In this document: positions 1 through 5,793 of the stretch, one piece after another
How positions within the stretch are numbered: position 1 is the stretch's first letter
How the letters are laid out: each line of letters starts with the position of its first letter
Source: Escherichia coli
GTDB taxonomy: Bacteria > Pseudomonadota > Gammaproteobacteria > Enterobacterales > Enterobacteriaceae
NCBI RefSeq assembly: GCF_003334785.1
Contig: NZ_QOWV01000041.1
DNA length: 5,793 nucleotides
Direction: 5' to 3' (one strand)
The notes under the pieces: generated by a model
Told to the model about the DNA's origin: nothing
Database searches by the model: none
Seen by the model: only the letters and a program-made list of their open reading frames with translations
Position numbers and translations under genes: made by a program

Positions 1-223
<223 letters not shown>

Positions 224-553
224 CTGCAACGTTTTTCCGCCTGAAAGCTGACTGCCTCCTGCTGAGGTGGGAGGCTATGATTCAGTGCGTTTATAGTCTC
301 CGGGGTATGCATGTACCGGAGCATACCATTTCTGGTGGATAACAAGCCGGCACATTCAGACTGCAGTGAAGATGGAGGCACCTGGTTGTGAAGAACGTTT
401 CTGCCCGTGGCTGCTTCGCATCATCAATGGTATTCATACCCGCTCAGAAATGACCGGGTGCTGAAGCCCTCCGTTATCGCGCAGTATAATGACGTATATG
501 ATCTGTGGACGAGTGAGCGGCGTGCCTGATGTACGCCGCTATTACTGTATTTT

Positions 554-589
554 ACCACAGGGCTGGTTTTCTGCTGCCAGCCCTGTGGT
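554..589 (-). terminator. Perfect 13-bp stem / 10-nt loop hairpin just 3' of the minus-strand ORF; putative terminator
   Basis: ACCACAGGGCTGG (554-566), loop TTTTCTGCTG (567-576), CCAGCCCTGTGGT (577-589) is an exact inverted repeat. It lies 10 nt beyond the stop (599-601) of the minus-strand ORF. The flanking sequence is not a clean U-tract on either strand, so terminator function is an inference. Confidence 0.45.
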
Positions 590-598
590 TCTCAGACA

Positions 599-1201
599 TC
601 AACTGTGAGCGGCATCAACCGATGTACGGTATGCCATAAGCACGTACTGATCCATCAGATTTGTCAGTGGTTCACTCTGACCCTGACGTGCAATGATCCA
701 TTGCTCCAGATCTTTTTCTGATTTGTGTTTCAGGTTTTTCGTCCAGTCGTCAAGGCTGTTTCCGGTCATTAAGTCAAGCCAGCAGAGCCAGACCAGTTTG
801 AGACGTAACTCCGTGCCGCCAAACTGACGGAAGAGGCTGATCAGTTTGTTTGCCAGAGAATGTTGCTTCAGGCGCTCACATTCAGACAGCAGGATCCCTT
901 CCAGCATCGGATGATGAACCAGCAGGTGTTCGCTGGTGCATAAATTCACCACCAGATCATCATCCAGGGACGGGGAGCTCCGTTTGTCCGGACCATAAAT
1001 CAGCCGGTGCAGACTCTGGGGAACGATGGCAATCTCCGGTTTTTCGCCATTGAATGACACCCACCCGGGCGTCAGATTATGGAAATAGTAGATATTCGGA
1101 TGACACACGCCCCATGATACGGCGTGCCGGGTGAAGCCGGTCAGCCATTTCTGGTAGTTTTCATGGAGCAGCTCGTAACGGGTCTGATACTGTTGTTTCA
1201 T
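599..1201 (-). CDS. Hypothetical protein (~200 aa), no family recognised; downstream of and co-oriented with alpA
   Basis: Long ORF on the minus strand (six-frame track 599..1216). Likely start is ATG at 1201 with GAGGA 8 nt upstream; alternative starts are ATG 1207 and GTG 1216. It sits 87 bp after the alpA stop and is followed by the hairpin. No motif I can place. Confidence 0.65.
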   Translation of the reverse strand: MKQQYQTRYELLHENYQKWLTGFTRHAVSWGVCHPNIYYFHNLTPGWVSFNGEKPEIAIVPQSLHRLIYGPDKRSSPSLDDDLVVNLCTSEHLLVHHPMLEGILLSECERLKQHSLANKLISLFRQFGGTELRLKLVWLCWLDLMTGNSLDDWTKNLKHKSEKDLEQWIIARQGQSEPLTNLMDQYVLMAYRTSVDAAHS

Positions 1202-1294
1202 TTTCATATTCCTCACGGGGGATAACAGGCAGCAGAGCGCCGCCGGCAGGCCGGAGATTGCGTCTGCTGTGGGCGAAGGGTTAGTGGTTAAAAA

Positions 1295-1507
1295 TTACGG
1301 ACGGGACTGTGCAATACGCGCCTGCAGCCAGGCTTCCACTTCACTTTTCAGCCAGCGGGAGCTGCGCCCCATTTTGATGGGCGCAGGAAAGCCCCCATCT
1401 TTGATGAGTTTGTCAAACCACTTATCGGTTAGGCCGGTCAGTTGAGTGATAAACGCCATGTCGACCATCTGGTCATCCATCAGCGAAACTGGGGTATCCC
1501 GCTTCAT
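1295..1507 (-). CDS. alpA: AlpA-family phage/island transcriptional regulator (MerR-like HTH, excisionase-type)
   Basis: Translation MKRDTPVSLMDDQMVDMAFITQLTGLTDKWFDKLIKDGGFPAPIKMGRSSRWLKSEVEAWLQARIAQSRP carries the AlpA signature (HTH followed by GFP.P.K.G....W...E...W). Size is 70 aa from ATG 1507, with AGGG 5 nt upstream; the track ORF begins at TTG 1510. Start is uncertain; internal Mets at 1480 and 1468 are possible. Confidence 0.85.
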   Translation of the reverse strand: MKRDTPVSLMDDQMVDMAFITQLTGLTDKWFDKLIKDGGFPAPIKMGRSSRWLKSEVEAWLQARIAQSRP

Positions 1508-1922
1508 CAATGCCCTGAAAGCCCGAATCGACGCTTACCAGAAACGTAAGCATCGGGAAGGTAAACGCGTGCATCCCACAACCCTGCATTACGTCTGGGC
1601 CCGGGAGTTTGGGGAGTGCAAAGGTAAAAAACACTATCACCTGATGCTGCTGGTTAACCGGGATACCTGGTGTCGTGCCGGTGATTACCGTGCTCCGGGA
1701 TCACTGGCCGGGATGATTAAACAGGCGTGGTGCAGTGCCCTGGGAGTGGATGTCGGGTGCCATGCCACGCTGGTGCATTTTCCGGCCTGGCCGGCGGTGT
1801 GGCTGGAACGCGATGATGACACTGGCTTTCAGCAGGTGCTGGAACGTGCTGACTATCTGGCGAAGGAACATACCAAAGCTCACTGCACCGGTGAGCGCAA
1901 TTTTGGCTGTAGCCGGAGTTGA
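1446..1922 (+). pseudogene. YagK/YfjJ-family (inovirus Gp2-like, HUH-motif) replication-initiator-like protein, 5'-truncated remnant
   Basis: The ORF contains ..VSRFINALKARIDAYQKRKHREGKRVHPTTLHYVWAREFGE..KKHYHLMLLVN..LVHFP..ADYLAKEHTK..FGCSRS, matching my recollection of this family including the HYH (HUH) motif and the C-terminal FGCS end. The N-terminal ~90 residues of the family are missing. An in-frame TGA at 1443-1445 precedes the ORF, and the expected upstream space is occupied by alpA on the opposite strand. Confidence 0.6.
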
Positions 1923-2175
1923 GCACGACTGGCGCGCCAATACCCGGCAAACCAAAAGTATGGGTTGTTGTCTGGCGGCAACGATGTATCCACTCGCCCA
2001 CTGACTGTTTTTTACGTCAGTGTTCCATTGTGTGACAACCACAGTGCTGTAACAGCAACCAGCCTGCTTTACCCAAACTCCAGTCCAGATTTTAACTGAA
2101 CCGCCATTCACACCCTGACCACGCTGCCCGTACCGGGACGGCTGTTGCCTGCGTGTCGTCTGACGGCTGAGGAAT

Positions 2176-2583
2176 ATGACTATGTACGCAAAATCCTTTA
2201 TCGCTCTTGATGGCAACGGACGTCTGACGGGCGCCCGTACTGCACAGGCCGCACCTTATGCTAACTACACCTGCCACTTGTGTGGCAGTGCACTCAGATA
2301 CCATCCGCAATACGACACTGAACTTCCCTGGTTTGAACACACTGACGACAGGCTGACAGAGCACGGTCAACAGTGCCCTTATGTCAGGCCGGAGCGCAGA
2401 GAAATACAGTTGATTAAACGTCTGCAGCAATTCGTACCGGATGCCTTACCCGTGGTGCGTAAAGCCAGCTGGCACTGCAGACAATGTCACCACGATTATT
2501 ATGGGGAGCGGTACTGCACACACTGCCAGACCGGAGGATTCAGTATTCCCCGGACAACTCAGGAGGAAATATGCGAATTCTGA
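2176..2583 (+). CDS. Cysteine-rich zinc-finger / zinc-ribbon protein A (135 aa): CoiA-N-terminal-like CxxC..PWFEH module plus C-terminal CxxC-x9-CxxC ribbon
   Basis: ORF with ATG at 2176 (or 2182, 8 nt after GAGGA at 2169-2173). Contains YTCHLCGS..PWFEH and WHCRQCHHDYYGERYCTHCQTGG. It is a clear paralogue of the next gene, and conservation of the Cys/His pattern between the two argues that it is a real gene. Confidence 0.75.
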   Translation: MTMYAKSFIALDGNGRLTGARTAQAAPYANYTCHLCGSALRYHPQYDTELPWFEHTDDRLTEHGQQCPYVRPERREIQLIKRLQQFVPDALPVVRKASWHCRQCHHDYYGERYCTHCQTGGFSIPRTTQEEICEF

Positions 2584-2978
2584 ACTGTTATATGGCGAAT
2601 GACAGCAAAGGCCATTTTGTTACGGCGAAAGAAGCAGCGAAGCACAACCGCCAGGACGTTTTGTGCTGTGTGTCCTGTGGATGCCCGTTAACACTTCAGC
2701 GGGGCAATGACGGACAACCACCGTGGTTTGAACATGACCAGATGACTGTCGCTGAGAAAATCCTGCTGCGATGCACCTGGCTTGACCCGGCAGAGAAAGA
2801 GGCCCGTCGTTTGCATCTGCAGGGTATGACGGTTCCGGATTATACGGTGAAGGTGAGAAAGTGGTTTTGTGTGATGTGTGACGAAAATTATGAGGGGGAA
2901 AAGTGCTGCCCGAGTTGTGCTACCGGGGTATACAGCAGGGAGGGGGGGCAGGAGGGCAACTGGAAGGATAGGAACTGA
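2571..2978 (+). CDS. Cysteine-rich zinc-finger / zinc-ribbon protein B (135 aa), paralogue of protein A
   Basis: ATG 2571 is preceded by a consensus AGGAGG at 2561-2566 (4-nt spacer). The track ORF 2484..2978 starts further upstream, but the RBS supports 2571. Contains LCCVSCGCPL..PWFEH and FCVMCDENYEGEKCCPSCATG. It overlaps the stop of gene A (2581-2583) by 13 nt, suggesting translational coupling. Confidence 0.8.
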   Translation: MRILNCYMANDSKGHFVTAKEAAKHNRQDVLCCVSCGCPLTLQRGNDGQPPWFEHDQMTVAEKILLRCTWLDPAEKEARRLHLQGMTVPDYTVKVRKWFCVMCDENYEGEKCCPSCATGVYSREGGQEGNWKDRN

Positions 2979-3181
2979 GCGGTTCAGTCGCGGAAATCAG
3001 TTGCAGAGCTGTAATGATATCTCCGGGAGTGCTGCGTTGGTAGGGGCATCCCGGGATAGAGAAATTTTAGCACTTTGCCCTGAATGATTGTAGACGTCCC
3101 GAGTACTCGTACCGGTCTGAGTTATTACAGTTAGATATTCACTTTTTCTCCCGCATACTTCACATCTGTCAACGACGGATG

Positions 3182-3208
3182 AAAAGTGGTTCTTCCGCAA
3201 CCTGGGTG
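3182..3208 (+). repeat. Left terminal inverted repeat of the ISL3-family element
   Basis: AAAAGTGGTTCTTCCGCAACCTGGGTG at 3182-3208 matches the reverse complement of 4889-4915 (AAAAGTGGCTCTTCCGCAACCTGGGTG) at 26 of 27 positions. Confidence 0.75.
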
Positions 3209-3261
3209 GAAGAAAATGGATGAAACTTTCTGGCGAACAAGGATCTAAGCTGTTTTAAGTT

Positions 3262-4881
3262 ATGGGCAACGCAATGCACTCTCTTAAGACACTTCTACAG
3301 TTACCTTGCGGATGGCGATGCAGTCGACAAATTATTAGCTCTGACGGTATAACCCTCCATCTCCACGGAAAACGCAAAACAGCACAATGTCCTGAATGCT
3401 TTAAGCGTAGCGACTCTGTTCATAGTTGTCGTCGGCGCCGGATACAGCATCTACCCTGCTCAGGGCAGACGCTATGGCTTGTATTTTCCGTCCGCCACTG
3501 GTACTGCCGTAACCCGGCTTGTTCACGTAAAATTTTTGCCGAGTCGCTTGCTCCCTTCGCCAGTTCACACCAGCAGTCTTCACAGGCGTTACAAAATTAA
3601 CAACGTCAACTGGGATTAATAGCTGGAGGTGAGGCTGGAAAACGGGCTGCAACGGCAGTGGGTCTCCGTTGCAGTGCTGATACTCTTCTTCGCAGGCTTA
3701 TCAATACCCCGGAGACGAAACAGTCAGGCGCGCCTCATGTCGGTATTGATGAGTGGGCGTGGCATCGGGGCCACTGCTGCGGTATGTTAATAGTCAATCC
3801 TGATACTCACCGTCCCCTCGTCCTGCTTCCCGGCCGTGATCAGCGTACGCTGGCGACCTGGTTCAGAAAATATCCGGAAATACAGGTTGTCTCGCGTGAT
3901 CGCAGTGGAGTCTATGCGACAGCAGCACGTGAAGGTGCACCTCAGGCCAGACAGGTGGCCGATCGATGGCACCTGCTAAAAAATATTGGTGATGAGCCTG
4001 AACGAATGATGTACAGATATATGCCTCTGATACGTCTTGTTGTCAGAGAGTTATCACTGAAGAAATCACCTGAGCCAGAAATATCTGTGCCTGTAGCATC
4101 GCTCCGTCGTCTGGAACGCCTTAAACAGCACATCCGCAAAAAACGGCATCAGCGTTGGACAGAGGTTATGGCCCTGCATAACAAGGGATGTAGTTTCAGG
4201 GAAATATCCCGTATTACAGGCCTGTCGCGAGTGACAGTCAGTCGCTGGGTGGGTTCAGGAACATTCCCTGAAATGTCAACTAGGCCTCCAAAGCGAGGGC
4301 TTCTGGACCCATGGAGGGAGTGGTTAAAAGAGCAACGAGAATGTGGTAATTATAACTCCGGCCGGATATGGCGGGAAATGGTGGCCAGGGGGGTTACAGG
4401 CAGTGAAACCATCGTCAGGGATGCTGTTGCCAAATGGCATAAAGGCTGGATCCCACCGGTTACTACTGCCGCAAGACTTCCTTCAGTGTCCCGGGTAAGC
4501 CGCTGGTTGATGCCCTGGAGAATAATCAGGGGTGAAGAAAATTATGCTTTCCGATTTATTAGTCTGATGTGTGAAAAAGAACCGGAGTTGAAAATAGCGC
4601 AGCAACTGGTACTCGAGTTCTACCGTATTCTGAAAACCTAAAATAAATCACAGCTAAGCAGCTGGTTCACTCGGGTCCACGAAAGCGGCTCAGCAGAACT
4701 TCGGTGCGTAGCTGCGGGGATGGAAGCTGATGCTGCGGCTATATGTGAGGCAATCAGCAGTCGCTGGAGTACTGGTGTTGTCGAAGGTCATGTAAATCGC
4801 CTGAAGGTGCTGATACGCCAGATGTATGGTCGAGCCGGACTTGAACTACTTAGGCGGAGGGTAATGAGTCCACTGGCATGA
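3262..4881 (+). pseudogene. ISL3-family transposase, ~539 codons in a single frame, interrupted by two in-frame TAA codons (3598-3600 and 4639-4641)
   Basis: The track ORFs 3262..3600 and 3658..4641, plus the unlisted segment 4642..4881, are all in frame 1. Family-like sequence continues directly across both TAA codons (..QALQN*QRQLGLIAGGEAGKR.. and ..EFYRILKT*NKSQLSSWF..STGVVEGHVNRLK..). There is no frameshift. Confidence 0.8.
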
Positions 4882-4888
4882 AAATCTT

Positions 4889-4915
4889 CACCCAGGTTGC
4901 GGAAGAGCCACTTTT
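4889..4915 (-). repeat. Right terminal inverted repeat of the ISL3-family element
   Basis: CACCCAGGTTGCGGAAGAGCCACTTTT at 4889-4915; its reverse complement matches the left repeat. It begins 8 nt after the transposase stop (4879-4881). Confidence 0.75.
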
Positions 4916-4924
4916 GCACTGTTC

Positions 4925-5253
4925 GTGACAGTATGGCCTTTATGTACTCACTTTGTTACCGGTAGCTGGATCATCACTACCGTGCCGCAAATGGTGGTGA
5001 ACAGCATCAATTGTGGAATGAATGTTGCCGAAGCGACCAATGCGCCTCGTTTCCACCATCAGTGGTTGCCGGACGAGCTGCGTGTTGAAAAGGGTTTAGT
5101 CCGGATACGCTCAAGCTGCTGGAAGCAAAAGGTCAGAAAGTGGCGCTGAATGAGGCGATGGGCAGCACGCAAAGCATTATGGTTGGGTCGGATGGTGAGT
5201 TGTACGGCGCATCCGACTCGCGCTTGGTGGATGATTTAACGGCGGGGTATTAA
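4925..5253 (+). pseudogene. ggt: gamma-glutamyltranspeptidase 3' remnant, 5'-truncated at the IS and carrying a -1 frameshift
   Basis: Translation ..VTGSWIITTVPQMVVNSINCGMNVAEATNAPRFHHQWLPDELRVEKG, then after a frame change PDTLKLLEAKGQKVALNEAMGSTQSIMVGSDGELYGASDSRLVDDLTAGY* (stop 5251-5253), matches the GGT C-terminus as I recall it from E. coli. One T is missing from the T-run at 5095-5097. Relative to the remembered sequence there is also a probable 12-nt in-frame deletion (GSPGGSRII read as GSWII). The 5' boundary is approximate. Confidence 0.8.
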
Positions 5254-5258
5254 TTGAC

Positions 5259-5285
5259 ATCCCCCGGCGCAATGTGCCGGGGGAT
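5259..5285. terminator. GC-rich hairpin between convergent ggt and phosphotriesterase-family genes; probable bidirectional intrinsic terminator
   Basis: ATCCCCCGGC (5259-5268), loop GCAATGT, GCCGGGGGAT (5276-5285): a perfect 10-bp stem. It is followed on the plus strand by AATGGTTTTATG and lies between stop codons at 5251-5253 (+) and 5293-5295 (-). Confidence 0.6.
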
Positions 5286-5292
5286 AATGGTT

Positions 5293-5715
5293 TTATGCGG
5301 TCAATAATCGTCCGGGATTATCGATACAGAGTTTTTTGAGGATCGTTTTATCGACGCCGCGCTCCGCCAGATAGGCCAGAAAAACATCTGGAACAAATCC
5401 CCAGCCATTACCGCCATTTTTAGCCCACATTTGTTTAAGGAAGACATCGTGGCTGAGAACAAGCTGATCGGCGTATCCCAACTCAATGAGATGAGCGACG
5501 GCATCGGCAGTCTCCTGCACCCCTGGCGCTATTCCCTCTTTCGGGAAGGTAATGTCTAGGCCAATCATGTCGAATTCCAGCCAGACACCTTTATCAAGCA
5601 TTTTCCGCTGATACGCCACGTCTTTTCCTGACGGATCCGAGTGTGCGAGAGAGACTTTATTTGGCGAGACGCCCATTTCACCTAACACAATGTCGAGTAC
5701 TTCGTAAGCGACTCG
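5293..5715 (-). pseudogene. Phosphotriesterase-family (PTE/Php-like amidohydrolase) gene, C-terminal ~140 codons only; frame closed upstream by an in-frame stop
   Basis: Minus-strand translation ..RVAYEVLDIVLGEMGVSPNKVSLAHSD..LVLSHDVFLKQMWAKNGGNGWGFVPDVFLAYLAERGVDKTILKKLCIDNPGRLLTA* aligns to the C-terminal half of E. coli Php-type proteins (..SMDIT..KANGGYGY..ENP..). An in-frame TGA at 5716-5718 ends the frame upstream, and no PTE-like continuation is seen in any frame of 5719-5793. The track ORF starts at GTG 5688. Confidence 0.7.
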
Positions 5716-5793
5716 TCAGAACCGTATTGATATTTACTGAGAGCTCAGATCAACTTTCCAGGGCAACAGATCGCGTACCCGGTTTGCCGGCCA

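Follow-up and report, generated by a model that had tools for sequence, protein, structure and literature searches.

What is a perfect hairpin doing directly behind the stop codon of a conserved E. coli gene when no run of uridines follows it? The question is raised by a stem-loop, here called HP1, at positions 554..589 on the minus strand of the window, by which we mean the whole 5,793-nucleotide stretch of E. coli DNA that was analysed. The first-pass annotation had described a perfect 13-bp stem with a 10-nt loop behind the stop of an ORF of about 200 aa, in the transcript of alpA, and had offered three options for it: an intrinsic terminator, an RNA-stability element, or a REP-like or mobile palindrome. 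The description proved accurate, and of the three options the RNA-stability element is the one that fits best.

An inverted-repeat search recovered the arms ACCACAGGGCTGG (554-566) and CCAGCCCTGTGGT (577-589), which are 13 nt long, 100% complementary and 10 nt apart, with a loop (567-576) that reads CAGCAGAAAA on the sense strand. Nine of the 13 bp are G-C pairs, as in the GC-rich gene-end hairpins of intrinsic terminators. The stem starts at the 10th nucleotide past the TGA (601-599) of the upstream gene, orf200, after a spacer of nine nucleotides (598-590), which places it in the 3′ UTR of the alpA-orf200 transcript. As RNA, the 36-mer folds on either strand, with an energy of -25.6 kcal/mol for the minus strand, which is sense for orf200, and of -28.9 kcal/mol for the plus strand, where a G-U adds a 14th pair. 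Compared with dinucleotide shuffles the fold has a z-score of -5.7 (minus) and about -6.5 (plus), with -5.7 to -6.6 as the overall range, and an equally stable fold was found in none of 200 shuffles. When the whole window was shuffled 300 times with preservation of dinucleotides, the longest perfect stem obtained (loop 3-12) was 11 bp and none was longer, and the next longest real perfect stems of the window are of 10 and 9 bp. HP1 is a real, non-random, single-copy and lineage-specific gene-end stem-loop. Such hairpins are not rare in island DNA, as about 190 kb of related loci contain seven perfect stems of 11-13 bp, mostly without T-runs. In related islands other perfect 11-13 bp hairpins lacking T-runs (L012:1436-1472, L015:1428-1464, L018:578-605 and L019:557-584) sit about 1.5-2.4 kb upstream of the orf200 homologue, so that U-less palindromes recur in this family of islands.

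The gene that HP1 follows, orf200 (599..1216, minus strand), encodes a conserved hypothetical protein of the WP_000813432 type, which is 205 aa long from a GTG or 200 aa from the ATG at 1201; the latter is the start used by homologues and likely the true one. The protein had no match in Pfam, NCBIfam, PHROG or PADLOC, and our literature search found nothing on the HP1 locus or on the orf200 protein accession. The family occurs across Enterobacterales, with orf200 adjoining alpA in every island examined. The protein is rich in Cys and Trp and has an invariant core, HHPMLEG...LVWLCW; its AlphaFold model, with a pLDDT of only 63.5, was too weak for a fold search. Upstream of orf200, at a distance of 78-93 nt and in the same orientation, is an alpA-family gene (1295..1510, minus strand) coding for an excisionase-like HTH protein; the two genes are presumably co-transcribed as one two-gene unit.

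The window is a decaying remnant of an E. coli genomic island. It begins with an IS100 fragment (1..187, plus strand) that comprises the end of istA and the start of istB and cuts short the untranslated region of orf200, and continues with about 410 nt without a conserved ORF, orf200, alpA, a truncated inovirus-Gp2-family gene, two zinc-ribbon genes, an ISL3 element with an internal stop, ggt and php fragments and the end of an IS66-family element. The Gp2-family protein (1446-1922, corresponding to L001:10184-10753) is YagK/YfjJ-like, is 5′-truncated in the window and contains a motif, HYHLML, that is similar to the HUH motif found in rolling-circle Rep nucleases. Inverted repeats of 43 nt (3166-3208 and 4889-4931, 81% complementary) bracket the ISL3-family element, whose transposase is broken by the stop, and the window ends at an IS66-family (ISCro1-like) terminus (5687-5793). 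As a whole the window was contiguous in none of 5426 complete RefSeq E. coli genomes. Relative to strain L73 (L001) it lacks two segments. The first, 1154 bp at 186-187, comprises the remainder of istB, the end of IS100 and about 440 nt more; the second, 1667 bp at 1489-1496, extends from the start and promoter of alpA to include the 5′ part of the Gp2 gene, and its junction shows a microhomology of 8 nt. The first codons and promoter region of alpA are thereby replaced by the deletion junction and, with this promoter region deleted, HP1 may now be largely idle in the genome from which the window comes.

Canonical intrinsic termination, the first of the three options, is not supported. Past HP1 the sense strand reads AAAATACAGT and the plus strand TCTCAGACAT, and the 8 nt directly after the stem contain a single T on the sense strand (AAAATACA) and two on the plus strand (TCTCAGAC). 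No T-run 3′ of HP1 was seen on inspection of either strand, nor does a U-rich tract of 7-9 nt stand immediately 3′ of it on either; the sole T-run in the vicinity, TATTTT at 548-553, is located 5′ of the stem on the plus strand. HP1 shares with canonical terminators a GC-rich hairpin a few nucleotides past a stop codon; in contrast to them, it has no U-tract on either strand, continues as AAAAT on the sense strand and has a loop of 10 nt, and the site was not called by a consensus terminator scan. In vitro, the RNA polymerases tested fail to terminate at U-less hairpins, even in the presence of NusA and NusG (PMC3993855). The only strong terminator-like call in the window is a 12-pair GC-rich hairpin with a 3-nt loop at 5259-5285 (plus strand), which is followed by AATGGTTTTA and sits between the ggt fragment and the convergent php fragment. 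Two related candidates were also rejected. One was a bidirectional terminator shared with a convergent gene, since the YfjI-family gene that faces orf200 in another lineage (L033) has no remnant here and the sequence downstream contains no conserved ORF. The other was a SECIS or read-through signal after the UGA: inspection showed no bulged U and no GGUC-type motif in the loop, and the orf200 homologues stop at the same place.

We propose that HP1 forms a 3′ stem-loop that shields the alpA-orf200 mRNA by blocking 3′-5′ exonucleases, with Rho terminating transcription beyond it, a reading to which we assign a probability of roughly one half. According to this proposal RNA polymerase would not be released at HP1, there being no U-tract, and would proceed into several hundred untranslated nucleotides, where Rho would terminate transcription diffusely. 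PNPase and RNase II would then trim the tail to the base of HP1, a 13-bp stem of -25.6 kcal/mol that should be impassable to them, and the outcome would be a defined, stabilised mRNA 3′ end roughly 45 nt past the orf200 stop. Transcription of the region, the action of Rho farther downstream and the location of the 3′ end at the stem are all inferred.

The proposal draws on the work of Dar and Sorek (2018), who reported that Rho-dependent E. coli transcripts at steady state end just after stable stem-loops, which have the size and energy of terminator hairpins and no U-rich tails, and that PNPase and RNase II shorten the RNA as far as these structures, with a mild, rut-like excess of C over G downstream (PMC6061677). 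HP1 shares with this U-less protective class a stable stem-loop at a gene end without a uridine-rich tail. Like the members of the class it is a GC-rich stem-loop directly after a coding region, and the long untranslated stretch beyond it would be open to Rho; a C-over-G excess follows HP1 too, but a mild and patchy one. It differs from them in that its loop (10 nt) and its perfect 13-bp stem are at the large end of the range, and in that its gene belongs to a horizontally acquired, decaying island. Because position, energy and the missing U-tail match the class described in PMC6061677, as the mild downstream C-over-G excess may also do, a stability element is the option that best fits HP1. 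The REP/BIME stabilisers of mRNA offer a second comparison; like HP1 they are extragenic palindromes able to block 3′-5′ exonucleases, whereas HP1 is single copy, is confined to one island lineage and matches no repeat or Rfam family.

The sequence 3′ of HP1 has properties that would suit this mechanism. The untranslated sequence 3′ of orf200 (188..598, minus strand) contains no conserved ORF, and it is here that Rho would load and terminate transcription; the stretch beyond HP1 without a conserved ORF exceeds 400 nt in the window and reaches about 860 nt in the intact island L032. Long untranslated RNA is a natural substrate of Rho. The C/G ratio of the sense strand is 1.44-1.47 over the first ~100 nt past HP1 compared with 1.02 in the body of the ORF, falls below 1 at 493-473 and rises again at 433-313 (1.2-1.6 at 413-313), so that the excess is mild and patchy. 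Along the sense strand HP1 is followed, after 13 nt, by a second stem-loop, HP2 (516..540, minus strand), with a perfect 8-bp stem (AGCGGCGT/ACGCCGCT) and a 9-nt loop; HP2 is GC-rich and weaker than HP1. A population SNP, G519A, keeps the HP2 pairing (as G.U) on the sense-strand RNA only. The gene-end role of HP1 is further supported, by positional analogy, by the canonical terminators or other hairpins found at the same position in relatives. The points against a protective role are the 10-nt loop, which is larger than usual for terminator-type hairpins, the patchiness of the C-over-G excess, the absence of covariation and the existence of sister islands that have no hairpin, the last two of which also bear on the main rival explanation.

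Two segments containing HP1, of 52 nt and 106 nt, occur in 1891 of the 5426 complete E. coli genomes, at a median of 1 and a maximum of 2 places per genome and always between the same island flanks. A scan of metagenome contigs for the exact arms returned 30 contigs, of which 28 were the HP1 locus unchanged, one was the HP1 locus with two substitutions in the loop and one was unrelated (L069, considered below). The stem was unchanged in every copy inspected, so there is no covariation; the copies from E. coli genomes constitute an unbiased sample in this respect, and those from metagenomes were preselected for exact arms. The only common polymorphism near HP1 is C591A, two nucleotides beyond the stem, which divides the E. 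coli population roughly 57:43, with ST131, for example, carrying the A. With only about 1.2 variable sites expected in the 26 nt of the arms, the diversity of the island is too low to show selection.

The main rival explanation is that HP1 is a selectively neutral palindrome in a mutational hot spot between the stop codon and an AAAATAC anchor, its perfect 13-bp repeat being recent, e.g. the product of template switching that perfected a quasi-palindrome, any effect on the RNA being incidental, and its uniformity reflecting only the youth of the island lineage. We regard this as possible, if doubtful. It is favoured by the population diversity, in which purifying selection on the stem leaves no trace, and by the comparison of island lineages. 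The sister islands L029-L031 and L038 are about 80% identical in DNA and align on both flanks of HP1 (TGATGyC before, AAAATAC after), yet hold 22 nt between these anchors compared with 41 nt in the window, and no significant hairpin was found right after their orf200 stop (z about 0.2-0.4). HP1 is therefore dispensable for the operon. In L037, the closest relative by ORF that has a different downstream region, the orf200 DNA is 98.6% identical and the switch to unrelated sequence occurs exactly at the stop codon; its own segment, 66 nt long, has a 10-bp GC hairpin 8 nt past the stop, also without a U-tract. The segment is thus wholly different from one lineage to the next while the flanks align, and the islands that lack HP1 encode near-identical proteins. 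The decay of the island points in the same direction (the IS100, ISL3 and IS66 insertions, the ggt and php fragments, the deleted alpA promoter).

Other observations speak against neutrality. Among homologues of about 60% identity in other genera, eleven carry GGGAGT...ACTCCC followed by TTTTT 10-90 nt past the stop; this canonical intrinsic terminator is seen in L003, L005, L009, L011, L013, L014, L016 and L024, from several genera, and its interior is an AT-rich palindrome, TTAATTAATATAATTAA. These terminators in distant homologues, together with the hairpin of L037, indicate that hairpins of unrelated sequence recur at the end of orf200, though not universally. The pairwise alignments are moreover ambiguous and too short to demonstrate an origin by template switching. 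So stable a stem in a transcribed 3′ UTR would in any case block exonucleases, and this rival therefore concerns the origin of HP1 more than its mechanism.

An unlikely reading is that HP1 acts as a weak or factor-assisted intrinsic terminator, the stem, perhaps with pausing induced by NusA/NusG, releasing a fraction of the polymerases; on the plus strand it would stop transcripts that run antisense into orf200. The great stability of the stem at a gene end and the canonical terminators that distant homologues hold at the same position are compatible with this, and Dar and Sorek mention possible transition states between intrinsic and Rho-dependent termination (PMC6061677). It is opposed by the evidence that disposed of the canonical form: the one or two T residues in the 8 nt after the stem, the silence of the terminator scan, a loop above the usual length and the failure of U-less hairpins to terminate in vitro even with both Nus factors (PMC3993855).

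It is highly improbable that HP1 serves at the DNA level, whether as an AlpA operator, as a nick site or origin hairpin for the HUH-like Gp2 protein, or as a recombination site of the island. Perfect 13-bp inverted repeats do resemble recombinase or operator sites, and the island encodes both a DNA-binding protein of the AlpA type and a Gp2-family protein in which an HYH motif is present. A cis-acting site would be expected to be conserved along with one of these proteins, and HP1 is not: the palindrome is wholly missing from L029-L031 and L038, whose Gp2 and AlpA share 98% and 91% identity with their counterparts from the island that has the hairpin. HP1 is therefore not a conserved binding, nicking or recombination site, and we rejected the AlpA operator and the Gp2 origin on this ground. 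The only other half-site-like match (2038-2050, with 2 mismatches) is within chance, and 13-bp arms with a 10-bp spacer fit no known site class that was tested.

The last of the three original options, a REP-like, MITE-like or otherwise mobile palindrome, was rejected and retains next to no credibility. Further copies, which the first-pass annotation had suggested looking for, were found in no other context among the 5426 E. coli genomes, in phage or viral collections or on plasmids. REP and BIME elements have many copies in different intergenic contexts; HP1 has its one copy, at most two, in a constant context in all 1891 genomes that carry it, and 29 of the 30 metagenome matches are the same locus. 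The plasmid matches are the same island, and the phage and viral collections contain no copies, so that a phage or viral origin was rejected as well. Nor does HP1 look like a MITE or an IS derivative, which would show terminal inverted repeats with a target-site duplication and copies elsewhere: the flanks TGTCTGAGA and AAAATACAG share no direct repeat. Searched in full and on both strands, the window matched no Rfam 15 covariance model at E <= 1.

The single observation in favour of mobility comes from L069 (JGI Ga0209636_10254297), a 1575-bp environmental contig of an uncultured organism. At L069:1257-1290 the identical 13-nt arms of HP1 form part of a perfect 17+17 palindrome and are flanked, as in HP1, by A and AAAAT; the palindrome lies 27 nt past the stop of a gene for a TRAP transporter solute-binding protein that is unrelated to orf200. 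We found no record of this TRAP protein itself; its nearest relative is only 55% identical, and the 21-kb locus of that relative contains no related palindrome. By a rough estimate, one exact-arm coincidence is about what chance would yield for a GC-rich gene-end hairpin in 241 million records (0.1-1, counting the arms alone). The shared A and AAAAT flanks make the match slightly odd, and a real relation as opposed to chance is a low-probability lead. It would take a great deal to persuade us from L069 that the palindrome is a small transferable gene-end module and not a local accident; if it were, stem-loops would be copied between genomes or be made repeatedly by a sequence-specific process.

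Our preferred reading, that HP1 is a protective 3′ stem-loop, has mainly local consequences. The class of U-less gene-end stem-loops has already been described in E. coli and HP1 is an ordinary example of it, of little significance beyond annotation. For annotation, HP1 is a clean case of a gene-end hairpin that terminator predictors miss, the U-tract being absent, and its position probably gives the 3′ limit of the alpA-orf200 transcript in an island that roughly one in three sequenced E. coli possess. For the family, the turnover at the end of orf200, where a canonical terminator, different U-less hairpins or no hairpin at all may be found, is in line with the known idea that 3′-end signals are easily exchanged.

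Follow-up and report, generated by a model that had tools for sequence, protein, structure and literature searches.

The gene for an AlpA-family protein and the gene of about 200 codons that follows it form a conserved two-gene unit in the backbone of CP4-type enterobacterial islands, and a conserved, covarying, structured leader, described here for the first time, travels with the second gene, including its second paralogues. The pair was analysed in a 5,793-nucleotide stretch of Escherichia coli DNA (the window), which belongs to a decayed CP4-44-type island located beside cobUST and tRNA-Asn. The alpA-linked open reading frame (ORF) is a real open lead, and the copy present in the window is the remnant of a decaying island.

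In the window, the alpA-family gene (1295–1507) and the ORF (599–1201) both lie on the minus strand, in keeping with the co-orientation noted in the preliminary description of this DNA. An open-reading-frame listing gave the ORF as 599–1216 (minus strand) from a GTG codon. The ATG at 1201, which yields a protein of 200 amino acids (WP_000813432.1), is better supported as the start, because it is the one chosen by PGAP, because a GAGGAA Shine-Dalgarno sequence lies 7 nt upstream (1209–1214, minus strand) and because the alignment of homologues agrees with it. The spacing of 87 bp reported earlier fits an in-frame ATG at 1207, but counted from the supported start the intercistronic spacer is 93 nt long (1202–1294, minus strand). 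The alpA product (70 residues) matches the Pfam profile PF05930 (Phage_AlpA) over model positions 4–51 of 51 (i-E=2e-5, score 24.8) and PHROG 66, ‘excisionase and transcriptional regulator' (E=3e-9). Its score against the NCBIfam excisionase model TIGR01764 (19.5 bits) falls below the cut-off of 28.8, which explains why the PGAP label is merely ‘helix-turn-helix transcriptional regulator'. By its PF05930 profile match, the product is assigned to the AlpA family of predicted excisionase-type winged helix-turn-helix proteins. Overlapping the 5′ end of alpA on the opposite strand is a 5′-truncated Rep-like gene of the Gp2/YfjJ/YagK family (1494–1922, plus strand), recognized by tblastn against YfjJ and YagK, by its motifs and by PHROG 25019 (E=5e-38), and annotated by PGAP as ‘inovirus Gp2 family protein, missing N-terminus'. 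Two motifs, HUH (HYHLML) and YLAK, persist in this remnant, and in relatives the corresponding gene is partnered with alpA and the ORF in one module. Neither the window nor the 12-kb flanks of the corresponding locus of strain PI7 (L001) contain an integrase gene.

Comparison of the window with strain PI7 by BLAST reveals two deletions, one located inside IS100 and the other of 1666 bp. The junction of the latter lies at an 8-bp microhomology (1489–1496) and fuses codon 3–4 of alpA to the interior of the Rep-like gene. The deletion took with it the native start of alpA, approximately 1.1 kb of upstream non-coding DNA, an ORF for a 66-residue Zn-ribbon membrane protein and the 5′ end of the Rep-like gene. 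The native alpA protein of PI7 begins MATPVSL, whereas the version in the window begins MKRDTPVSL, its first four codons (MKRD) being a non-native product of the deletion that is read from antisense Rep-gene sequence and replaces the native ‘MA'. Two of 5426 complete E. coli genomes share this junction, which is therefore a real allele; in strain JKHS016, PGAP annotates the identical 213-bp alpA coding sequence. The module in the window is thus a remnant, in which the Rep-like gene is truncated and alpA no longer has its native start codon or the control region upstream of it. As a consequence of these losses, the ORF, which is itself intact, is probably expressed poorly or not at all from native signals in this copy. 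The loss of the start codon and promoter region of alpA and the presence of a structured leader between the two genes are features that go beyond the preliminary description.

The ORF is a real gene, as judged from its pattern of substitution, its identity across genera and the confident fold predicted for its product. Its dN/dS values (0.10–0.21 against three homologues) indicate purifying selection, and identity across genera is 57–66% over 95–100% of the length. A search for homologues with the single sequence retrieved 187 clusters, one of which (P0003) is 99% identical to the window protein, and a profile retrieved 421; an HMM search run exhaustively against 1.84 billion cluster representatives gave 125 matches, mostly fragments. 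Two motifs, G-x-L-x-S-E-C-x-R-L (residues 102–111) and L-x-x-L-C-W (residues 136–141), are invariant in alignments of 19–51 sequences. The invariant residues are P61, G102, L104, S106, R110, L111, L139, W141 and Y186, and E107, C108 and C140 are near-invariant. The AlphaFold2 model, computed from a 51-sequence alignment (pLDDT 88.5, pTM 0.86), shows a long N-terminal helix followed by a β-hairpin and a six-helix C-terminal bundle, and superimposes with a Foldseek TM value of 0.98 on that of the protein named Aec62 (Q5K5T0). Full-length similarity and the presence of both motifs make the 200-residue protein a member of an uncurated ‘Aec62'-like family that has no Pfam entry.

Outside its own family, the protein has no detectable relative with an assigned function or fold. 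Pfam gave no significant match for the query or for any of the 51 family members, one of which shows a weak, non-significant match to DnaG_HBD, the DnaG helicase-binding domain (E=0.016). NCBIfam and, by sequence as well as by profile, the protein data bank returned nothing for the 200-residue protein; PHROGs returned nothing for it or for eight distant members, and no PADLOC defence family matched it at E≤0.1. Profile–profile comparison with K-12 YagJ, YfjI, YfjH and a 304-residue neighbour gave probabilities of at most 0.2% throughout (0.1% for YfjI with hhalign), and the protein contains no Walker, primase or helicase motifs. A Foldseek search of AFDB50 recovered the family itself and nothing else; matches obtained against the protein data bank with a first, poor model, PLpro among them (E~3–8), are meaningless. 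The names ‘malate transporter' and ‘secretoglobin' attached to some AFDB50 entries were likewise discarded as apparently propagated labels, there being no Pfam or family match and the model being that of a soluble α/β protein. PGAP annotates WP_000813432.1 as ‘hypothetical protein', and literature searches with Aec62 or WP_000813432 found nothing relevant. The absence of an assignable motif, remarked upon before these searches, is hence borne out at the level of both profile and fold, and the profile and structure searches proposed at that time disclosed no homology to housekeeping or phage structural families.

Of 5426 complete E. coli genomes, 3347 (~62%) contain the gene, with a median of 2 and a maximum of 6 copies that are always annotated ‘hypothetical protein'; K-12 has no homologue. 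Phage records yielded a single case among 50,697, plasmid records 9 among 72,556, most of these being Mb-sized replicons, and viral contigs 2 among 2.9 million. A survey of gene order, for which one genome per species was scanned, gave 42 loci from about 35 species. Every named organism among them belongs to the Enterobacterales, and two metagenome-assembled genomes labelled Clostridiales and Bacillota are probably mis-binned. In 38 of the 42 loci, alpA lies immediately upstream of the ORF on the same strand; a Zn-ribbon gene stands between the two in another 2, and the remaining exceptions are a locus cut by a contig end and a locus that lacks alpA. The most divergent subfamily has neither alpA nor the leader. 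The Gp2/YfjJ Rep-like gene adjoins the pair in ~40 of 42 loci, in the order Rep–alpA–ORF or alpA–ORF–Rep, and a YeeP-like GTPase gene is located 2–3 kb away on the opposite strand. In addition to this GTPase gene, the host islands bear DUF932, antirestriction, RadC and CbtA/CbeA genes, and several of them contain two tandem paralogues of the ORF. The cargo near the pair, by contrast, differs from one island to the next and includes BREX, type I restriction–modification, LlaJI, T6SS, fimbrial and sugar genes. Since the ORF keeps a constant place beside alpA and the Rep-like gene while the cargo changes, it is part of the island backbone and not of the cargo. The comparison of related islands that had been suggested as a check consequently finds the ORF conserved among them. 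The ‘regulator-cargo unit' originally envisaged survives as a conserved alpA–ORF unit (38 of 42 loci), but its cargo part does not, because the position of the ORF is fixed while the cargo varies.

Between the two genes, the spacer of the window contains a nested stem-loop (1230–1269, minus strand; minimum free energy −20.9 kcal/mol; covariance model), composed of an outer stem CAGCAGA/TCTGCTG and an inner stem CCGG/CCGG, that ends 28 nt before the start codon of the ORF (~30 nt generally). Across relatives, the alpA-to-ORF spacers measure 85–107 nt and all fold as a nested stem-loop, which is followed by CCTGT(C/A)ATT and then by the Shine-Dalgarno sequence. The outer stem occurs as CAGCAGA/TCTGCTG, CAGCCAG/CTGGCTG or GCCGT/ACGGC, so that the arms change together, and the inner stem as CCGG/CCGG, CCGA/TCGG, CCGC/GCGG or CCGT/ACGG. 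Second paralogues and a distant subfamily have leaders of the same architecture, whose inner stems (GGCAC/GTGCC and CCGAT/ATCGG) are unrelated. Covariance models locate the leader once per locus and directly 5′ of the ORF at 30 loci (E≤0.03), and find no leader element in the K-12 islands; the window's own leader (1229–1270, minus strand) is matched weakly by model R2 (16.5 bits, E about 0.5). The leader stays with the ORF even in a locus where a Zn-ribbon gene parts the ORF from alpA (L047).

Applied to a plain MAFFT alignment, in which the 5′ arm is out of register, RNAalifold recovered no more than the 4-bp inner stem; covariance models and a comparison of own with foreign arms were used instead. 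In the model-fitted alignment of the leaders, 87.8% of cells are paired, compared with 34–55% when the partners are slid. The alignment contains 12 double-change cells, a number reached by 0 of 500 shuffles, the significance of which is overstated by these shuffles because the alignment was fitted to the structure and the sequences share phylogenetic history. At one pair, GC occurs 17 times, CG 7 times and AU twice, and U-G wobbles are frequent. The duplex energy is −10.6 kcal/mol with the own arm versus −7.9 kcal/mol with a foreign arm, the own arm being the better partner in 25 of 30 leaders. Of 30 leaders, 21 form a better fold on the sense than on the antisense strand, in a comparison for which the segments had been picked on the sense fold. 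Loop sequences are not conserved, and the best-kept primary sequence is the 3′ arm with its flank. The idea that the 11-mer TTTCTGCTGCC marks a binding site dispersed through the DNA was rejected: the window has a single copy of it, and each locus has one copy of the 14-mer GGTTTTCTGCTGCC. Scanning the leader and the terminal hairpin described below against the 4227 covariance models of Rfam gave chance matches (E>3), well under the gathering scores.

No sigma-70-like promoter was called in the spacer of the window or of its relatives. Given this result and the distance of ~30 nt between the stem-loop and the start codon, too short to accommodate a promoter of the ORF's own, transcripts of the ORF would have to cross the stem-loop. 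In one clade (clade 1), the inner hairpin together with GGTTTTCTG (TCCGG..CCGGA GGTTTTCTGC) is called terminator-like. A U-tract after the inner hairpin is absent from the other clades and from the leader of the window (CGGCGCTCTG); attenuation is therefore not a family-wide property, the U-tract being confined to a single clade.

Downstream of the ORF, a perfect inverted repeat of 13 bp with a 10-nt loop (554–589; arms 554–566 and 577–589) begins 9 nt past the stop codon, where a hairpin with a stem of this length had already been noticed. Its arms are 100% complementary and G+C-rich (9 of 13 pairs are G-C), and its RNA has a centroid energy of −26.6 kcal/mol (z=−4.35), with 0 of 200 shuffles folding as well. 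The hairpin was not called in a terminator scan and has no U-tract on either strand: its tail reads AAAAUACAGU in the direction of the gene and UCUCAGAC in the opposite direction. It fails the definition of an intrinsic terminator on account of its loop of 10 nt (3–8 required) and the absence of a U-tract. The 413 bp that flank it are single-copy and ≥99% identical in 1804 genome records, and almost invariant in about 1900 genomes, a degree of invariance too high for covariation. Homology to a sister island variant, which is known from intact examples and has an ORF that is 90% identical, stops at position 615, and other islands have unrelated hairpins or none after the stop codon of the ORF. 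The terminal hairpin is probably a 3′-end structure specific to this island variant and not a canonical intrinsic terminator. Read on the plus strand, its loop carries GGTTTTCTGCTGCC, an exact 14-mer of the 3′ arm of the leader in other islands. In the whole stretch downstream of the ORF (188–598), tblastn found nothing of an AlpA-like or DUF3987 remnant.

In K-12, AlpA of the CP4-57 island is an activator of intA and of excision. The alpA–yfjI–yfjJ segment of CP4-57 resembles the module described here in that an AlpA-family gene heads a co-oriented block with a Gp2/YfjJ-family Rep-like gene, and the two share a backbone of YeeP/YfjP GTPase, DUF932, antirestriction, RadC and CbtA-type toxin–antitoxin genes. 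However, the gene that follows alpA in CP4-57 is yfjI (DUF3987, 469 residues), and this island has neither a homologue of the ORF nor the leader. The nearest mechanistic analogue is found in the alpA–tB–alpBCDE cassette of Pseudomonas aeruginosa, where AlpA lets RNA polymerase bypass a terminator located just upstream of the target ORF (PMC7969949, PMC9371919). In both cases, a small AlpA-family gene directly precedes a hairpin that in turn precedes the first target ORF (PMC7969949, PMC9371919), and the hairpin of one clade here is terminator-like. The enterobacterial arrangement differs from that cassette in its lack of a detectable separate promoter in the spacer, in its unconserved U-tract and in a downstream gene that has no relation to alpBCDE. 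The AlpA binding element of the cassette, GGGACG-N5-GGTA within a promoter upstream of the target, was searched for with at most 2 mismatches and gave 3 matches, compared with 4.0 expected by chance, and none of them lies in the spacer. By this analogy, antitermination by enterobacterial AlpA is a putative activity.

The gene itself has been encountered before. In the SRL pathogenicity island of Shigella, a block of YfjJ-like, Hha-like and Vis/AlpA genes is followed by orf42, listed as having ‘no similarity', and then by YeeP and Ag43 (PMC6980539); within this orf39–orf42 block, orf42 occupies the homologous slot, an equivalence based on gene order (PMC6980539). UniProt gives close homologues of the 200-residue protein the name Aec62, that of the E. 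coli AGI-3 island. The passages of the SRL island report that deal with this block list the ORF as ‘no similarity' and describe no function, fold or leader for it, so that, as far as these passages go, the gene has been sequenced since the descriptions of the SRL island and AGI-3 but never characterised (PMC6980539). A related arrangement is known from the tmRNA islands of Pseudomonas, which carry intY together with alpA and a gene of the inovirus Gp2-like kind (PMC12595487). These islands likewise place alpA by the Gp2-like gene, the two being core functions, contain RadC and defence cargo, and are mobile without conjugation or capsid genes (PMC12595487). They belong to another host order, whereas the 200-residue family was found in Enterobacterales alone; for this reason the family is regarded as a lineage-specific addition to the alpA/Gp2-like module.

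The reading of the whole that we favour, with slightly more confidence than doubt, is that the 200-residue protein serves the life cycle of the island as part of its backbone and is produced as the second cistron of the alpA promoter through the structured leader. According to this proposal, alpA and the 200-residue gene would form the core of a regulatory or replication-type module of CP4-type integrative islands in Enterobacterales, and the ORF would most likely be co-transcribed with alpA. RNA polymerase would pass the nested stem-loop that ends ~30 nt before the start codon, and the leader may set the amount of the 200-residue protein relative to AlpA at the RNA level, whether by attenuation and read-through (possibly AlpA-assisted), by processing or by stabilisation of the message. 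The protein may act with AlpA and the HUH Rep-like protein as an accessory or regulatory factor that helps to control excision, replication or transfer, and it would probably do so as a dimer, since several islands bear two tandem paralogues. The terminal 13-bp hairpin would mark where the unit ends in this island variant and would probably be a 3′-end structure. That the protein is an accessory factor of the life cycle is suggested by its position, all library searches having been negative. In a bolder version, which we regard as unlikely, the family and its own leader would constitute a self-contained switch, in which the protein binds the leader as RNA or DNA and, together with AlpA, decides between silence and excision, replication or transfer, possibly conferring immunity or specificity between coexisting islands; if so, the diverged subfamilies and tandem paralogues would be specificity variants.

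Three further explanations, which concern cargo or defence, an origin and a replacement of YfjI, are all less likely than the backbone life-cycle reading. The protein could be a payload switched by AlpA, such as an anti-phage, anti-defence or toxic factor. The ORF indeed borders a variable cargo region (BREX, restriction–modification systems) in several islands, its product has an orphan fold and no assigned function, and genomes hold several diverged copies. However, the same position is kept in ~35 species whatever the cargo, PADLOC has no match to the protein, the ORF has a conserved leader of its own and tandem paralogues, and alpA, the ORF and the Rep-like gene travel as a block in two alternative orders, all of which makes a payload quite improbable. 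The stem-loop could also be a DNA element rather than an RNA one: the hairpin and its invariant GCTGCCTGT 3′ flank would be an origin or oriT-like nick site for the HUH Rep-like protein (YfjJ/YagK), with AlpA and the 200-residue protein as accessory DNA-binding factors. The Rep-like gene keeps its HUH (HYH) and YxxK motifs and adjoins the pair in ~40 of 42 loci, the islands hold antirestriction, DUF932 and RadC genes, as plasmid leading regions typically do, and conservation of primary sequence is highest in the 3′ arm of the leader and its flank, as it is at the hairpin-plus-nic sites of relaxases. On the other hand, CP4-57 and CP4-6 of K-12 have YfjJ and YagK yet neither the ORF nor the element, the element tracks the ORF, including second paralogues away from the Rep-like gene, loop sequences are unconserved, and the many U-G pairs favour an RNA read from the sense strand. 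We therefore give the nick-site explanation little credence, as little as that of a payload.

Equivalence of the slot in alpA–X–yfjJ of K-12 CP4-57 raises the alternative that the 200-residue protein is a small replication accessory that replaces or aids the DUF3987/YfjI primase–helicase-like protein. The expectation, expressed before the present analysis, of a primase or replicase after alpA points in the same direction, as does the weak match of one of 51 members to the DnaG helicase-binding domain (E=0.016). This lone Pfam match is not significant, however, Walker, primase and helicase motifs are absent, the hhalign probability against YfjI is 0.1%, and a sister island variant possesses both the ORF and a DUF3987 gene. 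A role as substitute or helper of YfjI is accordingly very improbable, and the proposal of a backbone life-cycle protein expressed through the leader remains the preferred one.

CP4-type islands bring virulence, defence and metabolic cargo to most E. coli and to many Enterobacterales, and their regulation and movement are poorly understood beyond AlpA and the integrase. Should the 200-residue protein prove inert in the biology of the islands, the finding would amount to one more conserved hypothetical gene. Its presence in ~62% of genomes, its linkage to alpA and the HUH Rep-like gene, its orphan fold and its structured leader nevertheless make it a concrete candidate for a missing component of island control, and the leader itself is a candidate for a new cis-regulatory RNA motif.

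At its left end, the window opens with a 5′ fragment of IS100 istB comprising its first ~48 codons (positions 1-187), which is joined directly, at junction 186/187, to DNA 413 bp downstream of the 200-aa ORF; compared with strain PI7, the window lacks 1154 bp at this junction. The right part carries a succession of gene remnants, namely an ISL3-family transposase pseudogene with an internal stop or frameshift (3262-4881, + strand), a 3′ fragment of ggt (4925-5252, + strand) and a truncated phosphotriesterase-related gene (5293-5703, − strand), while the last 90 bases (5704-5793) have no match in the flanks of PI7 or of E. coli JKHS016. One 319-aa database protein (P0128) consists of the ~216 N-terminal residues of the phosphotriesterase-related protein followed by the ~100 C-terminal residues of the 200-aa ORF, so that at least one strain must carry an additional deletion that brings these two genes together.

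The loop of the hairpin that follows the ORF (554-589) reads GGTTTTCTGCTGCC on the + strand (567-576). This loop sequence shows an exact 14-mer match, on the strand opposite to the ORF, to the conserved 3′ arm of the leader stem-loop of other islands (L019, 2765-2778; L020, 5961-5974). The match could be due to chance, be a relic of an earlier second leader or mark a site recognized by a common protein. A second, G+C-rich hairpin with a 7-bp stem (GCGGCGT/ACGCCGC) and a 9-nt loop lies 25 nt past the 13-bp one (507-529, + strand).

Downstream of the Rep-like gene, two overlapping Zn-ribbon genes of 135 aa each (DUF7828/Zn_ribbon_11; 2176-2583 and 2571-2978, + strand) encode paralogues that are ~30% identical. 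The pair is found again in many related islands and has an alternative location between alpA and the 200-aa ORF (loci L047 and L049). Among intact relatives, the long region upstream of alpA in the PI7 island (L001) contains a 66-aa Zn-ribbon membrane ORF (15783-15983, − strand), and in the sister variant (L006) this region harbours, on the opposite strand, an Hha-like gene (8807-8956, − strand), which hints at silencing of the module by H-NS/Hha.

Two metagenome-assembled genomes labelled Clostridiales and Bacillota, both assigned to Firmicutes (L027 and L033), contain typically enterobacterial module copies with 58-60% identity and unchanged synteny; these are most likely binning errors. The sole ‘phage' record with a family member (OR851001.1, 3578 bp; positions 2002-2469, 33% identity) is an unannotated 3.6-kb Salmonella fragment and may represent island DNA picked up in a phage preparation.

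In some islands the 200-aa family is represented by two diverged paralogues, one from the long subfamily and one from a ~175-aa subfamily, as at L003 (9190-9717 and 10001-10597), L012 (7273-7848 and 8001-8525) and L023 (5998-6588 and 9043-9624). Each paralogue in these islands possesses its own leader stem-loop, and this pairing with separate leaders suggests that the two proteins form a heterodimer or have two specificities.

Follow-up and report, generated by a model that had tools for sequence, protein, structure and literature searches.

In this stretch of Escherichia coli DNA (5,793 nt in all; hereafter the window), an alpA-like regulator gene and a Rep-like gene of the YagK/YfjJ family (Gp2) overlap head to head over 62 nt (1446-1507), which raises the question of whether the overlap is an evolved arrangement, a chance feature or the mark of a rearrangement. 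The initial annotation favored a rearrangement, with a breakpoint within 1470-1500 produced by an inversion or a deletion. The breakpoint was recovered inside the predicted interval, between positions 1496 and 1497, and of the two processes only deletion was borne out, as 1,674 bp are gone relative to the intact allele, whereas the flanks are colinear and the genes are natively divergent. The head-to-head overlap is almost certainly the scar of this 1,674-bp deletion in a degenerate island. The genes concerned are as follows.

599-1201, minus strand: ORF200, gene for a 200-aa hypothetical protein (WP_000813432.1), directly downstream of the alpA-like gene and co-oriented with it.
1295-1507 (alternative start 1510), minus strand: alpA-like HTH ORF, now of 70 aa, from the ORF list and from RefSeq (WP_032179970.1 in AST198 and JKHS016).
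1497-1922, plus strand: remnant of an inovirus-Gp2 / YagK-YfjJ (HUH Rep-like) gene, codons 49-189 plus stop, from Pfam coverage, alignment A1 and RefSeq.
2182-2583 and 2571-2978, plus strand: two tandem zinc-ribbon genes (DUF7828/Zn_ribbon_11), from the ORF list and module comparison.

All of them belong to a degenerate E. coli genomic island that occupies the CP4-44 site, with tmaR/yeeX on one side and cobU on the other; neither the window nor the flanks fetched for this locus contain an integrase gene. Window positions 186-5703 are 100% identical to E. coli AST198, and a megablast search of 5,426 complete E. coli genomes with the whole window as query gave top matches split in three pieces over 8.5 kb.

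The intact allele of PI7 (L001) has the same locus and the same flanking genes, whereas the window is without the central 1,674 bp. According to pairwise blastn and inspection, window 186-1496 corresponds to L001 7342-8652 and window 1497-5703 to L001 10327-14533, with 99.9% identity on either side of the joint; L001 8653-10326 is absent from the window, and the rest is colinear with PI7, leaving one clean gap. The sequence across the joint reads ...GAAACTGGGGTA|TCCCGCTTC... (the bar marking the joint), while the native left side runs on into GCCATGAG and the native right side is preceded by GCAGCTGTGATA. Homology at the joint consists of a perfect TA inside an imperfect 9-of-13 match, which makes the exact breakpoint ambiguous by 2 nt:

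1495-1496, strand not applicable: deletion junction, with TA as a 2-nt microhomology, from blastn against PI7 and side-by-side junction sequences.

One break falls in the alpA-like gene, within codon 2, and the other in the Gp2 gene, at codon 49, so that the entire divergent intergenic region, a 66-aa zinc-ribbon/membrane ORF and both 5' ends were lost. The polarity of the event is that of a deletion here and not of an insertion elsewhere, because the missing segment encodes the native alpA-like start and the first 48 Gp2 codons, and because the intact Gp2 covers positions 1-170 of PF11726, whereas the window ORF covers 27-170. The alignment to intact islands that the initial annotation had proposed located the exact junction; the observation named there as contrary evidence, a full-length Rep-like protein starting at about 1446, was not seen.

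In intact PI7, the alpA-like gene (8451-8657, minus strand) and the Gp2 gene (10183-10752, plus strand) are divergent and about 1.5 kb apart. In order, the module consists of two minus-strand genes (ORF200 and alpA-like), about 1.5 kb containing the 66-aa ORF, and then, on the plus strand, Gp2 and the two zinc-ribbon genes; the PI7 proteins are an HTH regulator (WP_000235214.1), the small ORF product (WP_001297900.1) and an inovirus Gp2 family protein (WP_000221530.1). The divergent intact layout was found in 2,380 of the 5,426 complete E. coli genomes, counted at a coverage of at least 80% of a 2.3-kb query, and it recurs in paralogous islands at about 86-97% DNA identity, where the spacer often contains an hha-like gene. 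The small ORF (L001 9783-9983, minus strand), conserved but absent from the window, has its place between the alpA-like and Gp2 genes in every copy; its product combines a zinc ribbon (CxxC...CxxC) at the N-terminus with a hydrophobic helix at the C-terminus. The zinc-ribbon pair is located downstream of the Gp2 gene, in the same orientation, in every module copy. Its two members are paralogous, overlap by 13 nt and are intact in the window, where they stand behind a promoterless pseudogene; their proteins had no match in NCBIfam or PHROGs.

With both 5' ends removed, the overlap arose because each truncated ORF reads over the joint into the antisense of the other gene until a start or stop codon is reached. 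The DNA derived from alpA stops at 1496 and that derived from Rep begins at 1497, and each ORF consequently carries a foreign extension.

1446-1496, plus strand: spurious 17-codon 5' extension of the Rep-remnant ORF, antisense to alpA and colinear with the intact alpA side.
1497-1510, minus strand: spurious 5' extension of the alpA-like ORF, antisense to the Rep remnant.

The Rep-remnant ORF opens at GTG 1446, directly after the TGA at 1443-1445, and in the extension of the alpA-like ORF an ATG (1507-1505) and a TTG (1510-1508), both in frame, substitute for the native ATG and GGAGG that were deleted. The overlap is thus read-through across the scar, neither a chance feature nor an evolved arrangement.

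On the alpA-like side, bases 1295-1496 are native and codons 1-4 (MKRD, 1497-1507) are foreign. The N-terminal extension previously ascribed to this ORF is accordingly mostly native, TPVSLMDDQ corresponding to native codons 3-11 behind a native N-terminus of MATPVSL..., and only the first four codons deserve the name. The native 68-aa form matches Phage_AlpA (PF05930) with an E value of 1.8e-5 over model positions 4-51 of 51, the protein matches PHROG excisionase/regulator families at 7e-9, and matches to NCBIfam excisionase models were below the cut-off. The RefSeq protein WP_032179970.1 sits on identical DNA at L003 6916-7128. What the gene lost comprises its upstream region, the GGAGG Shine-Dalgarno sequence, the ATG and most of codon 2. 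The proposal of an alpA promoter within the Rep remnant found no support, the native upstream region having been deleted; a sigma-70 consensus scan of window 1200-2000 on either strand likewise found no site, which is weak evidence, as the same scan is blind to the native alpA promoter. Applied to the minus strand upstream of the native alpA-like gene, it returned no site and is hence uninformative on the native promoter. ORF200, whose product had no match in NCBIfam or PHROGs, probably shares the alpA-like transcript and would then have lost its promoter as well. Judging from the sequence, the alpA-like gene and ORF200 are probably either silent or expressed at a low level via the captured ATG. 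The window is also without a strongly conserved block that precedes the native alpA-like gene (L001 8700-8760; …CACCGGCATAACAACCGGGGAGAAACGTAAAAAAT…); invariant in four paralogues of 86-97% overall identity (alignment A4), this block is a candidate regulatory element.

On the opposite strand, the Rep-like ORF (1446-1922) has 158 codons, and the TGA noted earlier immediately upstream is present and in frame. The ORF matches YagK_YfjJ_C (PF11726) with an E value of 4.8e-38 over model positions 27-170 of 170, starting at window position 1491, compared to 1.1e-47 over positions 1-170 for the 189-aa intact protein; the Gp2 family was also matched in PHROGs (phrog_25019, 6.5e-41). Rep residues had been recognized from about 1473 onward by the initial annotation, but Rep-derived DNA starts at 1497, and 1446-1496 is antisense alpA. 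The 5' truncation suspected there is real, as the Pfam coverage indicates, although its size had been overestimated at about 90 residues: 48 N-terminal residues are missing relative to the intact allele of the same locus, and 62 relative to K-12 YfjJ. Along with the first 48 codons, the gene lost its promoter region, ribosome-binding site and ATG, and the lost N-terminus holds a conserved LTALRVDLRF segment (Pfam model 1-26), of which LRVDL is common to K-12 YfjJ. The window copy does not span the complete PF11726 domain and is classed as a truncated remnant rather than a functional member. That the remnant is a pseudogene is already known from the RefSeq annotation of AST198 and JKHS016, where it is labelled "incomplete; missing N-terminus"; judged by its missing parts, the Rep-like gene would be dead.

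The family resemblance to HUH proteins lies in an H-Y-H motif (KHYHLMLLV), a His-hydrophobic-His arrangement that is invariant between YfjJ and the Gp2 family in alignment A1 and that falls within a weak match to REP_ORF2-G2P (PF23343, E value 2.6e-5). A D-Y-x-x-K motif (ADYLAKE), invariant in that alignment, is at most a candidate for the catalytic tyrosine motif. A PDB sequence search with Gp2 found no relative, NCBIfam offered no family name for Gp2, ORF200 or the zinc-ribbon proteins, and a search of the literature on YfjJ/YagK function yielded nothing directly usable.

The exact junction was found in 12 other assemblies examined, including the complete genomes of AST198 and JKHS016 and a gut metagenome, and all ten fetched loci with the chimeric 70-aa protein carried it, a Hadza/Nepal gut metagenome contig among them. 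By exact look-up in a large assembly collection, the chimeric protein occurred in 193 collection blocks and the native 68-aa protein in 27,750. The sampled carriers are free of SNPs over 186-1654 except for one at 670 in L013, and their differences elsewhere are patchy, affecting the ISL3 element of L012 and, in L007, a portion of the Rep remnant; this pattern fits one origin followed by local gene conversion. The 1,674-bp deletion allele is natural, and the near-identity of its sampled carriers suggests that it probably had a single origin. The patch in L007 (window-equivalent 1655-1868) consists of 12 SNPs inside the Rep remnant of a deletion carrier and is probably a gene conversion from a paralogous Gp2 gene.

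Three other accounts of the overlap were weighed against these observations, and each appears highly improbable. An inversion, with or without a deletion, could have turned a co-oriented alpA/Rep pair head to head, and the co-orientation regarded as normal by the initial annotation does exist in K-12 CP4-57, where alpA, yfjI and yfjJ are co-oriented with yfjI in between. The window module contains the same two families (AlpA 25% identical, YfjJ 38%, with common HYH and Y..K motifs) but is natively divergent: the intact allele of the locus and all paralogous copies examined already have this layout, and to the left and right of the joint the window follows the intact allele colinearly and in the same orientation. 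The CP4-57 comparison thus misled the earlier reading on orientation, and an inversion can hardly be entertained. The idea of a native overlap, that is, a compact divergent pair with a naturally short Rep-like protein starting from GTG 1446, draws on both ORFs being open and on RefSeq treating the 70-aa HTH protein as a normal CDS. It is nearly incompatible with a Rep-like ORF whose first 17 codons are antisense alpA, whose Pfam coverage begins only at model position 27 and which is missing a conserved N-terminal segment of the family alignment, while intact homologues of 189 aa outnumber it about 140-fold. Finally, IS fragments lie at both window ends, as is typical for contig ends, and could mean that the junction was created during assembly or in a chimeric contig. 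Unrelated projects have nonetheless recovered it in complete genomes, in drafts and in a metagenome, and a 2-nt microhomology is far too short for a k-mer mis-join, which makes an artefact very hard to credit. A deletion from a natively divergent pair is the reading retained here, and none of the observations speaks against it.

Further signs of rearrangement were observed in the window outside the alpA/Gp2 module. A second deletion joint is located at 186-187, where the interior of IS100 istB (window 1-187) is joined to DNA 1,154 bp downstream, with the loss of L001 6188-7341 (the remainder of istB, the IS end and a 50-aa ORF). This joint was found in no complete genome and is identical in the draft contig AARZGY010000004.1 (L014), which matches window 1-5702 at 100% and ends there. 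At the other end, window 5704-5793 is the terminus of an IS66-family element (starting GTAAGCG) that breaks a phosphotriesterase-related (php-like) gene between 5703 and 5704; this junction was likewise found in no complete genome, and the matching draft contig stops at it. Between these ends, 3262-4881 is an ISL3-family transposase pseudogene with an internal stop. L012 has an intact 538-aa copy at this position with about 80 differences, all within 3326-4818, which suggests replacement or gene conversion by another ISL3 copy. A 3' fragment of a gamma-glutamyltransferase gene (4961-5253) lies between the ISL3 element and the php-like gene, and its frameshift is further evidence for heavy decay of the region.

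The features at the joint between 1496 and 1497 are those of a microhomology-mediated deletion, namely colinear flanks, a missing interior and short homology without mobile-element ends. No long direct or inverted repeats were found at the deletion endpoints, single-stranded DNA folds at both endpoints on both strands gave hairpin z-scores of -0.6 to +0.5, and a search for known RNAs in Rfam gave no match at E <= 1 for the intact spacer (L001 8300-10900). The joining would have been illegitimate and guided by microhomology, through either slipped mispairing or break and join. In its clean internal loss, its 2-nt microhomology and its surroundings full of IS fragments and other pseudogenes, the event resembles the short-homology deletions that pseudogenize cryptic prophages and islands, and taken alone it is an ordinary pseudogenizing event in a decaying island. 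Unlike in random illegitimate recombination, however, the endpoint here recurs in independent events, and plain microhomology leaves the same-nucleotide endpoint of three other independent deletions unexplained.

At least four independent deletions end at CTGGGG|T|A (window 1494-1496, L001 8650-8652) within 1 nt of each other. They are represented by the AST198-type, FT130, BE2-5 and B-1109/L024 alleles at two paralogous loci, with the endpoint elsewhere at about 7117 in L004, 4000 in L021, 3121 in L030 and 1296 in L024. In three of them the other endpoint lies to the right, at a distance of 1,647, 1,674 or 3,021 bp, and in one it lies about 10 kb to the left. FT130 has a 1,647-bp deletion with the same left endpoint and a right endpoint 27 nt upstream (...GGATGTA|CCGGCAG). 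In BE2-5 the deletion extends leftward by about 10 kb, as estimated from coordinate offsets, and the right side of the site is kept; the interior of an rdcB-family gene (native ...ACCTGGGTA|ATCGCG) is joined to ...GGGTA|GCCATGAG. The fourth allele came from a protein search for alpA-like variants, in which one variant (P0025) had an antisense zinc-ribbon ORF fused ahead of TPVSLMDD; a deletion of 3,021 bp in a paralogous island is found in the three contigs encoding it (L024-L026) and also in the complete B-1109 genome. With a 99.5%-identical intact copy in SK1144 as the reference, this deletion spans CTGGGGT|AGCC to CCAGAT|GACTG. A break at either of two neighboring bonds would fit all four alleles. 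The DNA to the left of the site ends ...CATCCATCAGYGAAACTGGGG, that to the right starts AGCCATGAGAATGTTCC..., and CTGGGGTAGCC spans it. The three additional alleles were found by methods that do not select for the site, in a search that was not exhaustive and gave four alleles in all; under uniform breakpoints, we estimate the probability of the coincidence at about 1e-5 or less. Judged by these alignments, the endpoint looks like a site-specific deletion hot spot.

Two readings of the shared endpoint go beyond plain microhomology. The window allele may have formed in two steps, by an FT130-type 1,647-bp deletion followed by a 27-bp slippage between the imperfect 8-nt repeats CTGGGGTA and CTGTGATA, and FT130 is exactly the predicted intermediate, with 27 bp to be lost between repeats brought 19 nt apart. 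The FT130 allele was found in one genome only, though, with a more divergent right flank (22 SNPs), and BE2-5 and B-1109 use the same endpoint un-nested, so a shared endpoint needs no shared ancestry; the two-step route is consequently rather unlikely. A non-random breakpoint, with site-specific cutting or stalling at CTGGGG|T|AGCC (alpA-like codons 2-3) and deletions as by-products, is favored to a modest degree. It is consistent with four independent alleles at two paralogous loci ending within 1 nt, with the use of both sides of the site and with a microhomology of only 1-5 nt, and paralogues vary most at codon 2 (A/N/T/L/K), which adjoins the site and lies within an otherwise more than 90% conserved stretch. 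Against it stand the absence of hairpins and repeats at the site, and the small number of four alleles that the search provided, and the tests made here linked no enzyme to the site; the motif GAAACTGGGGTAG was also absent near K-12 yfjJ at up to 3 mismatches and was not over-represented in L001. IS110 was considered as a cause of the endpoint and rejected, the nearby insertion (ISEc20 in HM670) being about 175 nt away from the site, as was a module boundary, the paralogues being conserved on both sides of the site.

If the breakpoint is non-random, it could be due to the adjacent HUH-like Gp2, to a recombinase with an att-like core as its target or to a replication barrier formed by bound protein. 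Precedents come from phages and plasmids: Michel and Ehrlich reportedly described, in 1986, deletion hot spots at the nick sites of rolling-circle initiators (M13 gene II protein, pC194 Rep), and Parkinson and Davis are said to have found, in 1971, Int-promoted deletions starting at the lambda att core. The window site is alike in its nucleotide-fixed endpoint, in its variable partners with little homology and in having a neighboring gene from PF11726, a family that used to be called Inovirus_Gp2 in Pfam. It differs in its chromosomal setting, as opposed to a phage or plasmid one, and neither the site nor the protein family is known to have nicking activity, an origin or an att function. By analogy with the M13 gene II nick site, CTGGGG|T|AGCC might be an origin-like nick site of the HUH-like Gp2, or be cut by another recombinase of the island, with the deletions as by-products in either case; this more specific proposal is the most interesting one but unlikely. 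A search of the literature on nick-site recombination returned nothing directly usable.

For annotation, these results advise caution, since ORF overlaps at such scars are read-through artefacts and the start of the annotated 70-aa "regulator" is chimeric. What merits closer attention is the recurrent endpoint. The YagK/YfjJ family is very common in enterobacterial islands and is uncharacterized; if the endpoint reflects a specific cut, the site would provide the first testable substrate for this family.

Follow-up and report, generated by a model that had tools for sequence, protein, structure and literature searches.

A truncated Gp2 gene and a damaged AlpA-like gene in an eroded island

The window, by which we mean the whole stretch of 5,793 nucleotides of Escherichia coli DNA that was analysed, is a heavily eroded island. 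Its features, numbered from the first letter of the window, are as follows.

44-223 (within 1-223): N-terminal fragment of an IS21-family IstB helper ATPase (IS100kyp-like)
599-1216, minus strand (599-1201 as annotated in strain JKHS016): conserved hypothetical protein of about 200 residues, WP_000813432.1, adjoining the alpA-like gene
1295-1507, minus strand: damaged AlpA-like helix-turn-helix gene, codons 3-68 retained (1295-1496); from translations and PGAP
1446-1496, plus strand: non-homologous extension of the open frame, with GTG 1446 and ATG 1458, antisense to the alpA-like gene; from collinearity with the reference locus
1495-1498, no strand assigned: deletion junction GGGGTA/TCCCGC (the slash marks the joint); from direct comparison of junction sequences
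1497-1922, plus strand: Gp2 remnant, residues 49-189 of 189 plus the stop codon, very probably a 5'-truncated pseudogene; from Pfam, 426-nt identity and PGAP
1605-1607, plus strand: E85, invariant and acidic, nine residues ahead of the HUH motif; likely the third metal ligand
1632-1640, plus strand: HUH motif (motif II), H94-Y95-H96 of the intact protein; from the alignment of 63 homologues and predicted strand 93-102
1854-1865, plus strand: motif III, Y168-L-A-K171 (YxxK), with the putative catalytic tyrosine; from the alignment, at the end of predicted helix 156-170
2176-2583 and 2571-2978, plus strand: two tandem, slightly overlapping paralogous zinc-ribbon genes (Pfam DUF7828 / Zn_ribbon_11)
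3262-4881: ISL3-family transposase pseudogene with internal stops and frameshifts
4925-5253: C-terminal fragment of gamma-glutamyltransferase (ggt)
5293-5703: phosphotriesterase-related (php-like) gene, homology ending at about 5703
5685-5793: IS66-family (ISCro1-like) transposase DNA, about 95% identity, taking over at about 5703

Neither WP_000813432.1 nor the zinc-ribbon pair has a match in NCBIfam, PHROGs or PADLOC. In almost every related locus that we examined, the pair comes after the Gp2 gene. At the right edge of the window, the junction between the php-like gene and the IS66-family DNA occurs in no complete RefSeq E. coli genome.

The listing of open reading frames in the window includes a plus-strand frame from 1446 to 1922 that starts with GTG, encodes 158 residues and ends with a stop codon at 1920-1922. 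Its translation contains KKHYHLMLLVN and finishes in GERNFGCSRS, and an ATG at 1458 is in frame with the GTG, 12 nucleotides further on. Against Pfam, the product matches YagK_YfjJ_C (PF11726) significantly, with an E-value of 4.8e-38 and a score of 131.2, and REP_ORF2-G2P (PF23343) more weakly, with an E-value of 2.6e-5; judged from the sequence, these matches are far above chance level. The Gp2 protein also matches PHROG 25019 (E 8.1e-38). Scanning the remnant and the neighbouring genes against NCBIfam and PADLOC, we found no family for the Gp2 protein and nothing related to defence.

The PF11726 match runs from residue 16 to residue 156 of the open frame and corresponds to positions 27-170 of the 170-position model, whereas the full-length domain, in proteins of about 189 residues in Enterobacterales, takes up positions 1-170. 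Our intact reference, the 189-residue WP_000221530.1 of ATCC 11775 (locus L002, positions 3865-4434), covers the model from 1 to 170. This intact homologue aligns with the open frame only from S49 on. The original prediction, in which the HYH motif and the C-terminus through FGCSRS were intact and the N-terminus gone, is therefore correct. It also placed the remnant at 1446-1922; the open frame does span that range, but the family homology is limited to 1497-1922. In JKHS016, PGAP labels the equivalent of window 1494-1922 "inovirus Gp2 family protein; incomplete; missing N-terminus", and so the pseudogene status of the remnant was already known from RefSeq annotation of identical genomes.

A 1,673-bp deletion removed the start of both genes

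BLAST alignment of the window with the reference locus gives two collinear blocks: window 186-1496 corresponds to L002 1025-2335, and window 1489-5703 corresponds to L002 4001-8215. The 1,673 bp at L002 2336-4008 are absent from the window, and their flanks are joined between 1496 and 1497. The window reads ...ACTGGGGTA/TCCCGCTTC... across the junction, where the reference reads ...ACTGGGGTA/GCCATGAG... on the left side and ...GCTGTGATA/TCCCGCTTC... on the right. The junction carries 2 bp of exact microhomology (TA), and the octamers flanking it, CTGGGGTA and CTGTGATA, are alike at six of eight positions.

The Gp2 gene has lost residues 1-48, its ATG, the GGAG that precedes it and the upstream region, and the AlpA-like gene has lost its ATG, part of codon 2 and its GGAGGA. 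Between them, the whole 1.5-kb divergent intergenic region is gone, together with a gene for a 66-residue protein. In intact loci, this small gene (L002 3465-3665, minus strand) lies between the alpA-like and Gp2 genes; its product has a CxxC...CxxC zinc-ribbon N-terminus, a hydrophobic C-terminal tail and weak matches to PHROGs of unknown function. A single 1,673-bp deletion joined the alpA-like gene, at its codon 2, to the Rep-like gene at codon 48. The same event took both start codons, both Shine-Dalgarno sites and the divergent intergenic region, presumably with both promoters.

The two damaged genes now face each other with an overlap of about 50-60 bp. The AlpA-like gene, which has Phage_AlpA Pfam matches on record, lacks its native ATG, Shine-Dalgarno site and promoter region. 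PGAP calls it intact, as a 70-residue protein (WP_032179970.1) whose new N-terminus, MKRD, comes from antisense Gp2 sequence (1497-1507). Its anti-Shine-Dalgarno pairing falls from -9.5 kcal/mol at the native start to -3.9 at the new one, and the gene is probably dead as well. Variants of AlpA with 92 and 117 residues are merely longer start-codon calls on the intact gene.

A 1-kb stretch spanning the junction (window 1200-2200) is matched in 3,830 of 5,426 complete E. coli genomes, at a median of four places per matching genome. In most of them, the match begins at window 1489 and lies under a full-length gene annotated as "inovirus Gp2 family protein". The exact junction is carried by two of the 5,426, JKHS016 and AST198, both 100% identical to the window over the whole 1-kb stretch. 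The left flank differs among carriers of the same deletion, and homology of the window to JKHS016 starts only at position 186. Beyond the complete genomes, the junction-specific 70-residue AlpA variant (MKRD-TPVSL...) occurs on 131 contigs, and the exact 154-residue product that would start at ATG 1458 occurs on at least 21, from isolate assemblies and gut metagenomes.

Many public "partial" Gp2 proteins are artefacts, which raises the same suspicion for the truncation in the window. The Gp2 gene is multi-copy and breaks assemblies, and as a result entries named "inovirus Gp2 family protein, partial" often end at contig ends or runs of N and cannot be counted as truncation alleles. This disposes of P0283, P0285 and P0293, all of which start at contig ends, and of P0056, which follows a run of N. 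The window junction is different: it is present at 100% identity in two independent complete genomes, and its specific proteins are encoded within contigs as long as 5 Mb, from several assemblies and from gut metagenomes. The independent genomes and internal positions refute an assembly artefact, and we give virtually no weight to an assembly or annotation error as the source of the truncation. The deletion allele is real and lineage-borne.

The Gp2 gene is also broken in other ways elsewhere. Other strains carry an IS3-family insertion in the same gene near L002 3959, at about codon 32, in both orientations (loci L058, L061 and L062, about 3950-3960). L062 and L058 have a reverse-transcriptase/maturase gene of the group II intron type between the two transposase genes of the element, and L061 has an adjacent deletion in addition to the insertion. 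Another copy is interrupted by a 147-bp tandem duplication (L057 3718-4432). The 143-residue protein P0286, a candidate for an allele with the window's breakpoint, arises from these IS3-family insertions and the 147-bp duplication.

Conserved residues and predicted fold of the Gp2 family

With two protein searches, we collected homologues of the intact protein and aligned 63 full-length members that are 32-68% identical. Seven residues are invariant (E85, H94, H96, W126, A129, Y168 and K171), and all seven lie in the retained part. Near-invariant positions are R26, R31, D33, P37, R50, F51, W82, Y95, N102, G110, L140, K175, R182, G185 and S187; four of these, R26, R31, D33 and P37, fall within the lost 48 residues. 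Y95, the central residue of the HUH motif, is at least 90% conserved across the 63 diverse homologues. It was a concern attached to the original prediction that the metal-binding residues or the catalytic tyrosine had gone with the N-terminus. The alignment to full-length members removes it: the HUH histidines H94 and H96, E85, and Y168 and K171 are all retained.

Sequence searches of the PDB with the single protein and with a profile returned no match, so a comparison of folds was needed. The AlphaFold (AF2) model of the intact protein has a pLDDT of 95.3 and a pTM of 0.90 and adopts the HUH nuclease fold. In the model, strand 93-102 carries the HUH motif, and Y168 comes at the end of helix 156-170. 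The remnant thus keeps motif II, a His-hydrophobic-His sequence, and motif III, a YxxK tyrosine on a helix that follows the HUH strand; this tyrosine is putatively catalytic. Motif I and the first β-strand are missing from it, the long strand 26-35 (LTALRVDLRF) being present in the intact allele only. PF23343 is found in 55 of the 63 members, and there are marginal matches to Rep_1, RepSA, Helitron_like_N and Phage_GPA.

The YagK/YfjJ family is thus HUH-Rep-like in fold and motifs, and we infer that its members nick DNA. Both the confidence of the model (pLDDT 95.3) and the breadth of the REP_ORF2-G2P matches (55/63) bear out the label "Rep-like" that the remnant had been given. In the literature that we searched, we found no paper reporting a function for this family or metal-dependent, site-specific nicking of single-stranded DNA through a covalent 5'-phosphotyrosine intermediate. 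Taken together, the alignment, the model and the fold search make an explicit, if predictive, case for the YagK/YfjJ "inovirus Gp2" family as an HUH-type nuclease.

The deleted 48 residues contain helix 7-23 and strand 26-35 of the model. In HUH folds, the first strand lies in the middle of the sheet, beside the HUH strand. Because this central strand is lost, the truncated protein should fail to fold, and we expect that it would neither fold nor act. With the helix, the strand and R26, R31, D33 and P37 all gone, a stable and active product of the remnant is unlikely.

Expression potential of the remnant

A consensus scan of both strands between 1150 and 2250 found no sigma-70-like promoter; the scan is crude, and weak, non-sigma-70 or read-through transcription could escape it. 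Predicted pairing with the anti-Shine-Dalgarno sequence is -2.2 kcal/mol at ATG 1458, -4.2 at GTG 1446 and -6.6 at the native Gp2 start, against a window mean of -2.9, and is thus weaker at ATG 1458 than the window average. A start codon, ribosome-binding site and promoter of its own, as a functional gene would have, are missing from the remnant, which has no recognisable promoter or ribosome-binding site. The suggestion that ATG 1458 might serve as an internal start holds insofar as this codon is in frame, but it lies in antisense alpA sequence, has no promoter-like site and pairs weakly (-2.2). ATG 1458 is not an internal start of the Gp2 gene.

Between the remnant and the intact allele (L002 4009-4434) there is not one mismatch in 426 nucleotides. 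The deletion is therefore too recent for decay, and the intactness of the motifs, which reflects this recency and not selection, is uninformative on selection. The catalytic-looking residues survive only through the recency of the deletion, and no active protein is to be expected when the N-terminal helix, the first β-strand and the expression signals are all gone. We conclude with considerable confidence that window 1497-1922 is a young, non-functional pseudogene of a small HUH-fold Rep-like gene in a decaying island.

Some observations pull the other way. An uninterrupted frame of 154-158 codons with an in-frame ATG exists, and some NCBI records annotate the 154-residue frame as a protein (P0282). 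The allele is unchanged on more than 100 contigs, which fits recency, yet neutral or mildly useful retention may also account for it. Expression from ATG 1458 or GTG 1446 would yield a chimeric HUH protein, partially active or dominant negative on the intact paralogues of other islands. The open frame and its ATG, the annotated 154-residue product and the seven of seven invariant residues kept all suit such a protein, and with a median of four matching places per genome, intact paralogues could be its partners. It would have to be made with no promoter-like site and with anti-Shine-Dalgarno pairing below the window average, and to work without helix 7-23, strand 26-35 and R26, R31, D33 and P37; the absence of substitutions since the deletion is no signal of selection either way. 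An expressed chimera strikes us as highly improbable. As a pseudogene, the remnant alone is of minor importance, a further case of recent gene inactivation in a decaying E. coli island.

Deletions with a common left end

Five complete genomes carry deletions between the alpA-like and Gp2 genes, and they represent three alleles: the window type (JKHS016 and AST198), the FT130 type and the MLI110 type (MLI110 and MB06021). The left end is identical in all three, ...CTGGGGTA/ (GGGGTA/), in codon 2 of the alpA-like gene (window 1489-1497; L002 2335/2336; about 2797 in loci L004 and L005). The right ends differ and all lie inside the Gp2 gene, at L002 4008 (CTGTGATA/T), 3981 (CGGATGTA/C) and 4177 (CCGGGATA/C). 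Compared with the left octamer, each agrees at five to six of eight positions, a rank in the top 0.5%, 3.6% and 0.5% of 2,089 candidate positions.

Downstream of the cut, left and right ends show no similarity. Hairpins at the breakpoints do not exceed those of shuffled sequences (z-scores -0.75 to +0.2), and repeats there are at chance level only. The flank of the FT130 allele has 20 differences, compared with 3-9 in the other alleles. A T at position 1430 is the only left-flank variant that every deletion carrier has, and we tried it as an indicator of shared ancestry. Perfect matches to the surrounding 60 nt occur in 833 genomes, so the variant is common and the marker uninformative. A metagenome scan for junction variants (CATCAGCGAAACTGGGGTAH) gave 37 matches and no new deletion type: 34 are a native alpA allele (...GGGGTATTCATG), and three look like unrelated chance matches.

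How could one left end combine with three right ends? An ordinary explanation is possible: slippage may recur at a hot spot formed by imperfect short repeats, or small losses of 27 and 196 bp may have followed stepwise on a single ancestral deletion. The pattern would also be produced by site-directed cutting and joining at one constant position where the alpA-like gene begins, CTGGGGTA/GCCATG, with rejoining at look-alike pseudo-sites. One candidate enzyme would be an HUH protein of the Gp2 family, from the gene's own copy or a paralogue. The right ends with their 5-6/8 resemblance to the left octamer point in this direction, as does the family's HUH nuclease fold with its invariant HUH and tyrosine, and the more divergent flanking haplotype of FT130 hints at an independent origin. 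Yet there are three alleles only, the breakpoints have no hairpin, unusual structure or meaningful repeat, and nothing is similar past the cut. Imperfect short direct repeats suit ordinary replication slippage too, stepwise 27- and 196-bp losses from one ancestor may also explain the series, the metagenome scan added no junction variant at this left end, and Gp2-family proteins are not known to nick DNA. On balance, we regard site-directed cutting at this position as quite unlikely. That CTGGGGTA/GCCATG is the site at which a Gp2-family HUH enzyme cuts and rejoins, so that the remnant was born of aberrant strand transfer by its own family, is in our view very unlikely.

If this is true, a protein core to a widespread class of genomic islands would gain its first candidate nick site and with it a first clue to function. 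The series of fixed-end deletions is a cheap lead and could indicate either a hot spot for deletion or a site of specific cleavage beside the Gp2 gene. In rolling-circle replicons (M13, pC194), deletions with one end fixed at the nick site of the replication origin have been described.

Comparison with known systems

To our knowledge, no origin or nick site is known for the Gp2 family, and no activity has been demonstrated. Its closest described members in K-12 are YfjJ of CP4-57 and YagK of CP4-6, both of PF11726. Across 196 aligned positions, the intact allele shows 36% identity to YfjJ (E 2e-36), and it has the conserved blocks RVDL, ISRF, HYH, Y(L/M)xK and RNFGCS in common with its K-12 relatives. 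Like the gene in the window, YfjJ is located in an island that carries alpA. The orientation differs: the alpA-like gene of the window diverges from the Gp2 gene, whereas alpA, yfjI and yfjJ of CP4-57 are co-directional. Unlike YfjJ and YagK, the copy in the window has lost residues 1-48 together with every expression signal and is very probably a pseudogene. YfjJ and YagK are among the still-uncharacterised K-12 prophage genes (PMC11551758), and a Gp2-like protein has been reported as probably core to intY/alpA genomic islands (bioRxiv 10.1101/2024.08.29.610337).

The other close known systems are the HUH single-strand DNA endonucleases and rolling-circle Reps. Sequence identity to solved structures is only 10-16%, and the intact Gp2 protein, with its mere 189 residues, has no helicase or oligomerisation domain. 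The window copy differs from these Reps further in the missing first strand, the motif-I region. TnpA-REP and the Reps of CRESS viruses, geminiviruses and nanoviruses are further HUH likenesses of the family. In the Gp2 family, an invariant acidic residue is followed by an invariant His-hydrophobic-His pair on a β-strand and by an invariant YxxK tyrosine on a later helix, a motif order like that of SIRV1 ORF119, the nuclease domains of parvovirus NS1 and AAV Rep, RepB of pMV158 and the Helitron Rep.

Follow-up and report, generated by a model that had tools for sequence, protein, structure and literature searches.

A tandem pair of paralogous zinc-ribbon genes in the conserved backbone of CP4-57/CP4-44-type islands of Enterobacterales

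The window, by which we mean the whole stretch of 5,793 nucleotides that was analysed, is Escherichia coli chromosome that is 100% identical to strain AST198 and lies in the degraded CP4-44-type island between tmaR/yeeA and cobU. Two overlapping genes in this island encode small paralogous proteins, which are referred to here as ZnR-A and ZnR-B. The features of the locus are as follows.

Positions 599 to 1216, minus strand: 205-aa open reading frame (ORF), 60% identical (E of 7e-86) to a 197-aa ORF found after alpA in islands of Klebsiella and E. coli.
Positions 1295 to 1510, minus strand: AlpA-family HTH gene, inverted relative to the canonical alpA-to-ZnR orientation.
Positions 1446 to 1922, plus strand: truncated inovirus-Gp2-family (YfjJ/YagK-like) gene, annotated by PGAP as 'inovirus Gp2 family protein, missing N-terminus' and matching phrog_25019 at 5e-38.
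Positions 2124 to 2153, plus strand: conserved noncoding leader element, CTGCCCGTACCGGGACGGCTGTTGCCTGCG, 29 nt upstream of the start of gene A.
Positions 2169 to 2173, plus strand: Shine-Dalgarno-like GAGGA of gene A, 8 nt 5' of the ATG at 2182.
Positions 2182 to 2583, plus strand: ZnR-A gene, 133 aa, with DUF7828 (a predicted CoiA_N-like CCHC finger) and Zn_ribbon_11 (a predicted C4 ribbon).
Positions 2561 to 2583, plus strand: A/B junction, a site of putative translational coupling, with AGGAGG at 2561 to 2566, the ATG of gene B at 2571 and the TGA stop of gene A at 2581 to 2583.
Positions 2571 to 2978, plus strand: ZnR-B gene, 135 aa, a paralogue of ZnR-A with domains identical in kind.
Positions 3166 to 4931, plus strand: ISL3-family insertion sequence with 43-nt inverted repeats (3166 to 3208 and 4889 to 4931) and a transposase pseudogene (3262 to 4881).

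The original prediction described two same-strand ORFs that overlap by 13 nt, with AGGAGG ahead of the second, and these coordinates were confirmed. Both ORFs are on the plus strand, the overlap spans positions 2571 to 2583 (ATGCGAATTCTGA), and the AGGAGG ends 4 nt 5' of the ATG of gene B. The two products had also been said to be paralogous end to end at roughly 30 percent identity. BLASTP agrees, giving 31% identity over 118 residues (E of 2e-15) for ZnR-A against ZnR-B, and all of the motifs that the two proteins were said to share were found in the family alignment. The claim that the proteins are identical in length, at 135 aa, proved less robust. An in-frame ATG at 2176, upstream of the ZnR-A start, would yield a product of 135 aa (ORF A, positions 2176 to 2583). 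PGAP, however, places the start at 2182, giving the 133-aa 'putative zinc ribbon protein' WP_000270974.1; gene A homologues of other genera begin with MYAKSF and have a conserved AAGGA 9 nt upstream. The aligned AAGGA/GAGGA box is kept across loci ahead of gene A. Because of the MYAKSF starts, the AAGGA box in other genera and the PGAP start, ZnR-A is most likely 133 aa rather than 135 aa in length. ZnR-B is annotated by PGAP as WP_032179971.1, 'zinc-ribbon domain-containing protein'.

Both window proteins are full-length members of one family and are identical or nearly so to WP_000270974.1 and WP_032179971.1. In Pfam scans, DUF7828 (PF25165) matched ZnR-A with an E value of 2.8e-31 and ZnR-B with an E value of 7.7e-31, and Zn_ribbon_11 (PF11682, formerly DUF3279) matched them at 1.3e-9 and 2.3e-17, respectively. 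The same architecture, DUF7828 followed by Zn_ribbon_11, was present in 19 of 19 aligned relatives. When A-type and B-type proteins were aligned together, the residues C33, C36, W52-F53-E54-H55, W99, C101, C104, G110, C114, C117, T119 and G120 were invariant, among them all four cysteines of the C-terminal CxxC-x9-CxxC ribbon, and C67 was near-invariant (90% or more). This invariant cysteine and histidine pattern predicts a CCHC site in the N-terminal domain and a C4 ribbon, and therefore two putative zinc sites per protein. The AF2 model had a pLDDT of 82.

When 1.84 billion representative proteins were searched with a profile, 288 representative clusters of the family were recovered, nearly all of them 60 to 170 aa in length, with no enzymatic fusion among the best 150 matches. 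Pfam scans of ZnR-A and ZnR-B revealed no catalytic, enzymatic or effector domain. NCBIfam, PADLOC and PHROGs returned nothing significant for either protein; the best match in PADLOC-DB 2.0 was PDC-S64 at an E value of 0.15, which is chance level, and no defence-system model was matched. A sequence search of the PDB gave chance matches only and no solved structure related by sequence, and Foldseek against AFDB50 returned family members only. A type II toxin-antitoxin pair was also considered and rejected: the overlap is present, but the products are mutual paralogues, and no toxin or antitoxin family was found in Pfam, NCBIfam or PADLOC.

The homology and structure searches that had been proposed for the two proteins named a family, DUF7828 plus Zn_ribbon_11, without an assigned function. 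Its members are called 'Ybl85' in UniProt and 'putative zinc ribbon protein' in RefSeq, and a literature search for DUF3279, DUF7828, PF11682, Ybl85 or the RefSeq accessions found nothing relevant. The statement that the arrangement is not a described system thus stands for the literature that was searched, whereas the family itself is already in Pfam, UniProt and RefSeq. The gene pair is catalogued and annotated in thousands of genomes and belongs to an ordinary, uncharacterised family, so it is not itself a discovery. The annotation of the family does not record that the A and B genes occur in tandem or that they lie in the backbone of an island.

The N-terminal domain had been likened to the zinc finger of the competence protein CoiA, with the nuclease missing and a ribbon in its place, and this domain reading was largely right. 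CoiA, the transformation D-loop resolvase of Bacillota, consists of PF25164 (CoiA_N), PF06054 (a PD-(D/E)XK nuclease) and PF25166, and genuine CoiA proteins have all three domains. Comparison of the N-terminal zinc finger of ZnR-A and ZnR-B with that of CoiA supported remote homology or identity of fold, and we conclude that the first CCHC finger of the ZnR proteins is remotely homologous to the N-terminal finger of CoiA. The Pfam CoiA_N model (PF25164) gave no significant match, with an E value of 0.35 for ZnR-B only and 0 of 19 family members at E≤0.1. Both the PF06054 nuclease and the PF25166 C-terminal domain were absent from Pfam scans of ZnR-A and ZnR-B, whose chains end about 45 residues past the finger domain. 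The ZnR proteins have a C4 zinc ribbon in place of the nuclease and C-terminal domains of CoiA, at about 133 aa they are shorter than CoiA (about 380 aa), and they are found in Enterobacterales islands, whereas CoiA is found in Bacillota competence regulons. CoiA has been reported as limited to Bacillota. A CoiA-type finger, so far reported only from Bacillota competence nucleases, is now placed in enterobacterial mobile elements.

A 901-bp stretch of the locus was present in 3,800 of 5,426 complete E. coli genomes, at a median of 2 places per genome and in up to 7. The exact ZnR-A protein was found on at least 1000 public contigs and the exact ZnR-B protein on 239, and A-type proteins occur across Enterobacterales at about 60 to 70% identity. 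A scan of GTDB species genomes yielded 25 loci, Salmonella, Mixta, Hafnia, Siccibacter, Yersinia, Budvicia, Serratia, Buttiauxella and Erwinia among them; the genome survey was seeded with A-type sequences only and is biased toward loci that contain gene A. All credible loci are Enterobacterales islands or plasmids. Matches in three metagenome-assembled genomes labelled Collinsella, Bacillota and Clostridiales (L011, L012 and L034) lie on short contigs that are 84 to 96% identical to E. coli island DNA, and they are probably binning contamination and not real distribution. Plasmid matches were rare (33 of 72,556 records), and those inspected carry the same island module. No family homologue was found in 50,697 phage genomes. 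The CP4-44 and CP4-57 regions of K-12 contain no family member, and the genes therefore have no K-12 gene name.

In the window, both genes are intact despite the decay of the island around them. The truncated Gp2-family gene belongs to the usual upstream backbone neighbours of the pair by synteny. The AlpA-family gene and the 205-aa ORF form an inverted backbone unit that overlaps the 5' end of this truncated gene (599 to 1534), and the backbone at 599 to 1534 is thus an inverted or chimeric junction of two island layouts. On the other side, the ISL3-family element cuts the island 187 bp after gene B, and the usual downstream genes, UCP030791/'inovirus-type Gp2' and DUF2913, are therefore missing in the window. 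The inverted repeats of this element are 81% complementary and an internal stop interrupts its transposase gene; the element adjoins a gamma-glutamyltransferase fragment (about 4925 to 5250) and the php gene. An ORF at 44 to 223, a region for which the RefSeq record has no annotation, resembles the N-terminus of an IS21-family IstB helper protein (IS100-like).

The junction between the two genes is conserved well beyond the window. Ten intact overlapping pairs were found in different species, nine with a 13-nt overlap and one, L025, with an overlap of 10 nt. The 13-nt overlap ATGCGnnTnCTGA follows GGAGG or AGAGG in L005, L014-L019 and L039. Because both the overlap and the Shine-Dalgarno box are kept across species, translational coupling between the genes appears to be old and maintained. 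A-type and B-type proteins are each nearer to their own orthologues (45 to 96% identity) than to each other (about 30%), which indicates that the duplication is older than the spread of these island lineages.

Both genes had been predicted to be under selection, and orthologue comparisons across genera gave dN/dS values of 0.1 to 0.3 for A and for B wherever dS was measurable. These values bear directly on the idea that the pair has lost its function and survives as a decaying relic. The state of the window island, with its truncated Gp2 gene, inverted alpA, ISL3 insertion and pseudogenes, would suit a relic, as would the frameshifts in gene B in several genera. Given the selection data, we reject this reading as largely refuted and regard it as highly improbable. 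The invariance of all predicted zinc ligands and the intact ORFs in thousands of E. coli genomes argue against it as well.

Gene B is frameshifted or missing beside an intact gene A in L008, L013, L020, L024, L028-L030 and L036, and B is less constrained than A. Since B is often decayed where A is intact, ZnR-A can function without its partner, and we doubt that the two form an obligate complex. The A-B heterodimer was modelled with AlphaFold as a fused A-(G4S)6-B chain; the pTM was 0.47 and only one of five models reached a pLDDT of 70, values that do not establish a heterodimer.

To place the pair in its islands, loci were mapped with the family HMM and reference neighbour genes. Downstream of alpA and inovirus-Gp2-type genes, and on the same strand as these, an intact pair was found in Salmonella, Hafnia, Mixta, Siccibacter, Budvicia, Serratia oryzae and Klebsiella plasmids; the position is shared by Yersinia and Trabulsiella, whose gene B is decayed. 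Two layouts were distinguished. In the first (L015-L019), a Gp2-family gene is followed by alpA, A, B and a UCP030791-like gene. In the second, alpA is followed by the 197-aa ORF, a 190-aa Gp2-like ORF and gene A, with B present in L013 and L014 and absent from L008 and L036. One or the other layout recurs in Salmonella, Klebsiella, Mixta, Hafnia, Siccibacter, Yersinia, Budvicia, Serratia and Klebsiella plasmids, and alpA and/or a Gp2-like gene lies no more than about 2.5 kb upstream on the same strand in L008-L010, L012-L024, L026-L032 and L035-L039. The gene after B (UCP030791, PF27752; region 8852 to 9391 in L005) is called 'inovirus-type Gp2 protein' by PGAP, so that in intact islands the zinc pair lies between two different Gp2-type genes. 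In the Klebsiella plasmid L039 (region 9900 to 11148), a DUF2913 gene comes after the UCP030791/'inovirus-type Gp2' gene. The divergent side carries genes for a YfjP-like GTPase, a YfjR-like WYL protein, DUF932, antirestriction, RadC and CbeA/CbtA, which are typical of CP4-57/CP4-44 islands.

The two sides of the pair differ in how widely their genes are shared. ORFs of 100 aa or more within 5 kb of the pair were counted as shared when five or more of 19 other loci had a homologue on the same side. By this measure 40% of the upstream ORFs were shared, compared with 7% downstream; unique ORFs made up 74% downstream and 34% upstream. The cargo that follows the zinc gene or genes includes an SNF2 helicase, an AAA protein, an S8 protease and a methylase in L008 and TerB, a BrxC-like ATPase and a DEAD helicase in L036. 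With conserved genes upstream and variable genes downstream, the pair is the last conserved element before the variable region and is backbone, not cargo. These data make the pair a conserved backbone component of integrative islands of the CP4-57/CP4-44/SRL type in Enterobacterales. The pair had been assigned to the cargo position of its island, and that placement has to be revised: in many genera its place next to alpA and Gp2-type genes is constant, and the variable cargo starts downstream of it. Of the expected mobile context and conserved pairing, the recurrent AlpA/Gp2 islands and the recurrence of the pair were found, whereas gene B is often decayed or missing beside an intact A.

The same comparison weighs on the possibility that the pair is a small cargo module, namely, an anti-phage defence or anti-defence system or the regulator of one. 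The pair adjoins variable defence-like genes such as those of L008 and L036, the slot after yfjJ in K-12 CP4-57 is occupied by AbpAB and RnlAB, and the family is small and confined to mobile islands, all of which could be expected of such a module. Nevertheless, it is the genes after the pair that vary and not the pair itself, whose synteny with alpA and Gp2 is fixed across genera. PADLOC gave no match, the proteins have no enzymatic or effector domain, and no phage homologue was found, although one could be expected for a family of anti-defence genes. We therefore regard a defence or anti-defence module as rather unlikely; nothing ties the pair to either role, and the link to defence that had been suggested for it found no support.

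The backbone neighbours of the pair are shared with known systems. CP4-57, CP4-44, the Shigella SRL PAI and the Pseudomonas tmRNA islands have in common AlpA, a Gp2-family protein, a YfjP-like GTPase and a YfjR-like WYL protein, as well as DUF932, RadC, CbeA/CbtA and variable, often defence-like cargo, and K-12 CP4-57 and CP4-44 differ in that they are without the zinc pair. Pseudomonas islands with int, alpA, Gp2-like and RadC genes and defence cargo are a comparable class, and these genes have been proposed as their core functions (PMC12595487). The published ORF list of the Shigella SRL PAI gives 'no similarity' for those that follow the AlpA gene (PMC6980539). The zinc pair is unmentioned in published descriptions of int/alpA/Gp2-like/RadC islands.

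Upstream of gene A, the leader element follows the consensus CTGCCC-N5-7-GGGACGG-N6-7-CCTGCG, in which GACGG and CTG are invariant and GxCCC-N5-7-GGGxC forms an imperfect inverted repeat. It was found in about 30 loci (L005-L038), including those of Budvicia and Serratia, 30 to 50 nt upstream of gene A. The element occurs about once per locus and always just 5' of gene A, whichever gene lies upstream, and the block, within the last ~70 nt before A, is kept in Budvicia and Serratia though the flanks have diverged. Two explanations of the element were examined and discarded. As an RNA structure it amounts to a 5-bp hairpin of -1.9 kcal/mol without covariation (RNAalifold) and without an Rfam match, and when it was inspected by eye as a sigma-54 promoter, the GG and GC positions were not in a consistent register across the alignment. 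Neither the window nor L008 has a sigma-70 consensus promoter near the pair. The leader may be a protein-binding site or an unstructured operator.

This element invites the reading that the ZnR proteins are RNA-binding autoregulators that act on their own mRNA by way of the leader upstream of A, controlling its translation or its stability. It is a 30-nt element at a fixed distance from the Shine-Dalgarno box of A and is conserved despite diverged flanks, and zinc ribbons are common in RNA-binding proteins; the ribbon profile matches of the family are generic and include a ribosomal protein and Nop10. However, the leader has neither covarying structure nor an Rfam family, and autoregulation alone would give no reason to keep the module. 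Taken together, these points make RNA autoregulation quite improbable.

A different kind of regulator is suggested by Ogr and Delta of P2 and P4, which resemble the ZnR pair in being small zinc proteins of a mobile element, with Delta being a tandem duplication. On this reading, ZnR-A and ZnR-B would be zinc-finger transcription factors that contact RNA polymerase and activate island or helper genes, and their targets would be promoters elsewhere and not the leader. The ZnR proteins have no sequence or profile match to Ogr/Delta, their cysteine spacing and size differ, and their genes were not found in the phages and satellites searched (PHROGs and 50,697 phage genomes). Pfam gave no match to Ogr_Delta, even at E≤10, or to any transcription-factor family, no PHROG match was significant, and the generic ribbon matches do not favour such a role. 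A transcription factor of this type is therefore unlikely.

The position of terminators differs among the islands. The Gp2 gene and alpA of Hafnia are separated by a strong terminator (L015, 6341 to 6366), and no terminator-like site was found from alpA to the gene after B, which is consistent with a single alpA-A-B-Gp2-type transcription unit. In Klebsiella, an intrinsic terminator with a 9-bp stem and GTTTTTT lies between the 190-aa Gp2-like gene and A (L008, 7847 to 7868), so cotranscription with the backbone is not universal. The window retains only the T-run of that terminator (2006 to 2013; region 2006 to 2020, TGTTTTTTACGTCAG). Pseudomonas AlpA is an antiterminator, and by analogy, antitermination by AlpA might fit the terminator layout upstream of A.

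The reading that we prefer, tentatively and as a real possibility, is that ZnR-A and ZnR-B work jointly in the AlpA/Gp2-dependent life cycle of the island, where they would bind nucleic acid or a DNA-processing partner. It builds on the domain architecture, the homology to CoiA_N, the synteny and overlap, the purifying selection and the absence from phages. ZnR-B would be translated by coupling to A through the 13-nt overlap, and the two proteins would act together, probably as a hetero-oligomer. The CoiA_N-like finger would bind nucleic acid or a DNA-processing partner, and the pair would thereby serve the AlpA/Gp2-dependent cycle by controlling or assisting excision, replication or transfer, with the leader element just 5' of A as a candidate site for regulation of the pair. 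Several points count against this reading: little function is transferable from the N-terminal finger of CoiA to ZnR-A and ZnR-B, and the proteins are near neutral (pI of 7.06 for A and 6.86 for B), whereas many DNA binders are basic. The scores of the fused A-B model, the frequent decay of B beside an intact A, the terminator ahead of A in some island types and the bias of the survey toward loci with gene A also weigh against it.

A more specific proposal, which we offer as speculative and think unlikely, is that the pair, as a relative of the CoiA finger that lacks the nuclease, recognises a DNA structure and serves as a specificity or loading factor for a Gp2-type rolling-circle initiator, possibly at 2124 to 2153. 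If true, this would define how common defence-carrying enterobacterial islands replicate or mobilise after AlpA-triggered excision. Islands of the CP4-57/CP4-44 type are present in most E. coli genomes and hold much of the variable defence and virulence cargo, and their excision, replication and movement are still poorly understood. A selected, coupled pair of zinc proteins with a conserved cis element at the border between backbone and cargo provides a concrete and cheap handle on the life cycle of these islands.

The family also includes proteins of about double length that look like A-B fusions. P0200 has 238 aa and two matched stretches, and the Salmonella AFDB entries A0A5U8JH18 (241 aa) and A0A735VZ17 (247 aa) are about twice the usual length. 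Since gene B is read in the -1 frame with respect to A, frameshift mutation or sequencing error may have produced these proteins, and inspection of the A-B junction showed no obvious slippery site.

Some Serratia loci contain three or more tandem copies of the family (L021, 1592 to 4234; L025, 6 to 1324), and in several loci a short upstream ORF has a weak match to part of the ribbon (L016, 6634 to 6867; L022, 6716 to 6886). The zinc module has been duplicated repeatedly. In E. coli, the proteins P0142, P0148, P0153 and P0158 carry a third type of N-terminal sequence (MNGIKTGLGITPGEHIISADSALS...) on a B-type C-terminal half. Together with the hybrids P0149 and P0170, these chimeras suggest recombination between paralogous copies in different E. 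coli islands.

Follow-up and report, generated by a model that had tools for sequence, protein, structure and literature searches.

An old, inactivated ISEc38 copy probably marks a rearrangement joint beside a ggt fragment in Escherichia coli

Layout of the locus

The window, by which we mean the whole stretch of 5,793 nucleotides of Escherichia coli DNA analysed here, begins on the left with pieces of a CP4-44-type genomic island and continues with an ISL3-type insertion sequence (IS), a short ggt-like stretch and the 3' part of a convergent php-like gene. The island pieces comprise the start of the istB gene of IS100, a hypothetical gene, alpA, a Gp2-family gene cut at its 5' end and two zinc-ribbon genes. 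The two zinc-ribbon genes overlap on the plus strand (2176–2978, with individual frames at 2176–2583 and 2571–2978) and are supported by their open reading frames and by the RefSeq annotation of the same DNA in E. coli PI7. The first-pass annotation of this sequence had placed island DNA to the left of the IS, and alpA, the Gp2-family gene and the two zinc-ribbon genes confirm this.

The left flank of the IS corresponds to the integrase-proximal end of the island. Paralogous islands match the window up to position 2955 only, and the next 211 bp (2956–3166), which run from the end of island homology to the tip of the IS, are unique to the locus, with no match elsewhere in the approximately 110 loci that we fetched. 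The last 150 bp of this flank occurred without the IS in none of the matches listed by a junction search of complete E. coli genomes. In one paralogous island that lacks the IS, the zinc-ribbon genes run into IS66 and other IS debris (locus L106).

The IS itself lies on the plus strand at 3167–4930 and is complete but inactivated, with a length of 1764 bp between tips TGTCA...TGACA. To its right is a 24-bp spacer, GTATGGCCTTTATGTACTCACTTT (4931–4954), that is neither IS nor ggt, followed by the 3' remnant of ggt on the plus strand (4955–5253). The php-like gene, which encodes a phosphotriesterase-related protein, is present only as its 3' part on the minus strand (5293–5703), convergent with the ggt remnant; it was recognized from its open reading frame and from the full 344-aa gene found in E. 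coli loci. The gene is cut at 5703 and joined to an interior fragment of an IS66-family (ISCro1-like) transposase gene (5704–5793), which matches ISCro1/IS66 tnpC with up to 100% identity. This php/IS66 junction (5703/5704) was found in no complete E. coli genome.

In complete E. coli chromosomes RefSeq annotates the same DNA as 'ISL3 family transposase (internal stop)' followed by 'gamma-glutamyltransferase (frameshifted, missing N-terminus)'. The gene order downstream in these chromosomes is php, a DMT transporter, a glutamine amidotransferase (GATase), a PfkB kinase, IS66 and IS4 remnants, a cobalamin-gene (cbi) remnant and then cobU-cobS-cobT.

Identity and ends of the insertion sequence

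Over its 1764 bp the window IS is 95.2% identical in nucleotide sequence to active ISEc38, without a single indel. Under the ISfinder convention, an IS species is defined by approximately 95% or more nucleotide identity to the reference element over near-full length. Plasmid and chromosomal copies about 95% identical to the window IS are named 'ISL3-like element ISEc38 family transposase' by RefSeq. By nucleotide identity, the window IS would thus belong to the ISEc38 species, although as a borderline case. ISEc38 is mentioned in 28 papers; those listed are, by their titles, genome surveys, and the one survey that we examined gives the name alone, with no ends or duplications.

The transposase pseudogene (3262–4881, plus strand, 539 codons) was delimited from the list of open reading frames, from its translation aligned to that of an active copy, from the NCBIfam profile NF033550 and from PGAP annotation. 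It is interrupted by two in-frame stops, at 3598–3600 (TTA>TAA) and 4639–4641 (CAA>TAA), which are predicted to make the window copy non-autonomous. With both stops masked, the conceptual translation scores 345 bits on NF033550 (ISL3 transposase; cut-off 180), and the intact homologue carries the domains PF01610 and PF14690. ISEc38, an E. coli IS that is common on F-type plasmids, shares with the window IS its 42-nt terminal repeats and its 539-codon transposase frame; the window copy differs in its two nonsense codons and lacks the 5–6 bp duplication of other copies.

The ends of the IS follow from a comparison of the window with six copies on plasmids, several on chromosomes and ten places where an identical transposase is encoded. 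The sequence shared by more than 15 independent ISEc38 copies, from plasmids and chromosomes, ends at TGTCA and TGACA, equivalent to window positions 3167 and 4930. The longest inverted repeat in the region has arms at 3166–3208 and 4889–4931 that are 81% complementary, and unrelated IS copies recovered in the junction searches align out to window positions 3164–3167 on the left and 4928–4931 on the right. Furthermore, an alignment spanning all 1764 bp was obtained with a Klebsiella relative of 73% identity, in which the 21-nt tips outside the GG core are present in a version of their own. The ends given in the first-pass annotation, 3182 and 4915 (or 3188 and 4909 for an alternative GG..CC core), were therefore misplaced, the first pair lying 15 bp too far in on each side. 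The two 8-mers that it had compared as flanking DNA, GACGGATG (3174–3181) and GCACTGTT (4916–4923), do differ as described, but because homology among the copies extends to 3167 and 4930 they lie inside the IS. The 8-mers outside the GG..CC core, TGAAAAGT and ACTTTTGC, differ as well, in agreement with the earlier reading.

Both terminal inverted repeats are 42 nt long and were located by repeat search and tip comparison. The left repeat (3167–3208, plus strand) starts with a 21-nt outer tip that we call type A, TGTCAACGACGGATGAAAAGT, and continues into the ISL3 box GGTTCTTCCGCAAC..., while the outer tip of the right repeat (4889–4930, minus strand) is of type B (TGTCACGAACAGTGCAAAAGT on the reverse strand). 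The ISL3 motif is present as GGTTCTTCC/GGCTCTTCC, 21 nt inside the tips. Which outer tip type lies on which side of the transposase varies among ISEc38 copies, and this suggested that the outer 21 nt might instead be a palindromic target site entered by the IS in either orientation. This idea was rejected: the target duplications sit outside TGTCA/TGACA, and the tips have co-diverged in the 73%-identical Klebsiella relative.

To measure these duplications, we compared the 16 left and 16 right flanks of ISEc38 copies in all 256 pairs, scoring shared ends of at least 5 bp. Eleven shared ends were seen, against 0.33 expected by chance. Duplications within a single copy, at the TGTCA/TGACA tips, were ACAAC (locus L004), CCTCC (L102) and CCTCCG (L098 and L101). 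Because shared ends are so far in excess of expectation and are located at the tips, ISEc38 makes duplications of 5–6 bp at its TGTCA tips. The chromosomal remnants at L009–L012 were also examined for duplications, and most of these are cut by other IS elements.

The norm for the ISL3 family is an 8-bp target-site duplication. An expectation of 8 bp is ill-suited to ISEc38, whose copies show 5–6 bp. As for membership of the family, the window IS matches the ISL3 transposase profile and has terminal inverted repeats with the GGNTCTTC motif, and an 8-bp duplication is absent. A literature search returned no review that gives ISL3 family norms, and one worked example, the ISL3-type transposon Tn7546, in which the inverted repeat GGGTCTTCGGA is at the very tip and the direct repeat is 8 bp long (PMC9782665). 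Tn7546, as a typical ISL3 element, and ISEc38 have in common a single ISL3-type DDE transposase and a GGNTCTTC box in the terminal repeats. In contrast to Tn7546, ISEc38 and its Klebsiella relatives have the GG box 21 nt inside TGTCA tips, and the duplications of ISEc38 are 5–6 bp rather than 8 bp.

It is conceivable, and we put it forward tentatively, that ISEc38 and its Klebsiella relatives form a subgroup of the ISL3 family in which transposition moves a unit that extends 21 nt past the canonical GG tips (1764 bp, versus 1722 bp between the GG/CC cores), the duplications are 5–6 bp and each of the four possible arrangements of the two tip types is found around identical transposase genes. 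A reference entry of 1722 bp would mean that databases define ISEc38 by its GG..CC core; were that so, both the ends and the duplications of the element would be mis-called at present. Any search for target duplications at ISEc38 should start from the TGTCA tips and look for 5–6 bp. Only the end structure and the duplication length of ISEc38 may be new, and mildly so, and the subgroup reading is a side result.

The ggt remnant and its displaced locus

Homology to ggt begins at 4955 and ends with the stop codon at 5251–5253, as judged by nucleotide identity, tblastn and PGAP annotation. The remnant covers about 103 of 580 codons, equivalent to residues 478–580 or so of K-12 GGT, and carries two lesions, the loss of 12 bp between CGGTAGC repeats and a frameshift of 1 bp near 5084. 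It therefore falls short of a functional gamma-glutamyltransferase gene, which has the full 580-codon frame with its N-terminal part and autoprocessing site. The first-pass annotation had rightly described the 5' part of ggt as absent, since a 3' fragment lies on the right and no 5' part lies to the left of the IS. It had also put the ggt-like sequence 10–35 bp from the right end of the IS. The distance is 40 bp from the end that was used then, which is close to that estimate, and 24 bp from the true tip at 4930.

The 24-bp spacer did not align to the ggt genes of K-12, Citrobacter or Salmonella and did not recur, allowing up to 5 mismatches, in the approximately 110 fetched loci. Because this spacer intervenes on the right and the 211-bp flank on the left, no recognizable unit ends exactly at an IS tip on either side.

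A 360-bp query covering the remnant, and thus the 3' end of ggt, matched 8226 places in 5424 complete E. coli genomes, and a query with the first 1428 bp of ggt matched 5434 places in 5426 complete genomes. Since the 5' query gives no more than these 5434 places, the 5' part of a second ggt copy is essentially absent from the 5426 genomes. Among the matches listed, genomes that carry the remnant have two places each, the remnant and the real ggt, which are 89–93% identical to each other. Judged by these matches, the truncated ggt is a second copy. The earlier claim that most of the chromosomal ggt had been removed does not survive this comparison, for the real gene is intact at ugpQ-yhhA-ggt in every genome. 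For the same reason, a partial ggt beside the IS is not to be taken as loss of ggt.

We scanned species-representative genomes with the php-like protein and found its nearest relatives in Citrobacter spp. and Salmonella enterica subsp. diarizonae (85–87% amino acid identity). At the corresponding loci of these bacteria, ugpC-ugpQ-yhhA-ggt, with an intact ggt, is convergent with php-DMT-GATase-PfkB. From window position 4960 on, the E. coli block is colinear with this locus over 4.47 kb at about 76% nucleotide identity, and this colinearity identifies the right-hand block as 4.5 kb of a ggt locus (ggt'-php-DMT-GATase-PfkB) that has been displaced. Comparison with a relative carrying an intact ggt had been proposed in the first-pass annotation, and in both Citrobacter and S. 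diarizonae ggt is indeed contiguous with the php block. Gene order and orientation from the 3' end of ggt through PfkB are the same in this native locus and in the E. coli block. Unlike the native locus, however, the E. coli block retains only the last ~103 codons of ggt, lies beside cobUST rather than ugpQ-yhhA and contains several pseudogenes.

In E. coli the block is positioned between the island and the cobUST genes, and its far side is closed by IS66, IS4 and cbi remnants beside cobUST. The joint had been described as a fusion of the island to the chromosome; what lies on the right is instead a displaced 4.5-kb piece of a ggt locus bounded by IS66/IS4/cbi remnants, not native chromosome. 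Its ggt part is nearer in nucleotide sequence to K-12 ggt (92.5% identity) than to the ggt genes of Citrobacter and S. diarizonae (81–82%), which points to an Escherichia-like source for the block. Among the species-representative genomes scanned, no Escherichia genome had ggt beside php, and the donor was not found there.

The joint is widespread: of 5426 complete E. coli genomes, 2646 carry the right joint and 2822 the left, in each case about half. No version of either window flank without the IS, that is, no empty site, was seen among the matches listed in the junction searches of these genomes, which are a sample of 60 per joint from which a rare empty site or an intact second ggt could escape. 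One F plasmid, pARG01, has captured the whole segment. Strain Z1322HEC0010 carries at the same locus an intact ISEc38 that is 99.3% identical to active copies, between flanks that are 97–98% identical to those of the window. This suggests that the IS at the locus in this strain was replaced or converted by an active copy. With at least one such replacement or conversion at the locus, the tips seen today may differ from those of the original event.

Origin of the joint

At its corrected tips the window copy is preceded by ...CACATC and followed by GTATGG..., with no duplication and no flank match shared with the tested copies. The claim that the IS lacks a target-site duplication thus stands at the corrected ends, on different bases than those compared earlier. 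A simple transposition insertion has a matching repeat at the tips and flanks that are contiguous in a relative without the IS; we found neither, the latter among the matches listed. We consider it probable that 3167–4930 is an old, inactivated copy of ISEc38 that marks a rearrangement joint, most likely produced through recombination between two copies, and is not a simple insertion.

The joint would have formed once, long ago. The likeliest route would be homologous recombination, deleting the DNA in between, of an ISEc38 copy in the island with another that lay just upstream of a ggt fragment truncated before then. A one-ended IS-mediated deletion would lead to the same picture, and at the window locus these two routes appear to fit alike and cannot be separated. 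Under either route ggt would have been cut by an earlier event and not by the window IS, because 24 unrelated bp lie between the IS tip and the ggt remnant.

Exchange of this type can be seen at other copies of the element. Three ISEc38 copies on plasmid CP096903.1 share half-duplications cyclically (GTAAT, TCCCGG and CCATG), a signature of recombination that has exchanged flanks among ISEc38 copies. Five plasmid copies of ISEc38 also sit at joints, because when their two flanks were joined into one query, as for an empty site, no contiguous match was obtained and each flank matched separately. For the window copy, the reciprocal half-sites would be a right tip followed by ACATC (pattern GCACYGTTCGTGACAACATC) and a left tip preceded by GTATG; among the copies compared, none with these half-sites was found. 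The first-pass annotation had proposed an IS-mediated adjacent deletion or recombination between two IS copies. A rearrangement joint is upheld by the absent duplication, the unrelated flanks and the exchange seen on CP096903.1, but the 24-bp gap means that the IS did not itself cut ggt.

We also considered whether the IS and the ggt'-php block arrived as one unit, for example with the IS at the edge of a mobile segment bounded by IS elements or within an integrated piece of plasmid, after which illegitimate or IS-mediated recombination joined the block to the island. ISEc38 bounds one side of the block and IS66 and IS4 remnants bound the other, ISEc38 is common on F plasmids, and pARG01 has picked up the same segment at least once. 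However, the bounds of the block show no second ISEc38 or matching repeat, the block matches listed are all at this chromosomal place with the exception of pARG01, and the pARG01 copy includes the island side, which indicates a secondary capture. We regard this history as doubtful.

That the window IS itself deleted most of the chromosomal ggt by adjacent deletion, fusing the island to the native chromosome, seems quite unlikely. Such a deletion would account for an IS without a target-site duplication, for the missing 5' part in the left flank and for the near-complete lack of the second copy's 5' part in E. coli genomes. It would also, however, put the IS tip directly on the deletion endpoint, whereas 24 unrelated bp separate 4930 from 4955, and it is at odds with a chromosomal ggt that is intact at its normal place in every genome and with right-hand DNA that is a displaced block, native to the ggt locus of Citrobacter and Salmonella and bounded by other IS remnants. 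Finally, we regard it as very improbable that ISEc38 simply inserted here and that mutation later erased its short duplication: although the copy is old (divergence of 4.8% from active ISEc38, two stop codons) and a few changes would be enough to hide 5–6 bp, the flanks come from unrelated contexts (an island module and a ggt locus), ACATC and GTATG match at 2 of 5 positions while the flanks of divergent alleles differ by only 2–3%, and the matches listed include no empty site.

The locus has little biological weight, being a fixed, decayed scar that about half of the complete E. coli genomes share. It is an ordinary structure, which routine annotation already labels as an ISL3 transposase pseudogene beside a partial ggt. 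Since it is so common among complete genomes, this remnant is probably one source of the many mentions of 'ISEc38' in surveys of E. coli genomes. IS copies that lie at rearrangement joints without target duplications are the textbook outcome of recombination between copies or of adjacent deletion. The window joint has the same absent duplication, unrelated flanks and loss of intervening DNA as known IS rearrangement joints, and in comparison with them it is nothing unusual.

IS-linked breaks at the window locus

At the right end of the window, the php-like gene is cut at 5703, and the sequence joined to it (5704–5793) comes from inside an IS66-family (ISCro1-like) transposase gene. This php/IS66-family joint at 5703/5704 was found in 0 of 5426 complete E. 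coli genomes, and we therefore regard it as an extra IS-linked break in the source genome. Two further gaps appear when the window is compared with E. coli PI7. At 186–187, 1155 bp are missing, comprising most of the IS100 istB gene and a small gene, and at 1489–1496, between alpA and the Gp2-family gene, 1667 bp are missing. These gaps have cost alpA its start and the Gp2 gene its first 136 nt; their joints have overlaps of 2 bp and 8 bp, respectively.

The same locus differs in other strains. E. coli Z1322HEC0010 (L095) has an intact IS here, with 99.3% identity to active ISEc38, between flanks that have 97–98% identity to the window; this suggests that an active copy has converted or replaced the IS at this locus. 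E. coli WP8-S17-ESBL-05 (L001) carries an IS1414 (IS256 family) copy and an adjacent deletion in place of island DNA, reaching 94 bp from the ISEc38 tip; this is a further IS-linked break at the locus. On the IncF plasmid pARG01 (NZ_CP049937.1; L107), a captured segment with the end of the island, the inactivated IS and php lies between copies of IS100, IS2 and IS1. The pARG01 gene table, which is incomplete, does not list the 3' ggt remnant (ggt'), although the interval from the IS to php is long enough to hold it.

Decay of the displaced block and variation of ggt

In E. coli, the genes of the displaced block to the right of the IS are decaying. At loci L001 (15181–18188) and L002 (18160–21162), an internal stop interrupts the DMT transporter gene and the PfkB kinase gene is frameshifted, and the amidotransferase is also frameshifted in some E. 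coli strains; php has remained intact. The real ggt is itself unusually variable within E. coli, its first 1428 bp being only 90–95% identical to K-12 in 1899 of 5426 genomes.

Recombination and apparent multiplication of ISEc38

Plasmid CP096903.1 of the mouse E. coli strain RSHH22 carries three ISEc38 copies (L103, L104 and L105) with cyclic half-duplications, GTAAT, TCCCGG and CCATG. This pattern shows that these copies have exchanged flanks through recombination. Because 8–10 places match ISEc38 in the chromosomes of related mouse strains, the element seems to have multiplied there. In a paralogous island of E. coli RSHH22 and SK6988 (L093 and L094), another ISEc38 copy adjoins a Gp2/zinc-ribbon module, whose second zinc-ribbon gene is cut by the IS, and, as at the window copy, there is no target duplication. 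ISEc38 is repeatedly associated with Gp2/zinc-ribbon modules.

ISEc38 transposase and tips

Residues 303–394 of the ISEc38 transposase (window 4168–4443) also match the IS21 transposase model in its N-terminal part, with a score of 48 bits, below the model's cut-off. This match suggests an extra DNA-binding segment, which would account for the long 539-residue protein. In the window (3167–3187 and 4910–4930) and loci L003–L012, L093–L105 and L108–L109, ISEc38 carries the canonical ISL3 box GGYTCTTCCGCAAC 21 nt inward of its tips, which are of two types, A (TGTCAACGACGGATGAAAAGT) and B (TGTCACGAACGGTGCAATAGT). Identical transposase genes are flanked by each of the four possible tip pairings (A..B, B..A, A..A and B..B), and some tips have internal deletions of 3–8 nt. 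Relatives in Klebsiella, at 73% identity, have the same tip layout as ISEc38.

Follow-up and report, generated by a model that had tools for sequence, protein, structure and literature searches.

The ISL3-family insertion sequence (IS) in the 5,793-nucleotide stretch of Escherichia coli DNA analysed here (contig NZ_QOWV01000041.1; the window) is very probably an old, fixed, dead and vertically inherited ISEc38-like relic, the transposase gene of which is an ordinary pseudogene. The window pseudogene is already known, being routinely annotated as an IS pseudogene in RefSeq, and the stop codons found at its locus (460, 113 and 88) are of use at most as phylogenetic markers for nested or separate E. 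coli lineages. The locus also offers a worked example of how recoding and decay can be told apart, with stop alleles present as single copies at a fixed site and sense alleles multi-copy and plasmid-borne. The point of wider interest is an IstA-like tandem helix-turn-helix (HTH) module situated inside the DDE domain of long ISL3 transposases.

The transposase reading frame and its stop codons

The transposase pseudogene occupies positions 3262–4881 of the window (+ strand) and translates as 539 codons followed by a terminal TGA, interrupted only by a TAA at codon 113 (3598–3600, +) and a TAA at codon 460 (4639–4641, +). A random run of 539 codons would contain some 25 stops, compared to the two observed, and the frame is therefore clearly the remnant of a gene. 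It aligns without gaps, over 1620 of 1620 nucleotides and at 94.7% nucleotide identity, to an intact gene annotated in RefSeq as 'ISL3-like element ISEc38 family transposase' (L006:1644–3263), indicating that the window copy has no frameshift. Translation and alignment thus bear out an initial annotation made from the sequence alone, which had described a frame of about 539 codons broken only by two TAA codons. The copy in NZ_AP022215.1, 100% identical over 1801 nt, is labelled 'ISL3 family transposase, internal stop' by RefSeq.

The same annotation had proposed inspecting intact copies for the codons at the two stop positions, and these could be identified. Both a plasmid-borne copy (L002) and the intact ISEc38 gene used for the alignment (L006) have TTA (Leu113) and CAA (Gln460), so that each stop is a single-base substitution, T-to-A at 3599 for codon 113, the younger lesion, and C-to-T at 4639 for codon 460, the older one. 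The window frame was also aligned, with X at both stops, to homologous proteins from E. coli, Salmonella, Enterobacter and Citrobacter that are intact and 539 aa long; these have Leu at position 113, with a single exception (Met), and Gln, Lys or Pro at position 460. The stop at codon 460 cuts off the catalytic Glu508 and the K/R motif (K515 and K518), all three of which are invariant among 37 distant homologues. The window copy would presumably be unable to transpose on its own; as a dead copy with intact ends, it could be mobilised in trans by an active ISEc38.

Alleles at both codons were surveyed in 5426 complete E. coli genomes with 41-nt queries centred on each codon, for which the 28-nt megablast seed was required to contain the allele. 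TAA113 was detected in 817 genomes (818 chromosomal places and 1 plasmid place) and TAA460 in 2632 genomes, in both cases at no more than two places per genome and nearly always on the chromosome. The sense alleles reach much higher copy numbers, with up to 11 places per genome for TTA113 (2281 of the 5426 genomes) and up to 12 for CAA460 (677 genomes, with 227 plasmid places). The junction between the right end of the IS and an adjoining ggt fragment, queried with window positions 4800–5060, recurs in 2647 genomes, a number essentially equal to the TAA460 count. The allele counts, the places per genome and the shared junction therefore assign the stop alleles to one fixed chromosomal locus. 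The sense alleles, being multi-copy and plasmid-borne, belong to an evidently mobile population.

Orthologous copies, decay and alternative explanations

Four copies representing three lineages were read at the shared locus, namely those of E. coli 042, ST131 strain 4224, the window and L001. The 042 copy carries stop 460 only, the ST131 copy carries stops 88 and 460, and the window and L001 copies carry stops 113 and 460; stop 113 is hence missing from the 042 and ST131 orthologues, and stop 460 is common to both. Strains 042 and ST131 belong to phylogroups D and B2. Copies with stop 460 only are also represented by the 459-aa gene-caller products P0101 (266 members) and P0103 (1381 members). 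Stop 460 is an old inactivation, because 042 and ST131 share it, and stop 113 is younger yet not recent, because 817 genomes carry it. The initial annotation had posited a recent inactivation by two independent sense-to-TAA changes, of which the substitutions themselves (TTA to TAA and CAA to TAA) stand; 'recently' has to be dropped in view of the spread of TAA113, TAA460 and the ggt junction through the complete genomes.

The stops are also not the sole damage to the gene, as had been assumed. The core motif HRYGT of active copies has degenerated to HCCGM (aa 171–175; 3772–3786, +) in all four copies read at the shared locus, as evidenced by alignments, and this replaces Tyr173, a residue invariant in the 37 distant homologues (30–41% identity). 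The window copy additionally has Pro at the nearly invariant Leu180. Changes private to the window branch amount to 16 non-synonymous, 2 synonymous and 1 stop, and dN/dS lies between 0.5 and 1.9 among the relic orthologues compared to 0.3–0.4 against active ISEc38, ratios that derive from small counts in three orthologues. Both the branch counts and the relic dN/dS, small as the counts are, point towards neutrality. Taken alone, the ratio of 0.38 between the window copy and active ISEc38 was set aside as a test of selection since most of that divergence predates the inactivation; the counts for the window branch tell more, small though they are.

Two properties of a pseudogene are thus present at this locus: the premature stops sit at sense codons of intact, multi-copy relatives, and the lesions are nested or lineage-specific among orthologues at a single fixed site. 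Two observations count against the relic reading. The frame is unchanged in length and free of indels in the three lineages read, which differ by up to 34 nt, and this is somewhat unexpected in an old pseudogene; in other genomes the element shows length differences of 1–6 nt, and indels or partial deletions occur. Moreover, the existence of unstopped 539-aa versions (P0001–P0009) means that the lineage is not uniformly stopped. These rare full-length versions, most of them from single metagenome contigs, are 98–99% identical to the relic lineage. P0001 and P0003, the pair included in the alignment, combine HCCGM with Leu113 and Gln460, and the group may represent the unstopped ancestral state or revertants.

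We infer the following order of events. An active element of about 1766 bp, with 43-nt inverted repeats and a 539-aa transposase, would have inserted a single time, in an ancestor shared by about half of the E. coli living today. Subsequent rearrangement of the flanks would have left the element without a target-site duplication and truncated ggt. Under relaxed selection, missense changes at invariant core positions (HRYGT to HCCGM) would have accumulated along with the CAA-to-TAA change at codon 460 and the consequent loss of the catalytic Glu508. Lineages would then have gained further stops separately, by TTA-to-TAA at codon 113 in the window lineage and at codon 88 in ST131.

Three other explanations for the interrupted frame were weighed against decay. 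Programmed stop-codon readthrough or recoding, by which both TAA codons would be read as sense to yield a low, self-limiting level of full-length active transposase, has a practically negligible probability in our view. Its sole point of support is that the frame stays open and family-like past each stop with no frameshift. Recoding would be recognised by a stop conserved in functional, mobile copies, and it is precisely the intact, multi-copy and plasmid-borne copies that have TTA and CAA, whereas the TAA alleles are limited to one fixed chromosomal locus. Orthologues at that locus differ in their extra stop (none, codon 88 or codon 113), a pattern of decay rather than conservation, and the window copy is also substituted at invariant core residues. 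TAA is the most efficient terminator in E. coli, and programmed UAA readthrough is not known in E. coli IS elements. The initial annotation had likewise judged stop-codon bypass unlikely and had named as contrary evidence a situation in which every copy carries the TAA codons and is nevertheless mobile; this was looked for, and the mobile copies in the surveyed genomes were found to carry sense codons instead. Sequencing or assembly error, which would make the stops artefacts and the real gene intact, scarcely deserves any credence. Nothing specific speaks for it beyond each stop lying one base from a sense codon, and the exact 41-nt TAA contexts recur in 817 and 2632 independent complete assemblies, in addition to the identical 1801-nt copy in NZ_AP022215.1.

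We consider it very unlikely that a truncated product has been domesticated as a catalytically dead DNA-binding protein that represses incoming ISEc38 or regulates a neighbouring gene. Such a product could be the 112-aa zinc-ribbon fragment or, in those lineages where stop 460 stands alone, the 459-aa fragment containing both HTH modules. In keeping with domestication, the locus is retained in about half of the complete E. coli genomes, the frame has remained free of indels in three lineages, and stop 460 leaves every DNA-binding module in a single, very common 459-aa open reading frame (P0101, P0103). However, separate lineages shorten this 459-aa frame much further, at codon 88 or 113, non-synonymous changes far outnumber synonymous ones on the window branch (16 to 2), and the element has suffered indels or partial deletions in other genomes. 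Wide retention is moreover predicted equally well by a neutral relic in a vertically inherited island, the reading that we prefer.

Ends, classification and surroundings of the element

The relic is an ISEc38-like ISL3-family insertion sequence at positions 3166–4931 (+ strand), a fixed chromosomal element with ends that are shared across unrelated loci. Two copies at unrelated loci, one on a plasmid (L002) and one on another chromosome (L006), begin to match the window at 3165/3167 and cease to do so after 4930, from which it follows that the IS spans 3166–4931, about 1766 bp. The right end of the chromosomal copy is shorter than that of the plasmid copy, its match stopping at 4914. For the orthologous copies, the match with the window continues past the element ends and through both flanks. 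The left terminal inverted repeat (3166–3208, +), with the inner core GGTTCTTCCGCAACCTGGGTG, is 43 nt long and 81% complementary to the right terminal inverted repeat (4889–4931, −), the pair having come from a repeat search and its ends having been compared across loci. An alternative placement of the ends at the GG(C/T)TCTTCC core (3188/4913) was rejected because copies at unrelated loci share some 20 more bases on each side, and these additional bases are themselves inverted repeats.

At 43 nt, the repeats are unusually long, and they are bipartite, with an inner core GG(T/C)TCTTCCGCAACCTGGGTG that is well conserved and an outer part of about 22 nt that varies more. Comparison of the window, L005 and L006 ends revealed two versions of the outer part, TGTCAACGACGGATGAAAAGTGG and TGTCACGAACAGTGCAAAAGTGG, which swap between left and right ends from copy to copy. 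Judged from the repeat sequences, this bipartite organisation might mirror two DNA-binding modules.

Elements of the ISL3 family generate an 8-bp target-site duplication according to the ISfinder and TnPedia descriptions. No such duplication was found beside the window element (cttcacat versus tatggcct) or beside the plasmid copy L002. The window element borders on a truncated ggt on one side and on island DNA on the other, so that its surroundings must have been rearranged after it inserted, and the missing duplication is uninformative with regard to family membership.

Membership of the ISL3 family, as stated in the initial annotation, is upheld by Pfam matches to both characteristic domains. 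An N-terminal zinc ribbon (aa 40–84; 3379–3513, +) matches PF14690 (Zn_ribbon_ISL3, E 1.5e-6), and its cysteines C43, C46, C82 and C87 are invariant. The DDE_Tnp_ISL3 domain (PF01610) is matched in two halves, the first (aa 160–249; 3739–4008, +; model positions 1–97, E 6.8e-15) including D163, D213 and the DRWH motif, and the second (aa 414–533; 4501–4860, +; model positions 117–239, E 1.8e-8) including Glu508 (4783–4785), which lies past the second stop. An intact homologue scores 374 bits against the NCBIfam model NF033550, for which the cut-off is 180. Terminal inverted repeats enclose a single transposase open reading frame, and equal ends are found at other loci.

Within the family, 'ISEc38-like' is a safe label for the window element on the basis of sequence identity. 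ISfinder usually treats elements as isoforms at 95% or more amino acid identity and/or 90% or more nucleotide identity. The window element is 94.7% identical at the nucleotide level and about 91% at the amino acid level to RefSeq copies named 'ISEc38 family', which were the set compared. It shares with ISEc38 an equally long 539-codon transposase that aligns without gaps, the long terminal inverted repeats, and the domain order of zinc ribbon, HTH and a split DDE domain with an inserted tandem HTH. It differs in having two nonsense codons and substitutions at invariant residues, in residing at a single fixed chromosomal site without a target duplication, and in a nucleotide divergence of about 5% that sets it apart as a distinct sublineage marked by HCCGM. 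Judged by these sequence comparisons, the window copy is probably no isoform of the plasmid and chromosomal copies of ISEc38 that are active at present. Literature searches on ISEc38 yielded nothing beyond resistome and mobilome surveys in which the element is listed.

To the right of the IS, RefSeq annotates the C-terminal part of a second gamma-glutamyltransferase gene (ggt), frameshifted and with a missing N-terminus (window 4932–5252), and the right end of the IS marks the break in this gene at the junction common to 2647 complete genomes. To the left is island DNA with two zinc-ribbon genes, an inovirus-Gp2-family gene and an AlpA-like regulator. In strain 042 the IS-bearing chromosomal island adjoins cobUST.

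The two zinc-ribbon genes (2176–2583 and 2571–2978) are overlapping paralogues encoding proteins of about 135 aa with multiple CxxC motifs, annotated as 'putative zinc ribbon protein' and 'zinc-ribbon domain-containing protein'. The pair stays beside the Gp2-family gene in many copies of the island, and the region occurs at up to 27 places per genome. The AlpA-like HTH regulator (1295–1510, −) and the inovirus-Gp2-family gene (1446–1922, +) overlap head to head in the window. Strain 042 has about 1.7 kb between these two genes, including a gene of the Hha/YmoA family. Homology to 042 breaks at 1489–1495, which places a deletion in the window at this point, and comparison with the 042 sequence indicates that the deletion probably truncates both the AlpA-like and the Gp2-family genes.

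Both ends of the window are formed by fragments of other insertion sequences. At the right, a phosphotriesterase-related gene (5293–5703, −) is cut off at 5703, and the last 90 bases (5704–5793) come from the interior of an IS66-like ISCro1-family transposase gene. As the phosphotriesterase-related gene runs on in L001, L007 and L008, the breakpoint at 5703 is specific to the strain of the window. At the left is a fragment (about 1–187/201) of the helper ATPase gene istB of the IS100kyp/IS21 family. A match at 186–222 is covered by an annotated DMT-family transporter gene, and L001 has a DMT transporter gene on the far side of the phosphotriesterase-related gene. The bracketing of a 5.5-kb segment by IS fragments on both sides suggests an IS-mediated rearrangement.

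A helix-turn-helix module inside the catalytic domain

Approximately 165 extra residues separate the two halves of the DDE_Tnp_ISL3 domain. Generic Pfam HTH models match this insert only weakly, at aa 293–330, the HTH-like segment quoted in the initial annotation. Part of the insert (aa 300–401; 4159–4464, +) is a tandem HTH module homologous to HTH-1, linker and HTH-2 of the IS21 transposase IstA, as evidenced by several comparisons. Residues 303–398 of the intact protein match positions 2–104 of the NCBIfam IS21 transposase model (E 5.5e-16), and a single-sequence search retrieves the solved IstA of IS5376 (PDB 8q4d/8b4h, residues 12–107, E 1e-8). A profile of the 37 distant long-form homologues matches IstA residues 7–109 of the same structures with E 3e-22 at 25% identity. 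In IstA, HTH-1 (aa 1–39), a minor-groove-binding linker and HTH-2 (aa 55–104) together recognise a pair of conserved blocks within each of the terminal repeats (PMC10122671).

Structure prediction is consistent with this homology. The AlphaFold model (mean pLDDT 88, pTM 0.69) contains two three-helix bundles at aa ~283–332 and 349–393, which are predicted to follow the beta5/alpha3 part of the RNase H fold and to come before the all-alpha region leading up to the Glu508 helix. Foldseek superimposes the module on IstA (8b4h_A) with an rmsd of 3.5 Å over 99 columns.

The initial annotation had remarked that the internal HTH-like segment is larger than expected for an ISL3 enzyme. The ~165 additional residues confirm its size; the insert is, however, not peculiar to this element, being typical of the ISL3 subgroup with transposases of ~540 aa. 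A tblastn search with the insert alone retrieved long ISL3 genes in Klebsiella, Salmonella, Streptomyces, Roseomonas and Rhodococcus as well as genuine istA N-termini. In a representative library of 1.84 billion proteins, 1878 representatives of 50%-identity clusters match at E <= 1e-30, and the best full-length (non-fragment) matches, at 30–40% identity, are all about 520–600 aa long and align end to end. The insert is a property of the family and not of the window copy, and by these sequence comparisons the long form is a large and old ISL3 subgroup.

Canonical short ISL3 transposases (PF01610; NF033550, 370 positions) resemble the window type in the zinc ribbon, the DDE_Tnp_ISL3 core and the D..D..E(G)..K..K/R motifs. 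They lack the ~165 residues that the window type has between model positions 97 and 117, in the interval from the DRWH motif to the Glu helix. The likeness to IstA is confined to the tandem HTH module, which matches in both sequence and predicted structure. The module is N-terminal to the DDE domain in IstA, whereas it lies inside the catalytic domain in long ISL3 transposases; the ISEc38-type element furthermore has no IstB partner, and the two IS families are unrelated. By analogy with IstA, the module would be expected to bind DNA in ISL3 enzymes as well.

We tentatively propose, leaning slightly towards doubt, that the ~540-aa ISL3 transposases arose by domain shuffling between IS families, with an IstA-type module spliced into the middle of the catalytic domain, where it may act as a second, end-proximal DNA-reading head. 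Such a head would account for the unusually long (~43 nt) bipartite terminal repeats, the length of which hints that the module might bind repeated sequence motifs in the element ends. The embedded HTH could steer mechanistic studies of end recognition in ISL3 elements. No published description of an IstA-like HTH in ISL3 transposases was found in the literature searchable outside ISfinder, TnPedia and subscription journals, literature searches for structural descriptions of ISL3 transposases returned nothing relevant, and neither sequence nor fold searches of the PDB retrieved an ISL3 structure.

The best whole-chain fold matches of the model are the IS256-family transposase ISCth4 (6xg8_A, Foldseek E 4e-5) and the hAT transposase Hermes (E 7e-3), both of which likewise have an RNase H-like core broken by an alpha-helical insertion ahead of the catalytic Glu. 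With TM-scores of 0.2–0.3 and identities of 10–12%, these matches indicate a similar architecture only and not family membership.

Follow-up and report, generated by a model that had tools for sequence, protein, structure and literature searches.

The gamma-glutamyltransferase (ggt) sequence near the right end of a 5,793-nt stretch of Escherichia coli DNA (hereafter the window) probably represents what is left of a second, now non-functional ggt gene and not the organism's own ggt, a reading to which we assign a probability of about 0.87. The relic, or stub, occupies positions 4960–5253 on the plus strand as a 3' gene fragment, recognized by BLASTN, by its match to chain B of PDB 2DBU and by PGAP pseudogene annotation. 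The source of GGT activity is very probably the resident ggt located at ugpQ-yhhA-ggt-yrhB, a gene that the closest genomes carry in intact form; an intact resident copy in the window's own genome would follow by extrapolation from these close relatives. The stub is ordinary, widespread and already annotated in RefSeq, and no new biology comes from it. Its value is as a convenient marker of a variable E. coli region and of that region's Citrobacter/Salmonella-type ancestry, and as a caution: when a short stretch is read by itself, an incomplete core-gene copy bordering a mobile or translocated block can pass for decay of the core gene.

Identity and extent of the ggt fragment

Alignment to an intact E. 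coli ggt (that of strain RR1, used as the reference) gives 274/295 identities with one gap (BLASTN, E = 4e-125) and places the stub at nt 1449–1743 of the 1743-nt gene, which corresponds to residues 484–580, or the last ~98 codons. After correction of the frame, its translation matches residues 94–190 of the 190-residue small subunit represented by PDB 2DBU chain B (phmmer E = 1e-52), and ORFs translated from the stub locus have precomputed PF01019 hits; homology to GGT, an Ntn-hydrolase of family PF01019, is significant. This pairwise alignment, a check proposed in an earlier sequence-only reading of this DNA, shows homology, truncation and a 1-nt gap. In comparison with E. coli K-12 Ggt (PF01019; PDB 2DBU; WP_000595082.1), 89/97 residues of the frame-corrected stub are identical and the native stop codon (TAA, 5251–5253) is retained; however, the stub is partial, frameshifted, situated at another locus and ~92% identical at the nucleotide level, and it is not an ortholog of resident E. 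coli ggt.

The stub retains the last 17% of the gene and lacks the other 83%, which leaves it far short of a complete precursor comprising signal peptide, large subunit and small subunit (~580 aa). The signal peptide, the large subunit and small-subunit residues 1–93 are all absent, and alignment to intact ggt reveals no ggt homology upstream of position 4955. Thr391 is established in the GGT literature as the N-terminal residue of the E. coli small subunit, its autoprocessing site and its catalytic nucleophile; residue 1 of the small subunit lies outside the aligned range of the stub (94–190), which has no counterpart of this threonine. Lacking all of these parts, Thr391 among them, the stub cannot encode an enzyme. 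The 5' truncation proposed in the sequence-only reading is thus real, the stub starting at ggt nt 1449. The extent of 4925–5253 that went with it is correct at its right end, where the native stop codon lies, and wrong at its left end: homology begins at 4960, or 4955 at the earliest, and position 4925 is merely the start of an ORF, positions 4925–4931 being the outer end of the inverted repeat of an ISL3 element.

The same feature is present in public annotation. In four genomes PGAP labels the stub 'gamma-glutamyltransferase; frameshifted; incomplete; missing N-terminus', with pseudogene limits equivalent to window positions 4961–5253, and the RefSeq/PGAP pseudogenes H7R13_RS08470, KFU70_RS00680 and WAZ83_RS04830 are the same feature as the stub of the window. 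The annotated pseudogene in NZ_AP022215.1 is 100% identical to it and has the same ISL3 and phosphotriesterase (PTE)-related neighbours; what sets the window apart from these annotated loci is a further interruption, at 5703/5704, of its PTE-related gene by an ISCro1-like IS66 element. A search of the literature for earlier descriptions of a ggt pseudogene in E. coli gave nothing relevant among the matches listed.

Distribution of the fragment and the state of resident ggt

A 421-nt query (positions 4880–5300) that runs from the ISL3 end through the stub into the PTE-related gene was used to count this junction; at a coverage of at least 80%, 2529 of the 5426 complete E. coli genomes have it (~47%). 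With resident ggt genes the match is confined to the central 70% of this query, at 90.9–92.9% identity, and no resident allele in the 5426 genomes is more than 92.9% identical to the stub, so that identity at the level of alleles of one gene was not found. The 5' 1440 nt of ggt, which the stub lacks, was found at a coverage of at least 80% in 5422/5426 genomes and at 5434 places in the whole set, or approximately one per genome; there is essentially no second full copy of ggt. Because so nearly all genomes contain this 5' part, no fewer than 2525 of the 2529 genomes with the stub must have most of ggt at another place. Resident ggt is itself diverse for a core gene: relative to the query allele, the identity of its 5' 1440 nt is at least 99% in 2371 genomes and 90–95% in 1871, the latter band including an ST131 strain, which represents high intraspecies divergence. 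Expression of GGT in E. coli depends on temperature, and growth near 20 °C suits assays of the enzyme best.

Two genomes stand out as close to the window. NZ_AP022215.1, in which the stub is identical, has an intact 1743-nt ggt at ugpQ-yhhA-ggt-yrhB, ~1.5 Mb from its stub; NZ_CP147059.1, which shares a rare deletion junction with the window (the Gp2 junction described below), also has an intact ggt at ugpQ-yhhA-ggt-yrhB, and the accession of its product (WP_000595082.1) is that of the ggt product of strain RR1. In all three genomes inspected the stub has ISL3 on one side and the PTE-related gene on the other and is not at the ugpQ-yhhA-ggt-yrhB position, and the genes beside it follow in the order PTE-related, DMT transporter, glutamine amidotransferase and PfkB kinase. 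In NZ_AP022215.1, the only locus covered to this distance, the genes on the PfkB side give way to IS remnants, followed by cobU-cobS-cobT.

These findings bear directly on the proposal, made from the window alone, that several independent lesions in ggt imply long-standing loss of GGT from this lineage. The lesions are for the most part genuine, and truncation, frameshift and eight fragment-specific replacements do identify a decayed pseudogene; since the window contains no other ggt, and since 4 of the 5426 E. coli genomes lack most of the gene, one might take the stub for the only ggt of the lineage, destroyed in place, leaving the strain and its lineage GGT-negative. However, the flanks of the stub are ISL3 and the PTE-related cluster (with cobUST near it at one locus) instead of yhhA and yrhB, an intact 1743-nt ggt occupies the canonical locus both in the genome with the 100% identical stub and in the one that shares the Gp2 junction, and the 2529 genomes with the stub overlap almost completely with the 5422 that have the 5' part of ggt. 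In-place destruction of a sole ggt is thus considered very unlikely. A second, intact ggt elsewhere had been named in advance as the observation that would overturn the inferred phenotype, and it is what NZ_AP022215.1 and NZ_CP147059.1 contain; the claim of GGT loss is therefore not supported, and a GGT-negative diagnosis drawn from the stub would misjudge the closest genomes sequenced.

Lesions in the fragment and the order of its decay

The stub is read as two ORFs in different frames (4925–5149 and 5140–5253), and its alignment to ggt contains a single 1-nt gap between 4960 and the stop codon. Alignments place this −1 frameshift in a run of four A residues at 5088–5091 (plus strand), where intact ggt genes and one other stub allele, that of Logan contig L005, have five; one missing A at this point interrupts the reading frame. 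The local context is GTC GAA AAA GGG TTT AGC in intact ggt and GTT GAA AAG GGT TTA GT in the window. A −1 frameshift had been recognized in the sequence-only reading and is confirmed by the gap and the two frames, whereas its assignment to a T-run is incorrect: the TTT at 5095–5097 has the same length as in intact ggt, and the missing base is an A.

The several substitutions also noted there amount to 20 relative to resident ggt, of which 8 are non-synonymous (R486W, L492P, D500N, Y501C, K547N, P560S, P570S and S572L). All eight replacements are specific to the stub when compared with the intact E. coli, Citrobacter and Salmonella genes, and seven of the residues replaced are invariant in those genes, position 501 varying between Y and F only.

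A further lesion put forward in the sequence-only reading, an in-frame deletion of 12 nt, was rejected as an internal deletion, as the alignment has no such internal gap and the deletion can be placed solely at the extreme 5' edge of homology. When it is assumed there, GTTACCGGTAGC followed by TGG in the window pairs with GTTACCGGTAGC followed by CCAGGCGGTAGC (the bases presumed lost) and CGG in ggt, which corresponds to PGGS at residues 482–485 and lies between GGTAGCC direct repeats. By manual and global alignment this placement gains five matching bases, GTTAC at 4955–4959 (plus strand), as possible extra homology to ggt codons V478-T479. Judged by the repeats, loss between two GGTAGCC copies would be mechanistically plausible.

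The L005 allele is 98% identical to the stub and shares with it exactly the end of the IS, the spacer and the junction to ggt. It retains A5 and the intact-type GTC and AGC codons, is open in frame for 87 aa, and differs from the window at 7 other positions over 451 nt. Because it shares the 5' junction yet keeps A5, the truncation is older than the frameshift. The changes specific to the window allele relative to L005 and intact ggt cluster within 15 nt (C>T at 5086, loss of A in 5088–5091 and C>T at 5100); the cluster may reflect one event affecting several bases, or else a short conversion tract. When the frame-corrected stub was used as a protein query, only short proteins of up to 174 aa were retrieved, among them the L005 allele (P0002), and no donor was named by them. 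The most divergent stub allele sampled (98.6% identical) has acquired an extra internal stop, and neutral decay of the stub is ongoing.

That the frameshift might be a homopolymer error of sequencing or assembly, leaving a stub that is truncated and in frame, is suggested by its position in a homopolymer (A5 to A4) and by the presence of A5 in the L005 contig. Against it, 14 of 14 fragment-bearing complete genomes sampled evenly down the ranking have the stub length of the window and hence the frameshift, and when the unframeshifted allele was sought among complete E. coli genomes the best matches still had the 1-nt gap, covering 450 nt of the 451-nt query. PGAP flags the frameshift in four independent assemblies, and L005, with its 7 other differences, is a distinct allele and not a corrected read. 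An error of this kind is thus hardly credible, and a stub without 83% of the gene would be left even if it were in frame.

The ISL3 element and the left edge of the fragment

To the left of the stub lies a degenerate ISL3-family insertion sequence (3166–4931, plus strand), delimited by its terminal inverted repeats, PGAP annotation and a plasmid copy. The inverted repeats are imperfect (43 nt, 81% complementary) and occupy 3166–3208 and 4889–4931; between them the transposase is a pseudogene with internal stops (3262–4881), annotated by PGAP as 'ISL3 family transposase, internal stop' at equivalent coordinates in three other loci (L001, L002 and L089). An independent copy on plasmid pLR-24_1 confirms the sequence of the element's end through ~4926. 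The transposase gene of the window is split into ORFs of 112, 327 and 53 aa; other assemblies (L007 and L008) contain a 459-aa transposase ORF, and decay of the element is thus polymorphic.

As expected of an IS-truncated relic, the repeat of the element ends at 4931, ggt homology starts at 4955–4960, and the missing part of ggt is not found beyond the element, which is bordered on its left by a zinc-ribbon gene belonging to a P4-like island and not by ggt. A 23-nt spacer (4932–4954) separates the IS end from the start of ggt homology; compared by eye, about one quarter of its bases match ggt upstream of codon 478, which is the level expected by chance, and no other match to it was identified. 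The spacer is identical in the diverged L005 allele. Simple insertion of ISL3 into ggt was rejected as an explanation, there being neither a target-site duplication nor ggt on the other side of the element. Because a search for an 8-bp direct repeat flanking ISL3 found none, an IS-associated deletion or recombination is suggested rather than simple insertion. Loss of the 5' 83% of ggt may thus have been mediated by ISL3, from which 23–28 bases separate the ggt homology.

Right-hand neighbours and origin of the fragment

The stub is followed by a GC-rich, terminator-like hairpin with a 12-pair stem (5259–5285, located by terminator scan) that lies between it and the convergent PTE-related (PF02126) gene. 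The 3' 411 nt of this gene are present (5293–5703, minus strand), 100% identical up to 5703 to the L001 copy annotated as WP_000656347.1; at 5703 the gene of the window is cut by an IS. In a scan of species-representative genomes the PTE-related protein is closest to those of Citrobacter (87% amino-acid identity) and Salmonella enterica subsp. diarizonae (85%), with no Escherichia species representative among the hits. Three Citrobacter species (C. portucalensis and two Citrobacter sp.) have ugpQ-yhhA-ggt followed by a convergent PTE-related/DMT/GATase/PfkB cluster, and in S. enterica subsp. diarizonae, where the locus is cut by the stored range, ggt adjoins the same cluster. An intergenic hairpin of different sequence occupies the same position in both. 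The native ggt loci of these bacteria thus resemble the stub locus in their convergent cluster and hairpin position; they differ from it in that their ggt is full length (580–581 aa) and ~80% identical to the stub in nucleotide sequence and, in Citrobacter, in that ggt follows ugpQ-yhhA, unlike the stub.

Because Citrobacter and S. enterica subsp. diarizonae share the cluster and the hairpin position, and what follows resident E. coli ggt bears no relation to the sequence beyond the stub, the stub and its right-hand neighbours form one ancestral block of which the stub is the cut edge. The DMT transporter and PfkB kinase genes are pseudogenes in the inspected E. coli genomes (L001 9451–12458; L002 12160–14533), as is the amidotransferase gene in strain PI7; it appears that the whole imported block, and not the stub alone, is decaying.

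With nucleotide identities of ~92% to E. coli ggt and ~80% to the ggt of Citrobacter and Salmonella, the stub is clearly closer to the former. Eight of the ten synonymous differences common to both stub alleles carry the state of at least one outgroup, counts that are small and that were polarized with outgroups ~80% identical, such that homoplasy is possible. Because of the two levels of identity and the outgroup states of these synonymous differences, comparison of the sequences points to a donor lineage related to Escherichia and lying outside the sampled diversity of E. coli ggt, rather than to a recent resident copy.

The sequence of events would be as follows. In the donor, the PTE-related cluster would have lain directly downstream of ggt, as it does in Citrobacter and S. 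enterica subsp. diarizonae, and the block would have comprised the ggt 3' end, the hairpin and the PTE-related, DMT transporter, glutamine amidotransferase and PfkB kinase genes. A transfer or translocation event would have brought this block to its present place in E. coli, beside the remnant of a P4-like island and, where visible, near cobUST. Sequence upstream of approximately codons 478–484 would have been lost, with degenerate ISL3 now abutting the edge, and the stub would then have drifted neutrally, accumulating its eight fragment-specific replacements and later losing one A from the A5 run. There is about an even chance, in our estimate, that a P4-like island/IS complex captured the segment downstream of ggt from an unsampled Escherichia-like lineage, ~7–8% diverged at ggt and with the Citrobacter-type ggt-PTE arrangement; if so, the stub is a marker of that donor and of the breakpoint left by an old transfer between lineages, which ~47% of E. 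coli now carry.

An origin within the genome, by duplication (IS-mediated, for example) of the 3' end of resident ggt followed by decay and with no foreign donor, would account for the much greater likeness of the stub to E. coli ggt than to the Citrobacter and Salmonella genes; it would also agree with the outcome of the species-representative scan with the PTE-related protein, which yielded no donor genome whose intact ggt-PTE arrangement matched (>97%). However, the hairpin and PTE-related cluster 3' of the stop codon are syntenic with Citrobacter and S. enterica subsp. diarizonae and are not resident-ggt sequence, the identity of any resident gene to the stub reaches no more than 92.9% in 5426 genomes, and the outgroup state of eight of ten shared synonymous differences is not that of a copy of resident ggt. 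Duplication is thus judged improbable, and acquisition of the block from an Escherichia-related lineage is preferred. The data fit a lateral transfer of the block and, equally, its ancient translocation out of a ggt-PTE arrangement ancestral to Escherichia.

Other junctions and genes of the window

The element that interrupts the PTE-related gene is of the IS66 family and ISCro1-like; from GTAAGCGACTCG on, its terminal 90 nt (5704–5793) match the end of an annotated ISCro1-family copy base for base. The PTE/IS66 junction at 5703/5704 occurs in 0/5426 complete E. coli genomes (spanning query, coverage of at least 80%). An istB junction at 186/187 near the left end of the window, where the first 144 nt of IS100 istB (44–187) are fused directly to a segment found 1154 bp further along in strain PI7, is likewise in none of these genomes. 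Exact-protein look-ups with two ORFs that span junctions gave no match, and the 131-aa ORF left of the PTE-related gene is on record in four contigs, the three of them that were listed having a structure unlike that of the window.

The left part of the window has two deletions in comparison with its best E. coli matches. At 1489–1496 a deletion of 1666 bp relative to strain PI7 has removed the 5' end of an inovirus-Gp2-family gene and everything from there to the AlpA-like regulator gene; both alignment pieces overlap by 8 nt at this junction, which suggests microhomology. The Gp2 deletion junction is present in 3/5426 complete genomes (JKHS016, AST198 and FT130). An AlpA-like gene lies at 1295–1510, and after the Gp2-family gene there are two overlapping paralogous zinc-ribbon genes (DUF7828 and Zn_ribbon_11; 2176–2978). 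Together, the zinc-ribbon genes and the AlpA-like gene look like the remnant of a P4-like island module.

Follow-up and report, generated by a model that had tools for sequence, protein, structure and literature searches.

ISCro1 belongs to the IS66 family and has been described as inserting into loci of E. coli (PMC8764528). In the E. coli APEC strain IMT5155, an ISCro1-type copy of 2,699 bp carrying tnpA, tnpB and tnpC (NZ_CP005930.1 4125224-4127922; locus L001, 6013-8711) ends in imperfect terminal inverted repeats (GTAAGCGACTCG... and GTAACCGGCTCA...), and an 8-bp direct repeat, GGTACTTC, is found on both sides of it (L001 6005-6012 and 8712-8719). A phosphotriesterase (PTE)-family gene disrupted by another IS66 member, with the IS oriented relative to the gene as at the locus described here, is present in CP018979.1 (L011), where gene nucleotides 646-653 (8 bp) are duplicated and both halves of the gene are retained. 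The two elements are distinct: the IS66 member in CP018979.1 encodes a TnpC of 537 aa and ends in GTAAGCGTCAACGG, whereas the TnpC of the ISCro1 type has 523 aa and the element ends in GTAAGCGACTCG. The insertion in CP018979.1 lies 21 bp from gene position 624|625, at which the gene is broken here, and is an independent event. With respect to the gene itself, E. coli K-12 Php/YhfV is a distant paralogue of 292 aa encoded at another locus, and Proteus mirabilis Pmi1525 is a member of PF02126 with metal-stimulated esterase activity (PMC5341072).

At the right end of the window (the whole stretch of 5,793 nucleotides of E. coli DNA that was analysed), the minus-strand frame that closes at the TAA at 5295-5293 was found to stay open up to 5715, the TGA at 5718-5716 being the next codon upstream and the TAA at 5736-5734 the second in-frame stop. 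The translation of this frame reads ...WPANRVRDLLPWKVDLSSQ* ISIRF* RVAYEVLDIVLGEMGVSPNK...RLLTA*. When the window was aligned directly to the intact gene of E. coli strain 7/2 (1035 bp, 344 aa, WP_000656344.1), positions 5293-5703 were identical at 411 of 411 nucleotides to gene nt 625-1035. The protein identity to the intact allele also ended at 5703, with ...GWLRRGD-EVLDIVLGEMG in the intact protein compared to *RVAY-EVLDIVLGEMG in the window. The intact allele is present in both strain 7/2 and strain PI7, and the remnant corresponds exactly to its codons 209-344. When positions 5100-5793 were compared by BLAST with 5,426 complete E. coli genomes, 2,634 genomes were found to have a 100% or near-identical match to the gene part, and every one of these matches broke off at position 604 of the query (window position 5703). 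The matched gene is annotated "phosphotriesterase-related protein" and adjoins a gamma-glutamyltransferase fragment; in its intact form it occurs in approximately half of the complete E. coli genomes. The break between the gene and foreign DNA thus falls at 5703|5704, between codons 208 and 209 (gene nt 624|625), and 60% of the coding sequence is gone from this locus.

A first-pass annotation of this DNA had followed PTE-like translation up to 5715 and placed the break at 5715/5716, which is 12 nt too far out. The in-frame TGA that it reported directly upstream of 5715 is real, and the alignment to a full-length homologue that it proposed returned nt 625-1035 of a 1035-bp gene followed by foreign DNA. 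The features of the remnant and of the adjoining DNA are collected in the table.

Table. Features at the right end of the window (positions are those of the window; cells are empty where nothing applies).
Feature	Position	Strand	Description or basis
Phosphotriesterase-family (PF02126) gene, 3' remnant	5293..5703	-	codons 209-344 and stop TAA of the 344-aa WP_000656344.1
Longest ORF in the remnant that has a start codon (GTG, 131 aa)	5293..5688	-	ORF analysis
AGTACTTC, 8 bp predicted to be duplicated beyond the IS if the event was a simple IS66-type insertion	5696..5703		suggested by the flanked ISCro1-type copy
Outer 90 bp of an IS66-family element (ISCro1 type), tnpC-proximal end	5704..5793	-	90/90 identity to L001 6013-6102
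IS terminal inverted repeat GTAAGCGACTCGTCAGAACCGT	5704..5725		approximately 16/22 positions shared with the opposite end of the reference copy
In-frame TGA	5716..5718	-	inside the IS inverted repeat
Last 19 codons of tnpC (WPANRVRDLLPWKVDLSSQ) and stop TAA (5736-5734)	5734..5793	-	identical to the C-terminus of WP_000381395.1

The DNA upstream of the break was found to be the end of an insertion sequence. Positions 5704-5793 matched 2,919 E. coli records, representing 2,064 of the 5,426 complete genomes (E about 1e-38), on chromosomes as well as plasmids and in up to 26 places per genome, and the matching regions were annotated as "IS66-like element ISCro1 family transposase" or "tnpC: IS66 family transposase". 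Because 15 copies of the element set in unrelated flanks share a boundary at which similarity begins exactly at GTAAGCG, the IS terminus was placed at window position 5704. Positions 5704-5725 have the start expected of an IS66-type terminal repeat (5'-GTAAGCG or GTAACCG), and the four codons at 5715-5704 ("RVAY"), which the first-pass annotation had counted with the gene, are the first 12 bases of that repeat (GTAAGCGACTCG on the plus strand). The TnpC translated from the IMT5155 copy (WP_000381395.1) scored 478 bits against the NF033517 model of IS66 family transposases, for which the cut-off is 180 bits. The likeness to the IMT5155 copy takes in the whole of 5704-5793, so that the GTAAGCG repeat, the stop codon of tnpC and the 19 C-terminal residues of TnpC agree between the two. 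In contrast, the IMT5155 element is inserted in prophage DNA and the present one in a PTE-family gene, where 90 bp of it are visible. The 8 bp flanking the IMT5155 copy, GGTACTTC, and the corresponding 8 bp here, AGTACTTC, are identical at seven of eight positions; a target-site preference was considered as the reason for this and was set aside, the likeness being apparently a coincidence, since 14 other copies have unrelated flanks. The tnpC gene and the PTE remnant have the same orientation and the same reading frame, the latter of which is a coincidence.

No frame of 5704-5793 resembled a PTE-family gene and no alignment to the intact gene was obtained for this segment, either as DNA or as protein, in agreement with the earlier statement that nothing PTE-like lies upstream of the TGA. 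It had been suggested there that the gene was either frameshifted or cut by a junction reaching past the window. The junction was borne out, as the foreign element runs off the end of the window; the frameshift, or a sequencing error in its place, was refuted. Some plausibility is lent to a frameshift or sequencing error, with the gene continuous in other respects, by the point lesions of other strains, in which 1 bp is deleted or TGG is changed to TGA; however, similarity to the gene upstream of 5703 was absent in every frame, at both the DNA and the protein level, and the bases found there are an exact IS66-family terminus complete with the tnpC stop codon, which makes this explanation next to impossible. 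The gene is interrupted by a mobile element and is not frameshifted; of the two stops upstream of the remnant, the TAA belongs to tnpC itself and the TGA to the inverted repeat of the IS. The first-pass annotation had recognised neither the insertion sequence nor its inverted repeat nor the tnpC stop codon.

These findings indicate that an ISCro1-type element of the IS66 family probably interrupts the PTE-family gene by simple transposition. In this course of events, an element of approximately 2.7 kb carrying tnpA, tnpB and tnpC would have transposed in at 5703|5704, oriented like the gene, and just beyond the window would lie the remainder of the IS, then AGTACTTC for a second time and the first 624 nt of the gene. 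The reciprocal junction predicted on the plus strand of the window is ...GAGCCGGTTAC (the tnpA-proximal end of ISCro1) followed by AGTACTTC and ATCACCGCGACGAAGCCAGCC..., so that the far side would consist of the ISCro1 left end, AGTACTTC and ATCACCGCGACG... (gene nt 1-624, reverse complement). The IS copy would accordingly be complete, the 8-bp duplication would be present and the 5' part of the gene would survive on the other side. Simple insertion is favoured because the join falls exactly at the IS terminus and because CP018979.1 shows a simple insertion of an IS66 member into the same gene 21 bp away.

A deletion or rearrangement associated with the IS is a less likely course, although it carries some weight. 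Here the 5' part of the gene would have been deleted, inverted or moved, perhaps together with the genes for the DMT transporter, the glutamine amidotransferase and the PfkB-like kinase, either through a deletion extending from the IS end into adjacent DNA or through IS-IS recombination, and neither a target duplication nor an adjoining reciprocal junction would be present. Only one junction is visible, and an element present in many copies in E. coli favours recombination between copies. Relative to strain PI7 the window has lost DNA at two other places, the genes in the neighbourhood have already become pseudogenes in other strains, and in E. coli PD7 an IS66-family end adjoins the truncated gene of a 'putative zinc ribbon protein' in the same island (L022, NZ_CP074047.1 ~1799699-1799911). 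On the other hand, no positive sign of a deletion was found and the precedent in CP018979.1 is a simple insertion. An older remnant of an IS66 element, found next to the operon in related strains, was considered as the source of the IS end, which would point to a deletion; it was rejected, since the remnant comes from another, diverged member of the family.

Of the event, for which simple insertion remains the preferred reading, one side is seen in this assembly, as the window covers one IS end (90 bp) and then stops inside the element. The end of the contig inside the IS probably reflects the breaking of a short-read contig in a multi-copy repeat, and such a break fits with the abundance of the element (2,064 of 5,426 genomes, at most 26 places per genome). 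The left end of the window (positions 1-187) also lies within an IS, IS100, and repeats at both ends are the pattern expected of a short-read contig. The same pattern, together with a junction that is unique among the collections searched, could be taken to suggest that the last 90 bases were mis-joined at a repeat and that the gene is intact in the strain. Such a chimera is very improbable: the join coincides exactly with the outermost base of the IS inverted repeat, as transposition would give and a random chimera would not, the gene and the IS end have no common repeat to mislead an assembler, and IS disruptions of the PTE-family gene recur in independent assemblies.

The junction was then sought in other collections. 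It was absent from the 5,426 complete E. coli genomes (BLAST of 5100-5793, in which the best matches stopped at 5703), from the GTDB representative genomes (exact 51-mer search), and from IMG/VR and the JGI metagenomes (28-mer search). The 131-aa remnant ORF, and a 127-aa ORF that starts at an alternative ATG at 5676, were looked up as protein products; other broken alleles were found, but not the present allele. The same 131-aa and 127-aa products have been called by gene callers in other assemblies in which the gene is broken. On the N-terminal side, a simple insertion would be expected to yield a 211-aa product ending in ...GDEVL, followed by a TAA from the IS end. A look-up of this product yielded contigs ending in native gene sequence (GAAGTACTCG) and nothing else, with no ISCro1 left junction among them. 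Two metagenome contigs (L006 2820-2827 and L007 1508-1515) end in ...GAAGTACTCG, at most 2 nt from the window junction; they possibly represent the left side of an allele with an IS3 insertion (L004, L005), whose break point they match. The present insertion allele is unrecorded in the collections searched, yet it is an ordinary kind of event.

The other broken alleles, found by the look-up of the 131-aa and 127-aa remnant products, included insertions of an IS3 element (L004 and L005, C-side from nt 630), of IS1 with a 9-bp duplication of gene nt 633-641 (L010) and of the second IS66 member with gene nt 646-653 duplicated (L011). They also included a 1-bp deletion (L008) and a TGG>TGA nonsense change (L012), both within the detectable stretch, a 58-bp deletion between short direct repeats at about gene nt 554-601 (L009 and L013-L015), and, in AP022360 (L003), many indels across the gene. 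The lesions in these assemblies, in the region corresponding to about 5650-5730 of the window, are independent of one another. Four different elements are found near codons 209-218, the ISCro1-type element at nt 624|625, IS3 at approximately 630, IS1 at 633-641 and the IS66 member at 646-653, and this stretch of 30 bp might be regarded as a real hotspot for IS elements, which we consider quite unlikely. The look-up of remnant products detects lesions only within approximately 50 bp, bounded by the last start codon that is in frame upstream and by the ATG at 5676, and because the look-ups were confined to this stretch, the clustering of lesions reflects ascertainment and gives no evidence of a hotspot.

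The intact protein WP_000656344.1 aligned end to end with P. mirabilis Pmi1525 (PDB 3RHG/4QSF; E=2.7e-174), while K-12 Php/YhfV (PDB 1BF6) was recovered as a member of the same Pfam family (E=1.5e-24). Against NF007373, the equivalog model of K-12 Php with a cut-off of 486 bits, the intact allele scored 108 bits and the remnant 36 bits, both below the cut-off. By these comparisons the gene belongs to a subfamily other than NF007373 and is closest to Pmi1525. The Pfam PTE profile (PF02126) matched the remnant with E=1.6e-15 over model positions 175-298 only, of 298, and because the match is limited to this part of the model, the remnant is a pseudogene. The remnant ORF at 5293..5688 is a leftover reading frame and not a functional gene.

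Three motifs of the intact allele fall within residues 1-208 and are missing from the window, HEH at residues 23-25, GEIG at residues 165-168 and NIHM (His199); only LAHSD (His229) and SHD (Asp294) are left in the remnant. We take the HEH, GEIG, NIHM, LAHSD and SHD motifs to be metal ligands of the amidohydrolase barrel, and on this reading the fragment would not be capable of acting as an enzyme. A whole (beta/alpha)8 barrel that includes the N-terminal HxH metal-binding motif and the mid-barrel ligands is not present in the remnant, which cannot form the barrel because residues 1-208 are missing. Judged from its sequence, the gene is predicted to be inactivated: the remnant has lost the first 208 residues of the barrel, and the HxH motif with them.

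The island around the gene showed several other changes. Positions 1-187 of the window lie in IS100 (IS21 family) and comprise the end of istA and the start of istB. At 186/187, the window was found to be without 1,154 bp that are present in PI7, consisting of the rest of istB, the end of IS100 and a small ORF; the IS100 copy in the window is internally deleted or truncated. At 1489-1496, a further 1,666 bp of PI7 (L016 7153-8818) are missing, with an 8-bp overlap at the join, and this loss takes away the 5' end of an 'inovirus Gp2 family' gene and changes the beginning of a gene for an AlpA-like HTH protein. An ISL3-family transposase pseudogene with an internal stop (approximately 3262-4881), followed by a 3' fragment of a gamma-glutamyltransferase gene (4925-5149), is common to many E. 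coli and is unchanged in the window. In strains 7/2 and PI7, the neighbours of the intact gene, encoding a DMT transporter, a glutamine amidotransferase and a PfkB/ribokinase-like kinase, are annotated as pseudogenes (L002 4231-6604; L016 13660-16662), and a diverged IS66 remnant closes the operon. As these neighbouring genes are already pseudogenes in 7/2 and PI7, the operon is in decay across E. coli as a whole.

Taken together, the odd end of the PTE-family gene is explained by ordinary IS-mediated pseudogenisation within an accessory island of E. coli that is itself decaying. Since the window is bounded by repeats, the annotation should mark a pseudogene fragment and not a short PTE-like protein. 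Moreover, the insertion allele could act as a strain or lineage marker.
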